DNA of 62,624 nucleotides, filler included, from Globobulimina sp. (GCA_003354225.1; 19 parts of 19 records of this genome joined end to end with filler, not necessarily neighbours in it); one strand, 5' to 3'; positions 1 through 62,624 are shown, counted from the first letter of the whole stretch. The notes: a model not told the origin generated them from the sequence alone. Program-made: numbers and translations.

Positions 1-454
1 TATTCACTGTCCACAATGCCGACATACATAGATCTGTGTAATTTGTACACAGTCGCTGATAAATTCCATTTATATTTCACTCCTCGCGACACTTGTTTTG
101 TCCCAAAAGCATGCAATATAGTCTGCGAAACAATTTGTTTTTTTTTTATGGTTTGATAACTTTTTATGGTTTGATAACTTGTTCCATATTTATTGTCATT
201 TGAATCAGTATTCGCTATTTTTATTCGTTTATTTGTGTAATCTGCATCAAAAACATCACCAATTGTACAAAATAGAAGGAGGAGATTTATAATATCCATG
301 GAAACAATCCCTTCTACCTTTGCTTCTCGAATCAATCCAGAGAGTAAATATTCATCGCGTCGCACAAATTTTATCAAGGAGCACATTGAATAAAATGTTT
401 TTGAACAAGGAGCACACTCAAAAAGTATTAAATTATCTAAGCACCTGACTGATC

Positions 455-1327
455 ATGTCGACATTTGCAATTTTCTTTACAAGGAAAAGACTGTCACAAT
501 ATAAATATCGATACATCCATGTGGATATTATTAGTATCATTCATACATTCCATTATACCACATACACAATATTTGATTTATATTCTATCGGTGAAAACGA
601 ATGTGGACAACAAGGAAATGCTGGAAATGAAGATATTAAAAAAATAACAAAAATAAAAACATTTAAAAAAAAAATAAAAAATATTGTTACTTGTGGTGGT
701 TGGTTTGGTGGCGCAGCTGCATATATTTTATTTGATGATGAAACATATGAATGTTGCGGTTATAATAGAAGGGGTGTATTAGGTGTTGGGCATTGTAATA
801 ATATTAATAAATGGCATCAAAATATATTTTCAGCACCAAATGGATCATTGCATTCCTTTTGTATTTCAAATGAGAATAAATTATATGCGGTCGGATGGAA
901 TTCTAATAATCAATTTGGTATACAAACAAATCAAATAAATAATAAATGGACACACAATAATACATCATTATCGATTCAAAAAGTATCCACAGCAGATGGA
1001 TATACAACATTTTTAAGTTCAAATGGTAAAATATATGTTGCTGGTTGTAATTATGGTGATGGTGGTTTAGGATTAGGTAAAAATATTAAATCATCCCCAA
1101 ATATTCAAGAAATTCGAATAAAAATAAAATTTAAGGATATACATTGTGGATGTTCATATACATTAGCAATTGATGATAATTATGGTGTTTGGTCATGGGG
1201 GTATGGAGGATATGGTAGTTTAGGTCATGGAGATGTGAATAATAGATATATAGCAACAAGAATACAATATTTTATTTATATGGTAAAATATGTTGTGGTG
1301 TTGGACATAATATATTATTATCATTAA
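455..1327 (+). CDS. RCC1/BLIP-II repeat beta-propeller protein, probably degraded or partial
   Basis: Repeated RCC1-type blades: YSIGENECGQQG, CCGYNRRGVLGVG, LYAVGWNSNNQFG, CGCSYTLAIDDNYGVWSWGYGGYGSLGHG. Some blades look shortened and the C-terminus degenerates. Confidence 0.75.
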   Translation: MSTFAIFFTRKRLSQYKYRYIHVDIISIIHTFHYTTYTIFDLYSIGENECGQQGNAGNEDIKKITKIKTFKKKIKNIVTCGGWFGGAAAYILFDDETYECCGYNRRGVLGVGHCNNINKWHQNIFSAPNGSLHSFCISNENKLYAVGWNSNNQFGIQTNQINNKWTHNNTSLSIQKVSTADGYTTFLSSNGKIYVAGCNYGDGGLGLGKNIKSSPNIQEIRIKIKFKDIHCGCSYTLAIDDNYGVWSWGYGGYGSLGHGDVNNRYIATRIQYFIYMVKYVVVLDIIYYYH

Positions 1328-1508
1328 ATAATAAAGTTTTGATCTTTTTGCGTTGTGTTTATTTATTGTTTTGTCTGTTATATACAAATATATTTTAATA
1401 AATAAATAAGATATGGCAAGAAACCAGAAATACGTACGGCAAACCTTAAAGTAGAGCGTCTGTCTTTGTACCAATTGGGCTGCAAATACCATTAATTTGC
1501 AACCACAA

Positions 1509-1639
1509 TATGGACAAATAGAAACAATATACGGTCATATGACAACGCGGTACTGTCAGATAGAAACAATATAAGGTCAAATGGAAACAGTATTTGTAGA
1601 CTTGCGAATATGTGCGGTATATTGTTTCAGTTGTACATA
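1509..1639. repeat. Short imperfect direct and inverted repeat cluster
   Basis: ATAGAAACAATATA(C/A)GGTCA occurs twice, and an imperfect reverse-complement copy (GGTATATTGTTTCAGTTGTACATA) lies at ~1616-1639. Confidence 0.45.
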
Positions 1640-2988
1640 CAACCTTGTTTTAGATTTATTGCATGGCTCTGAAAATTCTTGCCATATATTGTTTTGGAAG
1701 GAATGAGGAATATCAATGTGGGAATGGTTCAGCTGAAAATGTATCTTCAAAACTTTAAGAAATCAATTTCCCCTCCACCCACTACACTAACCATCTCCTC
1801 GTCATTTTCAACGAGTGCAAAACGATATATATATATATATATATATCAACCGTGTATGTACTTCTCAACGGCTGATGATAAGCGGATGCAGCGTTCTCCT
1901 GTATTATGCTGCACATAAGATTATGGATTGGTATTGCTGAAGTTTAGATGTTGGTGAGTTATTAAACAAATCACGTGAAACAAATGCTCGTTTATATTAT
2001 CAAAGCTTAAAATAAGTCGAATGAAATTATTTTTACGAGTGGTGAATGGAAATAGTTTTAGGTGGAGCTGGGGAATTGATTATGGCGCAATATCGCAGCC
2101 TTATAATTATTGTGAATGATACAATTAAGCCTCTGCTATCTATGCAAGCTTCAAAGAATGATAAATTAAATTATTTAAATATAAAATGTATTTAAAATAT
2201 GCGCATAAAATGTGATGAATAATCAATTAAGTCTTTTTATTTAATTTAATGTCTATACGCATAAACGCATTGATAAATTATCGTAATTTTGGAATGCGTG
2301 ATATTAATAGTATTCAAATTCAATCAAATTTTAAATCAAATTCAAACAAATTATTATAATTAATTCAAACAAATTAAATCAATTTTAAATCAATTTCAAA
2401 TCAAACTCAATCAAGTTTTTGGACATTGCACCGAACAGAGAGAGTTCCAAACCGTAAAGGGAGAATCAATCAAAGTGCCTATTGTAATCTTGTTAACTTT
2501 TATTGGCTTTTGTGTTTCTCTTCTCTGTTTCTTTTGTCCTTTTATTTTTATTTTTATTTTGTTCGAAAATTCTGTAAATTGGTGTAATTTTTCTATCTGC
2601 ATCAGCAATGGTTTTATAAACAATTGCTAATGTACATTTAACAATCTTTTTTGTGCATTTTGCACAGGTTTTGTTCATGGGTTTCATCCCCCAATAAAGG
2701 CCCTCGTTTTTTGTTAGTAAAAAACGGGAGAAATCTTTAATTGATTTCTTAAAGTTTTGAAGAAAAAAAAAATTGATCGAGTTCATGTATGATGGGAGGA
2801 CTGGGTTATAGCGTTGGTTGACGATCAATTGGATCGCATCTCGATAAAAAAAAAATTGAAGTTTTGAACATTTCCAAAACTTCACAACTGTGAACTCTAA
2901 TGCATCAAAACAAAAAATAAAATCAACATGAATCCAATACTTTGAACATTGTGTATCACATCTTATTAACAAACAAATTGCACCATAT

Positions 2989-3204
2989 CTACTGACATAT
3001 CTTCTTCATCGTCTTGCTTTGCTGTTGCATCCTTGGCGTAACTTTATCCATTTTATCCGATATCGCGTCAATTATCGCATCGTGCTCATCCAACTCTGTA
3101 TTTATATCTTGTGCAGTCTGATTCAATGCTTTCATGCTTTTCAACAACTCATCCAATTTATCATTCTGTTTATTATCTGCATCATTATCATATCCTGATA
3201 TCTT
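2989..3204 (-). CDS. 3' end of a t-SNARE (Qc motif without TM anchor, SNAP-25-like), 5' truncated by contig end
   Basis: Own translation: ...QNDKLDELLKSMKALNQTAQDINTELDEHDAIIDAISDKMDKVTPRMQQQSKTMKKICQ*. It follows the SNAP-25 C-terminal SNARE heptad pattern. Not in the ORF track. Confidence 0.7.
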   Translation of the reverse strand, partial: KISGYDNDADNKQNDKLDELLKSMKALNQTAQDINTELDEHDAIIDAISDKMDKVTPRMQQQSKTMKKICQ

Positions 3205-3205
3205 T

Positions 3206-3305
3206 NNNNNNNNNNNNNNNNNNNNNNNNNNNNNNNNNNNNNNNNNNNNTTAATTAATTAANNNNNNNNNNNNNNNNNNNNNNNNNNNNNNNNNNNNNNN
3301 NNNNN
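3206..3305. other. Artificial contig linker (first of 18)
   Basis: N44-TTAATTAATTAA-N44 gives stops in all six frames. The same 100-nt linker starts at 3206, 6511, 9816, 13120, 16423, 19725, 23027, 26328, 29629, 32930, 36231, 39532, 42832, 46132, 49431, 52730, 56029 and 59327. The contigs between linkers are size-sorted. Confidence 0.99.
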
Positions 3306-3321
3306 CAAAGGCAGTCTAGCT

Positions 3322-4737
3322 CTAATCAGTGCCCACACGGAAGGAGACCGTCCACGTGGTATCAAGCGAGTCCTTATTGGTGCCCCAATTGGTAAATAAC
3401 ATACTCATGTAAGCCGCAGCCAACATCATCACAATATGGAAATAAACGTTTGATTTCCTATCCAATGCTTCCTGCGAAGGCTCCTCATCCTCCTCCTCCT
3501 CAAACACGTTCTTCTTCTTTGACGCATCATCGACGTCGTCATAATTACTGCCACTTTCTTCCGGTTCATTCATGACAATGGCTTCCTGCTTATTTTCTTT
3601 GGTCAGCAACGACTGTACGCGTTCATCCGTATTCTCCTCTTCCTCCTCATCCTCGTCTACAAAGTGCGGATTTTTGCCTAATATCGCCATCATATCAGAT
3701 CTGAGACGTTTATAGAATTAAATAATTTGTATTGTTTTCCGCGCGTAGTTTGTAGAACATTTTGTACAGTATACAACACACCGCAATGCAGCATAGAATA
3801 ACGAGGCAAACGTAATAAAAAAGCCAAGCCATAGCGATAAGCCGTTGCGTGCACTGTGGAATAAGTTGCACGATTCTTCTCCAGCCGCGTCAGGGTCCGC
3901 TTGCATGGCAGAGAATAATAAGAAGGTGGAATAGAAGCAAATCATTGCTGCCACGCCGAAAGAGCCATCACCGCGTAACACAGAAAAAGTAGCAGTCAAA
4001 CCGGCTAAGATTATACTGACCGAAGTCACGGATTCGTGCACTGCACAGTGTGCAGTGTGATTGTTTTGGTCATAGAGCGGATAAAATAAACCTAAACAGA
4101 CAAAGGTGGCAAGGAAACAGCCGACGGATAATATGCCTAACGACCAATGATAGCAATTTCCTGGAATGCATTCACAGCAACATTTATGCGAAAATCCTTT
4201 CCCTTCGTTATATTCATACAATTGGTCGCCGCGAACACGTAAATATTCGTTCAAGTCGTAGCTCCACGACACGAATATTAAGATTTGGATCAATAAATAA
4301 AGGCCACTGAAATAGCGGGCCACTTCCGCCCATTCATCGAAGATTGGGTTCAGTCCGGAGATGAAGAATGAGGCAATTATGGCTGCCACAAATACTAAAA
4401 ATTTAATTGGGAAAAATAAGTAATGGAAGGCGGTGGCTTTGCAAATTATTATCACGTGAAATAATTCGAATATAAATAGACATAATGATACGCGAAATAC
4501 AGAGCCATTTCCGGAACACTCTTCGGTTTGACAAATGTGCGTATGATAGAATTTAAATCCCCATTCTTTTTCGCCGTATAAACTCATTAAGATGGCAAAT
4601 ATGGAGGACACGAAAAATAAAAATATGTATGGTATTCGAGAGATTGCGCCAGTTTTGGCTTCGCCGCAACGATTGCATGCTCCGCAACATATAAACGCGC
4701 AACCTGATGTCAGTCCTGCTGCTATCATAGTACCCAT
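3322..4737 (-). CDS. SERINC: Serinc/TMS1 (serine incorporator) family membrane protein; intron 3701-3781
   Basis: Cys-rich N-terminus, CSGNGSVFRVSLCL, LYLLIQILIFVSWSYDLNE, YFHIVMMLAAAYMSMLFTNW. The GT-AG intron joins AALR to SDMMA. The last TM helix is missing near the contig end. Confidence 0.9.
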
Positions 4738-4857
4738 GTTCAACTTGTTGGAGTTAGAGAAGCTAAAAGTTTTTGAGTGAGTGAGTTAACTGTTTTTGCG
4801 TCATCACAAAATAATACGCATTCTTTTGGTTTTATTTCTTGTACTTATAATTAAACT

Positions 4858-6050
4858 ATGGGTGGTTGCTGCGGTGGACTACCCAAAGGAACAGCGGATG
4901 AAGAATTTAAAGACAATAAAATTAATAAAATGTTGAAAGCTGAACAAGAAAACGAGCCATATATCCACAGAGTATTGTTATTAGGACCAGGCGATTCTGG
5001 CAAGACAACCGTACTAAAACAAATGAGGAAGATACACGGCATTGGACATATGGATGACAATGACATTGTAGACAATGGATTGTCCACCGTTATAAGAGAG
5101 CGCATCATGGGATATATGAAAATACTCTGCGAACAGACCATAGCGTTGCGATCGCCACGCATAGAAATCGAAGAGAAAAACCATGACATCCGGGATTTTT
5201 TCGCCAACCATTTACAAGCGCCATATGCGAACCATTTCAATCAAGCAAACTGTGACAAAATCCGTCAATTATGGGCAGATGGAGGCATTCGAACGACCTT
5301 AAAACGCAGATCAGAGTATCAAATACCAGACAATGTGGAATATTTTTTTAGTGAGCGGTTCGAGGACATCAGCAATATAAATGAGTACGAAGTGACTTTT
5401 GAAGATTTCTTGCGAATACGGATGAGAACCACCGGATTTATGTCAGAAATATTTAAAAAAAACATAAAAAACATTGAACATCAATTTGTATTTACAGGTA
5501 GGTGGTGGTTATATATTTTGTTTTGTATATAATACATTGTGTATTTTGTGCAGATGTTGGAGGCCAACGCAGTGAGAGAATAAAATGGATGAATATGATG
5601 CACGATGATATAGACGCAGTGCTTTATGTGGTGGCAATATCTGAATATGATTTGGTGTGTTTTGAGGACAGCAGCACTTTGCGTTTGGACGAAGCACTCA
5701 ATTTATTTAAAACAGTGATAAATAATGGTTTTTGCAGTGGTAAGACTGTGACTTTATTTTTTAATAAATATGATTTATTTTTGGAGAAATTGAATGATCC
5801 GCAGGCAAAAACTATGAAAGACATTTATCCCAAGTATTGGCCATTGGATAAAAATGAGAGAGACTGCGACGATGTTTGTCAATATATTTATGAGGAATTC
5901 CTTCGAATTTATGAAGACGCGTTTCCAGAAACAGAAAATGTACCGCATTATCATCGTACAACGGCTTTGGATACGGAGCAAATTGATTTGGTGATGCAAG
6001 ACATTGAAGGGGATCTAATACGAGGAAGATTGGTTGAGGTTGGATTTTAA
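4858..6050 (+). CDS. Heterotrimeric G protein alpha subunit; intron 5498-5553
   Basis: MGGCC lipidation motif, P-loop GPGDSGKTT, RMRTTG, DVGGQRSER (restored by splicing), NKYD, TTALD. Confidence 0.95.
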
Positions 6051-6773
6051 ACAAATATGTATTACTGTATATATATAGATGATTATAGTAATTATCCTTG
6101 CACATATATGCACGTTGTCAGTTGTTTTTTTGTTGATATTGTTAGTAATTGGTGCGTGTTGTTCAAAATTATAAAGATATTTACATGTTCTTATAAGAAT
6201 CATATCTGAAATTTCTTCTTCTTCAAAATACTAAGATTGAAAACAGCTTAAATAAATCTTTCTGTTCGGATTAATCCGACGGCTCTAAACAATGTTTGTT
6301 TATTTGGACCCATTAATGAACTCATTTTGTAAACATGTCAACAACAATCAACAGCAACGTTTCTCAAATTGGAAACAAACCTCCTTCAACGAACGTAGCG
6401 GGTATGTTGCAAATACAAGGAATGGCATTATTTAGAACAATATGATAATGCATATTTATGTGTGATTCAAGGATAAAGAGCGAGATAATAAAATTGTGTT
6501 GAATATTCACNNNNNNNNNNNNNNNNNNNNNNNNNNNNNNNNNNNNNNNNNNNNTTAATTAATTAANNNNNNNNNNNNNNNNNNNNNNNNNNNNNNNNNN
6601 NNNNNNNNNNCAAAGAGTTATTGCCCATGGTCAGCATACTTAGTTACAAAGTGAAGCACTCAAATGTTAGTGAAAATAGAAAATTTAAATGTTGATTGAA
6701 GAAATGAACTAAAAGCAAAAACCCTATTGCGACTTGACGTAAAGTTTTGATTGTAGTAAATTTTTTTTATATT

Positions 6774-7532
6774 ATGACATCATTTCTTTGTATTTCTATA
6801 TTTGTTGAAAATGCATTCATTGATACTAAATTAGTGTATGGATATGCTCGATTATTTTATGACAACAGCAATAATGAAATGAATGTGTTCGGATTTATCC
6901 CAAATTCAATAAAACATTTAATTTATCAATATATATATAAAAACAATCATAAGTTGATATTTGTTGGAACAATACATTTGCAACGCCACATGAAAAACTA
7001 TCAAGTAAAGAAAGCAATTTGTGATAGATTTCCTGGTCAAGTACCATCGCCATATAATTTAATGAGACTCAGGAATTTTTGGTCCCAACAACGAGACTTA
7101 TTAACAACTGTATTCTGTGATCATTCGACCTTACAACAAAATTGCCGGCTCGCACTTTGCTGTCAACGCATAATGAAAGAAGAGATATGCACACATCTGG
7201 ACATAGTATTACGTTGCGGCAAAGTATATAAAATCCAGCAAAAATGGGAAATACGGGAGTTTGTTGATATATTGTTCAGAAAATATGTAATATCAGATAT
7301 TAAACAAAGAATATATGAATATATGCCAAATACCATGATGAAGCCGGAATCGATGAGCATTCAATACCATAATAAACATAACTTTGAAAGAGAATATATT
7401 CAACATTATTGTAACAATTATTCATGGACAGAGTTGGAAGACAATGATAGATTGGAAAAGATGACAAATGGAGACATTTTATTGTTTGTTGACAAAAAAT
7501 CAGTGGCAAATCAGAAAATACAGCTTTGGTAA
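6774..7532 (+). CDS. Hypothetical protein with LVYGYxR...IPxxIxxLIxxY module
   Basis: Long ORF. Its N-terminal motif recurs in other proteins of this window. No family recognised. Confidence 0.55.
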   Translation: MTSFLCISIFVENAFIDTKLVYGYARLFYDNSNNEMNVFGFIPNSIKHLIYQYIYKNNHKLIFVGTIHLQRHMKNYQVKKAICDRFPGQVPSPYNLMRLRNFWSQQRDLLTTVFCDHSTLQQNCRLALCCQRIMKEEICTHLDIVLRCGKVYKIQQKWEIREFVDILFRKYVISDIKQRIYEYMPNTMMKPESMSIQYHNKHNFEREYIQHYCNNYSWTELEDNDRLEKMTNGDILLFVDKKSVANQKIQLW

Positions 7533-7926
7533 CTGAATAGTGAATAGTTTCCAAACCGAACGTCAAACGAACACCTATTTGCTACTTATAATTAAAAAAA
7601 CCTACTTTGATCCCCACACTCAGTCTTCATCGTCGCTCCAACACCTCTTCAATTAATACTCCTCTTGCAATCAAACTGAGGATATTTGTGCCTGGTAAAT
7701 AGTGATTAAATAGTGATTAAAGAATGAATTATTTGTACTTTGCAGAATAACATTGTGTGATCAACGTTATTAATGGATTGATATCGATATCAGTAAAAAC
7801 GTACTGACACACAATTAAATATTCTAAATTCATTCTGCAAAAACAAGTATTTCCATTTGATTGATATTATATCTAAATGATTAAAAAAAGCAATTTAAAA
7901 ATAAACAGAATCGAATCGAATAATCA

Positions 7927-8403
7927 ATGCCGTATTATAGTGTCCTCCGTAATGCATTAAAGGGCATTGTGAATGCAGAAAGAAGTGGAAAAAGGCAAGT
8001 ATTGGTTCGCCCGGTGTCCAAAGTGGTAATTCAATTTTTATTGGTTATGCAAAAACATGGTATGTTTAATTAAAACATTTATTTACTCAGCAAATGAATA
8101 AACATGAATTTAATATAAATTGCATAAACTGAATTATTAACAGGTTATATTGGTGACTTTGAGTTAGTGGATGACAAAAGAAACAACAAAATCGTGATTG
8201 AATTATTAGGTCGTTTAAATAAAACAGGTGTTGTATCGCCTCGATTTGATATAAAATTATCCGAAATTGAGCGGTGGACACAAAACTTATTACCGTCGCG
8301 CCAATATGGCTTAATTGTATTGACGACGTCATTTGGCATAATGGATCATGAAGAAGCACGAAAAAAACATACTGGAGGCAAAATATTAGGATTTTTCTAT
8401 TGA
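7927..8403 (+). CDS. RPS15A: 40S ribosomal protein S15a (uS8); exons 7927-8059 and 8144-8403
   Basis: Spliced product is 130 aa: [29 protein letters not shown]...[15 protein letters not shown]...[38 protein letters not shown]. Confidence 0.97.
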
Positions 8404-8596
8404 TAAATCAATTGCAACAAAGACATTAATTATTGTGCATGATTGTGTTTGTAATTATTAATAATAATATTTATCCTTGCAACCATCACACAATTAATCA
8501 TAACTCCGGTCAGGCTTTAAAGGTCGACCTAGGTCGTTAATTGTAATAAAAACTTGTTTTTGCAATAACATCAAATTTTGAAGATTCATGGGATAA

Positions 8597-9253
8597 CTAT
8601 ACAGTAAGTCCAATAGATTCCGCAACGACGGCATCCGTAATTTTTTCAGTGTTTTTATTTTTGGTTTGAATTATTACGGTTGAGATAGATTTGATGGTTT
8701 TAAATTTCGCTCCTTTTGCTATGCTTTTACAAACAAATTTTGCTCTCACTTTGTTATCCACCAACACTGGATCAATAAATCTAATTTTATTATATCCGTA
8801 ATTTATTGTTGTCTTGACATATTTCGCATATTTATCGGGGTTTTTAGCTCTTATTTCGTACGCAAATCTCGGTATTAATGACAATGTCAGTAATCCGTGT
8901 GCTGTACAAATAAATATATCCAATCAATTCTGACAATTCACAAAAATAATATATTAATATAAAATGAAACGTACCAATAGGGCTTCCAAATGGCGATCCC
9001 TTTTTAGCAGCATCTGCTTTGTGTATCCAGTTATGATCTCTAGTTAAATCCGAGTAGATATCTAAACTTTTTGTGTCAATGTCACCCATTTTGTAATACC
9101 AAGAGTTTTACCTTTCATTTCTTTACGAGATTTGAAAATTTCTTCAATATCAACAGATTGTGATGTTCCTGACACAATGAATGGATCATTCGTCCCATTT
9201 AGCCCGAGGTGATTAATAAGTTTGGCAAGGCGTTTCTGTGAAGCCATGGTCAT
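8597..9253 (-). CDS. MaoC/NodN-like (R)-enoyl-CoA hydratase with N-terminal PTS2; intron 8902-8974; one-base frameshift near 9068-9072
   Basis: LGITKWVTLTQK / SLDIYSDLTRDHNWIH...SPFGSPI|AHGLLTLSLIP...NYGYNKIRFIDPV matches the MaoC hot-dog motif. An A5 run needs one more A to keep the frame. Confidence 0.85.
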
Positions 9254-9915
9254 TCAAAATTAACTTAGCTTTTGGAGTTGATCGCTCACCACAATAAATT
9301 AGCTCAATAGGTTATCGATAAAACTGGGAGTTTGTTTCAGCATCACCTGCACATCCAAAAACAAAATAAACATTGAGCGATGCAACAAACAATTAGACAA
9401 AAGTGCAACAATTATACATTTGAATCAATGACATCAAGTTCATGGGATAAAAACTTTGTTCGTCATTGTTCGTCATTTTTATTCTTCGACATGTTTGCTT
9501 TCACCGTTATAACCAATGATTTGTATTTAAATTGCTGCGTTGTTATCATCTTTTTTATTCGCTATTTTTCTTGTTTATTATAACATGACTTCATGATACC
9601 ATTTGAATTCACCACGGCTTCCATTACATCCTGGATTGCAATAATTTATTAATAATATATGCTGCAGTTTTGGTATCAGGACCTAAGTCGCTGTGGATTT
9701 TGCCTACAATTTCCCGTCCATGTTTTAGTTTCATCGCTGTGTTTTTGCATGATTTGGTGGGCTTTGCGAACATTTTCTTATCATTTTTATTATTCTTCCT
9801 GTGTGAATTGGTTCGNNNNNNNNNNNNNNNNNNNNNNNNNNNNNNNNNNNNNNNNNNNNTTAATTAATTAANNNNNNNNNNNNNNNNNNNNNNNNNNNNN
9901 NNNNNNNNNNNNNNN

Positions 9916-11478
9916 ATGAATGCCTCTGGCAATGCCCCATGGCCGTGTAATATTTTGTGGTATTTTGTCATTAGATATGACATATTGTCTGACCAGTAAT
10001 GCAAACACAGAATACATGAGTTGCATCGCAAGATGTTTCCCAAGACAGCTGTTTCCGCAGTATCCAAATATTAGCAATGATCGCATTTTGCGTATTTTGC
10101 TAAATTTATGATTAGAATCCAACCACCGATTGATATTAAATCTTCGTCCGTTTTTTTGTTGATGATGAATGGACAAATGGTTAATAACCACAGTCGATCC
10201 TTTGTAAATAGTATATCCGTCAATCTCCACATTGTCCACACATTTATGCGGTAAGCCCAATGGTAATATGACACCAAACCGTAATATTTCATGCACAAAA
10301 GCTCGCAAAAAATGCAACTCATTTTCCAACAATGCTGGTTTATACTCCTCAAATTTTCGCAATTCTCTATAGATTTTTGCTTGAATTTTCGGATATTTGC
10401 ACAACATTATCAGCCCAAATTCGATTTGTTTCGCTGTGGTTTCGACGCCGGCACCCAACAAAGCATACACATCACCGGTTATTTGTTCTACGTTCATATC
10501 ATTGAGAAATATTTTGTTGACCATCACAGACTTATTTTTATTCAATTTGTTCCATTCACATTTCCATTTGCAAATATTATTATGTTTGTTGCGTTGGGTT
10601 TGAATGTTTATTATATCGTGCTTTGCTAAGTATATTTTCAAATTGGTGATTAATTCGCGATGCACCCTTTCAATACCAAACATTTTCTCAAATATAATGT
10701 GTGGAATCTTGATATTAATCAACGTTTCGTAGGCAACATAGGTGCTGAATGCTGCTAATTTCTGTTTAGATAAAGACATATAATTTGCATAAAAACTATT
10801 ATCCATTGTTTGAATGTCATCCAACTGGTTACCAAAAATCGCAGTAAATATTGAATAAAATGAAAGGAAATGGCAATAATCGGAAATGTAGATTTTGCCC
10901 TTTGAATTGGTTGAATTTGCTATTGCTTTGTTAATATAATTTGGGTATAAATCCTTTTCAAACAATTGTTTTGTTGTTAGATAAGCAAACGAAGAACTTG
11001 TGATTACACTGAATGTCGACGCAAGAAATTTCCGCTGATGTAGCCACTTCTTGCCGTTAATCATTAGAAAAGAAGATAATTGAAATTCGTTTTCATTTAA
11101 ATGCCGCATCATTCCAATTTGGGGCGTTTTTAGTAATTTTTTGGCGGTTTTGTTATCGTTTACAAAAATTATGTTTTGAAATCCTAAGGGAACAGTGGTC
11201 AATGCTAATTTTCCATCATTACAAACGATGGATGATGAGAATTTGTGTGGGTCGGCAATGAATGAGGGGATGCAGCCTAATAATGGAAGACCTAAAGAAA
11301 CATATGGTGGGTATCGATAATATTTGTAATAGCACATCCAATATATATTTCGTAGCGCGTATAATCCAAACGCAAGACCAAAACGAATCACATATTTTCG
11401 AATTGTTGGATGTTCTTCTTTTGTTTTCTTAAACCATTCGAGTATTTTCGGTGTTATTATCCAGAAACAATGCAACAT
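9916..11478 (-). CDS. Cytochrome P450, 3' end at contig edge
   Basis: N-terminal anchor followed by PP..LPLLG, I-helix LLGAGVETT, K-helix EILR, PLGLPH, heme loop FGYCGNSCLG. Confidence 0.92.
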
Positions 11479-11788
11479 GTTTGAAGTGGGTGGAACGATA
11501 TAACTCGAAAAATATTTGCCGCATTTTTTATGTCATCATTTGAAGCGCAAACAGTTTCTGTCACTTTTTGTTGACTGACAAAGGTAAAAATTATAGGTTT
11601 GCCTTCGTTTCTCAGGAAAAAAAAATAATATCTGACGTTTTCTCAAAAATTAAAGGTCAATCTGACTATGAATAATTTATTTTAGTTTAGAAAAAGTAAA
11701 CAATATTCAGATAGATACATTATCATAAGATCCTATGTCAATTTGTTTGATGACGAATCAAATGGTTGGGATTATCTATAAGTTAAGA

Positions 11789-12890
11789 TTATCCATGAGA
11801 ATGAGAGTGCGTACATCCATGAGAATGAGGTGCATCCTGCATACTTCCATGAGAGTGAGATGAATCATTCATACTACCCTGGATCTGCATAATTCCATTG
11901 GAATGATATGGGTAAGTTCCATGAGAACAATTTCCATGAGAATCAGAACAATTTGGGCAAGCCATAGAGTGTGGATCATCTGGCAAAACAATTGACATTG
12001 CAACAATACCAAACGATATCGCGAATACTAATAACAACCATAATTTACGTTTTCTTGTCGAATGTTTATGATGGTGATGATGGTGATGCGGTTGTTCGCG
12101 AATCTCAATCTTTGTGGTGGGACCTTCATTTTTTTCAGATAATTGATGAGTAGTCTTCATATTGTTAACAATTTCATCTTTATCATGTTTTTCATCGTTA
12201 TTAATGCAATGATTATGCTCTTGATCTCCAGTTAGAATTGGCAATACATCGACTAACATCATATAAATAAATATGCCTAACACAAATGCATGGCCATGAA
12301 CATGATAACGTCGAATGAGTGGTGATTGAGCTCCCAAAGAACCAAAAAATACAAAAATACAACTGCCAATTCTCTATTACAAAAACAGAAAAATAAAACA
12401 GTGCAGTATACAAACAAGATATAAGATCATACCAAGATAACCGCATTGCATTTGGTCATTCCTAATGTCATATAAAATGTCACGTTGCATAAAGTATGAG
12501 TTATCTCGTGAATAAATAGCGGCCATGCAACTTGAAGTTTTGGTTTTAATCCAATAATCATTCCATCTGCGAGATTATGCAATGCTGTGCCAATCCAAAT
12601 TACTTTACATGTTGATGGAATCCCTGGGAAAACAACAACAATTCGGTGATGAATCAAATTACATCATAAATGCACATACATGACAAGCAATATCTTTGTT
12701 TCTTGCTATCTTGAGTTGAATCTACACTTTCTTCGCAATGTTTGTGTTCCATAAATTCATGTAAACAACCAAGTAATGCGGCAAATAACATTCCCAGCAA
12801 AATGGTGCAACTTAATAAATATAGATCTGTTCTGTTATACTCTTTTGACTCCTTGATGATTGCTGGCATAATTTCTAAAAACGAGAATGC
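11789..12890 (-). CDS. ZIP (SLC39) metal transporter, His-rich, spliced, 5' part missing
   Basis: ZIP TM4/TM5 signature LHNLADG...IHEITH, IFIYMMLVDVLP, His-rich loop and HSHG-rich tail. The pieces lie in ORFs 12654-12869, 12427-12657 and 11789-12337, separated by short introns. Confidence 0.85.
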
Positions 12891-13349
12891 ACAAAGGCAG
12901 AATCTAAATCAACAGATAATGGCCATGCAACAAGCTCAGTTTCAACCACAGTATAGCCCTCAGAATATACCTCTAATGCCTTTAGGTGGGTTAATACCTT
13001 ATGGTAATGAAGAGACTGTAGAGTTAGAGACTTCAGCTAACTTGGCAACATCGCGTATGGTGGGCATGAGATTAACCAGTCGAAATACTTGTGCATTTCG
13101 GCAAATATAACAGTTAGAANNNNNNNNNNNNNNNNNNNNNNNNNNNNNNNNNNNNNNNNNNNNTTAATTAATTAANNNNNNNNNNNNNNNNNNNNNNNNN
13201 NNNNNNNNNNNNNNNNNNNAGCTGTCGAACTGATTAAAAAGTAAAGAGGTGTTTGACAGAGTTTTTTAAAATTCAGTACATATCGGAGACCCCTATTTAG
13301 GACTTCTCACATTCTCACAAAACTACAAAACCTTTGTCTCAACTGAACC

Positions 13350-16259
13350 ATGGCAAACAAGGATGTGTATGAAATAGACCTCGGAGGTTTTACATCCTCC
13401 GAAGATGATGATATCGAATTGGAAGAAAAGAAAATCGATCGCGATCTGGCGGCATCCACACCATCCCGTTCATCGCGCTCCTCACATTCCAATGTCGCAA
13501 ACGACAACAAAACACAAACACAAACTGCCACATCCGGATCCAACACCTCCTCACATTCCATCTCAACCAAATCAGTCAAATCGAGCCAATCGCAATCCGA
13601 TATATTAGCAAATGGTGTGCATCAATTGAGTGCCTATTATGGGACACCAAATACCAAAAACAAATATAAAGATAACACCCCATCCATCAGCTGCGACGAA
13701 TTGAGATACGACTTCAAATCCAAATATTTCGATGCCAACAAATTCGTAGAAAAGAAAGTGTCAGACATGACAGTCTCTGAACTGGTGAACTATTCCAATG
13801 AGCTGAACCACGGCGTGAAAGCCCTTGATTCTGAGATGCAAATGATGGTTTATGACAATTATAACAAATTCATCTCTGCCACGGACACCATCCGGTTTTG
13901 TATTATATTCTATATTTTATCCTTGCACTCCACTTCAACTTCGATTCCACTTTACAGCAAAATGAAGGATCAGGTGGAAAATATGGAGAATGAGATGAGC
14001 AAATTGTTGGCCAACATGAACAACATAGCGACGAATTGCGGAGAGATCGAGAGCAAATTCAGTAAAAACCGCAGTGAAATTGAAAAATTAGTCTCAGTGC
14101 GCGGCTTATTAAAGAAACTCGAATTTTTGTTCGAATTACCCAACCGCTTGAAAAAAAACATCGAATTGGGAGACTATGAGAGAGCCGTCAAATATTTCAA
14201 AATGGCCACGAAAATATTGGTCAAATACAAACACATTCCGTCGTTCCATCGCATCTCCATCGAATCGCAGGAAATTGTCAACGATTTGCGCGAGAATTTG
14301 AAGAAACAAATGATTTCGAAGAATATTCTGTCGTCCAAGCAATTGGAAATTGCCAAGTTGTTATTGTCGTTGAACCAGGAACCGGAACTTTTGTGGTATG
14401 ACATTTTCAAAACTAGAAAAGAGTCATTGTTATCCACGATAATTAAATTAAAAAAATCGGACAAAATTCTAAATTATTTCAATTCACAAAAAGAAGTCAA
14501 ACAATTGGCGCCCACTCAAAATGAACAAAAGTTTGAAGAAAACAATCCGTTCCAGAAAGATTCTACAAATCCGTTTCAGAACGAGATTGAAGAAAGCACC
14601 GAGAACAAAAATGTTGAAGAAAAAAATGAGAAGAAAATTTTTTTTTCAGTTATCGATCATTTTCGGGTTCATTTTGTAGCTCTTTTTATAGATTTTGTGG
14701 AGGAATACAATGCAGTGTTTATCACACCGTTCAAAGGGCAGCGATATGAAAAATCCATGGCTGCGTTGACCTCGTTTACGAGGGATATTTTTTTTGAATA
14801 TTTCAATGTGATCAAAGCAGAGTTGCAGAAGGAAAATAATATCGATAAATTGACGGAGGAATTGGAGTTATTTTATGACGGCCTGTATAAGCCAAGCAAG
14901 CTTGTACCAAATGCAAAATTACAGGATCGGGGAACGGAGATTATCGAACATTGTATACGGCGAAGTATGGAGAGAGAATTTAAGGTATGGCCGTTTTGCA
15001 AAACATTGCCGTTTGGCGCTGATTGGTTGTTGTTTTTTTGTAGAGAACGTGGGAGAGACAGTTGTTATTTGTGTGCGAGTATTTGAATGAGAATTATGAT
15101 ATAAATAAAATAGTATTGCAAGCAGGCAAAAACTCGAACGAATATCACATAAAAAAGTGTGTGAATCGTATCAAAATATTAGGCATTGATTGCTTGAATC
15201 ATTTGGTGCCATTAACTACCAATCAATCGCAATTAATTAACATTTTAGACTTGAACTTCGATGATCAATTATGGTCTTACACGGCAAATATATTTAAGAT
15301 ATTTGCTGATATCATACCGATTGAGTTGCGTGTCAATGATGGGAATAACACCAAGATTATAACCAATTTGGTGGAGGAGTTTGATGACGAAAATCATATA
15401 TTCATTCAATCCATTTATGAGAAATTATATTTTGAATTGGAGCCAATTAAATTGTTAATTTTATCCAAGATTTTGATTGGTATTAAATCCAATGTGGTGG
15501 AGGAAATTATTAAGCATTTTAAGAAAAACTATTTGTATAAAAACACGGCTTCGTTGGGTATCTATAAACAGGTCTGAAGTGTGTATATTTTTGTTTGTAG
15601 CATTTATTTGTTTTTTGTATTGGTAGGAACTGTTATTATTTAAACAATATTGCCAAGATTGCGCAAATGGATTAAGATTAATGTATTCGCAAAGGATATC
15701 GCAAGATATTATTGTATTGATAAATAAGTTGGAAGCAGATTTTTCAGGTTTTTCAGAGACGCAGAGACAGGAAATTATCACTAACATTCGGATGGAAATC
15801 AATAAAACAATTGCGAATATGAAGAAAATCTACAATATTTCGCGACAATTCATACAATGTCATGTATTGTCATCGCAATTAATGAATAATAACAATTCAA
15901 ATGTGGGCAATTTGAGTGTGGGAATGAAACCAGATAATTTAAGGAAATATGATAAGTTATTTACGGAACAAAGTTTAATTTATGACATTGTGGGTGACAA
16001 TGCAAACGATGTTTTATTTACAATCTATAAAATTATATTTAAACATTGGTCGGAGATCTTAAGGACGAAAATTATAAATAATAAACAGAGAGGTTTTATA
16101 GAAGCAGATGTGAAATATTTTCGAAATAATATTCAGAAAATTATATCGAAAAAAGATTTTAAGAAATTACAAACTTTATTAGATGAAATACAACAAACTG
16201 CAAAGGAGAGATGCATTGTAAATGCACGTAATGATAATGATACTGTTGACATTGACTGA
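13350..16259 (+). CDS. VPS51: Vacuolar protein sorting 51 (GARP/EARP subunit); introns 13895-13957, 14985-15043, 15572-15626
   Basis: LDSEMQMMVYDNYNKFISATDTIR|KMK and LLKKLEFLFELPNRL are VPS51 hallmarks. The three GT-AG introns restore one frame. Confidence 0.92.
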
Positions 16260-16866
16260 TGATTGACATTAATGTGTAGTAAAATGTTTGGTGATTATAT
16301 ATGTTTACCCAAAAAAACGCAGTAAAAGTGGAATTACTCCACTCCTTTTGACCCGTTTACTGACCTAGTGACAGTAAAATAGAAATCTTGTACGTGATTG
16401 GTAAAATATTGTACATTATTGGNNNNNNNNNNNNNNNNNNNNNNNNNNNNNNNNNNNNNNNNNNNNTTAATTAATTAANNNNNNNNNNNNNNNNNNNNNN
16501 NNNNNNNNNNNNNNNNNNNNNNGTCATCCAATGAGTATTGGACTATGTGATTTATAATAACAATATCTGCATTCATTGTTTATCAATCAAACTCAATCAG
16601 CAGTTTGATTGTATTGTCTGTAACATCTCATCTGTTTTATTCATTTATTTAATTATTGGATGGATGAAATACCGACAATTTTTACTATTTTGGTTATGTA
16701 AATGTGTAAAAGAAAGAAATCAAACCATAATAATATGCAACAGCAAGATAAATGACAATCAGTTACATTTGCAAAATGAATTACTATTAAATGAAGTGTT
16801 TTGTATGAATTTGTATGAATTCTAAATTTTTTGTGTTTTCTTTAGTTTTCAGTTGAGTTCCAAACC

Positions 16867-19180
16867 ATGTCTCGTATTGTGTTTGTGTTTTTAATTGGTT
16901 CCACCATCACAAACTTATGCAAATCTAAACCAACCGATTGGTTACTCACTGATTTAAACGCATTTCCTGCGGTTGAATTAACAACTTGTGATTACAATGG
17001 ATTTGAATGTATTGAATTGTCAAACACTTTAATATCACGAAAATTTATTATTTCACCAAATTTTTTTACAATTGAATACAATTCGTATATGGTATCGACG
17101 CAACCGGAATATGCCTTGCGATCACCATTTAGTCCAGAAGCAATCATAGGATTTGATTATAAAAACTATTCAATTGGCGGTCTATCATACATAAATAATA
17201 CAAATACAACCTCTGCATTTTGGGACGAATCTTTTTTAAACAAAGAGAATATTAAAATAAATTCAACAACCTGGACCTTTGTAAATTATTCCGTCTCGAC
17301 CCAATGTAATAAATTATATAATTGGACCCCAGGCACTCGCGGTTCCTTTACATATTTAAATTGGCCGCCAAAAGGATTACAATTAAACATCACATTCAAA
17401 GCTCCACCAACTGCCCCTGCAAATATACGTAATTTTATTAACATCACAGTCCAATACGAAATGTTTCAGGGAATGCCATTACTATCCAAGCAAATATTTA
17501 TTGCCTCCTCAAATCCATCACAAACCAGCAATATATATTTGACATATATTCAAGTCGAACAATTAAAATTAAACATACCGTATGGTGTAGGCGAAGAAGA
17601 TTGGGATTGGGGGAATTCACATTCATCCATGGTACCCTTCCCAGGCAAATTGTGGATCGAAACCGATGTGAATAAGGGTGCATTTATTAATTGGTACCAA
17701 GATACAGACGCAAATATGTTCAAATCAGCTAATTATGGCGGATATGAGCCGAGTATGATAACGTATTATGGCCCAAATAGTCAACAAACACAATGGTCTG
17801 TCCGTTTAGCGCCAGAATTACCGGGTACACTGAATGGGATATTTAAAAGTTTTCGAACCTTTGAGCTGTTTTTTGATACGTTTGAGTTAGAGCGGCAGGG
17901 TCTTGCTCGACGACGAATGATGTCATTGCTGTCACCGACTTTGACCGAAGCACCCGTCTACACACAAACTGTTAATATGAGTAATAATTCATTGTATGCG
18001 ATGATTGAGCAATGTTCTGAGACTGGGATGGAAATCTTGGCATTTTCATTTGATTCTGGATTTGATATGGAAACAACCAATCAAACGACGTTAAATTATT
18101 ATAAATCAATCATAGAACATGCAAATTCGTTTGGAATAGAAATTGGTGGATACGATTTAGTTGATATGGCAATCAATGTAAGTGAATATAATCATGTTTT
18201 GGTGGATGGTGAAGCAGTGAAAGGTGCCTGTTTTGCGAGTGGATGGGTGGATGAATTAACTGTGTATTTTAATAATTTTATTGATTATTGTGGCGGTACA
18301 ATGATTATCACTGATGGACCATATCCGGGATTTTCTTGTGCTTCAACGCAACATAAATATCATGAAAATTTGGACGACAGTGTTTTTCGCGAAACCTGTA
18401 TGCAAAATGAGTGGTATTTATATTATAGAAATAAAGGGATTTATATACATAGTCCGGATAATTATTATTATTTTGGTATCAATAAAGATAAATATCCATA
18501 TAATGAGCATACAACTACATTGCCGCGATGGTGGGATTTAACAATTTACAGACAATTGATGTACGACAATAGTTATAGGATCCCAGTGACCGCCGGATGG
18601 ATGTTTTTACCTATTATGGATGTTTTTGTTTTAGTATATAAAATACGTTTATTCAACGGATAAATAATCACATTTTCAAAGCAAGAATCATAATGGTTCG
18701 CAAGATGCCGTTTTTCAACCTGTCAGTCAACATGTATCTGATTATAATTTCGCATTGGGACAGTATTTTAGCTATGCGGTTGCGGCCACCATTCGTGGCA
18801 CCGAGTTATATGATAATAATATCACCAGAGATATTGTGCGGAAATGGGTCAATTATTATAAAAAATATAGATCCATTTTAATTTCTGATATTATACATAT
18901 TGTGAGACCAAATAATTTAAATATTGATGCAATATTACATGTAAATCATATGTTAGATTATTGTGGAATGTTAATTATTTTTAATCCATTGAATAGAACA
19001 TTGTTTAATCAAACATTAGATGTAAATCTATATTATACCGGAGCAAAAAATACAGTATTTATGAAACACGAAGAAAACAATTATAAAAAAATAGATTTAT
19101 ATGATGAATATTATTATACACTCACATATGATGTAACACAAAGGAATATAACATATTGGCTGTTTAATTGTTTATTATAA
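16867..19180 (+). CDS. Secreted glycoside hydrolase, alpha-galactosidase-like TIM barrel; intron ~18622-18685
   Basis: Signal peptide; SFRTFELFFDTFELERQGLARRRM, IEQCSETGMEILAFSFDSGFDME, GIEIGGYDL, ACFASGW, TDGPYPG. Many N-x-S/T sites. Confidence 0.7.
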
Positions 19181-19250
19181 CTAGAAACACTTTTCAATAT
19201 TAATATAAACCGTAATTAAATATTCTAAACTCTGAATAATTGTATCTTAA

Positions 19251-19303
19251 CGATAGATCATAATCAGATAGTTCATAATCCGATAGTTCATAATCCGATA
19301 GTT
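19251..19303. repeat. 15-bp tandem repeat, ~3.5 copies
   Basis: Unit CGATAGTTCATAATC. Confidence 0.8.
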
Positions 19304-19449
19304 ATACTTTGTTGTTCTTGTTGTTCTTTATATTTTTTTTCTATTATTACCGGTACACTCAACACATTTGATTCGGCCCGGGTTATCTATCAAAAGTCAT
19401 CGTTTGGAACAGTTGCATTTGTGCGCATAACCACTTTAGAATAGTTTGC

Positions 19450-19724
19450 ATGGATTCAGATTATTCAAATGAAGATTTTAAGGAAATTGACGAAATTTTA
19501 GATGAAATCGACCAAATTGAATTAAAACATGATGAAAAATCACACTGGATTGAAGGCACTGTTTGTGAAATATATTCGCATTCTCTGCATGAATGGTTTA
19601 GAGCAGAAATTATTAAACTTTTTAAAGACGGAGAAGAAGAATGTGTAGTAGCTAAATTCAATGAAAATATGATAAAAGAAATTCGTTTATATTCCGAAAA
19701 TATACGACCTGTTACTAAAGCAGC
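19450..19724 (+). CDS. N-terminus of a protein with a Tudor/Agenet-like beta-barrel, truncated by contig end
   Basis: WIEGTVCEIYSHSLHEWFRAEIIKL...VVAKF...IRP pattern. Confidence 0.55.
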
Positions 19725-20058
19725 NNNNNNNNNNNNNNNNNNNNNNNNNNNNNNNNNNNNNNNNNNNNTTAATTAATTAANNNNNNNNNNNNNNNNNNNN
19801 NNNNNNNNNNNNNNNNNNNNNNNNTTTATGTCGAATAGAAACAGTTCCAATGTCACTGGCGATGTTCAATATCAATGAATTGACTCTCTCTCAAACATAT
19901 AAATGTTAATACAATGAAATTGAATGACAATTTGACCAATTTTGTTTTGATATCAATGTTGATTCCCTGATATAATCCGTTCAATCGCAGCATAAAGTCA
20001 TAAACAAAAACACGCCCTAAATTAAGTCAAGTCAAGTGAAAAACTAGTAATATTCACC

Positions 20059-22143
20059 ATGCTTTCTGGATTCTTAGATGACTTTCATGATGTAATGGTA
20101 ATTTTAATATCCATAACAAACCAAATATTGAACATAATAATTACATATTTGTTATACATACATGGATGGGATACATATTACACAGTATCATTAATATTTG
20201 TAATTTTAAACATATGCTCCAACTCAATAATATTTACTGCGAGATTTGTTCCATGCACTTCAATTCGTAAAAAACTTGATTGTATCCAGCCAATATGCCA
20301 TACATTATTATACATACTGATTGGAATATGTTTAGCTCCAATAACATCCATAATTATATACATCATTGAAGTATATTTACATGGCAAAGCAGTAAAAAAC
20401 ATAGAAAATGGTAATAAAAACAAATGTATTCGAATATATGGTTGTGTTTACATCCAATATCACGAAAGTTATTTGAATCAATGGATGCATTTTAAATTTG
20501 CAAAATATTTGGGATTTATGTGTCAATTAATAACTGATACTGTGCCTCATTTATTTATTCAAATTATATTGTTAATGACCCAAACATCAAATGTATCAGA
20601 TGATGGACTATTAATTTATTTAGAAATGTCAATTTTCATTTCCATATTATCTTTTATGACAAAAACATTTATTTTTGGATATGGTTTTGACAATAAAATA
20701 TACATTTTTTCATGGATGTGTTATACGACTGATTTATTAAATATATTCTTTATTATTTTATTTGTTTTCTACACAGAAAATGCTGTAGTTTTAACATGGT
20801 TAAACATTGCAACAGCAAACAATGTTTTTGCTAAAATTTTTATGTTTTTCTTAAGTTACAGTATAATTCCATTAGTGGCTATTTTTGCCATATGTGGATC
20901 AGCTTATTTTCTTTTAATGATAATAGGAGATCAATATTGGGAGTGGTTTTATTATATTTGCTGTCCGTGTTTGCTAATTCCATATGGTTGCATGGTCCCA
21001 TTTGTGTCCATTGCTGTTTTGATTGCAATGCTATTTATTAATGCGTCCATTGTCGCATATTTTGTTTCTGAAAAACAGCACCGCTTTAAATATATTACAA
21101 GATTGGAAGTCAATCAAATGGTAAATTATATGATAGGTATTTCACATTAATATGTTCCAACATGTTTTTGTAATATATATTTAAAATAATGCAATGCAAA
21201 AATATGCAGAGTTTTTGAATAAGAAATCCAGTGCAACAGAAAAAGAGTTGTATTCATATCCCAACAATGATAAAGTGATCAGAATATTAGCGGTGAACAG
21301 AGCATATCATGGCATTCGTTTTGCAAGTATGGGAATGGCATATTGCGACGATAAATTATTTAAATTTATAGCGAATATTATTGATACCCATAGCTGGGAT
21401 AAAGTTAATGAAGAAGATATTGTGAGTGCTTGTGTTAAGGTTGGACATCGTAAAAAGAAACAGATAAAGTTGTTTAAAATTCGCTTTTTGAATGAATATG
21501 TTGGATTTGTTCGCTATTCGTATAGTTGGAGTTAGGTAATGTATATAGTTTAAATTTGAAAATAATGTTTGCTTTGATTTAATATCTAGTATTCAGTCAA
21601 TTCGCTGGTTTTATCAATGAAAACCAGAGATATGCAAACCGGAGATATGCAAACCACAATCTTGAAAACTGCGTAGTGCTCTTTTTTTGTACGGTGCCGT
21701 TAATAATCTATTTGATTGTATTAACTTCAATCCATTTGCTATTATTTATGTATTTTTGTTCACGAATATTAATTATATTTTATCCCATAATTATTTTGAT
21801 TGATTCAATTGCAATAAATGAGGATGAGCCATATTTAGCATTGCAATGGTTAGTTTTAATATTATTTACTACATTTTATATTGGAATATGTGTATTACTG
21901 TTTGGACATACTATTCCTGTACTTGATGCATTGGATTTTATTCGGCCCAGTGACCACAGCGTCAATTTAACATTAAAAAATAATACATTGGAAGGATTTG
22001 TTAGAAGAATTAATGTTTGTTATGGTGTGGTGCAACTAAGTAAATATATTCAAGAGGTGTTAATACAAAAATTCGGTGATGATGTTGCTACCATAATTAT
22101 TGAATATGCGTTTGAAGAATGGATGGTAAAAAACACAATGTGA
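20059..22143 (+). CDS. Multi-pass membrane protein, XK-related-like, spliced
   Basis: Many hydrophobic segments across ORFs 20059-21150, 21194-21535 and 21676-22143. DTVPHLFIQIILL resembles the XK E-x-x-P-Q-x-x-L-Q motif. Confidence 0.55.
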
Positions 22144-22464
22144 GTGAGTTGTCATCACACTTTTTCTTATATTTTTTTTGAGTTTTCGTTTCAAGTCGTA
22201 ACTCACCGTCGATCCTCAAGTCACGTGTTGTGGCCGTTCGATTTCGACTTTTCAACAAAACCATTAACAAGCACGAGATATGGAAAACGGATGAATTATT
22301 GGCTGAATAATCGAAAGGAGAGATCCTTGCACACTGACACAGTATAATTCGGTTTGAACGTGTTCGATAAAATGAAAAATATTACTCTCAAAACACACAA
22401 TAAAAATTAAAACGAAGACAAGACGAAAGACAATGCATTTCGTCGATGATTACTTATATTATAA

Positions 22465-22923
22465 TCATTGCCATCTTCTAACACTTGAGACTTGGTTTGA
22501 ATTATAAGCAACATACTCAGCACCCCAAAAACCTCCCGATCTCGGTATATGCACAGAATTATATCCTTGCTGGTTTACCTTTTGCCCATTTAATGATTTA
22601 TTGCCATTATGATGAATGGTTTTGGTGTTACCCAAAGCGACATCTGCTTGCAAAATAGAACCATGTTGGTGTGCTTTGCGATTTGTAGCGTATGGGTTTG
22701 TGGCGAAATAAATACCCGGTCCGGCCATGCCTTTTTTGCCGAGGTTCATATGTTGACTCGATGTGATTGAATTTGCTGCGGCATGCGATGTTTGGTGATA
22801 TAAAGTCGAATACATTTTCTGATCACAATTACTGCAATATTTGCCCATAAGACCGGTTGCTAATTGATGTTTACCACTATATCTTGAACCACAGTTCGAA
22901 CATTGGATACTTTGTTGAGCCAT
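22465..22923 (-). CDS. Small PARP-catalytic/Gig2-like ADP-ribosyltransferase with N-terminal zinc ribbon
   Basis: H-Y-E-type motifs LYHQTS, GPGIYFAT, GYNSV and EYVAY. CSNC...CSNC at the N-terminus. Confidence 0.8.
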   Translation of the reverse strand: MAQQSIQCSNCGSRYSGKHQLATGLMGKYCSNCDQKMYSTLYHQTSHAAANSITSSQHMNLGKKGMAGPGIYFATNPYATNRKAHQHGSILQADVALGNTKTIHHNGNKSLNGQKVNQQGYNSVHIPRSGGFWGAEYVAYNSNQVSSVRRWQ

Positions 22924-23126
22924 TCTGTTTTATTCGCGTTTTGTTTCACAGAAAAAGAAGTTGAATTTCAAGTTAGTTGAATGAATGAAAGGTGGAGTGG
23001 AGAAGTGAGTTTATCAAGTTTTTAATNNNNNNNNNNNNNNNNNNNNNNNNNNNNNNNNNNNNNNNNNNNNTTAATTAATTAANNNNNNNNNNNNNNNNNN
23101 NNNNNNNNNNNNNNNNNNNNNNNNNN

Positions 23127-23197
23127 GACCAGGGGGGGGGTTATCTTTTGGAATATATCGTTTAACGATGATATTAAAAAGATACCCCCCTGTATAC
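23127..23197. repeat. Inverted-repeat element end, related to 57756-57881
   Basis: CAG9TTATCTTTT...AAAAGATAC6TG then TATAC. GACCAG(n)TTATC is the reverse complement of GATAACCCCTGGTC at 57756. Confidence 0.5.
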
Positions 23198-23334
23198 CGA
23201 ATATTTCTCTTAGAGTTCCAACAAACGTGAACGAAGATAATTAATGTGTGACTTGCGCAGCACCACCGATTGGATGAAAAAAAAATCATTTGATTATTAG
23301 GCAAATTTTTTTGATGACAAATCAAATGTAGTGG

Positions 23335-25659
23335 CTATTGAAAACTATCAATTATATTTAAAACTCGTTGAGCTCGTATATGATGATTATGTATTTTAGA
23401 AGAAGAAAGTAATGATTTTAATACATTTAATTTTGAAGATTTAGAGTTGAACCACATTGAATTATGACACAAGCGATAATATAAATGTTCCGCTGTATTG
23501 CTAAATCCAATTCTCCCAAAACAATCAATCAAAGCAGTTATAATATGCGGATGAATATATTTATCATTTTCATTTTGGATTTCTTCAAAAATGTCTAATG
23601 CATTGTCAATCATTCCGGAGTGAGAACAGGCATTCAATGCAATGCAATATATTGTATCATCACTATGTAATTGTACATCAAATCTACATTTTAACTCTTC
23701 AAATAATAATAATACTTTATTAATATCACCCATTTTACAGTAACAATCCATCATTGCTGCACAAATATATTTATTCTCTTTTACATTAACATCAATAATG
23801 TTATCATAAATATTTATTGCTTTTTCAAAGTGTCCACATTTTGAATACATGCAAATTATTGCACATTGAATATAAATATCATTCTCATACTCATACTCAG
23901 TCCATTCGTTTTGTAATAAATTAATAATTTTCAAACCTTGATTAAAAGATATAATATTACCGCATGAATGTAATGCAGTGCTATAGCAAAATGAATCCAT
24001 TTTATATCCATTCTGCTTTGATAAATAAAATAAATCCAATGCTTTCTCAGAAAAACCACAATTATTAAAAGCATTCATCATCGAATTTATGCAAATAATA
24101 TCTTTGATTTCGCATGAAATATTATTAAAAATATACAATGCTTGTTCCATTTGTTGTGTTTTACCATAAAAATCAATCAACAAATTATTGAGCTGAATGC
24201 AATGATTTTGTAACTTATTTTTCAGTTTCTTTTCAATTATTATTTCTCCTCTCTCGTAAGCACCAATTTTTATACACGATTTAAGATATAAAATATACGA
24301 AATATCATTATATTCAAACTTACAGTCCTCAAATAACTGTAATGCCCTGCAATATTCATGTACATTATTATAACTTTTCATCATTGCATTTATTGTCCGA
24401 ATGTTTTTCTTTTTATCGCAAACATTATCAAACACCTTTAACGCAGCAGTAATATCTTCAAATGTGCCATAAAAATCAATCCAAGTATTAATTAATTCAA
24501 TACTATGTTTATTAAACCCATTTGCATCCATATTCAATGCATTAATAATCATAATTTCCCCCCGCTTCATATCATTCATATTGATGCATGCTTTCAAATA
24601 CAATAATTTTGATACATCATTGCATTGAATACTGGCATGACTGCCATTATTCTCATAAACTAACAACGCATTTTCATATTGATTATTATTAATAAAAGCT
24701 TTCATAATGCAATTGACAGAAACTACATCTTTTTTGTTTGATGCCATTGTATTAAATACCTGCAACGCTGCATAAATATCTCCATTGATTCCATAAAAAT
24801 CAATTATAGTATTTATCAATTCAACGCTAAACTTTTCAATACTTATACTTGCAATTAATTGCCTACCTTTATCCCATTCATTTGCATTTATGCAAGCCTT
24901 AAGGTACAAAATCATGGATATATTATCATGATCTTTGTGTCTGTAATATTTATCATATAATATAAAAACATCATTATATCGCTTATTATCTAAATAACCT
25001 TTGATCAAAACATTTATGCAGTCGCTGTTGATTTGTTTTTGAGCACAAACATTATTAAATACGTTCGAAGCTTTGTCCATATTTGCATGCTTCGAATAGA
25101 ATTCAATGACAGTGGAAAGCAGTCGAATGCTATGATTATTTGTATTGTTTATATGTATGTGGTTGTCAATAAATATTTGTCCGCTTTCATAATCATTCAA
25201 GTTTATTAATGCTTTTATGTATAAATGTTTCAATATATCGTTATGTTGACCGTCATATCGATCATATAATTGGAGAGCTCGTCTATGTTCGTTATTATTT
25301 ATATAACATTTCATCATTGTTCCTATGACAACAATATCCATTTTCGTACAAGGAATGGAATTAAATATTTTGACCGCATTGTTAAAGTCATTGCATTCTG
25401 AATAAATATGAATGACTGATGTTTTGGTGGCAATATCATTGTCATTCAGTGATTTAACAATGTGTTGTAACAAAGTTATTGTGTAATTTCTGTTGATTTT
25501 TGACAGTTTTTTGCAACATTTTAATAACAAATGTGATGATATGTTTTTATGTTTGATTATACAATCATGTAATTCCGATATTTTGTGCAGATGGTTTGAA
25601 TGCAAACATATATTTAACATTGAATGGATTACAAGTTGATTTTGTTGAGAAACATTCAA
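23335..25659 (-). CDS. Pentatricopeptide repeat (PPR) protein, 5' possibly truncated
   Basis: Tandem ~35-aa units (INTIIDFYG...AALQVF, NAMMKSY...ALQLF). C-terminal LNACSHSGMIDNAL...TALIDCFGRIG...LLSSSKIHN. Confidence 0.92.
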   Translation of the reverse strand: MNVSQQNQLVIHSMLNICLHSNHLHKISELHDCIIKHKNISSHLLLKCCKKLSKINRNYTITLLQHIVKSLNDNDIATKTSVIHIYSECNDFNNAVKIFNSIPCTKMDIVVIGTMMKCYINNNEHRRALQLYDRYDGQHNDILKHLYIKALINLNDYESGQIFIDNHIHINNTNNHSIRLLSTVIEFYSKHANMDKASNVFNNVCAQKQINSDCINVLIKGYLDNKRYNDVFILYDKYYRHKDHDNISMILYLKACINANEWDKGRQLIASISIEKFSVELINTIIDFYGINGDIYAALQVFNTMASNKKDVVSVNCIMKAFINNNQYENALLVYENNGSHASIQCNDVSKLLYLKACINMNDMKRGEIMIINALNMDANGFNKHSIELINTWIDFYGTFEDITAALKVFDNVCDKKKNIRTINAMMKSYNNVHEYCRALQLFEDCKFEYNDISYILYLKSCIKIGAYERGEIIIEKKLKNKLQNHCIQLNNLLIDFYGKTQQMEQALYIFNNISCEIKDIICINSMMNAFNNCGFSEKALDLFYLSKQNGYKMDSFCYSTALHSCGNIISFNQGLKIINLLQNEWTEYEYENDIYIQCAIICMYSKCGHFEKAINIYDNIIDVNVKENKYICAAMMDCYCKMGDINKVLLLFEELKCRFDVQLHSDDTIYCIALNACSHSGMIDNALDIFEEIQNENDKYIHPHIITALIDCFGRIGFSNTAEHLYYRLCHNSMWFNSKSSKLNVLKSLLSSSKIHNHHIRAQRVLNIIDSFQ

Positions 25660-25689
25660 ATTGTTATAAATTGCGAATGCTTCATTAAT

Positions 25690-26289
25690 TTACTGAGTGG
25701 TACAGTCGGGACTTTTTGGTTCAGCGCATTGTTTCTCATTTATTTAGGTTGGGATATGTGCACAGTATCGATGTATGTATTAAAAATAAAGTCATTTAAA
25801 AAGCATAAGGCAGATAATCGCGTTTACGACAGAATCCTATCCATATTGTACAGAGTGTTAATCCCCACATTATTTTATGAAATAATGTCATTTCTAGCTT
25901 ACATTCTTACCATTGCCAGATTTACTGCAACCAATGATATAGTTCGTTTTGTATTAGATTTCACCGCTGTGTTTGCCGCAATTATGTATAGTTATTCAAT
26001 GTCTCTAATTCCAGAACATAATAACCGTCGATATGTTGGCTTCTTGAAGTTTATATATCATTTTAAATTACATTTTTTGTGCTGTTGCTGGAGATATATT
26101 GTTATTCATCAATTAAAGGAATTGACTGTTGATGAACACTTAAGTAATGTTGTAAATGACAAACAGAATAATAATGCTTGCGATAATAAAATAGAGGAAA
26201 CAATTAAATCAACAGCCAATAATGATATATCAGCCAATCATGGAAAAATTGAAAGAAATGGATGTGAACTCAGTGTTGAAACTCAATGA
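25690..26289 (+). CDS. C-terminal half of a multi-TM (7TM-like) protein, fragment
   Basis: Three hydrophobic helices, then a CCC-containing cytoplasmic tail. No N-terminal half; it abuts the PPR gene head-to-head. Confidence 0.5.
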   Translation, partial: LLSGTVGTFWFSALFLIYLGWDMCTVSMYVLKIKSFKKHKADNRVYDRILSILYRVLIPTLFYEIMSFLAYILTIARFTATNDIVRFVLDFTAVFAAIMYSYSMSLIPEHNNRRYVGFLKFIYHFKLHFLCCCWRYIVIHQLKELTVDEHLSNVVNDKQNNNACDNKIEETIKSTANNDISANHGKIERNGCELSVETQ

Positions 26290-26427
26290 AACAATTAAAA
26301 AACGAATCTAGACAGACGCTCTACTTTNNNNNNNNNNNNNNNNNNNNNNNNNNNNNNNNNNNNNNNNNNNNTTAATTAATTAANNNNNNNNNNNNNNNNN
26401 NNNNNNNNNNNNNNNNNNNNNNNNNNN

Positions 26428-29400
26428 TTATGCGAGAGATGGTACATAAGATTTTCATCCAAACAACAACATTCGATATCATTCCAATACAAAGTGTTCC
26501 GACCAATGGTAAATATGTCGCAAAGTGAACCGTATCAAATAAATAAAATGAGATATGATAACTACAAAATTACAGATTTGAATAATAAAACAAACAAAGA
26601 TATTTTGCGAAGTTTTATCGGATGGATTTTGACGGTGAAATGCGAGTATCATCGATGTAAAGGCCGACTGAAATTAGATTGTTTTTGTACACCTCCTGAT
26701 TTCCAGCGATATTGCTATTATTTTATACTACGTATCATTTCCTTTGATGGCAATACATTGATAGATATAATACAAAACATTAAATCACGGACAATATCAA
26801 AGGTTGGTCAGGAATTCTACGATGTGGCATTGACTGACGATTTGAAGCAAGAAGAGTATGCGCAAACATTTAAGGAGTATATGCTGCAATGGATGAGATT
26901 TGATTTATACAATTTTGAATGTGATAATTGCCACCACATCAATAAAAGCATTATGATCAACCGGATATTTGAGTATTCCGTATCATTGAAACATTGCAGA
27001 TTATGCTCTTCATCGCGAAAAGACCAACTCATTGAAAATGCCTTTGATTTGGATAAAGCCATTGAGCATAGAAAAAATACTAAATATGCCAATCAACCTG
27101 GAAAGTTCGATAAATTTAAATTTCAAACTGGACAGGTTATGAGATATTGTGTGTTATCGCCAAAGTTCACTTCATTTGCACAAGAAATATTATTGAATGA
27201 AGTCGTAGTGATTACAAAGGATGAATGGGATTTATTATTGAATAAAGCAAAGAAAAAAATGAAAAAAATCAATCAAATATTAAAAAGAATGGCCAAGACA
27301 GCGGCAGGAATTGTAAATCATTATGTCAGTCATGAAACGGATATAAATTTCGGAATTAACCAATATGAAACCATTGGAATTAACCATCTGATCGCGGTGA
27401 TGTTATACAAAGGCAATCAAATGGATTATGGCTCGCGTTTTGTTGATTCGTTTTGGTGTCAAGATGGCACTCAAAACAATTTTTATTGGCTGGGCCGATA
27501 TCTGTTTGAAGCAGTATTTTTTTTCGGTGATCGCGTCGATGAGATTAATAATGCAAATACTAAATTCTATCAAGGACATAATCATCGTTTTTATTTCGAT
27601 TCCTTTGCGACAACTATTAATTGCCCGATATCATCGACAGGGATTGGTTCCGCAAAAAGATCGTGCGGAGATAATGGATGTTTATTGGAATATATACCAA
27701 AATATTATGGACCGATTGATAACACAAAAGCTTTCTCATTGAAATGGTATTCATCCCATTCGAATAATGATGAATGGCTATTTATGGGATCCAGCAAATT
27801 GCAAATCATATTTAATACATTCACCGCCAGTAAGTTTCATGCCAATTATCAGCAAACCAACCGCGCCATATTGTATTTGGAGAAATTACTGTTGCAAAAT
27901 ACATTTGATGTTCAATTTTATGCCACTGCCAATGGCTCGTTTTATGAATCCACTGTAATGCAAAAAGCATTTGATTTAATTGATAATATGGTTAAAAATG
28001 ATATAAAATCGTGGTTTGAGAAGACGCTGATATTACCACAATATTATTCTGTATTTATTGAAAATGGCTACAGCGATTTTGATTCGTTTAATAAGATTGA
28101 TGTGGACGCAATGGATAATATGGGTATACTTGAAAAGGAACATAAAAAACAGATATTATCGGAAATACATGTTTTAAATGTTTTCAATTATTGGCGTAAA
28201 CAAAAGACTTTTGTCCGATTTGAGACATTGAAATTGGAGATGAAATATATGGATTATAAATTAAAAACATTTTTGTATAACGAGAAAGTGCATGCGATCA
28301 ATAAAGACAATGTAATGGAATTATTTCCACATTTAACCAGTTACACTGACATCAATGGCAATGTTGTATTATTAACACAAAATGAGCAGAAAACCGATGA
28401 TTCGGAGCAACCAAGAAATATTAATAGGAATTTGCATCATCAGTTGTTGATTAATGCACAAATCCACCAAATACCAGAGCAGATTGCATCTATTTTAGAA
28501 GAAGAAGAAGAATTTAAGTTCGGTGGATGTGATAATATACCAATGACTGCGCTGACACTCGTCTTGAAACAAAGAATGAATTATAACTTATTGTGTGACA
28601 AACAAGCATTTATTACACAGTTATCGGCTGTGACCTTTTTACAAATGAATATTGATGAATTATATTGCAAAATTATGCAACAATTAAAGATGGAATCAGC
28701 AAATTGTATTATTACGTTTATTAGCTCTGAATTGAAGAAAACATTTAACGATTATCACGAGAACGATATTGCTGATTTTGTACTGGAGATTGACGCATTG
28801 GGCATTTCTGAAAAAGCAGCTACGACAATTTATACCACGTTGAAAAGCATCAAAGCAGAAAATCCGACGCAAGAAATGATGTTTCAATCATTGATGAATA
28901 ATGAAAATATTGCATTGGAAGATATGCTGACTGTGATAGAGTACAAATTGCAGCAAAACCATGCAAACTATGTAAATATTGTTGACGCCGCATTGAGAGA
29001 ATTAAAGATTACGGTAAGCATTGCGTGTATGAGCAAATTATCCGTCGATTACCAATTATTTGAAAGTCTCAAAATATTTGCAAGCCGAATGAATGCAATT
29101 GGCGTCGATGAGAGTGTAGCAACGAATGTTTTTAATGCACTCATTGCCAAACAAGTCCTTCCCGATAACTGGAGAGATAAAATAACAAAATTAATAGTAT
29201 CCAATGTGAAGACATCAGACATTGACAGCAATGCCATTGGCGCAGTAATGCAAAAAACAGCGTTTATCACTTACTATGCCGATCCATTGTATTTGCTCAG
29301 TAAAGCCCTCCTGAAGAGAGACAATATAAAATATAAAGAAATTCACGATGGCATTGTTGAAATGGATATATTTAACGGCGATATACCAAAACAAAGAGAA

Positions 29401-29628
29401 TTTGCCAGGAAATTATTTAACAAAGTTTTTGAAGATAGAGAAAGGATTAATTCTTGGAATTGCAAATTGTGCGGATTTAAGAATGCTGAATTAATGGTTG
29501 GCGGCTTATGGTATTATTATAATGAATTGGCTCAATGTGGGTTTTGTGGAGAGCAGAGATATTCCGATGGTTCGACGCAAATTTATACCAAATCAGCTGA
29601 AACAAACAAAGACGCAGAATCCCAACAA
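26428..29628 (+). CDS. Large protein fragment: zinc finger, ART-like domain, SAM domain, zinc finger; open across the whole contig
   Basis: CDNC...CRLC; HLIAVMLY...FYQG...PISST...NDEWLF; SAM-like IKSWFEKTLILPQYYSVFIENGY...MGILEKEHKKQIL; WNCKLC...CGFC. Confidence 0.75.
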
Positions 29629-29728
29629 NNNNNNNNNNNNNNNNNNNNNNNNNNNNNNNNNNNNNNNNNNNNTTAATTAATTAANNNNNNNNNNNNNNNN
29701 NNNNNNNNNNNNNNNNNNNNNNNNNNNN

Positions 29729-30235
29729 GCTGCTCTCGATTTCGAAACAAAATCGGAATATGCAATTAATGTACAAACAGAAGATGCTGCTGGAGAAACA
29801 ATAGCGATAGCATTTAAGGTTCAGGTAGAAACATTGACTGATAAAGGACAAAAGCAATGCAAACTATCTGCAGAAAATATTAACAAATTAATGATAAAAT
29901 ATAATTATAAATTAGATGATACATATATTTATTATTCAGACATTCAAAGAGCAAAAGAAAGCGCATTTATTGTATTTCAACAATTATTTGGCACAAACAG
30001 CGATAATGATTTTTATCGGAAACATTTCATTGCATCAAAATTACTGCGAGCCCGAAACTATGGCGATTTAAATGGATTGAAAGGAGTTGAAATGATTCGA
30101 AATTTTTTATTGATTTCACAATACGATAAAATAAATCCGAATCATCGAATGTTCAAACAAAACCATACCGTGTTGTGGTCGAATGAACGTAAATGTCGTT
30201 TCCATCACACAAAGCCGTTCCAGCTGTGTACTTAA
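29729..30235 (+). CDS. Cadherin-like repeat end fused in frame to unknown sequence
   Basis: Own translation from the contig start: AALDFETKSEYAINVQTEDAAGETIAIAFKVQVE, continuing in frame into ORF 29834-30235. Confidence 0.45.
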   Translation, partial: AALDFETKSEYAINVQTEDAAGETIAIAFKVQVETLTDKGQKQCKLSAENINKLMIKYNYKLDDTYIYYSDIQRAKESAFIVFQQLFGTNSDNDFYRKHFIASKLLRARNYGDLNGLKGVEMIRNFLLISQYDKINPNHRMFKQNHTVLWSNERKCRFHHTKPFQLCT

Positions 30236-30272
30236 AAGTTTTTTTCTTAAATAAATAAATAACATCAACAAA

Positions 30273-31373
30273 TTAATCATATGATGCGTATGGCCAAACA
30301 AGCATATTGCGAGTAGCACACGTAAACCTTATCTGGCAATGTTCATTATATTTCTTTCCGTTTTTCAAAACTGTAAAGTTCGGAATATGTCTTTGCATTA
30401 AATCCTCGTAGCAATTATCAAAAATAACAATGATTTCCCCTCCAATTGGAGTCTCATCCGGCTTTCCTCCAACATGCGATCTTAAAGTACCAGGTATTCG
30501 ATCTGATAATATCAGTCTGTCCAATTTATCACAAAAATAAAACTGAATAATTATTAATTTTGGTGCAATGATTGTTATTTCAGACAATATGTCAGATTGA
30601 ACAAATAAAATGTTGACCGATGGCAAATACAACGAATGCAATAAAAACACCTTTCTCTGTTTCTTATTAAATACATCCGGCTTCAGCATCAAATATAAAG
30701 TATCGATTAATGAACATTTTGCTAACGAGAAGCGCAGAGAATCTATGTCATTTATTGAGCAATGTTGTATTCGCAACTCATAAATATCCAAATCCAAATT
30801 CATTTTATTAATTCTCATGCTATGATCTGATCGAAAGTCATCATTATGGATAGTACCTAATATCAACACAGATAATTCCGGGAAGTTTACAGCATTCATT
30901 TTGATATCAATTGGTTTTCTTTGACGGAAAAAGTGTATCTGCAATATCTTCAATTTAGGAAAGTTGCAATTTTGCAAAGTTTCAATCATTTCATAAATTT
31001 GTTCATTTGTTTCATAATTATATTGACTCAGATCTTGAATCAAATATAATTGGATCAGATGTTTACGACTCGGAAATTGTGATATTTTGGTGAATTGGAT
31101 GCAATGCTGAATAGATACCATCAAATGAGACATTTCATTCACGCATTGATTGAATTGTTTGCTGAGATATTTGTATGTCACTGGTAATACAGTAAAGGAG
31201 TGTGGATGCGTTGTCTCATCGAACATATATTTTGGTTTAATTTTCATTTCTTGTTCAATATAATAGGAGGCGGCTAAAACAAGTTTCTGAAATATTGACA
31301 TTTCTGAATCCAATCTGTCAGTGGCCAGGAAAGATAAAATTAGTTTAATCATATCCTTTTGCTTCAACACCAT
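30273..31373 (-). CDS. Hypothetical protein with leucine-rich-repeat-like segments
   Basis: FPKLKILQI, FPELSVLIL, LPSVNILFV, APKLIIIQF spaced like F-box/LRR-type repeats. Confidence 0.55.
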   Translation of the reverse strand: MVLKQKDMIKLILSFLATDRLDSEMSIFQKLVLAASYYIEQEMKIKPKYMFDETTHPHSFTVLPVTYKYLSKQFNQCVNEMSHLMVSIQHCIQFTKISQFPSRKHLIQLYLIQDLSQYNYETNEQIYEMIETLQNCNFPKLKILQIHFFRQRKPIDIKMNAVNFPELSVLILGTIHNDDFRSDHSMRINKMNLDLDIYELRIQHCSINDIDSLRFSLAKCSLIDTLYLMLKPDVFNKKQRKVFLLHSLYLPSVNILFVQSDILSEITIIAPKLIIIQFYFCDKLDRLILSDRIPGTLRSHVGGKPDETPIGGEIIVIFDNCYEDLMQRHIPNFTVLKNGKKYNEHCQIRFTCATRNMLVWPYASYD

Positions 31374-31475
31374 TTTACAAAATGATTGCTTCCTGCTCCT
31401 TATATTTTGATTGTATTTTATTCTTTTATTTTGATTGTATATCAGAAAGCGAACGGAAAAGGAAAATTTAGAAAC

Positions 31476-32512
31476 TTACTGTTTGTCTATGTTACTTTGC
31501 GCATTATCATTCGTTCCATGTTGATATCGATCATTATCAACTTTCCTTTTCTTAGCAGGTGGCTGTCCATTGGTTTCTGCATCTTTTTTAGTCCTTTTTT
31601 TATTTGTTTTTTTTTTCGATTTACTTGCTTCCAATGACTCCAATCTCTGTTTTTCCAATTTTTTTAATAAATCGCCTCGTTCTCTATTTACTTTATTTGC
31701 AATCTCAGAATATATATTTTTAATTTTATCGTCCTTAATATCAATATCAATTTTTACTTTTGAATAATGCAATTTATTATTATATTCAACCTGTGGTCCA
31801 ATGAATATTTCTTCAGCAAAAAAAAAATGGCATGATCCTGGTTGTTCCATAATGTTTAATTTTTTTAACAGTTTAAATATTAATATCGATTTTTTATCAC
31901 TAACTCCCGTATTAATCCTTAAGAGAGTTTTATTCACCCTACGATCGATAGAGTGTAACAAAGTATATTCCAATGTTGTCTATATTCATATTTGTGTATA
32001 TATTGATGTACAGTGCACACAAATTATATACAAACATAGTAATATAACTCTTAAATCCGTCTCAATAAACTCATATTCTGTAGCTGCTGATTCTGTGGTT
32101 TTTTTTGTTTTTCTTTTTGTTGCTTTTTGTTGTTGTTTTGTGTCAATATTATCATCAATATTATCATTATAATTATCATCAGACTCGGAATCAACATCAC
32201 CTGTTTTTGTGATGTTTATTGTTATTGTTTCATATCCTTCCATGCCACCCAAATCTTTAACTGCTTGCAATAATGATTTATATTTTTTTTAAATATGATG
32301 GTTCGTGTTACAATGTCGTTATCTTGGATTTGTTGGATATTTTGCGGTGTTTGCGGTGTACAATGATTGTTGGTATTTGAGGAATGAAGAGGAGGTGGAT
32401 ATTGATTATGATTATGGTGGAAATATTGTGTTTGCATTGTATTAGTTACAGGAGTTTGAGGAATGTTAAGGGCAGGCAGCAGGGGAATTGTATATGAATT
32501 AACATTGTCCAT
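31476..32512 (-). CDS. Hypothetical spliced protein with basic low-complexity/NLS-like tail
   Basis: Collinear ORFs 32222-32512, 31986-32270 and 31476-31973; PPAKKRK. Confidence 0.45.
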
Positions 32513-33074
32513 AATTTATTATTATTTGTTCTTTTTAGATGAACTTAGACTTCAAAACATTAGCAAACATCATTTGGTCAAGCATGGCTCGCTTTGGAAT
32601 TTGTGATTTGTGAGTATTTGTGTGATTTGTGAATCACTGAAAATATGTTAAATCACAGAGTTATTTTAAAATCACTATTTGTTATTTGCAAAATATCTGT
32701 AAATATATTCAAACATTTGTAAATATTTATAAGTTGCTGGATATTGCACGAAAAAAGAAATAAAATGATATGCACTGCACACACACTCGTTATGATTGTC
32801 AAATCCAATACAATCCAATACAATCAACTTTATCTGAATACACAACAAAGAAATCCAAACAAATAACAGTGTGATTTGTGATCCATACCAATTTTCCATA
32901 ATTTTTGTTATCATACAGAAATTCAATCTNNNNNNNNNNNNNNNNNNNNNNNNNNNNNNNNNNNNNNNNNNNNTTAATTAATTAANNNNNNNNNNNNNNN
33001 NNNNNNNNNNNNNNNNNNNNNNNNNNNNNCTTTATTGCATAGATTTGTCTCTTCTTTCATATGCCAGAATCCTA

Positions 33075-33123
33075 TGAGGTGAGAACCCTGATATTAAGAT
33101 TTTTTTGAAGTGAGCTAGTCATC
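33075..33123. repeat. Dispersed ~50-bp repeat, copy 1
   Basis: TGAGGTGAGAACCCTGATATTAAGAT(T-run)GAAGTGAGCTAGTCATC, near-identical to 62370-62420 and partly to 56205-56241. Confidence 0.85.
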
Positions 33124-33294
33124 GGTTTGCTGCAGTAGTAGTAGTAACAAATGTAGTCGGGAATCACCATCATTAGGTGATGCTTTCAAAAGATTATTGG
33201 ATACACATATTAATATAAAGTAAATGGACTATGCACATTCTCGCCAAGCATTGTTTATAACACCAAGTTGTGCGATGACAGCAGTCTTACAATA

Positions 33295-34521
33295 TTATAA
33301 ACCGTCAACTTCCACATTTTGCAATATGCACAGCCAATCTCTGTATTTTGTAATATTAAACTTTCTATCTTTGAATCGCTGTTCATATTTCTTTACTGCG
33401 TTCACAACACTTAGATTGCTGTTTGGTTTTGCTTGAATCACTATCTTCGCCAACTTTGATTTATTACTTTCCTCGTTATTTAAATGAAATAATATGTTAT
33501 CCATCGTCGTAACGCATAATCTTACATTCTTCACTCGAATTTCTTTTACATTTGGAAATAATACATTGATTTCATTAATTTGTATCCATTCACATTCTCC
33601 ATAAAAAATCAATGCAAAAAGCGATGGATATTGCATTCTTTCATAATAATCTATTTCTAAACATTCTACATTTTTACAATAAATATCAACCATCTTTTTT
33701 CCATAATCGCTCAATGAACGAAATGGTTTGTATTTGGATAATGAATGAGATAGCTGACCCTCAATAATTGCTGTTGCTAATGCTAACATTGAGGAACTAA
33801 CCCGTTGGCCAACCAAATATTTTCCATTTAAATGATACTCCGTACACAATTCTATTATTCCCGGTGGAATTATTTGATTTTCGTCTAATACATTTCTAGT
33901 GAAACTATATGTTAATAAATGTTTTTCATATTTAAAATACTGCGTACAATCCGTAATAAAACGTAATGTGTCTAAAATGGTAACATATTTGGTCCCCGAT
34001 GAGCATTCTATGATATTATTAATCTCTAAGCCATATCCGTTATACACCAATAAATATTCATCTTCGTAGCCGAAATCAGAACACCAACTTAATGCAAAAT
34101 ACTTAGCATTGGAATTTGTTGGTTGATGCGCACCAAATTCGACAACTAAACCTCGATTTGCAAATTGTATCGCAACCGCAAATGATGAAGTGGTGCTAAG
34201 TGGACAGAATATTTTCAAACCATGCATATGGCCACCAATTATTTGTGGAAAGGCCAATTTAGCACTAATTCCATGATAAAATGACTTGATAGTACCATTC
34301 CCGATTCTTGTTCCAAATCTAAGCACTGATAATTTGAGATACATCGCAAAATAAAAGAAATTATTATGTTTGTTGGTATTTTCTCTGTATGTTTTTTGAA
34401 AATGAGACGTGAAACTCGTAAAATTGGAATATATCATAAGTGTTAATAAATTTTCAACGAACATGTTTGGATAATTGCCGCCTTTTGTAATTTGGTTCTG
34501 TAACAAAATATCAAATGACAT
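33295..34521 (-). CDS. ARTC-like ADP-ribosyltransferase-domain protein, N-terminus apparently missing
   Basis: LLTLMIYSNF...FQKTYR, FYHG, PLSTTSSFAVAIQF, WCSDFGYEDEYL. Clear paralog of 49744-52325. Confidence 0.7.
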   Translation of the reverse strand: MSFDILLQNQITKGGNYPNMFVENLLTLMIYSNFTSFTSHFQKTYRENTNKHNNFFYFAMYLKLSVLRFGTRIGNGTIKSFYHGISAKLAFPQIIGGHMHGLKIFCPLSTTSSFAVAIQFANRGLVVEFGAHQPTNSNAKYFALSWCSDFGYEDEYLLVYNGYGLEINNIIECSSGTKYVTILDTLRFITDCTQYFKYEKHLLTYSFTRNVLDENQIIPPGIIELCTEYHLNGKYLVGQRVSSSMLALATAIIEGQLSHSLSKYKPFRSLSDYGKKMVDIYCKNVECLEIDYYERMQYPSLFALIFYGECEWIQINEINVLFPNVKEIRVKNVRLCVTTMDNILFHLNNEESNKSKLAKIVIQAKPNSNLSVVNAVKKYEQRFKDRKFNITKYRDWLCILQNVEVDGL

Positions 34522-34602
34522 ATACAGAACTTGTTGACAAAATTGACAAAAAACTTTATCTCAAAATATCAAATTGATAAAAAACATTATTCAAAATTGA
34601 CC

Positions 34603-35090
34603 ATGGGCGCTACCTGTGCAGGCCCTTGTTGTGCAGGTTGTTGTTCGACAGCTGTATATAAAAAAGTCGTAAATACCGAAGTCAAAAACCAGGTACATAT
34701 GTTTCTAAAATCTCCATATAGAAAACAAACACAGTTCCATCCATTCAATTATTATGTACAAAATACGTCCAGGATTGGGCAGATGCTGTGAAAAAAAATA
34801 ATTTAACAGGAATTAAAATATTACATCATGAAGACCCAGGCCTCGTGAATGAAGCGGTCGACGAACATGGCGGAATGGCGATACATTATGCTGTCAAAAA
34901 TAAGCACGAAAAATTATTGCTATACGTATTGAACAATGGAGCCAACGTGAATGCGCAGGGCGGCCCAAATTACAATTCGGCGTTGCATGAAGCCACATTA
35001 CTTCAGGATTTCACCGCCATTCGCAAACTGTTCAGTTATGGCATTAACGACCAATTGAAACTGGAGTGGATTGCGATGAGATTGCAATGA
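34603..35090 (+). CDS. Acylated ankyrin-repeat protein N-terminus; intron 34693-34772
   Basis: MGATCAGPCCAGCC; AIHYAVKN...LNNGANVNAQ...SALHEA. The frame breaks after ~35060. Confidence 0.75.
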
Positions 35091-36230
35091 CATTGCAAAA
35101 GATTCCCGATTTAGGAAAGGTTTGGCAGAAATTGGCGAAAAGGAATACGTCGATTACGAAACAAACTGAAATATATAAAATAATGTATAGTTTGACTCTC
35201 ATGACATTGAGGAAAAAGAATCCGAGAGCTAAAAAACCGCCGGCTGATTCCATCAAGAAATTAACCACTTTGTTATGTAAGAAATTACCAAAGAAAAAAT
35301 GTAAAACCGCATTGGAAAAGGAACTTTTTGTAAAGGATTTCCATACATTGCTGTATAAGTTGCATGATGATTTGGTGAAGCCATTTTCATGTCTGAGTAT
35401 ACCTAAAATTGAGCAGAATCAACAAATACATTTTACAGCGGAGAAGAAGAAGGATATAAATCAAGAACAGAAAGATGAAGATAAAGAGAAAGAGATTGAT
35501 TATAATTTGAAAATAAGCGACAAAGATAAATATTTGATATCAACATTTTCAATCCATATTTTAACTTATGATGAAGCTCAAAAATTAAAAATTGGGAATA
35601 AAATTGATCACCGAATTAGTATTAATGATCGCTACTTTGCTGCAACAATTATTGGTAAATCTGGTTCGCGATTAAAAATACATTATACTCATTTTCCATC
35701 CAAATATGATGAATGGAGTGATTATAAGGATGATATTAATCGATATTGCAAAGCTGGTTCGATATCAAAACATAAATTCGGAGCAATACTTAATAATGAA
35801 TATGATGGATATTTTGCATTAAACCAATATGATAATATGACAGAAATAGAAAATAAATTAAAAATATGTTTGATAATTATTCGAGATAAAATTTTACCAT
35901 TTTTCAAAAAACAATCACACACAAAATTGACAGATTATTTGGATGAAATGCATTATTCCCTATTTCAAAAATTTATAAATATTAAATTAAAAGCATTTAT
36001 AAAACAGGAATCAGATTTCGTTAATTTTTGTGAAATATATAATGGATTTTATAATAATATTTTAAATAAGATATCAATTGGCAGAGATGTACAGCAATTA
36101 CAAATTAATACAAATATATTGGTGATAAATAATAATCATGTTTCAAATGAGTTGTATGGCAAAATCAGATTAAAATGGTTTACAATCAATGATAATATTT
36201 GCGAGGAATATTGTACTGAGAATAATGCGT
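35066..36230 (+). CDS. Composite ORF containing an MBT/Tudor-like barrel
   Basis: LKIGNKIDHR...ATII...LKIHYTHFPSKYDEW. Composition changes abruptly near 35375. Confidence 0.5.
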
Positions 36231-36330
36231 NNNNNNNNNNNNNNNNNNNNNNNNNNNNNNNNNNNNNNNNNNNNTTAATTAATTAANNNNNNNNNNNNNN
36301 NNNNNNNNNNNNNNNNNNNNNNNNNNNNNN

Positions 36331-38267
36331 CACTCAAACCAATCAACACAAAATATAGGACAAAGCCCACAATGGTGGCGGTTTTCGGATTGTCAAAGAA
36401 TACGCTGATTAGTGTACTCCACGCCATCTGAGACATGCAAAACAACCAAAACCATAACAGCATAATTAAGCCGTTCGAATATAAGAAGACGTTCATTAAA
36501 TATCCAATGAGCACAATGATGATACAAATTAAGGTAAATTCGATGGTAAACCATAAATACATTGACGTCCAATAAATTGACGTGGTGGCACCCATCCTTT
36601 TGTAAAGTAAAAAATATGGAACGTTTCTCATATATTATACAAAAACACATACATTTTCATTCCTTCTTTGATTTTATTGGCTTTCTCCGTCACCAACACG
36701 GATATAATTTGAATCACCGGGTACACGAACATGATGGTCGCAAATATAATAAACGGCATCACCATAAACGTCCAATACAAATCTATCTTATACGACGTAA
36801 AAGGAAATATAAAATATCCCTTCTTAAAATCCAAATACGTCGCATTAAAAACTGCATACTCGTTAACCTCGACTGCGATATACTGCGTAATTGCGCTATC
36901 GACCATACTCTGCAACTCTATAAAGCCAGACTGCTCATAGCGTGCTACACTTTGCCCACTTAACTGGTTGCCGTCCTTATTCACTCTGTCCACAATATTC
37001 AACTGATTGTCATTGAACGTTTCGGGCACATTGCTCGCATTAAACCGCAGCGCATAGTCCCATACCTTGCCGTCATCAGACACCGATTTGAATACAATCG
37101 CGGCGGCAATCGGTCGCAACGCCCCGTTCCGCGCATCATTTTCAAAGTTATACCCCGACTGTCCATAGCCGTCACTACGTATATACTCTTCCAACGCGCC
37201 TTCATTGCCAAACCATTTCAAAGCAGAGCCATCCGTCCAATTCATCATCGATACGTCCGCAGCGAACTCGTCACACAAAAACCCAACGGTGTCATTATAA
37301 ATATATTCCTCGCCCTCGCCGGAATTCGCGCCGATAATATCCATCACAGCGGCGATATGCACACTGTCCGCACTGTCTTCGTCATACACAATGCCAATGT
37401 AATGCGGCGGGTTATGTATGCCAACGGGATAACATTCGCTGTTATCGCCTTCATCCGGACACTCCCACTCCTCGGGACATAATAAACTCGGTATGAATGA
37501 ATCGGGCGAGTACGTCGTCGCAGAATACTGATTCCAACGGTTATGCTGTTCCGGCGCAATATAGATATCCTGGCAAGTCGCTGCGCCCTCTCCTTGCGCG
37601 CAGTTGACGTAGTAAGTGAAGAACGGCCGCAATAAGCCCACTATGCCCATGATGAGGATGAAGGTCAACGGGCAGCACATCTTGCAGCAAAAGGAGCATT
37701 TCCGGCGGACGACCTGCGTCTTGTAGTTCTTCCATGTGATTAGGCGAATTTGCGTACATCGCGAGACAGTGCTGGTGGAGGCTTGGAAGGCTTCCACTGC
37801 GTTGTTGCTAGTGGTGAAGCCGGATTTGGCCACAGCGGACGCGCAGTGGTGGCAGTAATAGAAGCCTTGGGGGTGTTCGGTTGGCTGCGAGCCAGAGGGG
37901 CAATAGAAGCATGAGCCTGAATCTGAGGTGGCTTTGCCTCCCGAAGGACAGTTGGTATTGGCACAGGGCGGTGAACCTTGTTTTATTATGCCTTCGATCA
38001 TTAATGTGCCGCATATACATCTGACTTTGTCGTTTGTTACGTTTGTTTGTCCGGTTTCTTTAACCTCTTCAGGCTCTTCGAATGTGTTGTAACTTATTTT
38101 ATTCGTGACAAGACATTCTGAATCGGACTCTGCGTGTTGTGGTTGATAGTATATCGTCTGTTTGATGGTCAGATTAAGTCGTCAAAGAACATACTAATTT
38201 GTTCGAATTGTACAGGTTGCGTTGTCAATTCAACGTCGGGTTCAGCTGATAAAATTTCTGTTGCCAT
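36331..38267 (-). CDS. ABCA: ABC transporter subfamily A, N-terminal part, spliced
   Basis: QIRLITWKNYKTQ, large exocytoplasmic domain, GFIELQSMVDSAI, VTEKANKIKEGMKM|MGAT..IYW. ATG at 38267 is inferred through a short first intron. Confidence 0.9.
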
Positions 38268-38328
38268 GGTTTAAATAGGTAAGGATTTTTGTGAAATGTT
38301 TTTGGTTTGATTATTTAACTCGTTGACC

Positions 38329-39531
38329 ATGGCCACTCAACGTGAAACTTTTGAAGACATTGATTTGGAAGATGTTCATTCAACGCTTAATCCATCGACA
38401 TCTCAAAATGGACATATACAATCCAAAGGGAACAGATATTACCGCGTTCAACCACAAACAACAAACAACAATCCACACCATTCAATCCCAGGAATTCGAT
38501 TTTTAGCTCCATTTAAACCTTTAATACCAATATTAATCAAATGTAAAAATGTAGTACTAATGCTTCCGGCATTTTTTATATTTGCCATTATCTCATTTGT
38601 GTGCTACTGCACCTTATTTTTAGCACTCCCATATCGAATGCAACAAAGCTCACAAAATGGTTATTTCATCACAATTACCGTATCCTTATTGTTAGGACTA
38701 TTATTTATAACCGCTGCGATATTAACCTTAACTTCATTTGTTCGCTGCGTATTTACGTCATCGTCAGTTTGTGACAACCCACCATCCATATCCTCGCCAC
38801 ATATAAATAATGAATCATGCCGCAAATGTCCGAAGTGTTTACAGTTTAAACCCGCGCGAGCTCATCATTGCAGTATATGTTCTTCGTGTGTATTGAAGAT
38901 GGATCACCACTGTTAATTAAGCTCTCTTTTTTTTTATTACAAATTCATCTCTTTTTTAATATAATACATAGGTCCGTGGGTCAGGTAAATTAATTACATC
39001 ATCAACAAACAATGAATCTGTAATCTGTATTGATGACGTAATTAATTTATCGACTGCCTTATACATAGTAATTGCGTCGGATATTTTAATTACAAATATT
39101 TTTGTTTATTCGTATGGTTTGCTACCATTTCATGCCATTTATCCTCACTTATTTGTTTTACGCAGTTATTGGCGTTGTTGGTATGTTTTATGTGTTTTTT
39201 ATATGTTTAATTATGTTATTTTTAATAAATTGCATAAAAGGGTCATCCAAAGGGCAAATCTCATCATTCAGGGTATAATGGAGTTCATTCGTCGTGGATG
39301 ATGATAAATAGTTTATTGACATTGGCATTTGGAGTTACTTTAACTTGTTTTAGTTTATTTCATTTGACATTGGTATTTAAAGGAGCATCTACCATCGAAT
39401 TTGGGTCTGATGGATATTTGGTATATAATTTAGGCTGGAAAAAGAATTTTTATTCTATTTTTGGTGAAAATGTTTTGTTTTGGTTTCTCCCCACACCGAC
39501 AATGGCTGGTGATGGATATGAATTTGTTTTA
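38329..39531 (+). CDS. DHHC palmitoyltransferase; introns 38912-38971, 38985-39068 and a third after 39180
   Basis: [57 protein letters not shown]. Confidence 0.95.
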
Positions 39532-39631
39532 NNNNNNNNNNNNNNNNNNNNNNNNNNNNNNNNNNNNNNNNNNNNTTAATTAATTAANNNNNNNNNNNNN
39601 NNNNNNNNNNNNNNNNNNNNNNNNNNNNNNN

Positions 39632-40444
39632 AGCAATCATAGTGAATAATATTGAACAGCAAACGGTTGATAATCTCCAGTGTACCGCCATGAAGTATGG
39701 CGTCCACAATTTTTCCCTCAACGATAATGTTTTTGTCGTGCTTTGTATCTCATTCTTTTGTTCTTTTTGTTCGGTCTGCTCATCTGAGTCAGAGAAAGGG
39801 ATCGAGACTGAACCGATATGGACTGTATCTTTCAAAGCATATACTTTTGCATGTTCTAGTTCTTTTTCTTGAGCTATTCCATCTGCGATCATATCAGCAT
39901 TAATCGACCACGACACCATAATACCGGAAAAGATATATTGTATAATTATAATATTAACAAAAACAAATAGTGGCAAAGCAATTAATGCTAAAAAAGATCC
40001 TTTTTTATAATTTATAATGCAGGCAATCAAATATTCAAATAATACATTTAATATTAATGTGATATATAACACGAATACAACCCAACACAATACAAACATT
40101 AAAATGCGTAAAATATTGCGAAGTACTCTTAATTGCGTCCATAAAGAAATATTATTTAAATGCATTTCAATATTATTATTATTATTATTCGCTTTAATTA
40201 TTCCTGTTGATTCTCCATAGGATGTTATTGTTTGTAAATATATTTTCGACCATGACCAATTTGTGCCAGATTGCTTTTCTTCACATTTTGCATTTAGAAG
40301 ACACAACGAAAATTTGGTAAATTTAAATGCATAGAAAATATGTATTATGGATATGAGAATTGCAAACGATACATCTAACCACAAAGGTGGAGTCTCAAAA
40401 TTATTGGTTGATGATTCTTTGTAGAGTTGTTCCGCCAACGACAT
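39632..40444 (-). CDS. Hypothetical multi-pass membrane protein, 3' truncated
   Basis: Open frame with several hydrophobic helices. Confidence 0.55.
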
Positions 40445-40524
40445 TATCTTTATTGTAAAGCAAAAAAACGTCGAAGTGAGTATAAATGTACATATATAAA
40501 ATTGAAAACAAACATATCATTGCA

Positions 40525-40750
40525 AATCACATATACACCACACACAACACACAACAAAATATTATACCAAAATGCCATATACAACAATGGTACACGACTA
40601 AAAGCTTAAAGTTTAACTTAGAACACGAACACAAACACAAACACAAACAACACACACAAACAACACACACAAACAACACACACAAACAACACACACAAAC
40701 ACATTCTTTGCTACCTTTGTCGATATCAAAACAAACACAAAACAAAATAT
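40525..40750. repeat. CA/AC-rich low-complexity repeat
   Basis: ACAAACAACACAC-type units downstream of the G-alpha gene. Confidence 0.8.
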
Positions 40751-40815
40751 AATTTCTAGCTAATCAAACTAATAAGTTTTTAATTTTTTAATATGAATAT
40801 ATATATTATTCTTTT

Positions 40816-42366
40816 TCATGCAAAACTTGCACATTTTAAATTGCGTCTTATTATTCCGCCCCGAACACAATCAAACGTTGTTTGTATATTTGATTTGTCC
40901 GTCGCCACAGTAACATGAATAGCGATGGTTATCCTTGTATCGATATCTTTAATTCTCGATAAAAATTGCTCTTTTATAAAATGCACAGAATGCTCATAAC
41001 ATCGTTCAAATTCTTGTTCATCATCAAATTCTGAATAGTTTGGTCCATCAAACTCATCACCAAAACATATTTGTAATGGAATCTTGTCATCTTTTAATCG
41101 CTTAATAAACAAATCATTCTTATTCAAGAATAATATCCATTGCGTATTATTTGAATAGACATTATTTGCCGAAAACCATTTTGAATTTACACTTTCTTCA
41201 AATAAAGTGAGTGATTCCTGCATAGCATTTCTTGTTTCGTCCTCGAATAAAACAGAACAATAATGGTTAAGCGCAGAAACGAACATAATCGCATGTACAT
41301 TGTCGAATAATTGAATCCATTTTTTCCTTTCACTCCTTTGTCCGCCAACATCAAACATATTAAATTTTAGATTATTAATCAAATATGTCCTTTCTACAAT
41401 GCCTATGGTTTGGACTCGGGCATTCAGCACGTCTTCAAGCGACGGAACATATCGATTTATTTCACTTTCGTCCATTACCACACGTATCTTATCTGAATGT
41501 GCAATGTATACATTATTTAATTGTAAATTCGTGTTTGCTTTTTGTGCTCTTTTCTGACCATTAAATGTCGGATGTACAAATATTTGACAATCATAGATAC
41601 GGATTTCTGAAATCCGTCCAGTGAAACATGCAAAAATAAACAGAAAAGTATATTACCTAAGAAATAATCAGTATTTTCGGGTAAACTGAAATAATGTCGA
41701 TTTTTAAAGGTTTCTTTAATACCCTCCAATTCCCACAAAAACTGCATAGTTTCACCTGTGTATTTAGTGTATTTATAATATATTTCTTAAAACTAAAAAA
41801 AACATACCCGCAATAGCGGCATCGACACTGTTTGAAAATTTTAATTCACGGTCAAACATTTTTTTTATATCAGCAAATATTTTTATAGCATTTGCAATTT
41901 CTTTATCTTCAACGTTGACAATACATTGATTTTTATTGTATGGCTCTTTGGATAAAATAGCACTTTGTTTTAATAATTTCATTAATCCCGTTATACAATT
42001 TAAGCGGATATGCATTTTATAATTTGTATTATTAGAACCTAACCGAGGTGCGGGAGTTTCATTTGTTTGGTCTTGTTGGGTTTCACCATGAATACATTCA
42101 ATTTGTCTGAATAATGTCGATTTGCCGCTGCTGCCTGAACCTAATATTAACAATTTAATGATTTTCTTTTCTTTTTTTTCAACACTTTTCATGTATTTAT
42201 TAATTTGTTTATTGCTGTTTTTTTCGTCAGGAACTGCTGGCGATATTGGATCATCACCAAGTGATACACTGTGACGACTATGATTACTATGATTTTCTTG
42301 ACCAACTGTGACGCTTAAATTTTGCATAGCCAATATATCAGCTTCTTTGTTTACACAATTTCCCAT
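40816..42366 (-). CDS. Heterotrimeric G protein alpha subunit; introns 41756-41807 and 41493-41656
   Basis: MGNC, GSGSSGKST, RVQTIG, DVGGQRSERKKW, FLNKND, TVATD. Confidence 0.95.
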
Positions 42367-42964
42367 TCTGTTGATTTGTTTTTGAAGTTTTTCAAACAAA
42401 AAATCAAAAAATGCTTGAGATATTATATAAATTCGGAGTTGGTGACCCAGTAAAGTTAATTTTTTTAATTAATCAGGTCAGTCCAAACCGTGTTTTGTAA
42501 AAATATTGAAATTTATCTTTTGACCATTGGGCCGATCCTAAAACTGGATTTACAACAACGAAAGTTTGGTCATACACAATTGTCTCTGGTGTAACCTTTC
42601 AAATTATCAATCCTTTCCAGTGAACATTTCCAATCTGTGTTAGTTTTAACTTTTAAACATCATCGGAATTCCTGAATATTTACATCTAAACTCTTGACTT
42701 TTTGCTGCGATGACCATCATTATAATGCTGCGATGACAATCATGACACTGTATCATCCATAAATAAATCAGATTGTTTCAGTTAAACGACAATAAAGTAA
42801 CCCATGCCAAAAAAAGATTAGTTAAATTGTTNNNNNNNNNNNNNNNNNNNNNNNNNNNNNNNNNNNNNNNNNNNNTTAATTAATTAANNNNNNNNNNNNN
42901 NNNNNNNNNNNNNNNNNNNNNNNNNNNNNNNGGGAATCTTCAGTTATACCACTAGTTTAAGTCA

Positions 42965-43827
42965 AAAGGAACGGTTTCAGAGGCAAAAACTTCGATTCTA
43001 GAGAAAAAACTTCGATTTCAGAAGACCAAATGCCCTAACATTTGTCAAGAGAAAGGATTTGCTTAAATACGGGATAGGTAGGGTGGTGGCCGTTGTTGGC
43101 GGTGCCTAACAGTATTCCGCTGATAAAAAGTGGGGCAAAACATGGGATTTTAGGGAAAAAAGGTTACTCATGTAGAAATAAAGTGTGTGTTTTATATACG
43201 AATGATTCCTTTTTACGATTTTTCTCTAAATCCTTCACGTAGGGTATTTTGTATTTCTGGTTTAATTCGAGGAAGCAAAAGGGATTGTTAGGCACTTTCC
43301 TAACATTTTTTGTTTTAACGTAACTGCATAATATCTCACATTAAATCTGGTTGTTAGGCATGCCGTGCAGGCATTGTCGATTTGGTCCTCAAAAGCGTTG
43401 TCTTTCTCGATAAAATCGAAGTTTTTTCTCTGGAATCGTGCACTTTCACTTTGAAACCGTGCTCTTTGTTGTTAGGCATTTTGCCTTTTGCTCCCTTTGC
43501 TCCATCAAATTCCTAACAAAAACCCCTTAAAATGGAGTAAAATTTCACTTTTTCCTAACAGCGATGCAGTAGCGACGTTGTTAGGCACTTTTTGACACTT
43601 TTAGGGCAAAACCGTTCACTTTTTTTAGGTCGACGGCGAAAACGTCCTCCATTTGACGGTTAGAACGCTCTTATACCACTTATTTGTGTTAGGTTTTATA
43701 CCTGTTTTTGCAGAGTAAAAACGGACGAGTAAATCCTCCATTTAATTGTTAGCGATCTCTAACCAACGAAAGATTCGCTGACCCTCCTACAGGTTAGGTT
43801 TGACGTGTTTTCAGAAAAACCTAACCT
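42965..43827. repeat. Non-coding region with CCTAACA/TGTTAGG heptamers and a long inverted repeat
   Basis: Ten exact heptamers at 43034, 43105, 43286, 43299, 43352, 43470, 43512, 43554, 43579 and 43687. 42993-43018 pairs with 43413-43438 (25/26). Confidence 0.85.
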
Positions 43828-43881
43828 TTTTTGACTGCATCCATATATTCGTTTGATAAGCAGCATCAGTTTTATTGATGT

Positions 43882-44109
43882 TTACCTGTTTTCGCAGAAT
43901 ATTGACCCGAAATCGTCGAGGTCGAGGCCGACGACGACGTCAACGGCATATTCAGTACCAGAACAATTGAATATGTGACTTGCATACTGCAAACTAGGTC
44001 GACCTAGACTTGCATTTGCAGCTTTAATACTCTCGGCAGTGGAGAACGCACCTGCCAGTACCCAACCGACGCAGAATAGCGCCATACAGATCAGTAACTT
44101 CGCACTCAT
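43882..44109 (-). CDS. Hypothetical protein with hydrophobic N-terminus
   Basis: 75 aa; ATGA overlap with the upstream gene's stop. Confidence 0.55.
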   Translation of the reverse strand: MSAKLLICMALFCVGWVLAGAFSTAESIKAANASLGRPSLQYASHIFNCSGTEYAVDVVVGLDLDDFGSIFCENR

Positions 44110-44423
44110 AGTTGAACCCCCATTTGTTGTAGATCGTAAGCTAGGGCGCTACTGATACTCACAGAAACAGTATTTGGTATAGCCCCAATAAGTTTGTCTA
44201 ACTTCTTCCAGCCAGAAACAGAAACACCCCATTCATGACGCAGTCTAGAATCATGGATAGTTTGTTCCGCTTCCTTCTCATCATATAAATCACCACAACC
44301 GCAACTGGCTGCAATGTGACAAGCTTCAGAAAATAAATGATTTCTTACATTTAGTAGCTCAGCAGTAAATGTTGCCGTGTCGATAATCATTCTGTCGTCT
44401 TGTTGAATTGTTTCCATATTCAT
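44106..44423 (-). CDS. Hypothetical phage-like protein (105 aa)
   Basis: TAAGGAG six nt upstream of the ATG. Confidence 0.75.
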   Translation of the reverse strand: MNMETIQQDDRMIIDTATFTAELLNVRNHLFSEACHIAASCGCGDLYDEKEAEQTIHDSRLRHEWGVSVSGWKKLDKLIGAIPNTVSVSISSALAYDLQQMGVQL

Positions 44424-44468
44424 TTTTAGCTCCTTATTTCTAGGTCGACCTAGACTTGGCCGTTGGTC

Positions 44469-44651
44469 TCAGTTTGTCGTCGTTGTCATTCTTAAAAGCA
44501 CCATATTGGTACCCTTAACAACGACAACGACGAGGGCGACGGTGAGGGCGAGGACTACGGCATAATCCCGATTAACGGTGCATAGCGATGCACACAACCT
44601 CATTGTCGCTTTGTTGTCGTCGTTGTTCTTACATAATTGTGTAGGCGCCAT
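44469..44651 (-). CDS. Possible small membrane protein (60 aa)
   Basis: AGGTAGG upstream and one hydrophobic stretch; weak support. Confidence 0.3.
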   Translation of the reverse strand: MAPTQLCKNNDDNKATMRLCASLCTVNRDYAVVLALTVALVVVVVKGTNMVLLRMTTTTN

Positions 44652-45004
44652 CTACCTACCTGTTTAGGAAACTGTCCCGTCATAGTCTACTATAGACTGG
44701 GGATGTGACTCAGAGCCGATTATGCTATAGGTCGCAGGCTATGCGTTTACTGGTTTATCCTAAACAGACGACAGAGTAAGAGCTGTCTTTCACCATACTG
44801 GAGATCTCGGTACCAAGCGGTAATCCGGATTCGCAGTCCTATAGTTTGCCAAGTGCATATTTTTGTCCTGAGGCTGTGGGCGGACACGGAATCTTACATA
44901 GTCATTCTCCTGGTTAATTTCATAATTGTATTTGTGTTCTGAGATATAGGTCGACCTAGATGGTTGGGCATATTCTAGGTCGACCTATATCGCATAACGG
45001 GTAG

Positions 45005-45034
45005 CCCTCACTCTGTACCGTTACAGAGTGAGGG
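45005..45034 (-). terminator. 13-bp perfect stem-loop just downstream of 45042-45758
   Basis: CCCTCACTCTGTA-ccgt-TACAGAGTGAGGG, 7 nt after the stop. There is no U-tract, so it may be a stabiliser or processing hairpin. Confidence 0.5.
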
Positions 45035-45041
45035 GAGAGAT

Positions 45042-45758
45042 CTACCCTACCATTTGGAGGAGTTGCTTTCGTGTGGTTGCAGAGTCACGAATAGCGGTGG
45101 CTAGTTTCATGTACTGAGCGACTGTTGCACTTGCTTCGTGTTGAAGACGTTGGTTCTCTTCCTGAAGCTTTTTGAGTTGAGTTTCTAGGTCGACCTGTTT
45201 CTCTTCGTGCTTCTTATTAATACCCTTGAGCTGTTCCCTTGCGTCGCTGAGGGCGTCGCTGAGGGAAGCGACCGAGCTTTCCGCTTGTTTTCGTGCTGTG
45301 CCTTCCTTCTCAGCCTTGATAGAGTTTTGTTCTGCGTCGAGTAGTAATTGTTCTTGGTGTGCCTTCTCTGCGTCGGCCTTGGCCTTGGCCTTGGCTTGGT
45401 CGGCTTCTGATACTACTTTATAGACCTTGCCTTTATTGTTAGTAGATTCGTCCGCTAGCAAGGTGTGCAGTGATACATTGTTACCCTTGATTACTAGGGC
45501 GTGGCCTTTGAATATGTTGGCTGTCCACCGTTGGCAAGAGACCTTGAGTGTTTGTTTTGCTTGGTCGTTCTTGAATGTGGAGGTACCGATTAACACTGTC
45601 ACTTCTCTTTCAAGGTTGGCTAGTCCAATGGCTTGGAAGGCTTGCGCTCGTTCCTTAGCTATGGTGGCTTGCGTGGCTTCGGTTTGGTTGTAGGTCTTGA
45701 TAAAGTTTACAGTAGCTTGGCTCAGTTGGTTTGTGTTGTTAGTTATTGTTGCGCTCAT
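45042..45758 (-). CDS. Hypothetical Ala/Lys/Glu-rich coiled-coil protein (238 aa)
   Basis: AAAGGAG eight nt upstream of the ATG; heptad-rich C-terminal half. Confidence 0.85.
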   Translation of the reverse strand: MSATITNNTNQLSQATVNFIKTYNQTEATQATIAKERAQAFQAIGLANLEREVTVLIGTSTFKNDQAKQTLKVSCQRWTANIFKGHALVIKGNNVSLHTLLADESTNNKGKVYKVVSEADQAKAKAKADAEKAHQEQLLLDAEQNSIKAEKEGTARKQAESSVASLSDALSDAREQLKGINKKHEEKQVDLETQLKKLQEENQRLQHEASATVAQYMKLATAIRDSATTRKQLLQMVG

Positions 45759-45832
45759 GGTCTTTGCTCCTTTGTGGTTTGTTTTCTAGGTCGACCTATC
45801 GTGGTCGGCTACTTGGTGGACGTGGTTGTCCC

Positions 45833-45913
45833 TTAGAAATGTCTGTTTGTTTTACCTACGTAGTAAAGGTAGGCTTCTATCGCTAGGGTTATTGTTAATG
45901 TTATTGGTTCCAT
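45833..45913 (-). CDS. Small 26-aa ORF MEPITLTITLAIEAYLYYVGKTNRHF
   Basis: Own translation; strong AAGGAAGGTGA ribosome-binding site directly upstream. Confidence 0.5.
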   Translation of the reverse strand: MEPITLTITLAIEAYLYYVGKTNRHF

Positions 45914-46052
45914 GGCTCACCTTCCTTTGTTTTCTCAGCTTTACCGCTGATTTTTCGTTTAATTTCTAGGTCGACCTAGGCCACCCTATCCGATTTTTCT
46001 GGGAAGAAACTTTTTTTCCCGTGGCTGTACCCCACCACAGATGTCGACACTG

Positions 46053-46131
46053 TTTTTAGCGAAAAACCCTTTTTGATAATCACAACAACCTATTTTTAGC
46101 GAAAAACCCTTTTTGATAATTACAACAAACC
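46053..46131. repeat. 40-bp tandem repeat, two copies running into the contig end
   Basis: TTTTTAGCGAAAAACCCTTTTTGATAAT(C/T)ACAACAA at 46053 and 46093. Confidence 0.9.
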
Positions 46132-46231
46132 NNNNNNNNNNNNNNNNNNNNNNNNNNNNNNNNNNNNNNNNNNNNTTAATTAATTAANNNNNNNNNNNNN
46201 NNNNNNNNNNNNNNNNNNNNNNNNNNNNNNN

Positions 46232-49200
46232 TTCTTCGATCGCCCGCTCTTGTATACAATGAGAGGGTATGAGGAGGCTCAGCAGGCGTCGGAGACCGAA
46301 CCTGCTGTTGAGGCGACGGAAGAGAAGACATCGTATGAGACGCAGACGTAAACCAAGGCGAAGGCGGCGAAAACGCACTGGGAGAGCTTTGGTGAAAACG
46401 ATATTAGGTCCTAATTTAGGTATATTTGTATACATAAAAACTATGAAAACGCACAAAAACACATTTTATAGGCAAGTATGGGCATAGATTGGGTCGAAAG
46501 AGACGAAAAAGACGCAGACGCAGACCCAGAGGCAAACGGAGAAGACGAAAGAAACATAGACGTCGACGTAAACGTAGACGTAAAAAACGTATCCGCAGTT
46601 TCGGTGCGCAAATGGATGAAAATAACATGGAAAATGAGTATGAATATTATTACGAAGATGATATGATCAATGCATTTGGAGCCGAGGCCATGTCCTCCAC
46701 CTTAAATCTAATGGATTTGGGCGAATATGATGGTTCCGATGAGCGGCAATTACGAAAATGTAAAACGTTTTCCATGACGGAAACCTGTGTGACTTTGGAC
46801 GCAAAGCGTGGCGATGTCCAATTAGAAGTATCTGTGGGTTCACTAAAGGCCAAAGAAGGGTATGCTGCACATGCATGGCAGCAAGAAAACGGCGAAAACG
46901 AATATTATGAGTACACCGATGAAGATGTAGAAGATGAATGGTTTGACGAAACTGAGCAGACCGCGTGGATGGTGAGTGATGTTGCCGCAGACGAAGAATA
47001 TGACGATCTCTGGAATGATGATACTAACTGGGAGCAAATTGATGAGATACAAACCTTATCCGGTAACAGATTACAACGTAAATGTCTACATCTGTGGGGA
47101 CAACGATTATGTTTATGCCAATTTTTAGCGTTTTTGGATAATCGCAAGTTTAAATGCCAACCCAAAGGGCTGTTTTATAATCCATTAGGTCCCGGTCCTG
47201 GCACTGGTGGCGGTGCAATGACTCAATCACAAATGAAAGAGATACAAAGTGTACAAAGCATAAAAAGTATACCCAAAATACCCAAAATAAGCAAAATACA
47301 TAAGAAGAGTACCGGTGTTGGTCCGAGCGAGAAAAGCATGAAAAAAGAGATTAAGAAAGTGGAAAAAGTGAAGGCAGTCAAGCCCCAAATGTCCAAGAAT
47401 AAGTTAAAAAAAGTGGTGAATAAAGCGCTGAAAAAAGCGGTAGAAAAGGCTGGGAAGAAGGAGAAAGCCGCGATTTTGGCGAAAAAGAAACGCGGATTGT
47501 TGATTCCGAAACATTTGCCGTATAGATTTGAAGGGATCAAGTTGCCGAAAACACCGCCGAAGTGGTTGCCTCATTGGATGTGGCACGAGTTTACTGTACA
47601 AAATGAACAACACAAACAAGAGAAGAAGACGCATACAGCGATAAAGAAGAAATTGAAAGAAGGGATTAAGAAACAACGGGCAAAGGAACAGAAACAGATA
47701 AAGAAGGAAGAAAAAGTGCTGTTGCAAGCGCGAAAACAAGCGGAGAAACAGATTAAGAAAGAGATTGCAAAGGAGATCAAATCGGATGAGGTGAAGGCTG
47801 CGGTGGAGACTCAGAAGAAGGCGGTCAAAGTGGCGAAGAAAGCAGTGAAGAAAGCAAAGGTTACCGAGAAGGAAAAGGAAAAGTTGAAGAAAGCCACTGT
47901 GAAGGTGATAAAAAAGAAAGTTGCGGCGGATATCAAAGCGGCGGTTTACAAGAAGTTATCTCGGAAGAAAGGAGGGCGGAAGTTATCTACGCGCGAAAAG
48001 GAGAAGATTAAGAAAAAAGCGATTAGTGATATTAAGAAAACAGTGGATAAACATGTTACTGCTAAATCTAAGAAATCTGCCGCTATGGATGCATATTATG
48101 ACTTTGATGATGAATATTACGACGATTACGATGAATACTATGATGATATGGATTATTACGATGAATATTATGATGATGAAGGTGAAATGTATGATGATTA
48201 TGATTATGAATCGTATGATTTGGATGATGATTTTTACGATGAATATGACGATTTGGATTATGATAGTATTCAAGATGCAATATCTGAGGACGAGGACGCG
48301 GAGGAAGAGATTGATGAGGAATATGAAGATGCATTGGACGAATTATATTACGATGTATCTAATTATTATGATGACTATGATGGTATGTATTATTACGAAG
48401 ATGTCTCCGATAACGAAGAATATAGCATCGCAGAGAAAGCGCACTGGCACGATGACCGAGATGACAACGATTGGGTCGTCAGTTCGCTATCCACCTCGGA
48501 TTTAGATAACGTATGGGAAGACCCGTCAGAATGGGAATTGGTGGATAAAGTAAAGACCGCTTCTGGTCGCATGGTACAACGCAAATGTTTACATATGTGG
48601 CAACATCGATTATGTCTATGCCAATTTTTAGAATGGATCGACGACGCCAAATATAAATGTTATCCACGAGGACAAGCCATGCCTATCATGAAGAAAACAC
48701 CTAAACTCGGTGCAGCCGCTCCCTCTGCCCCCAAAGTCGTCAAGAAATTCAAGAAAATCGTCAAGAAACTGCGAGTGGCCCAGAAACCGGGCGTAGCACA
48801 AAAACCATTGTTAGCCAAACTATCCGGCGACATTAAAAAATTAGAAACCATCGAACAGAAAAGAGCTGCAGAAACCGGCCAAAGCAATGGCAAAACCAAA
48901 TCATTATTGAAGAAATTAGCCATCAAATTAGGGAAAAAGGCACAACAACAACAGCCAGTACGCCCTGGTAAAGCCAGGAGAGCCTATCCACCCAAGCAAT
49001 TAATGAAGAAAACCATCCAAGCCGGCAATGGCGTCCGTGCCATGGCAGAAATGGAAGATATGGCGAACCCGCCATTGCCCGGCGATTATGCTGTACCTCA
49101 CAACACCGCCGCCTCCCAGGCCCACAACGCTCAGTTGAGTCATATTGAAGCATTATTGGCCCATTTATTAGCCGCCAAAACGGCAAAAGGCGGTGGAAAA

Positions 49201-49430
49201 CCAGCTGCATTGGCACATTATTCACCGTCTGAATCGGAGAGTGCTGAGCATGGTTATACCACACCGGATGAAGTTCGGCGCCGATACCGCCATTCGGAGC
49301 GGTTGTGGCGCAAACGACAACGGGGTGAGGGTCCCGGTGGCAAAGTGGGGAAGAAGCATGGCTTAGGCCGTGCGTTAGGTGGCATGTTTAAGGACGTCAA
49401 TTACCACCCCGATCGACTGTTAAACTCTCA
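46232..49430 (+). CDS. Charge-block low-complexity protein with a duplicated Cys module, both ends truncated
   Basis: Poly-Arg, D/E/Y-rich and Lys-rich blocks, with two copies of QRKCLH.W..RLCLCQFL...D..K.KC.P.G. Probable intron ~46420-46487. Confidence 0.75.
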
Positions 49431-49743
49431 NNNNNNNNNNNNNNNNNNNNNNNNNNNNNNNNNNNNNNNNNNNNTTAATTAATTAANNNNNNNNNNNNNN
49501 NNNNNNNNNNNNNNNNNNNNNNNNNNNNNNATTCAAATGCTAATTTAACGGTTTTGTTGCTAAATTAGACGTTGCAAAAATGTTGCGTTTTAAGGTTTCA
49601 AAGTGTAAAATAAGTAGAATATATTTCCCTTAATCTAGCAGTTTAATTTTAAACTCCTAAAAAGACAGTTTAAAAGAAAGTCAGTCTGCGAAAACTGTAA
49701 AAACGTTCTAACCATAGACCATTTCGCAGGAAGCAAAAAGCAA

Positions 49744-52325
49744 ATGGCCGGTGTGAATGAAGAAAGCAATCAAGATATCGATGAAAAATGCAAACCAGAA
49801 ACAACGTTGACCAATGATGATGATTTGCAACTTTACCAATCTGTATTTAACATGTTTTCAAGCCCATATGCGCCATATCAGCAAAATAATATTATTGGTG
49901 AGCTACTGGAGCCTGATCTGTTAGGTATTAACACGGACCATGTTTACAACAATGATCGTTATGATAATTATGGAGAAGAATGCACTGCAAATACCTCATC
50001 AATCAAAGATGGATGCAATCAGACAAAAAGAATTATTGCCGCATTAAAGCACTATCAATGTCTGGACGTTATCAACAATGAAAACGATAAAGCAGAATTA
50101 GTAAAGCATTGCCACCAAAAATATAAATCATTATTGGACGATTATATTCATATTTTGGTGGAACATAATAACCAAAAAGATTTAGATGAAATACGTGATT
50201 CGCTGGCAATGGATTGTAACATTCAAAAGTGTTTATTCTCAGTCCGACATTTTAGAAACAGGAACAATGATAAATATATTGAGGAAAACGAAGAAGTAAC
50301 GTTTTACAGAGATATTATGGACGCAATGCATTGTTATTTAATGCATTTATATGACTGTGGTTTGCGTGTTAAAATGGATAAAATTGAACAAAAACAAGCA
50401 GATCGCGGTCGATTCTTTGATCAGAAGTTTTCATCCATTTGTGAGCAAATAAAAAAACAGCAACAGAAATCCAAACACATTGTTAACTATAACGAGCAGA
50501 ACAAATTTGATGTGATGCCACAGAATGAAAATTATAAAGATTTTGCATTCATGGATGGCTTTTATGCCTTCATGACGCGACAGATCAATACGCCAAAGAT
50601 GCAGCAAATAAATACATTGCTCACTCAACACGAATATGACTCTGATGTCGTACATTTAGATATTAACTGCAATGATTGTAACGACGACGGCACAAATTCC
50701 AATATTGGACAACATTTAGCAAATAAAATCCAGTACGATTCAATCAAGAAATATATGCTTGATATCAAACGTATGTTAGATGTGTTGAACTGGAACATGT
50801 TCATTTTTGTATACATATTGATAAATAATTAAATAAAGTGCACAAACATACGTTTATCATTGGCCATAGGTTTTATTATTGGCAATATTACAAATATCAA
50901 CGTGAAGAATCAGATGGTGATAATTCAGATGATTCGTGGGATGAATTGGATGCTAAACGGAATGAGTTATTTGTAGAGGCAAAATATGCATCCATTAAAG
51001 AAGAAATATTAACGAATACAATCTGTCCCCTCAAACAGCACAAATATCGAATAAGTATTCACAAAGCAAATAAATACATACAGACAAAGCAACGAAATGA
51101 GACAATATGTTATGTCGACTATTTACATTACGATCTTGACAGCGGAACGGTGCTGTCTTTGGAACACATACTATCCGTTATTTTGTATTGTGACTGGACA
51201 GATTTATGCAGCGCTTTTTCAGCCACATTCCGGCAAAAGAATCCCTACGAATCGCAGCTTGCGATCAAGCAAAGAAATCGTCAATTTGCGCAATGGTCTA
51301 AATTGTTGCGGGAAACAGTGGAATGTTTTGGTTTTACGTTTGGTGACATGATAACGGGCCCATTCTTCTGTGGCATGTCATTTGTGATTGTTATGCAAGA
51401 ATTTCATATACGATTATGCGGCCCGACGAGTACAAGCAGACAAATTGCAGTCGCTCACCGGTTTGGAGGCGATAAAGGCATTATAATGCAATTAAATAAT
51501 GATAATTTTGATGATACTGACTTACCGCTGTTTGGCTGTTCGTGGCTGTCAAATTACCCCGGCGAGGATGAGTGGCTTTTTGTTGGTGGTTTGTGTAAGT
51601 TAAGGATTGAGAATGTGTTCATTGTGCAAATGAAGCAGGATTTTGAACCATTCTTTAAATGTTTATTTGATTTTGATTGTATGTTAGATGGCAGTCAGCC
51701 ACATATGTTGTATGAGGCTGATCTCTGCGATGATGATCATTTAATATTGGATGAGTTAATTAGGCATAAATTGAAAATAAATGGATTCGTAAATAGTTAT
51801 ATCAAATATATTAATAATACATTTGACGCATTTATTAATCATAAAACTCAAATTGTCCTTAATTTGCATTTTATTAATGAATATTTTTCAGGCATTTCTG
51901 GTTTGATTTTGAATCCATTGCTTTGTATCGACAGTGCTGAGAAAAGAAAAGAAAAATTGCCGATAATCCCATTAAATCTTGGAGCTACAAATGTATTTAA
52001 AGCAATAACATTGGATTTGTTTCCAAATGTAAAAGATATTTTGATTCATACTACGAGTACATCAGCATTTGAGCTATTAATTTATCCGTTTGATTTGTTA
52101 TCGTTGTTACACAATATACATTCATCCCCATTATGGACTACAAATGATCTTAAAATTACAATCACTGCACATTGCTATGATGAAGTTAGACGGAGTTGGA
52201 TATTTGATGTATTTTCAACATCCATTGCTGCAGAATTGCAAAATAAAAATTTAACTGCTCATTTAGTAGAAACAACGGATGATACAGGTTCAAAACAGGA
52301 CAGTCTAATCATTACAAAGCAATGA
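49744..52325 (+). CDS. Full-length ARTC-like ADP-ribosyltransferase-domain family protein; intron 50771-50838
   Basis: LLDDYIHIL..H, HFR.R, DAMHCYLMH.YD.G.R; then HILSVILYCD...FSATFR, FFCG, GPTSTS, WLSNYPGEDEWLF. Confidence 0.75.
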
Positions 52326-52854
52326 TGCTTTCCATTGTTTTATTAATTTGAATCTATATAAAATGTTGCATGGTTGTTGTGTTTGACTGTTTGTAATTAA
52401 GTGTAATAATTGGTAACAAATGCAGGACATAAGTCCGATTCTGGACAGGCTTTCTTGTGAAATGCCAGCATATATTGGATGCTCAATTGCAATAATAATC
52501 ATAATCGTGAACAATTTTACTGAGTCTCCTTTGTACAAACTGACACCAAATCTATATTCTGTTTGTTTAAAATTACACTTGCTGTGCCATTATTAGAAAT
52601 ACAACAACCTACTTGAGCTAAAAAGTAAAAAAAAAACAAGTTGGAGTAAGAAGAACAGTATCAATATTATTACATAGTAAAAAGAAGAGTGTATTAATAT
52701 TATTCTTCATGCATCACAGAGATAGCAGGNNNNNNNNNNNNNNNNNNNNNNNNNNNNNNNNNNNNNNNNNNNNTTAATTAATTAANNNNNNNNNNNNNNN
52801 NNNNNNNNNNNNNNNNNNNNNNNNNNNNNGTGCAGTGTTTTTGGTGGAGTGAAA

Positions 52855-53928
52855 TCATTTATAATCTTTTAGATTGAGTATTTTTTTATTAGCAATATCT
52901 TTCGGTTTCCTTTTATATTGAAATGGTAAATTTAGCAATGAGTCCAGCCATGGCTCGTGTGGTGGTTTATAATCTCGAACCCAATCACTTAAAACATCTT
53001 TCTGTTCAATTAATATTTCAACTTCTGATAAACCATTTTTTGTCTCAAATAATATGTCAATTGAATCAACCACAATTACCCATTCATCATCAATCGATTT
53101 TTTGTGTTTTTTGGATTCATCAATCCCTAAAAAATCATCCCAATCATTGTATTGAACTATATTGTTAGGGACAGCATCATATTTATATTCAAAAAATAAC
53201 TCATCGATATGATCAAATATCTCTCTGTAACTACCGTTGTATGGAGGTATTGGCATTTTAATGTCTCTTCGCCAAATTCTCCGTTCCTTTTCATCAATTT
53301 TTACATTGAATAATTCATTCAAAATTGAGTCGTGATCAGTTTGATAGTGTTTTGTTTCCTTTTTTTTCTTTTCAAGTCGAACCGCAGAAATTACAGTTTG
53401 TGATTTAAAAAACTCATCAATCAAAATATCCAATGTATGATATCCAAATATGACAAATAATTTATGTGACTGTTGTAAGGGCTGTGCATTTTCATCGCCT
53501 AAATAAATATGAATAAAGGCAGGATGAGCCAAATAAATTATTGTTAAAATCTCTACACATTCGGGAATAATCACATCATCAAACACTAAACATTTATGTT
53601 TAAAATAGCAGGAAATGAGATATTTTGCAGCTGGACTTATTTTTGAAATTTGTTTGATTTCTTTAGTTAACATTCCATCCTTTATTCCTGTTGCTGGTTT
53701 TCGTTTGTTTTTATCAGCTTTTGGTTTAATACCATTGTTGTTGAATAATTTTGAAACATCATTGTTTGGGCTTGGATCGTCAATGTATTCCCATAAAATA
53801 TCATTCGAAATATTGTTTTCTGGTGGCGTGGGCTCATTTAATACATCAAAATCTTGTTTTATTTTGTCGTTACAATTAAATATATGGTCTATTTGATTGA
53901 TACTGTCAAAGTCAAACAAATCATCCAT
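52855..53928 (-). CDS. Hypothetical protein (357 aa)
   Basis: Single long ORF containing a YLISCYFK...IPECVEIL..IY module. Confidence 0.6.
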   Translation of the reverse strand: MDDLFDFDSINQIDHIFNCNDKIKQDFDVLNEPTPPENNISNDILWEYIDDPSPNNDVSKLFNNNGIKPKADKNKRKPATGIKDGMLTKEIKQISKISPAAKYLISCYFKHKCLVFDDVIIPECVEILTIIYLAHPAFIHIYLGDENAQPLQQSHKLFVIFGYHTLDILIDEFFKSQTVISAVRLEKKKKETKHYQTDHDSILNELFNVKIDEKERRIWRRDIKMPIPPYNGSYREIFDHIDELFFEYKYDAVPNNIVQYNDWDDFLGIDESKKHKKSIDDEWVIVVDSIDILFETKNGLSEVEILIEQKDVLSDWVRDYKPPHEPWLDSLLNLPFQYKRKPKDIANKKILNLKDYK

Positions 53929-54292
53929 TATTTGAAAAAAAACGCCTCTGACTAACGATATATTCAGATAGATAACCCACTCAGCCGCTGTATATCCTGC
54001 ACGTTATTTGTATATTTCAGATTTTGTGCAAGGATTATACAGAACTAGTCTACAATTTGCTGACCATTTGCTAGTGAGACATTTTTAACATAAATTTAAG
54101 ATTTAGCGTTAGAAATAAATTTAAGATTTAGACAACAAAACAAAAAGAAAAGAAAAAAACAACAAAAAAAGTAACGGTATATTGTAAGTAAATTAATATA
54201 TATATAAGAAAAGGGACGGAAACAAAAACAAAAACAAAACATATGTAATAAAACAGTTAAAATTAGTACGTCGATTGAATGGGAAAAAATAT

Positions 54293-55694
54293 TTAAATTT
54301 CAGAAGTTTTATATAATGTATTTATTGGAGGAGGTACCTGGATGGACTGCGTTGATACTGACTGAGCCATCATACTCGTCGCAGGAAATGAGCCCGACTG
54401 AACACGCACTGTATGAACAATATTATCCTCAAATTCTTTCATCATCTGTTTTTTTTGATTTTTCATCACCAAACATACAGAACAGCAACACACCGCAATT
54501 AAACACAAAATAGCGCCTAAAACACCTGCTAGCATTGCATAACTCAATGTTAATGATACTGAGTCTTTATCCGATGCTGATCCATGCCCTTTAACCACTC
54601 CCTCCGTAGGCCGCATGGATGGATTTGCTGTCGGCGCAGTTGGTGCAGAAGATGGCTGTTGTGACGGCGCATCGGTTTGCTCCGTTGGTGAGCGAGAGGG
54701 AGAATTCGATGGCATGGAAGGAGAACGCGTTGGATATTGCGTAGGAGAAGTCGACGGGAACTTGCTGGGGAAGGGAGTAGGCGGCGTCGAAGGAACCTGC
54801 GAAGGACTCATAGTGGGCGATTTGGACGGAGCTGCTGTGGGTTGCGAAGTGTTTGCGTCGCGGAATGACACTTCAATTTCATAGGCAACCAAGTTAATAG
54901 TACCAAACTGAATGGATAATGTAACGTCAGTCAATGAATTATAAACTAATGAATGACGGTCAAAGACACCCAAATCATAATAATTATTGTCGACAATAAC
55001 CGCGACGGTGAGTAATCTGAAAGCATTGTTAATTTGCATATTAATCTCCAATTCATTGTTTTCGAACACGTTGAAAGTACCATAGGGAGCGATACTGCCT
55101 TTCGTAAAACTCAGTACATTGGGCATGCAATCTTTGGTCAATATCCACGCGGTGTCAATGCCAGGAATGCCGGTTTGCGTCCACCATAAACAGGTATACA
55201 AATTATTCATATATCGCACTGTTTCAGTCACGCCCTCAGTGGCACAGTATGCCGTATTCATATCGTAGGCGGTATACGTGTCATTGGCGCACATTTCGGT
55301 GACGGTTCGTAACTCGTTGTCCGTGGAGGAGACGGTTATCTGAGTGTCGATGGGTTGGGCTGCATCCCAGGTCAATGCGTGCGGGTTTGTGTTGGGACAG
55401 AAAGTCTCCACGGTGTAAATAAAGGAGTCGGTCCATTCGCATTTGTGGAATGCGGTTTTGTCGCTGATTAACTGGTTTGTATTGCGGAAGTCGTAATTTT
55501 GAGAGATGGTCACTGGGCTATTTATCCAGTTAATTATCTCTTTGTTGGTGACGATCCACGTGTTGTCCCAGGCCAATGCCCAGGCAATAAAATCATTCAA
55601 CGCGTCCACATTGCTCTGCGTGTCCAGCCATATCGAATGGAAATATAAACCCATCGGGGCTTTGTTGGTCTGCAGGCGATGTAGAAAAGTGGTC
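54293..55694 (-). CDS. Chitin/polysaccharide deacetylase (CE4) C-terminal part, CBM5/12-like module, Pro/Thr/Ser stalk and TM anchor
   Basis: FLHRLQTNKAPMGLYFHSIWL...WIVTNKEIINWINSP resembles the end of animal-type CDA domains; VRYMNNLYTCLWWTQTGIPGIDTAW; PTxxPS repeats; TM helix. Confidence 0.75.
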
Positions 55695-56204
55695 TGTATT
55701 ATAAATTAATTAGAGATCATTTGCAAATTGAGAGAATTATACGGATTTGTAATCTGAAAATGTAAACATCTCAAAATCCGAACATGTAAATGTCAGCAAA
55801 ACCGAACATCTCAAAATCATAATTATATTTGGAAAGGTCAGCAAAACCGGTTTGCATCACTTTGTCCACAATGCAGATTCAATGGGAATAACGTTTCCAA
55901 ACATAAGCACAATTTCGTCAGATTTCTGAATATGAAATGCTGACATTAAAATCAGACTGTTTTGAAACCAAAAATAATTATATAAAAGGCCTGATCGATC
56001 CAAAGAATATAATTCAAACTGAAATCGTNNNNNNNNNNNNNNNNNNNNNNNNNNNNNNNNNNNNNNNNNNNNTTAATTAATTAANNNNNNNNNNNNNNNN
56101 NNNNNNNNNNNNNNNNNNNNNNNNNNNNATTGCCAAAGTGGAGAGGACTTCGTTTTTTACACTTGTCGCCATGATGACTAGTAGTGCTACACTTTTTTTT
56201 TTTA

Positions 56205-56241
56205 GATATTGACGTTTTTTGAAGTGAGCTAGTCAATCATC
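56205..56241. repeat. Dispersed repeat, partial copy
   Basis: GATATTGACGTTTTTTGAAGTGAGCTAGTCAATCATC. Confidence 0.65.
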
Positions 56242-56291
56242 CACGGCAACAATACTGTGTGTCGTTTCTCGATAATTTTAGATAATTTAGA

Positions 56292-57670
56292 ATGTCTGCC
56301 ATTACTAAGGAAATCATCAGCTGCCATTATGATGTTAAACCATATCGTGATGCATTTCATGGAAGGAACAGTCCACGTTATTTATTATGTTGTTCATTCA
56401 TATTATTTATGCTATTAACTATTATCTCTGGATTACTGCTTAGCTCATCACCAAATACATACGATTCCGCAATATCTGATACTTTTATGACACAGATGAC
56501 ATCACTCATCAATTTAAATCGAAGCACCATTTTACGCGACATGAAGGATGTATATCCATTAGATTTACAACTGTCAATATCAGCAAATGAAATAACATCA
56601 AATAAACAATTTCCAATTTGTTTTGCTGCTCCACAGTTTTTAATGCCGTTATTACAAAACCCATCGCCTGATATCGATGGAGATGACCTACAAAAAACAA
56701 CACAAGAAACAATTTCTGATATCGATGATATCAAAAAAGCATATTATAACACTCAAAATGATATATTCACAAAGGATTGGTTAAAGGCACCGGCATTTTT
56801 TAAGGATCGTCAACAAGGAAATGATATTTTTGCCGCTCCCGATGAGGATGATCCATTTTCAGATATACGGATCGAAGATATATGGGAGTCACTCATTGGA
56901 TATACGTTCGATCCACAATGTATTATTCGAATTGATCCGAGTTCCAATGCAATATTGAAACAATTGGATGCTGCAAATGTAGAAACATCACAACAGAATC
57001 ATATCCTGTGCAGCAGCAAAAATAATGTTGTGTTTCTATTGCAATTTGCAAACATAACATCGATATTTGTTTGTTTTTGTGTGTACTAAAACAGGTTCTC
57101 TCAGTGATGAAACCTTCGCTGATTGTCATAAATCCAGACAATGGAATGGTATATCAACTAAATGTAAATACATTTTATTCAGATAGCGCACAATGTTATG
57201 CCTATCAAAATACATTGCATTATGACCGGATGGATAAGGAAATATTTGATAAATTATTATCTCCACAAAATGATGCGCTTAACCAATATTTTGATGATAT
57301 GAGCCGATGGATGTATGCGTTTTTATTATTTGTCGTAATCGTTGTTGTCGTCATATATTTTGGATGGATGGCTTTTATTTTGAGCTGTATGTTGTTGGAA
57401 GCATTTCTGTCTACCTTTATTGTTTGGATTATAATTTTATTTTTGAGATTTCTTTCCGTATTTCAACAATTTGAGAATATATCGCCTACATTGGCGCAAA
57501 TTTGGAGGATCAATGTGTTGATTTGTGTTCCGGATTTTACGTTTGTTCGATTGATGCAAGCAACTTCGATTTCATTTTATTGGAGAATTGCTGCCAGGGT
57601 TATTCTCACATTATTACTCATTTTTGATATATATCAACATGATGCACCAAATAATAGACAGCTTGTTTAA
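56292..57670 (+). CDS. Hypothetical membrane protein, probably spliced
   Basis: ORFs 56292-57089 and 57071-57670 with TM helices and an intron-like T-rich junction. Confidence 0.5.
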
Positions 57671-57755
57671 ATAAATACGCATGTCACTGTTCTTTCGATT
57701 GAAACAAAAATGTGCTGATTAAAATGTATTTTTTTTTGATTACATGTACTTCAAC

Positions 57756-57881
57756 GATAACCCCTGGTCGATAAGTTGTATACATTTGATTCAGGGTTGT
57801 TATAATCCACCACAAAGTCAGAACAAATTTATAATTGAATGTATACAGAGGGATGGGGGGTTATCCAAACAGAGGGGTTAT
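57756..57881. repeat. Inverted-repeat element related to 23127-23197
   Basis: ATAACCCCT...AGGGGTTAT; GTATACAGAGGG...GGGGGGTTATC. Confidence 0.45.
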
Positions 57882-57912
57882 TTTTAGAAAATAGTTAGTT
57901 AGCAGTACTCTT

Positions 57913-58980
57913 ATGATGGAAATTGAACAATTATTTAGTATTCTAAAACTAGTTTGTTCGAATGATGCCATTCGAACCGACACTCAATTTACAAACGATT
58001 ACGAAGTCGTTCTGTATCAATTTCGTCATTGGTGTTATACAAATAAATTTAATTACACTTCAATTCAATCTGACATCTACAGTCCAAACCCAAATCATTC
58101 ATTAGTTTTGCAATGGTTTCAACGCAACCGCCATATTCAAATCTACAACCAACTCGTTGATATTATCATAAATCAAACCCAAAAGATACAACAGCAACAA
58201 TTGCAACTACAACTACAGCAACAACAACAACAAAAACACTCTTTTCAACATCAACCACAACCACAACAACAGCAGCAACATATGCCTAACACTAAAAATA
58301 TAATCATAAACCACAAACCTCCATCGCCTGCATCCGTCGTTCATTACCAATCCTATTCAAGTTCCAATGATGAGGACACCGATGACCCACTGATACAAAA
58401 TACCGAAGAGAGAGCTCACAGTAACTTCAAAAGCTATTATTACAATGATATTTATATCGACACTGATGACAACTCATACAACCACAAATTCAAATGTCTA
58501 ATAACGCCGACTGGCGCAGAGGCGGCCACAGTCACAGTCAAATACAGCTTATTTGAGTTTATTTTGTCATTGCAATCGCTGAATTTGTCCACCATCAACG
58601 CAGTGTGGCAGAAAATACCTAAAAACGAAGACGAAGTGATTGGAGATAAACAAAATCTATGTCTCTGTATACATATTTTAATTTGCATCGTTATTCAAAA
58701 CAAATATAAAAACAAAGCCAAAGCCACGGCTACGCCTAAGCACACTAACAATTATAATCAATTCCAAACAGATCCGAATTATTTGCGGTTCTTAGACGAC
58801 ATAACCTGTACATTATGCGACTCTTTTTTAACGAGGAGCGTGCGGCACAAATTAGCTCCAAATTGCTTGGCATTAAAGGATAACAAATCTGCCTCGCACA
58901 TTGTGATGGGATTTGGCGATTTGGTCGAAAATTTGCCAAAATGGCTCTTGGCCATAAACGATATCTTAGCACAGAAGTAA
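57913..58980 (+). CDS. Hypothetical protein with polyQ tract
   Basis: 355-aa ORF. Confidence 0.65.
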   Translation: MMEIEQLFSILKLVCSNDAIRTDTQFTNDYEVVLYQFRHWCYTNKFNYTSIQSDIYSPNPNHSLVLQWFQRNRHIQIYNQLVDIIINQTQKIQQQQLQLQLQQQQQQKHSFQHQPQPQQQQQHMPNTKNIIINHKPPSPASVVHYQSYSSSNDEDTDDPLIQNTEERAHSNFKSYYYNDIYIDTDDNSYNHKFKCLITPTGAEAATVTVKYSLFEFILSLQSLNLSTINAVWQKIPKNEDEVIGDKQNLCLCIHILICIVIQNKYKNKAKATATPKHTNNYNQFQTDPNYLRFLDDITCTLCDSFLTRSVRHKLAPNCLALKDNKSASHIVMGFGDLVENLPKWLLAINDILAQK

Positions 58981-59426
58981 ACGTATAAAATGTATCAATG
59001 CTCTTTCTTTTTACATTAAATGTGTCTCTCTTTGAATACAAAATGACTTTACAAAGTAAATTTTTTCCCCTTTTTTTTTGTGTTTTTCATAAGAATATGA
59101 CTTGACATTTGATATGACATTGCCAGGTCGTTTAAAATATGAGTTGCTGTCTTGTATAATTTAGTTTGTATTTACATTGAACAGCACCGTCATAAATATT
59201 TTGGATGACATTTCTATTTTTTTTAATTTTTGTGTTTTCTTCCAAGAAAAATTTTCTTTTGCTTTTTGTGTATTTTGTATTCTGTTTATTTATGTAATTT
59301 TTTTTTTATCTAAATTTATGACATTTNNNNNNNNNNNNNNNNNNNNNNNNNNNNNNNNNNNNNNNNNNNNTTAATTAATTAANNNNNNNNNNNNNNNNNN
59401 NNNNNNNNNNNNNNNNNNNNNNNNNN

Positions 59427-60952
59427 TGTGTGTTTTTAAAAATGTTGTCGGTGTGCATTATATTCATAGAATGTTGGAGTCATTGTTGGAATTAAGTATA
59501 TTTCTAATCGCATTTTATTTGAATAATAACAAGGATATAACTGTATTATTTACTGGCGATTTGATGCAGTCTGTGTTTATTATTGCGGTGATCGGTACGT
59601 TGATTATCCCGTTTTTATATTTAATATCATACCAATGGTTTATCATTGGTGGCGGCGAAGGTTTGGAGATGAATATATTCGGTTTCTTACATCATGCGCA
59701 CTGTGAAGATGATATCAGCCAATTTATCCGCTATGTGTACCGGGTCAAATCGTCCGTGAATAACCAGAATAAGTTTAATCGCACACCATTGATGGAAGCG
59801 GTGTTGCTAAAAAATTATGATTTAACTAAATTTTTATGCGAAATGACGGAACATATTGATTTATCCATTACGGATAACTACAATGATAAACAGATCATAC
59901 ATTATGTGGCGGAGATTGGTGACGCGCGTTTGATGAAATTGGTGTTGGATTGTAATAAAAAACAAGTTAAAGACGTGGATATTTTAAATGCAGTGTACGG
60001 GCCCCACCATAAAAACGCATTAATTATTTGTGCTGAAATGGGGCATTATCAATGCGGTGAGTTGTTATTAGGATATGGAGCTGATATAAATTATCAAGAT
60101 TCGTTCGGACGCACCGCTTTGCACTATGCCATATTTGGGCAATCCTCATCGTCGCTAAAATCTGCACAATCTCAATCTGAATTATGTGATCAATATACGA
60201 AATTAATTAAAGATATATTATCTTCCAAACCGAGTCTGAACATAGTTGACAAGAAACGAGAATGGACTGCGTTGTTCCAGGCAGTTGGTGGCGGCGGTAT
60301 ACATATCGTGGATTTATTGATTAATATTGGTTTATCGCCGTTGGATTCGATTGATATAAATGGTGAGAGTTTGCTGCATTGTGCGGTGAGGTATAATCGG
60401 TATAAAGTGTTGAAATATTTATTGACGCACAAAAATCCATACAATTTTAAATGGAATTTGCGGCATCAAAATAATAATCGCGAAACACCATTGAAATTGG
60501 CAATTTATGGGAAATATATGATATTTTTAAGATATTTAATAAAATATGGAAAGGAATGCGAAACATCGCTGATGAAAGGATTGTTGTTAGCAATTAAACT
60601 CAATTCGTTGCGCATTGTCCGAGTGCTGGTCCGAGAATTTAAGGTTGATCCCAACTTTTGTGACAAAGATGAGATGACACCGTTGCGATGGGCGGCCTTT
60701 CACGGATATAAATCAATTATGAAAGAATTATTAGTTGGTGGGGCAAGGGATGATTTTGACCAATTTGGACAAAATGCAGTGTTTTATGCAGCGAAAAATA
60801 ACCATTTACATATTTTGCAGTTGCTACACAAGGCAAATGCTGATTTTTGTGTGGTTAATTTTGATGGACAGACTGCGACGGATAAAACAAATAATAAAGA
60901 AACGATACAATTTATAAAACATGTTAGAAATATGCAAGTTGGATACCATTGA
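59427..60952 (+). CDS. Membrane protein with ~10 ankyrin repeats, 5' truncated
   Basis: RTPLMEAV, GRTALHYA, WTALFQAV, ETPLKLAI, MTPLRWAA, preceded by TM helices. Confidence 0.9.
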
Positions 60953-60995
60953 TTTTTTGTTTACTCTCCTTTCAGAAAGATCTGCTTTCAATTTG

Positions 60996-61216
60996 TATAC
61001 TTTAGAATAGGACCTGTTTGGAACACATTGTTTTTAAAATTACACTTTGAATTCAAAACATTTCGTTTTTGAAACACTGCCTGTTTATAGTGTATGGGCG
61101 TATGAATGTAATATTCTATACAGCATGAATTTAAAACATGATGAGTTTAAAATAAGCTCTTTAAATCAAAAATTTCCAAAAGGCAATATTCTAAACACGT
61201 CCTATTCTAAAGTATA
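60996..61216. mobile_element. MITE of Tc1/mariner (Stowaway-like) type, 221 bp including TA ends
   Basis: TATACTTTAGAATAGGAC...GTCCTATTCTAAAGTATA is a perfect 18-bp inverted repeat that extends to 28 bp with 2 mismatches. AT-rich non-coding interior. Confidence 0.8.
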
Positions 61217-61333
61217 GCATTAATTTTATTTATTTTTAGATTGGGTTTTGATTGTTTCTAAATATATATTTTAAATCCGAGGGAAATCCTCTTTTATGAT
61301 GTTTTTACTCAAATCCAACAACTAAAAAAAACC

Positions 61334-62143
61334 ATGGATCCTACCGTTCCAGACATTACTCCTCCAGCGGTTCAGGCTGCACTGCAAGAAGTTATGGAGG
61401 CACAGAAAGATGTAAATGCGAAACAACAAAAAGTGGATTATCCTCCACCAGCAGGTGTAACAGATGCTGAGCATGCAGCATTGTCTGAGGCAAATCAAAT
61501 TTTTGAGCAAAAAACATTCGCTCTTGAGTCTGCAAAAGCAACTTTTTGTTCAGAAGTTGGTAGTATATTTAGTGATGTTGCACCTTCAACATGGAAATGG
61601 CATAAAAATAAGCCTCCAAACATGTATTTCACACAACGCTTTCAATATGCTGGAGATACGTATGTTGCACTTGCTCATTTGCATGGTGGTTTTAATGGGT
61701 TTCATGATGGTTCTGATCCATGGGTATATGATGACAGACAAGCGGATAAACTTGAAATATTTGAAGTTAGCGGAAAAGGAACAAAATGCAGCAAGGAGAT
61801 GATGCGTGGATTCATCATTGGCAATGTGTTACATGGTCAAGTTGATCGTGCCGAAATTGTCAGACATGGCACAAGAAGTCAATTTCCTAGTGTTATTGAT
61901 CCATGGCCAGCCAAACGCGATGTTTATGCTGAATTGGATACAGAACAGTATTTAGGTACACATGGCTATGTTTATCAACCAAATGGAGTTAGTGTAGGCA
62001 TGTTATTAATGGGTGGGCTTGTGATGATATTGGGTGCTTTATTGTGTTTAATTATGACATGTATTTTAGGATTTTTTGGTGGTGTATTTTGTCAAATAAG
62101 AAAACAACAAGAAATTGCGATGATTACTGAAGAATCTGTATAA
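61334..62143 (+). CDS. Hypothetical protein with C-terminal TM helix
   Basis: 269-aa ORF; AAACCATGG start context. Confidence 0.7.
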   Translation: MDPTVPDITPPAVQAALQEVMEAQKDVNAKQQKVDYPPPAGVTDAEHAALSEANQIFEQKTFALESAKATFCSEVGSIFSDVAPSTWKWHKNKPPNMYFTQRFQYAGDTYVALAHLHGGFNGFHDGSDPWVYDDRQADKLEIFEVSGKGTKCSKEMMRGFIIGNVLHGQVDRAEIVRHGTRSQFPSVIDPWPAKRDVYAELDTEQYLGTHGYVYQPNGVSVGMLLMGGLVMILGALLCLIMTCILGFFGGVFCQIRKQQEIAMITEESV

Positions 62144-62369
62144 TTAAAGAACATGTGTTGGTGTCATCAACCATCATTTTGTGTTTTCGAAATATTTTCC
62201 CCAAGCTAGAGTTTCCAGAAAGGCCTTGTCCAAACTTATGTACAACGTCAGATGAGTTTTGTAGAAATTGCCTATTCAGAAATTCCAGTTTAGAAGGAGT
62301 AAACAGTCAGATTATAATTCTCATCTCATAGACGACAAATGTTTAGGTTTATTGTCAAGTTTCGTCTCC

Positions 62370-62420
62370 TGAGGTGAGAACCATGATATTAAGATTTTCT
62401 TGAAGTGAGCTATAGTCATC
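62370..62420. repeat. Dispersed ~50-bp repeat, copy 2
   Basis: TGAGGTGAGAACCATGATATTAAGATTTTCTTGAAGTGAGCTATAGTCATC. Confidence 0.85.
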
Positions 62421-62624
62421 TCACATCACATATATTCCAGAATTTTGCTTACTGAGAAAAAAAGTTTACACTTTTGTTTTTCGCGTGGTTGATGGTGACG
62501 GATTGCTATATGTTGGCATATGATGAACGTGGTCATTTTCATAGAAAGTTCGACTGAAAAATATGATGGAATATACATGATTACATTCATTTTCTTTCCA
62601 TTTTGTCATTATTGTTTTGAGAAA

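Follow-up and report, generated by a model that had tools for sequence, protein, structure and literature searches.

A repeated, gene-oriented palindrome on a phage-type contig as a candidate regulatory DNA site

Introduction

The repeated control words of phage early regions are of interest both for what they show about the timing of the first genes and as parts that can be reused in orthogonal genetic designs. Operators of the lambda and P22 repressor type have two 6-bp half-sites, occur in several copies and tolerate an imperfect half-site. Promoters of phage polymerases are commonly near-invariant, oriented with the genes and found also inside genes; those of the single-subunit polymerases are not perfect dyads, and the hairpin promoters of the phage N4 virion polymerase have a 5- to 7-bp stem and a 3-nt loop.

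The promoter-early stem-loops (PeSLs) of the T4-type phages RB49 and phi1 combine a sigma-70 consensus promoter with a G/C terminating stem-loop, as set out in the portion of the source available to us (Arbiol et al. 2010, PMC2839356). The locus described here resembles them, to that extent, in that a short dyad is repeated between stop codon and Shine-Dalgarno sequence, ahead of small orphan genes, where the phage genome is plastic; unlike PeSLs, its single copies are weak, loop-less 12-bp dyads that contain no -35 and -10 elements and form no terminating stem-loop. REP/REPIN sequences and their RAYT transposases, as presented in the accessible parts of two accounts (Bertels and Rainey 2011, PMC3116915; PMC3337134), likewise involve many near-identical short palindromes that occur as singlets and as hairpin-forming inverted doublets, whereas the copies described here lie on a phage fragment, number seven in 2 kb, are tied to gene starts and are accompanied by no RAYT gene among five open reading frames (ORFs). 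The untranslated regions of T5-like terminal repeats are, in the available part of their description, long composite units with DnaA boxes (bioRxiv 10.1101/866236), in contrast to the one short dyad per gene found here, and no sequence relation to T5 was found among 50,697 phage records.

Here we describe an unusual palindrome that stands before nearly every small gene of an orphan block. It is a perfect dyad with no loop, its tail is one-sided, and the phage lineage that carries it lacks cultured members.

Results and Discussion

A phage-type contig in a eukaryote assembly

The window, i.e., the whole stretch of DNA that was analyzed (62,624 bases), consists of 19 contigs of ~3.2 kb from a eukaryote assembly, with N44-TTAATTAATTAA-N44 spacers between them. 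One of these contigs is foreign to the assembly and of phage type, the latter by synteny with a 49.5-kb tailed-phage contig (L062, described below). The contigs adjoining it encode eukaryotic proteins, and PHROGs searches with the large ORFs of its equal-GC neighbor (46232-49430) and of other contigs revealed no further phage pieces in the window. The contig and its genes are as follows.

42932 to 46131, genes on the minus strand: foreign phage-type contig of 3200 bp, GC 0.434, between two N44-TTAATTAATTAA-N44 joiners
46053 to 46128, no strand: tandem repeats, 2 x 40 bp, at the contig end, alignable with a 45-bp tandem repeat of L062
45833 to 45913, minus strand: gene for a hydrophobic micro-peptide of 26 aa, with a Shine-Dalgarno site
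45042 to 45758, minus strand: gene for a 238-aa protein with a predicted alpha/beta N-domain and then a single helix of ~105 residues
45005 to 45034, minus strand: terminator-like hairpin with a 13-bp stem just past the 238-aa stop, no T run, -14.2 kcal/mol, z -5.5
44469 to 44651, minus strand: doubtful 60-aa ORF with a hydrophobic stretch
44106 to 44423, minus strand: 105-aa ORF with no detected relatives
43882 to 44109, minus strand: 75-aa ORF, hydrophobic at its N-terminus and overlapping the 105-aa stop with its start; contains palindrome copy 7

Searches of the five ORFs against Pfam, PHROGs and NCBIfam returned no family, and in particular no DNA-binding family and no transposase. Nor was there a match for the contig, the 238-aa protein, P0009 or P0007 in blastn and tblastn searches of 50,697 phage records, for any part of the contig in tRNA and Rfam searches, or for the 26-aa micro-peptide by BLASTP. 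Apart from the doubtful 60-aa ORF, the ~480 nt at 44460-44935 contain no other ORF, tRNA or Rfam match.

The preliminary description had singled out the 238-aa and 105-aa proteins for homology searches. The former has 15 relatives at E<=1e-3, forming a small family drawn from metagenomes and phages only, and the latter has no homolog among candidates of 57-184 aa. Protein scans of genome contigs with the 238-aa query found no relative, and neither did scans of viral contigs with the 238-aa protein, A1 or P0004; the viral-contig scans with P0009 and A3 found L062 alone. The 238-aa protein was modeled at a pLDDT of 87, and family and fold searches gave no match. Foldseek returned weak rows (E 1.3-3.5), several winged-helix proteins among them, but on the VIA re-check the winged-helix chains stayed at Z<=2.7; for the N-terminus the top row had a Z of 4.0 over 44 residues. 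A wide structure search gave coiled coils only, a PDB profile search coiled-coil noise only, and an Atlas search unnamed viral clusters only, at 0.85. Folded alone, the N-domain had a pLDDT of 34, and no DNA-binding fold is supported for it. The 238-aa protein was dropped as a candidate binder of the palindrome described below, on the basis of the Foldseek values (E>1) and the winged-helix Z scores.

Seven copies of a palindrome, oriented with the genes

The palindromic core AGGTCGACCT occurs eight times in the window, against 0.03 copies expected, and none of 100 shuffles reached eight. Seven exact copies lie within 43996-45977 (at 43996, 44442, 44948, 44977, 45187, 45788 and 45968), in agreement with the count given in the preliminary description, and the eighth lies at 8521, on an unrelated contig. 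The copies are arranged as follows.

45963 to 45978, minus strand: palindrome copy 1, TAGGTCGACCTAGAAA, ending 49 nt before the ATG at 45913
45783 to 45798, minus strand: palindrome copy 2, TAGGTCGACCTAGAAA, ending 24 nt before the ATG at 45758
45182 to 45197, minus strand: palindrome copy 3, CAGGTCGACCTAGAAA, inside the 238-aa gene, coding for KQVDLET
44936 to 44998, no strand: palindrome doublet, with copies at 44947-44958 and 44976-44987 in mirror orientation
44437 to 44454, minus strand: palindrome copy 6, TCTAGGTCGACCTAGAAA, a 16-bp perfect dyad
43994 to 44007: palindrome copy 7, CTAGGTCGACCTAG, within the 75-aa ORF
43621 to 43634, no strand: decayed copy, TTTTTTAGGTCGAC followed by GG, within the non-coding arm

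The 12-mer TAGGTCGACCTA is exact in six of the seven copies, the final letter being G in the copy at 45186, and every copy is a perfect DNA dyad that has no asymmetry of the G-U type. On the minus (coding) strand, AGAAA follows four copies (44442, 45187, 45788 and 45968), as had been reported, and AGAAT follows a fifth (44977). This AGAA(A/T) tail is one-sided, standing on the gene side only while the opposite flank varies, and a word of 16-17 nt is conserved and oriented in five of the seven copies. The copy at 43996 and one member of the doublet are directed away from any gene. Two decayed copies are present on the same contig, a 3.2-kb replicon fragment, at 43626 (TAGGTCGACGG) and 44728 (TAGGTCGCAGG).

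Each of the three intergenic gaps that precede Shine-Dalgarno-led genes contains one copy. As the preliminary description had noted, these copies lie upstream of ribosome-binding sites: the distance from the end of the copy to the start codon is 13 nt for the gene at 44423, 24 nt for that at 45758 and 49 nt for that at 45913, with an AGGAG-type site in between, and copy 6 is separated from its AAGGAG site by 1 nt (a single T). The one gapless junction, where the 105-aa and 75-aa ORFs overlap, has no copy. Five of the seven copies are outside ORFs and two are inside, coding for SLGRPSL in the 75-aa ORF and KQVDLET in the 238-aa gene, again as first reported. The accompanying claim that the motif is kept under coding constraint held in part: the KQVDLET residues recur in one close homolog (74% identical), whereas the other 11 aligned members differ. 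The family alignment has no gap at copy 3, i.e., this copy is not an insertion. We concluded that the copies are real, far beyond chance and oriented with the genes.

In a scan of metagenomes for the motif, each of 59 loci had a single copy. Of the 19 loci from JAAUYA01 and JAAUXW01 that were aligned, ~17-18 have common, long, diverged flanks with extra AGGTCA words and represent an unrelated interspersed repeat. The full 20-bp palindrome is present on two unrelated IMG/VR contigs, in one case at a fold-back contig end. A literature search on the motif, judged by title, gave cloning primers only.

The core of the palindrome is a SalI site between CTAG ends, which gives it a linker-like look.

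It is extremely improbable that the copies are a technical artifact, whether of linker, adapter or chimeric assembly. The SalI core, the 20-bp palindrome on the two IMG/VR contigs and an Illumina adapter remnant at 43733 would fit such an origin; that remnant, however, was found on one Logan contig, lies off the motif and is absent from the window sequence. The contig was found in one of the three runs of the sample (X1, at a depth of about 3-11); runs X2 and X3 contained next to none of its words, which is no proof of absence, and no RNA run was among those listed as containing it. Logan contigs of X1 span six of the seven copies with one differing letter in total, the copy at 44442 falling in the gap between two of them. 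Since X1 may be the window's source run, these contigs are no independent sample. The copies nevertheless have sensible positions and open frames, and a variant occurs at homologous places in L062, an independent metagenome contig. The preliminary description had allowed for adapter or cloning DNA; the test for it was negative, and the palindrome is not an adapter artifact.

The half-sites are retained at a different spacing in a distant relative

L062 is a 49.5-kb siphophage contig, ~42% of a genome, and a distant relative of our contig. The two have a common layout, comprising tandem repeats, a palindrome, a micro-peptide gene (25 aa in L062), a second palindrome and the 238-aa gene, whose L062 homolog is 35% identical. 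The two micro-peptides gave a global alignment score of 36, which was reached by none of 2000 shuffles; the 45-bp tandem repeat of L062 lies upstream of the same gene pair, and a hairpin, in this case with a T run, follows the 238-aa homolog at the same place as the hairpin at 45005-45034. L062 ends just past the genes common to both contigs.

The palindrome of L062 is a symmetric variant, TAGGTC-ACT-GACCTA, in which the half-sites are retained and the center is 3 nt longer on the dyad axis. ATAGGTCACTGACCTATTT precedes the micro-peptide gene (9782-9800, the place homologous to copy 1) and begins directly past a ...GGCC flank common to both contigs, and ATAGTTCACTGACCTATTT precedes the 238-aa homolog (9920-9938, the place homologous to copy 2); the remainder of the 49.5 kb has no such site. 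The first L062 copy folds into a 7-bp stem with a 3-nt loop. In the second, a non-pairing mismatch abolishes the hairpin and leaves one perfect half-site. A second contig carrying the L062 17-mer (L067) was set aside as unrelated, being GC rich and having one copy.

The occurrence of the same half-sites with another spacing at homologous places argues for a site that is kept by selection and read symmetrically. The interpretation given in the preliminary description is supported in part: its general proposal of a dedicated and selected DNA-site system on a phage-like contig is upheld, the contig being of phage type by its synteny with L062.

L062 bears also on the view that the copies serve mainly as joints at which small gene cassettes recombine, like the PeSL cassettes of T4-type phages. 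The copies do bracket small orphan genes and are identical 12- to 20-bp repeats in both orientations, and the accessible portion of the PeSL account has these elements shuffling modules in RB49 and phi1 (PMC2839356). We nonetheless regard this view as very improbable: at 12-20 bp the repeats offer little length for homologous exchange, and in the comparison with this one relative, whose contig ends past the common genes, no cassette was seen to be gained, lost or inverted at the palindromes.

Folding and promoter scans of a possible duplex DNA site

The doublet at 44948 and 44977 has perfect 18-nt arms (25 nt at 92% complementarity) around a 13-nt loop, in accordance with the 18-bp inverted repeat originally described, and folds as single-stranded DNA at -19.8 kcal/mol (z -9.2). 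It is the only stable fold among the copies. Single copies gave -1.6 to -3.4 kcal/mol as single-stranded DNA, with stems of 3-6 bp and 4-nt loops, and two of the three window copies tested folded no better than shuffles (34 and 55 of 200 being as good); the hairpin of the copy at 44442 is weak yet above its shuffles (z -3.1, 4 of 200 as good). No T run follows the single copies on the gene strand. From these poor single hairpins and from the mismatch in the second L062 copy, the palindrome is best read as a site rather than a structure.

The same results make it quite improbable that the element acts in RNA, as a 5'-leader or intercistronic stem-loop setting mRNA stability, processing or translation. 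The copies do lie within likely transcripts, 13-49 nt before start codons and beside ribosome sites, and the doublet is a strong hairpin past a gene end. Against this, the single-copy hairpins are very weak, the copies are perfect as DNA dyads, Rfam has no match, and the stem of the second L062 copy is broken by a change that does not pair.

A sigma-70 promoter reading of the copies was rejected because a scan for -35/-10 sequences gave 4 promoter-like sites against 3.9 expected, one of which touches a copy, and because no common -35/-10 geometry was evident by eye. We also considered the 16-mer as a promoter used by an RNA polymerase or sigma-like factor specific to the phage, with transcription starting at the G/A of the GAAA tail; the leaders would then measure 17, 28 and 53 nt and contain the ribosome site. 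A word of 16-17 nt that is near-identical between copies, oriented with the genes and present once inside a gene resembles the promoters of single-subunit polymerases and of N4, and no host-type promoter was found; among promoter geometries, moreover, only a start within the tail accommodates the copy that ends 13 nt before 44423, and the 7-bp stem and 3-nt loop of the first L062 copy match the N4 dimensions. However, known promoters of this kind are asymmetric and do not need a perfect dyad, the window copies have 3- to 6-bp stems and 4-nt loops, the second L062 copy has no stable stem, and two window copies (one of the doublet and that at 43996) are directed away from genes. Searches of 9+47 ORFs of L062 against PHROGs and Pfam found no polymerase or sigma gene among these 56 ORFs, from ~42% of a genome. 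Promoter function of this kind is, in our judgment, distinctly unlikely. Likeness to the sequences of known phage-polymerase promoters was poor position by position and was not used as evidence.

The same core in a bacterial repeat family

A scan of 185,579 species genomes with the 16-mer gave 16 loci, and a single genome had two of them. This genome (G002) belongs to an uncultured bacterium of 0.9 Mb with a cellular gene set and contains 27 copies of AGGTCGACCT, against 1 for a control word, with the consensus TTCAAGGTCGACCTTGAA; the TTCT flank of the phage copies is present in 4 of the 27. A 192-aa gene has five copies around and within it; this gene passed Pfam Y1_Tnp, and its sole NCBIfam match is "REP-associated tyrosine transposase" (E 1.3e-13, 51 bits, under the 80-bit cutoff). 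A paralog of this gene is flanked by, and contains, a second palindrome, AGTTCGAACT, which has 52 copies in the genome against 4 for its control, mostly as doublets 32 bp apart. Doublets dominate in G002; the phage contig has one doublet and five singlets. G002 thus appears to have two RAYT-REPIN pairs, a result that stands on its own even if the link to the phage is a coincidence, as do the copies of AGGTCGACCT tolerated in frame in ligA and those inside the transposase genes.

One serious alternative is absent from the preliminary description: in G002 this core forms a REP/REPIN-like repeat linked to a transposase.

On this alternative, the phage copies would be mobile palindromes of the REP/REPIN type, short units that a REP-associated tyrosine (Y1/HUH) transposase from the host lineage has spread and whose sequence, TTCTAGGTCGACCTAGAA, would flank the gene of that transposase; the intergenic DNA of the phage would have been colonized by, or would have borrowed, the units, and any regulation would be secondary. 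Besides the 27 copies of the same core around and inside a RAYT-like gene, several features fit. In-frame copies are tolerated in ligA as two are in phage ORFs, and the hairpin-forming phage doublet lies directly past a gene end with a spacing of 29 bp, compared with 32-34 bp in some G002 doublets. The absence of any copy from 33 of 40 relatives of G002 means that the family is lineage specific, like mobile repeats, and the GC contents are similar (0.43 for the phage contig and about 0.40-0.42 for G002).

Other features do not fit. L062 has a different palindrome at exactly the two homologous places, and descent of a functional site accounts for this more easily than repeated independent insertion does; its 49.5 kb contain no Y1_Tnp transposase. 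The density on the phage contig is 7 copies in 2 kb versus 27 in 900 kb. The copy in the 238-aa gene is no insertion, the contig (42932-46131) contains none of the second G002 family (AGTTCGAACT), and the motif alone matches G002. In addition, REPINs are described, in the parts of the sources at hand, as chromosomal and vertically inherited (PMC3116915, PMC3337134). As only 1024 perfect 10-bp palindromes are possible, the common core could also be a coincidence. Weighing these points, we hold the mobile-repeat explanation, the principal rival, to be possible, though doubtful.

A combined explanation, which we consider rather unlikely, is that the gene-head units of the phage are of REPIN type and have a core identical to that of units spread by RAYTs in G002-like hosts with reduced genomes, so that the palindrome would be a common "currency" of phage and host. 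Either the host enzyme would have planted the units in the phage, or the phage would have copied them as a means of recruiting or evading a REP-binding protein of the host. A true link to RAYT repeats would carry REPIN biology over to phages and to bacteria with very small genomes and provide a clue to the host. If the currency explanation were correct, a REP/REPIN family would for the first time have been seen at work on a virus, and this would allow hosts to be assigned from sequence alone for phages of uncultured small-genome bacteria.

A candidate site for a dimeric regulator

The explanation that we favor, tentatively and at somewhat less than even confidence, is that a dimeric factor binds the palindrome as duplex DNA and so controls each transcription unit of a terminal small-gene block. 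We infer protein binding, the dimeric nature of the binder, a transcriptional effect and the early character of the block. The contig would belong to the terminal block of small genes, probably early ones, of a tailed phage that is uncultured. The unit would be TAGGTC|GACCTA plus the one-sided AGAA(A/T) tail, placed at the head of a transcription unit just upstream of the ribosome-binding site, and a dimeric protein would recognize it on double-stranded DNA, thereby switching the whole block jointly, whether it represses or activates. Direction would come from the asymmetric A-rich tail, as an initiation or -10-like region; at the copy at 44442, where the tail is 13 nt before the ATG, it is too near for the -10 reading.

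The dyad symmetry, the conserved half-sites and the recurrence of the same half-sites at another spacing in L062, the one relative whose DNA context was examined, are consistent with such a regulatory site, and the imperfect half-site of the second L062 copy recalls what repressor operators tolerate. On the other hand, perfect identity among copies exceeds what is usual for operators, and in contrast to those of lambda and P22 our copies are near-identical rather than graded, are spread over every gene head in 2 kb instead of clustering at one or two promoters, and have a one-sided tail. Two copies lie in ORFs and one in the doublet is reversed, neither of which a simple operator needs. No repressor gene was found here: the preliminary description had suggested looking for a linked HTH, RHH or ParB gene, and family searches detected none of these among the five ORFs of the contig. 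Of the candidates that it had listed, an operator or promoter remains the best reading, whereas parS-like sites, restriction decoys and recombination points gained no specific support. Because the palindrome changes symmetrically between relatives, a co-evolving binder is to be expected and could be found.

The contig has a second repeated element, in the non-coding arm.

43034 to 43693, no strand: iterated word TGTTAGG/CCTAACA, accounting for 10 of the 15 copies in the window

Some copies of this word pair as small hairpins that are followed by T runs.

A foreign phage contig within the eukaryotic assembly

The window consists of 19 contigs of 3,198-3,205 bp each, in descending size and separated by N44-TTAATTAATTAA-N44 spacers; features spanning such a joiner are meaningless. 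The palindrome-bearing contig (42932-46131) has a GC content of 0.434, and all of its small genes lie on the minus strand, each with an AGGAG-type ribosome site, whereas the other contigs have GC contents of 0.29-0.40 (with the exception of 46232-49430, at 0.435) and long ORFs matching the eukaryotic families RCC1, Serinc, cytochrome P450, exocyst/Vps51, PPR repeats, SAM and ankyrin. These eukaryotic ORFs are intron-free, with a GC content of about 0.3, which suggests a protist-like source. Among three public sequencing runs of one sample, the contig was present only in X1, where its words reached a depth of about 3-11; the other two runs, X2 and X3, contained next to none of its words, a scarcity that does not itself prove absence. 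We therefore concluded that the contig is a low-level foreign passenger within the eukaryote assembly. One Logan contig of X1 starts at window position 43733 with 21 Illumina-adapter letters fused to the phage sequence; this remnant is away from any motif and absent from the window sequence, and the junction suggests either that several short fragments end at this position or that the reads are duplicates.

The contig carries five ORFs (26, 238, 60, 105 and 75 amino acids), none of which matched Pfam or PHROGs; the 238- and 105-amino-acid ORFs likewise had no NCBIfam match, no tRNA or Rfam family was found on the contig, and a comparison with 50,697 phage records gave no match by DNA or protein. 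The 238-amino-acid protein is real: one homolog is 74% identical to it, and a search of 1.84 billion representatives gave 15 relatives at E ≤ 1e-3, encoded on metagenome contigs as long as 23 kb. Its model (pLDDT 87) predicts a small alpha/beta N-domain followed by one helix of about 105 residues. Fold searches with the model returned no supported match, and for that reason we abandoned an early indication of a winged-helix domain. A 46-nt stretch is 72% identical between the 75-amino-acid ORF (at 43908-43953) and the doubtful 60-amino-acid ORF (at 44522-44567); in both it encodes a hydrophobic segment of the type (E/D)YAV..., and the two ORFs may be diverged duplicates.

The palindrome is a dyad with a one-sided tail

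The core AGGTCGACCT occurs eight times in the window, versus 0.03 expected, and seven of these occurrences fall within 43996-45977, six of them as exact TAGGTCGACCTA. On the coding strand, the clustered copies continue as AGAAA in four cases and AGAAT in one, and the opposite flank is variable. The repeat unit is thus a dyad of 12 bp with a tail on one side only, directed along the genes. The main copies, with the repeats at the contig end, are as follows.

Repeats on the phage contig
46053-46128: two 40-bp tandem repeats at the contig end
Minus strand: palindrome copy ending 49 nt 5' of the start codon at 45913, ribosome site between
Minus strand: palindrome copy ending 24 nt 5' of the start codon at 45758, ribosome site between
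Minus strand: palindrome copy (44442) ending 13 nt 5' of the start codon at 44423, ribosome site between
44936-44998: mirror doublet of two copies (fold -19.8 kcal/mol, z -9.2)

The doublet comes directly after a 13-bp hairpin that trails the 238-amino-acid gene, two of the seven copies lie inside ORFs, and two further decayed copies are found at 43626 and 44728. On recomputation of copy counts, flanks, start codon spacing, the doublet and the in-ORF copies, the factual statements of the preliminary description were all borne out. Six of the seven copies were recovered in Logan's own contigs of X1, possibly the run from which the window was assembled, with one differing letter in all; the seventh sits in a gap between Logan contigs. 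This second assembly, together with the placement of the copies, the open reading frames and the independent relative described below, makes it unlikely that the palindromes are an artefact. The eighth exact core (8521-8530, as AAGGTCGACCTAGGTCG) is on an unrelated low-GC contig and is probably due to chance. In a full-text literature search for the 10-mer, the 20 of 79 matches listed were, by title, cloning-primer contexts, and this search gave no account of the word as a phage signal.

A siphophage relative shares the layout

One member of the 238-amino-acid family led to L062, a 49.5-kb IMG/VR contig with an estimated completeness of 42%. It encodes a terminase, a lambda-type portal, an S49 head protease and a 1,858-amino-acid tape measure, as well as an SbcCD-like nuclease, two HNH nucleases, an ATP-dependent ligase, thymidylate synthase, MazG and an endolysin, and is a large siphophage. 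The layout of its end is the same as that of the window contig read on the minus strand.

Layout of the L062 end, in order
Two tandem repeats, alignable with those of the window (GATTATCAAAAA...GTTTTTC)
TGTGGTGGGG block common to both phages
...GGCC, directly followed by ATAGGTCACTGACCTATTT
Ribosome site and gene for a 25-amino-acid hydrophobic peptide
ATAGTTCACTGACCTATTT
Ribosome site and homolog of the 238-amino-acid protein
Hairpin terminator
12-bp tandem repeats as far as the contig end

The window contig is thus likewise part of a phage. The alignment score of the two micropeptides was reached by 0 of 2,000 shuffles, although BLASTP found nothing; the larger protein common to both phages is only 35% identical. 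The L062 palindrome keeps the half-sites TAGGTC/GACCTA but is three bases longer at its axis of symmetry, its tail is rich in T, and it has no other occurrence within the 49.5 kb. The palindromes before the micropeptide gene and the 238-amino-acid homolog thus predate the split of the two phage lineages. The lineage of the window contig is undescribed, and its palindrome pattern is real and nonrandom.

The tandem repeats of the window (2 x 40 bp) and of L062 (2 x 45 bp, 9636-9719) both lie upstream of the gene pair common to the two phages. Both contigs break off in tandem repeats, that of L062 in at least eight copies of a 12-bp unit (10982-11080). The remainder of the window contig is noncoding DNA with other repeats. 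Ten copies of the word TGTTAGG/CCTAACA fall in about 660 noncoding bp (43034-43693), and the whole window has 15, versus about 5 expected; some copies pair as small hairpins with a T run behind them. The repeat families D7, D9 and D14 give the same region a loose periodicity of 184 bp. Its candidate roles are an origin, iterons or a packaging/injection signal.

A candidate protein-bound control site

Single copies fold weakly (-1.6 to -3.4 kcal/mol), with one of three tested window copies (44442, z -3.1) exceeding shuffles; in the second L062 copy, a change destroys the stem and leaves one half-site intact; and every copy is an exact dyad at the DNA level, with no asymmetry of the G-U type. 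These features speak less for a folded structure than for a duplex DNA site, which a putative symmetric (dimeric) protein would read. The position of a palindrome ahead of each unit, and the orientation of its tail, suggest that such binding would control transcription of the gene block. Phages are known to place a repeated control word before their early genes, and the palindrome would be a form of this habit. We found no host-type promoter of constant geometry beside the copies, and at 44442 the tail is too near the start codon for a -10 element. Transcription might therefore begin within the tail, or the dyad might be an operator or roadblock inside a longer transcript. A control site bound by a putative dimer at each unit is our tentative reading, at somewhat less than even chances; that the palindrome is the promoter of a dedicated polymerase or factor seems improbable. 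Readings of the palindrome as an RNA-level signal or as a recombination joint, the latter raised in the preliminary description, lack support.

By position, the nearest known system is the promoter-early stem-loop cassettes of T4-type phages (PMC2839356), two defining parts of which are a sigma-70 promoter and a stable terminator stem; the single window palindromes tested had neither. The terminal repeats of T5-like phages contain untranslated repeat regions (bioRxiv 10.1101/866236) that offer a loose analogy, in setting only.

Relation to REP/REPIN elements

Nearest in sequence form are REP/REPIN elements, short mobile palindromes whose defining feature is a transposase link, the comparison here being with a 3.2-kb fragment. 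The preliminary description had missed this reading. A 16-mer scan of one genome per species (185,579 species) gave 16 loci, with two in one metagenome-assembled genome (MAG) only. That 0.9-Mb MAG, G002, is cellular (LigA, SecDF, PBP1, topoisomerase I, glycolytic enzymes and RecG) and holds 27 copies of the core versus 1 of a control word, with the consensus TTCAAGGTCGACCTTGAA, mostly as intergenic pairs about 54 bp apart or as tighter doublets. Five copies flank and sit within a 192-amino-acid gene with an HUH motif and a Y1-transposase tyrosine region, which passes Pfam Y1_Tnp and has as its sole NCBIfam match "REP-associated tyrosine transposase" (RAYT), under the model cutoff. A paralog has a second palindrome, AGTTCGAACT, on its flanks and within it; this word differs from the first at one symmetric position pair and has 52 copies (control, 4), mostly in doublets 32 bp apart. 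In both paralogs, the gene's own palindrome family interrupts it in frame; these features of G002 lie in L100 1-1100, L120 1100-1800 and L099 1000-1340. Five first-family copies, including inserted doublets, lie in frame within ligA, the LigA match spanning 692 residues versus 660 model positions, and 33 of 40 relatives lack any first-family copy. G002 thus has a textbook RAYT-REPIN arrangement (PMC3116915 and PMC3337134), here in a very small genome.

The phage unit differs from the G002 consensus solely at one symmetric pair of flank positions, and the phage's flank is found on one side in 4 of the 27 G002 copies. However, apart from the motif, the contig has no match to G002 and lacks its second palindrome family; in L062, another dyad occupies the corresponding places, and its 49.5 kb include no Y1 gene; the in-gene copy on the phage contig is not an insertion; and no more than 1,024 dyads of 10 bp are possible. 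We consider it rather unlikely, more so than a dimer-bound site, that the phage palindromes are themselves REP/REPIN-type mobile repeats; a tie to REPIN biology is possible.

In G017, a relative of G002, two tight core pairs (contigs C64 and C66) are spaced by only 16 bp and may be a third arrangement. Eighteen of 59 motif loci (within L003-L058) came from one metagenome assembly, JAAUYA01, and have in common long diverged flanks that bear several more AGGTCA words; they are an interspersed repeat of some organism in the sample, unrelated to the phage. The end of a 29.7-kb IMG/VR contig rated complete (L001 1945-2070, in G043) is a fold-back of about 50 bases and their reverse complement around a 20-bp palindrome, TTTCTAGGTCGACCTAGAAA, present once in that genome; the fold-back might represent a hairpin end, an intermediate of replication or a chimera formed during amplification. 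On a 2.4-kb contig (L002) of a neighboring sample number, this palindrome recurs in a form extended to 22 bp.

Follow-up and report, generated by a model that had tools for sequence, protein, structure and literature searches.

The locus at positions 49744..52325 of a Globobulimina sp. sequence raises the question of whether its product belongs to the ADP-ribosyltransferases (ARTs), and what such a protein may do when its first active-site motif is altered. Cholera-toxin-like ARTs carry an arginine in strand beta-1, an S-T-S motif, and an E-x-E catalytic loop. The initial annotation of the locus proposed an apparently expanded family of toxin-type, ARTC-like ARTs with a non-canonical first motif. 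The window that was analyzed, a stretch of 62,624 nucleotides including filler, consists of 19 unrelated contigs (18 had been counted initially) of approximately 3.2 kb each, joined by spacers; its genes are eukaryotic, and the source assembly comprises 70.2 Mb in 48,370 contigs.

Three related copies and structure of the gene

The three contigs on which shared motifs had been reported contain all four motifs in the same order. On the plus strand, the first copy, which is the gene under study, carries HILSVILY at 51165, FFCG at 51363, PTSTS at 51423, and WLSNYPGEDEWL at 51543, and the second carries HLIAVMLY at 27385, FYQG at 27565, PISST at 27625, and WYSSHSNNDEWL at 27745; the third, on the minus strand, carries NLLTLMIY at 34429, FYHG at 34270, PLSTT at 34189, and WCSDFGYEDEYL at 34051. 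This ordered pattern matched three times in six frames and not once in 200 shuffles, a control that is circular because the pattern was derived from the same three copies. In a pattern-independent test, the domain of the third copy was used as the query and retrieved the other two with genome-wide E values of 3.9e-7 and 3.1e-6. As initially read, STS or STT together with EDE is present in two copies, and the profile alignment puts Cys, His, or Gln at the Arg position.

The frame of the second copy (26428..29628, plus strand) is open along the entire contig; its ART core (27364-27807) is degenerate (FYQG, PISST, NDE), and a true SAM domain lies 3' of this core on the same strand (27982-28185; SAM_1 E 2.2e-8). 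The third copy (33295..34521, minus strand; ART core 34015-34464) is of the His type (FYHG, PLSTT, EDE), and neither a Cys/His nor a SAM-like domain was found on its contig. It begins approximately 80 bp from a divergently oriented plus-strand gene (34521-34604).

Other parts of the window showed further features. A small zinc-ribbon and PARP-like protein is encoded at 22468-22929 on the minus strand (PF00644 E 5e-4, below the cut-off), the fourth ADP-ribosyltransferase-like gene of the window and one of another class. The contig at 42932-46131 has a higher GC content (0.43) and open reading frames unlike those of its neighbors, and may derive from another organism or element. A 994-residue open frame at 46447-49428 (plus strand) contains long Lys-rich and Asp/Tyr-rich tracts and a Cys motif, RKCLH.WG/Q.RLCLCQFL, that occurs twice.

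The gene annotated at 49744..52325 was retained, but it comprises two exons (49744..50770 and 50839..52325, plus strand) separated by a 68-nt GT..AG intron at 50771..50838; the spliced frame is open for 837 codons and then reaches a stop. The intron was skipped in contigs of the read runs X2, X6, and X8, which come from three studies, and a contig of run X7 has a loose end running into exon 2. The spliced form derives most likely from transcripts because the genome retains the intron, the types of these runs being unlisted or guessed as RNA. A Pfam scan of the gene yielded zero matches. The domain order of the 837-residue product is a Cys/His domain, a SAM-like bundle, an ART2-like domain, a helical region, and an alpha/beta cap.

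Fold and register of the ART domain

We modeled exon 2 with AlphaFold by using 82 sequences (pLDDT 91.6, pTM 0.91) and compared the model with 48,161 chains by using VIA. The results revealed that rat ecto-ART2.2 (ARTC2.2, 1gxy, PF01129) was the best match (Z 14.1, rmsd 3.2, 192 residues aligned, model residues 2-269), followed by Tre1 (Z 11.1), XopAI (11.0), HopU1 (10.4), and ExoS (9.6), with Vis at 8.1, and that the best 19 matches were all ART-domain proteins. All seven Foldseek matches at E ≤ 0.001 were rat ART2.2 (E 9.6e-6) or XopAI, which ranked second, and Atlas features assigned 0.95 to PF01129 clusters. The check by AlphaFold and Foldseek that had been suggested for the C-terminal region thus recovered the split beta-sheet ART fold. 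Judged by its model, the domain (50841..51647, plus strand), which includes an N-terminal helical lobe, is a member of the ART superfamily; its motifs are predicted to converge on one cleft because this follows from the fold match, and the domain would work like an ART2.2-type enzyme if active.

The alignment with ART2.2 extends over the helical lobe and covers 192 of 223 residues, with the S-T-S motif and the catalytic Glu in register, whereas sequence identity is 12%. Tre1, HopU1, ExoS, and Vis, the Arg-specific bacterial ARTs, share the fold and the E-x-E loop but, unlike the family, keep the first-motif Arg. Of the toxin-type, ARTC-like assignment, the R-S-E-class ART fold is upheld by AlphaFold, VIA, and the profile comparison; the likeness to cholera toxin is not, the nearest fold being of the ART2.2, HopU1, Tre1, and XopAI type.

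When a profile built from 77 family domains was aligned with that of six YRG-type canonical ARTs encoded in this genome (P 93.6%, E 2.1e-7), FFCG fell on YRG, PTSTS on the strand bearing S-T-S, and EDE on the E-x-E loop; the canonical profile itself retrieved Vis, HopU1, XopAI, Tre1, and ART2.2. Pfam, NCBIfam, and PDB sequence searches with window proteins and family alignments returned no significant ART match; 9 of the 77 family domains weakly touched PF01129 at E ≤ 1 (best E 2e-4), not above the Pfam cut-off.

Conservation of the active site

On the plus strand of the gene, Arg474, the helix Arg at the position termed aliph-R, is encoded at 51231..51233; the first motif FFCG, with Cys520 at the beta-1 Arg position, at 51363..51374; the S-T-S motif PTSTS, with Ser540, at 51423..51437; and the E-D-E catalytic loop, with Glu585 and Glu587, at 51564..51572.

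Among the 112 of 145 own-genome domain pieces in which three motifs were aligned, the beta-1 position held His in 51, Cys in 28, Ser in 14, Thr in 7, Arg in 4, Gln in 3, and other residues in 5, and among 211 of 221 public domains it held Cys in 110, His in 42, Thr in 23, Ser in 19, Gln in 5, Arg in 5, and others in 7; both tallies are biased towards the queries. The own-genome tally also takes in another family, of the Ser/Thr type, and counts too few members of the Arg clade, in which an intron interrupts the domain. The first motif is therefore non-canonical as initially described, being mostly His or Cys in the aligned domains; an Arg-bearing clade nevertheless exists inside the family. 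CpG decay of Arg codons was rejected as the origin of His, Cys, and Gln, the CpG observed/expected ratio being 0.97 (80 contigs) and the residues being fixed within clades.

The central Ser was present in 111 of 112 own-genome and 206 of 211 public domains, the last Glu in 109 and 204, and Glu at the first E-x-E position in 109 and 203, respectively. Across 348 domains, the last Glu (0.97), the first Glu (0.96), the Ser (0.96), and the beta-1 Gly (0.96) ranked within the top 8 of 157 columns, so that active-site columns are 96-97% conserved against a mean domain identity of 38%. The helix Arg was retained in 89% of these domains as T-[FY]-R, preceded by an aromatic and not an aliphatic residue, and in profile alignments Arg474 fell on YLR of HopU1 and Vis and on VLE of XopAI. 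In the Cys class, which includes the gene at 49744-52325, Ser was retained in 139 of 141 domains, both Glu residues in 137 of 138, and the helix Arg in 137 of 140. A further Arg before S-T-S was found in 118 of 141 Cys-class domains; the His class mostly lacks it (Arg in 10 and Lys in 9 of 103).

An E-x-E loop points to an arginine acceptor, as in ART2.2, Vip2, and ExoS, and its first Glu selects the acceptor. The first-motif residue, fixed within clades and different between them, would also fit transferases that act on a nucleic acid or small molecule, or use another nucleotide donor, the motif change being a change of substrate. R-S-E enzymes that modify DNA exist, the precedent being pierisin (available parts of PMC3482391 and PMC3417536). 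The best fold matches are, however, protein-arginine enzymes, and the loop is E-x-E rather than Q-x-E at the frequencies of the first Glu given above, which leaves this substrate change with a slim chance.

The available part of PMC6829252 names four R-S-E features (arom-R, S-T-S, [QE]-x-E, and aliph-R) and treats the beta-1 Arg as a defining residue for NAD binding. The family has S-T-S, [QE]-x-E, and aliph-R; the arom-R pattern [YFL]-R-x is absent, Cys520 standing in its place, and is present in a nested clade of 11. The Tyr that marks the central motif of the H-Y-E class is also absent, Ser being found in 96% of the family. Of the XopAI-type features, the loss of the beta-1 Arg is shared, but the two changes that give an acidic cleft, a Glu at aliph-R and an Ala-substituted STS, are not. 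We assigned the domain to none of the three types because it lacks arom-R, the Tyr, and two XopAI features. The His-Gly of His-type copies resembles HG[ST] of Tox-ART-PARP (PMC3482391, available part) among the H-Y-E ARTs (PARP and diphtheria-toxin type), yet the central residue differs and no PARP occurred among the 50 best VIA matches; the first-motif His looks convergent with that class.

Several observations argue against an active enzyme. The NAD-binding beta-1 Arg is gone from most copies, and most of the His class lacks the Arg before S-T-S as well; moreover, XopAI of Xanthomonas (6k94), the third-ranked VIA match, is described in the available part of PMC6829252 as lacking the first-motif Arg (FTG) with an unchanged catalytic loop, binding an Arg peptide, and having a cleft unsuited to NAD+. 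By this precedent, the family may consist of pseudo-enzymes whose cleft no longer uses NAD+ and instead binds arginine-containing or ADP-ribosylated peptides, acting as receptors or decoys; bacterial effectors, or the targets of such effectors, may be what they recognize. XopAI has the same fold (180 residues aligned), a non-Arg first motif, and an intact [QE]-x-E loop; E-x-E could be retained for Arg binding, and hundreds of diverse copies fit a receptor repertoire. However, XopAI reads FTG, VLE, and AAS where the family reads F[CH]G, T[FY]R, and S-T-[ST], and the family therefore shares one of its three changes, having kept the helix Arg and S-T-S/T (96%). The nested clade with the full R-S-E set also opposes the loss of NAD+ use, and XopAI is an injected effector, whereas the family is a nuclear eukaryotic multigene family. 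We consider the pseudo-enzyme interpretation unlikely.

Accessory domains and localization

Among 145 Met-started homologues of at least 600 residues, the full order of Cys/His, SAM-like, ART, helical, and cap regions was found in 63, and 21 more lacked only the cap; the Cys/His domain was present in 112 and the SAM-like bundle in 101. The AlphaFold model of exon 1 is all-helical (pLDDT 87.7).

The Cys/His domain (49981..50367, plus strand; residues 80-208) is a helical domain without a known family that contains two C-x4-R ... D-x2-H-x4-H units. Conservation was complete for H196 and H201 (152 of 152 each) and high for C163 (142/144), C158 (139/144), H136 (122/140), H141 (123/138), and C91 (107/120). 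On the basis of these conserved units, the domain probably binds metal. Pfam, Atlas, and fold searches gave no match for it, and the likeness between its two units is confined to the motif level (hhalign P 9%, E 0.0036).

Immediately 5' of the ART domain lies a five-helix bundle that is SAM-like by structure only (50545..50769, plus strand; residues 268-342). SAM domains accounted for 25 of its 50 best VIA matches (rmsd approximately 2.1-3 over approximately 60 residues), at Z values of 4.4-6.4 that lie below 8, the caution level of the tool. The BICC1 SAM domain aligned over 60 of 63 residues (rmsd 2.1), those of tankyrase and SARM1 were among the matches (Z 5.0-5.7), and eIF2-alpha domains matched equally (Z 6.4). 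SAM_1 and SAM_2 profiles matched 0 of 19 members, a PDB profile search found none, and hhalign against four true SAM domains gave P 0.15% with a shallow template. The family-specific helical region and small alpha/beta cap (51648..52322, plus strand) were modeled with confidence, and their matches, to methyltransferase-like and LRR sheets, were weak and lacked specificity; a methyltransferase reading of the cap reached VIA Z ≤ 5.1 and Foldseek E ≥ 1.5e-3.

In tankyrase and SARM1, SAM domains hold the enzyme off until clustering or ligand binding. These proteins (SAM-PARP and SAM-TIR, respectively) resemble the family only in how they work, in that a bundle of the SAM type immediately precedes the domain that uses NAD; their catalytic class differs, and the bundle in the family is predicted from a model. 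The adjacency, with the SAM domains of both proteins among the matches, could indicate NAD+ glycohydrolases in which SAM-like clustering triggers NAD+ breakdown, as cell death or an ADP-ribose signal, and not transfer to protein; the catalytic Glu is conserved, and ART2.2 also hydrolyzes NAD+. Against such NAD+ breakdown, the acceptor-selecting first Glu is as conserved as the catalytic one, and accessory domains of a targeting type suit protein substrates. We regard this alternative as distinctly unlikely.

A minority of homologues add PITH, UBA, PUB, IBR, PH, FYVE, Ras, RasGEF-kinase, WH1, FH2, CAP-Gly, MYND, FN3, ricin-B, or true SAM domains. Such domains scored above the cut-off in 3 of 26 and 8 of 57 long homologues, most of which add nothing known, and some fusions may reflect chimeric transcript assemblies. 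Some proteins carry ART domains in tandem (two or three), and frequently one of them is degenerate, with E-x-E lost, whereas another is intact; genuinely degenerate copies therefore exist and differ visibly from the rest. Giant proteins of 1,300-3,000 residues (P0068-P0089, P0199) have two or three ART domains, often degenerate at the N-terminal and intact at the C-terminal position, with almost no Pfam matches. In L097 and L098, ankyrin-like repeats, as read by eye, are joined to an ART whose first motif lacks Arg, and in L090 ubiquitin-like domains are followed on the same strand by a canonical YRG ART.

Animal ecto-ARTC proteins (PF01129) have a signal peptide and a GPI-anchored or secreted location. 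Unlike ART2.2, the family showed no hydrophobic N- or C-terminus of the secretion or GPI type in any of 109 long homologues by crude hydropathy, which placed an internal membrane-like stretch in 8 of 109; it differs from ART2.2 also in the extra Cys/His, SAM-like, and C-terminal domains and in its hundreds of copies.

The same genome encodes erasers and readers of ADP-ribosylation, with 23 ADP-ribosylhydrolase matches spread over 21 contigs, 12 Macro matches, and 24 WWE matches, counts that come without a eukaryotic control and that the canonical ARTs and PARPs of the genome could account for. At one locus (L228, G000:C3562), two minus-strand genes adjoin (3149-1844 and 1756-3): a gene with Macro and SAM domains and, immediately downstream of it, a His-type gene of the family. 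Their first 22 residues are identical; the pair may place an eraser or reader next to a writer, or may result from an assembly join.

Size and history of the family

Four pooled searches found the family on at least 309 different contigs of the genome. The Chao2 estimate was approximately 400 copies, a lower bound, and first-look candidates numbered 510. We also searched an unselected sample of 80 contigs chosen by number (452,773 bp), which contained 3 copies, with 0 in reversed controls; the sample was drawn from ranks 150-1900, hence long contigs only, and all 3 copies were already among the 309. It scales to 465 copies per genome (95% interval 96-1,360). Alleles and fragments can inflate all of these counts. 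The two estimates thus place the family at about 400-500 copies. At 500 copies per genome, the probability of at least three copies in this window is approximately 0.01, and the three found are a lucky excess. Thousands of copies, extrapolated from three per window, were ruled out by the unselected sample; such scaling overstates the family because that sample gave 3 copies in 80 contigs. The very large family originally proposed is accordingly one of hundreds and not the thousands that the window alone suggests.

In public data, 4,521 clusters (50% identity) matched the family profile at E ≤ 0.001, of which 1,774 reached E ≤ 1e-30; the best 150 were inspected. Of 30 homologues looked up, the 22 that were named all belonged to Bolivina argentea or Nonionella stella, which makes a foraminiferan host most likely. 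Searches that reach close relatives only gave no match in phages or viral contigs and one 16-residue chance match in prokaryote genomes, and no viral fold match was found at E ≤ 0.001; a viral or prokaryotic donor was rejected within this reach.

A high copy number and some degenerate copies, including the second copy of the window, would also be expected if the family were a decaying repeat, or cargo of a mobile element, that no longer has a function. Long open frames argue against decay: stops occurred inside 8 of the 150 genome matches listed, some of them perhaps introns. Among the 33 differences between run X6 and the gene that were listed (40 of 111 listed in all), 22 were non-synonymous and 11 synonymous, against an expected 4.3 to 1, and neither transposase nor reverse transcriptase was among the Pfam matches of the proteins scanned. 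Together with the spliced form and the active-site conservation at low mean identity, the open frames largely refute decay, which we regard as very improbable.

We constructed a quick IQ-TREE phylogeny (133 rows, 161 columns, SH-aLRT support only, midpoint root) in which the first-motif column was kept and outgroup branches are long. One branch (SH-aLRT 99) set the 114 rows of the family off from the six canonical ARTs and from a second family that lacks the Arg. His occupied outer branches, including all 34 rows of one clade with long end branches, and this fixation indicates that the His replacement was selected and did not arise by drift. The 11 Arg rows with the full R-S-E set formed a nested clade (SH-aLRT 99), and 24 Cys rows lay within a clade of 28 (99). 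The simpler reading is that His was the early state of the family and that Arg was regained later; alternatively, Arg was lost repeatedly. In the Arg-bearing (YYRG) clade (L102-L111, L116, L125, L128), the S-T-T motif is often followed by an intron, and a UBA-like domain is often present.

The second foraminiferan ART-fold family (L094, L099-L101, L130-L146; 46 matches) has Ser or Thr in the first motif (LYSG, IYTG) and an E-x-E loop. It formed a separate clade of 13 rows (SH-aLRT 99), and one copy has PH and SAM domains. Within this genome, replacement of the Arg occurred at least twice.

Discussion

The literature searched, chiefly open-access, contained no description of this family or of an "H-S-E" ADP-ribosyl type, although absence from print is not thereby proven, and the available parts of PMC3482391, PMC3417536, and PMC4245714 do not mention it; this ART-fold family is apparently undescribed so far.

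Our preferred interpretation, to which we give an even chance, is that the family comprises cytosolic, regulated mono-ADP-ribosyltransferases built on the ART2.2-type R-S-E fold, a lineage-specific expansion of foraminifera in which His or Cys took the place of the beta-1 Arg in most copies. The fold, the register, the conservation, the copy number, and the splicing are shown directly by the analyses. We infer from them that the cleft would still bind NAD+ by means of the retained helix Arg, the beta-1 Gly, and the S-T-S strand, and that the last Glu would cleave the bound NAD+, with E-x-E suggesting an arginine as the acceptor. More tentatively, the Cys/His domain and the SAM-like bundle may hold the enzyme off until clustering or ligand binding, and swapped accessory domains (UBA, PITH, PUB, PH, FYVE, Ras, WH1, CAP-Gly) may direct copies to different targets. 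The role of such enzymes would be in signaling or cell-autonomous defense, both of which the annotation had raised, and the data favor neither.

A bolder extension, which we hold to be doubtful, is a kinome-sized cytosolic ADP-ribosylation system. Each foraminiferan genome would encode approximately 500 active enzymes of a new His/Cys-Ser-Glu type, with a new metal-binding domain and a SAM-like module for clustering to gate them and exchanged accessory domains to aim them. These enzymes would form the cell-autonomous immune or signaling network of the lineage, and in the Cys clade the first motif may in addition provide redox control or a covalent intermediate.

To our knowledge, eukaryotic toxin-type (R-S-E) ADP-ribosyltransferases are represented mainly by a few animal ecto-enzymes. 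Because His, Cys, and Arg types occur naturally among paralogues that share one scaffold, the family offers a direct test of whether catalysis needs the first-motif Arg, and the gene also bears a well-conserved Cys/His domain without a known relative. If a protist group of major ecological importance has hundreds of intracellular copies that Pfam does not detect, these would constitute a large hidden layer of NAD+ signaling or defense.
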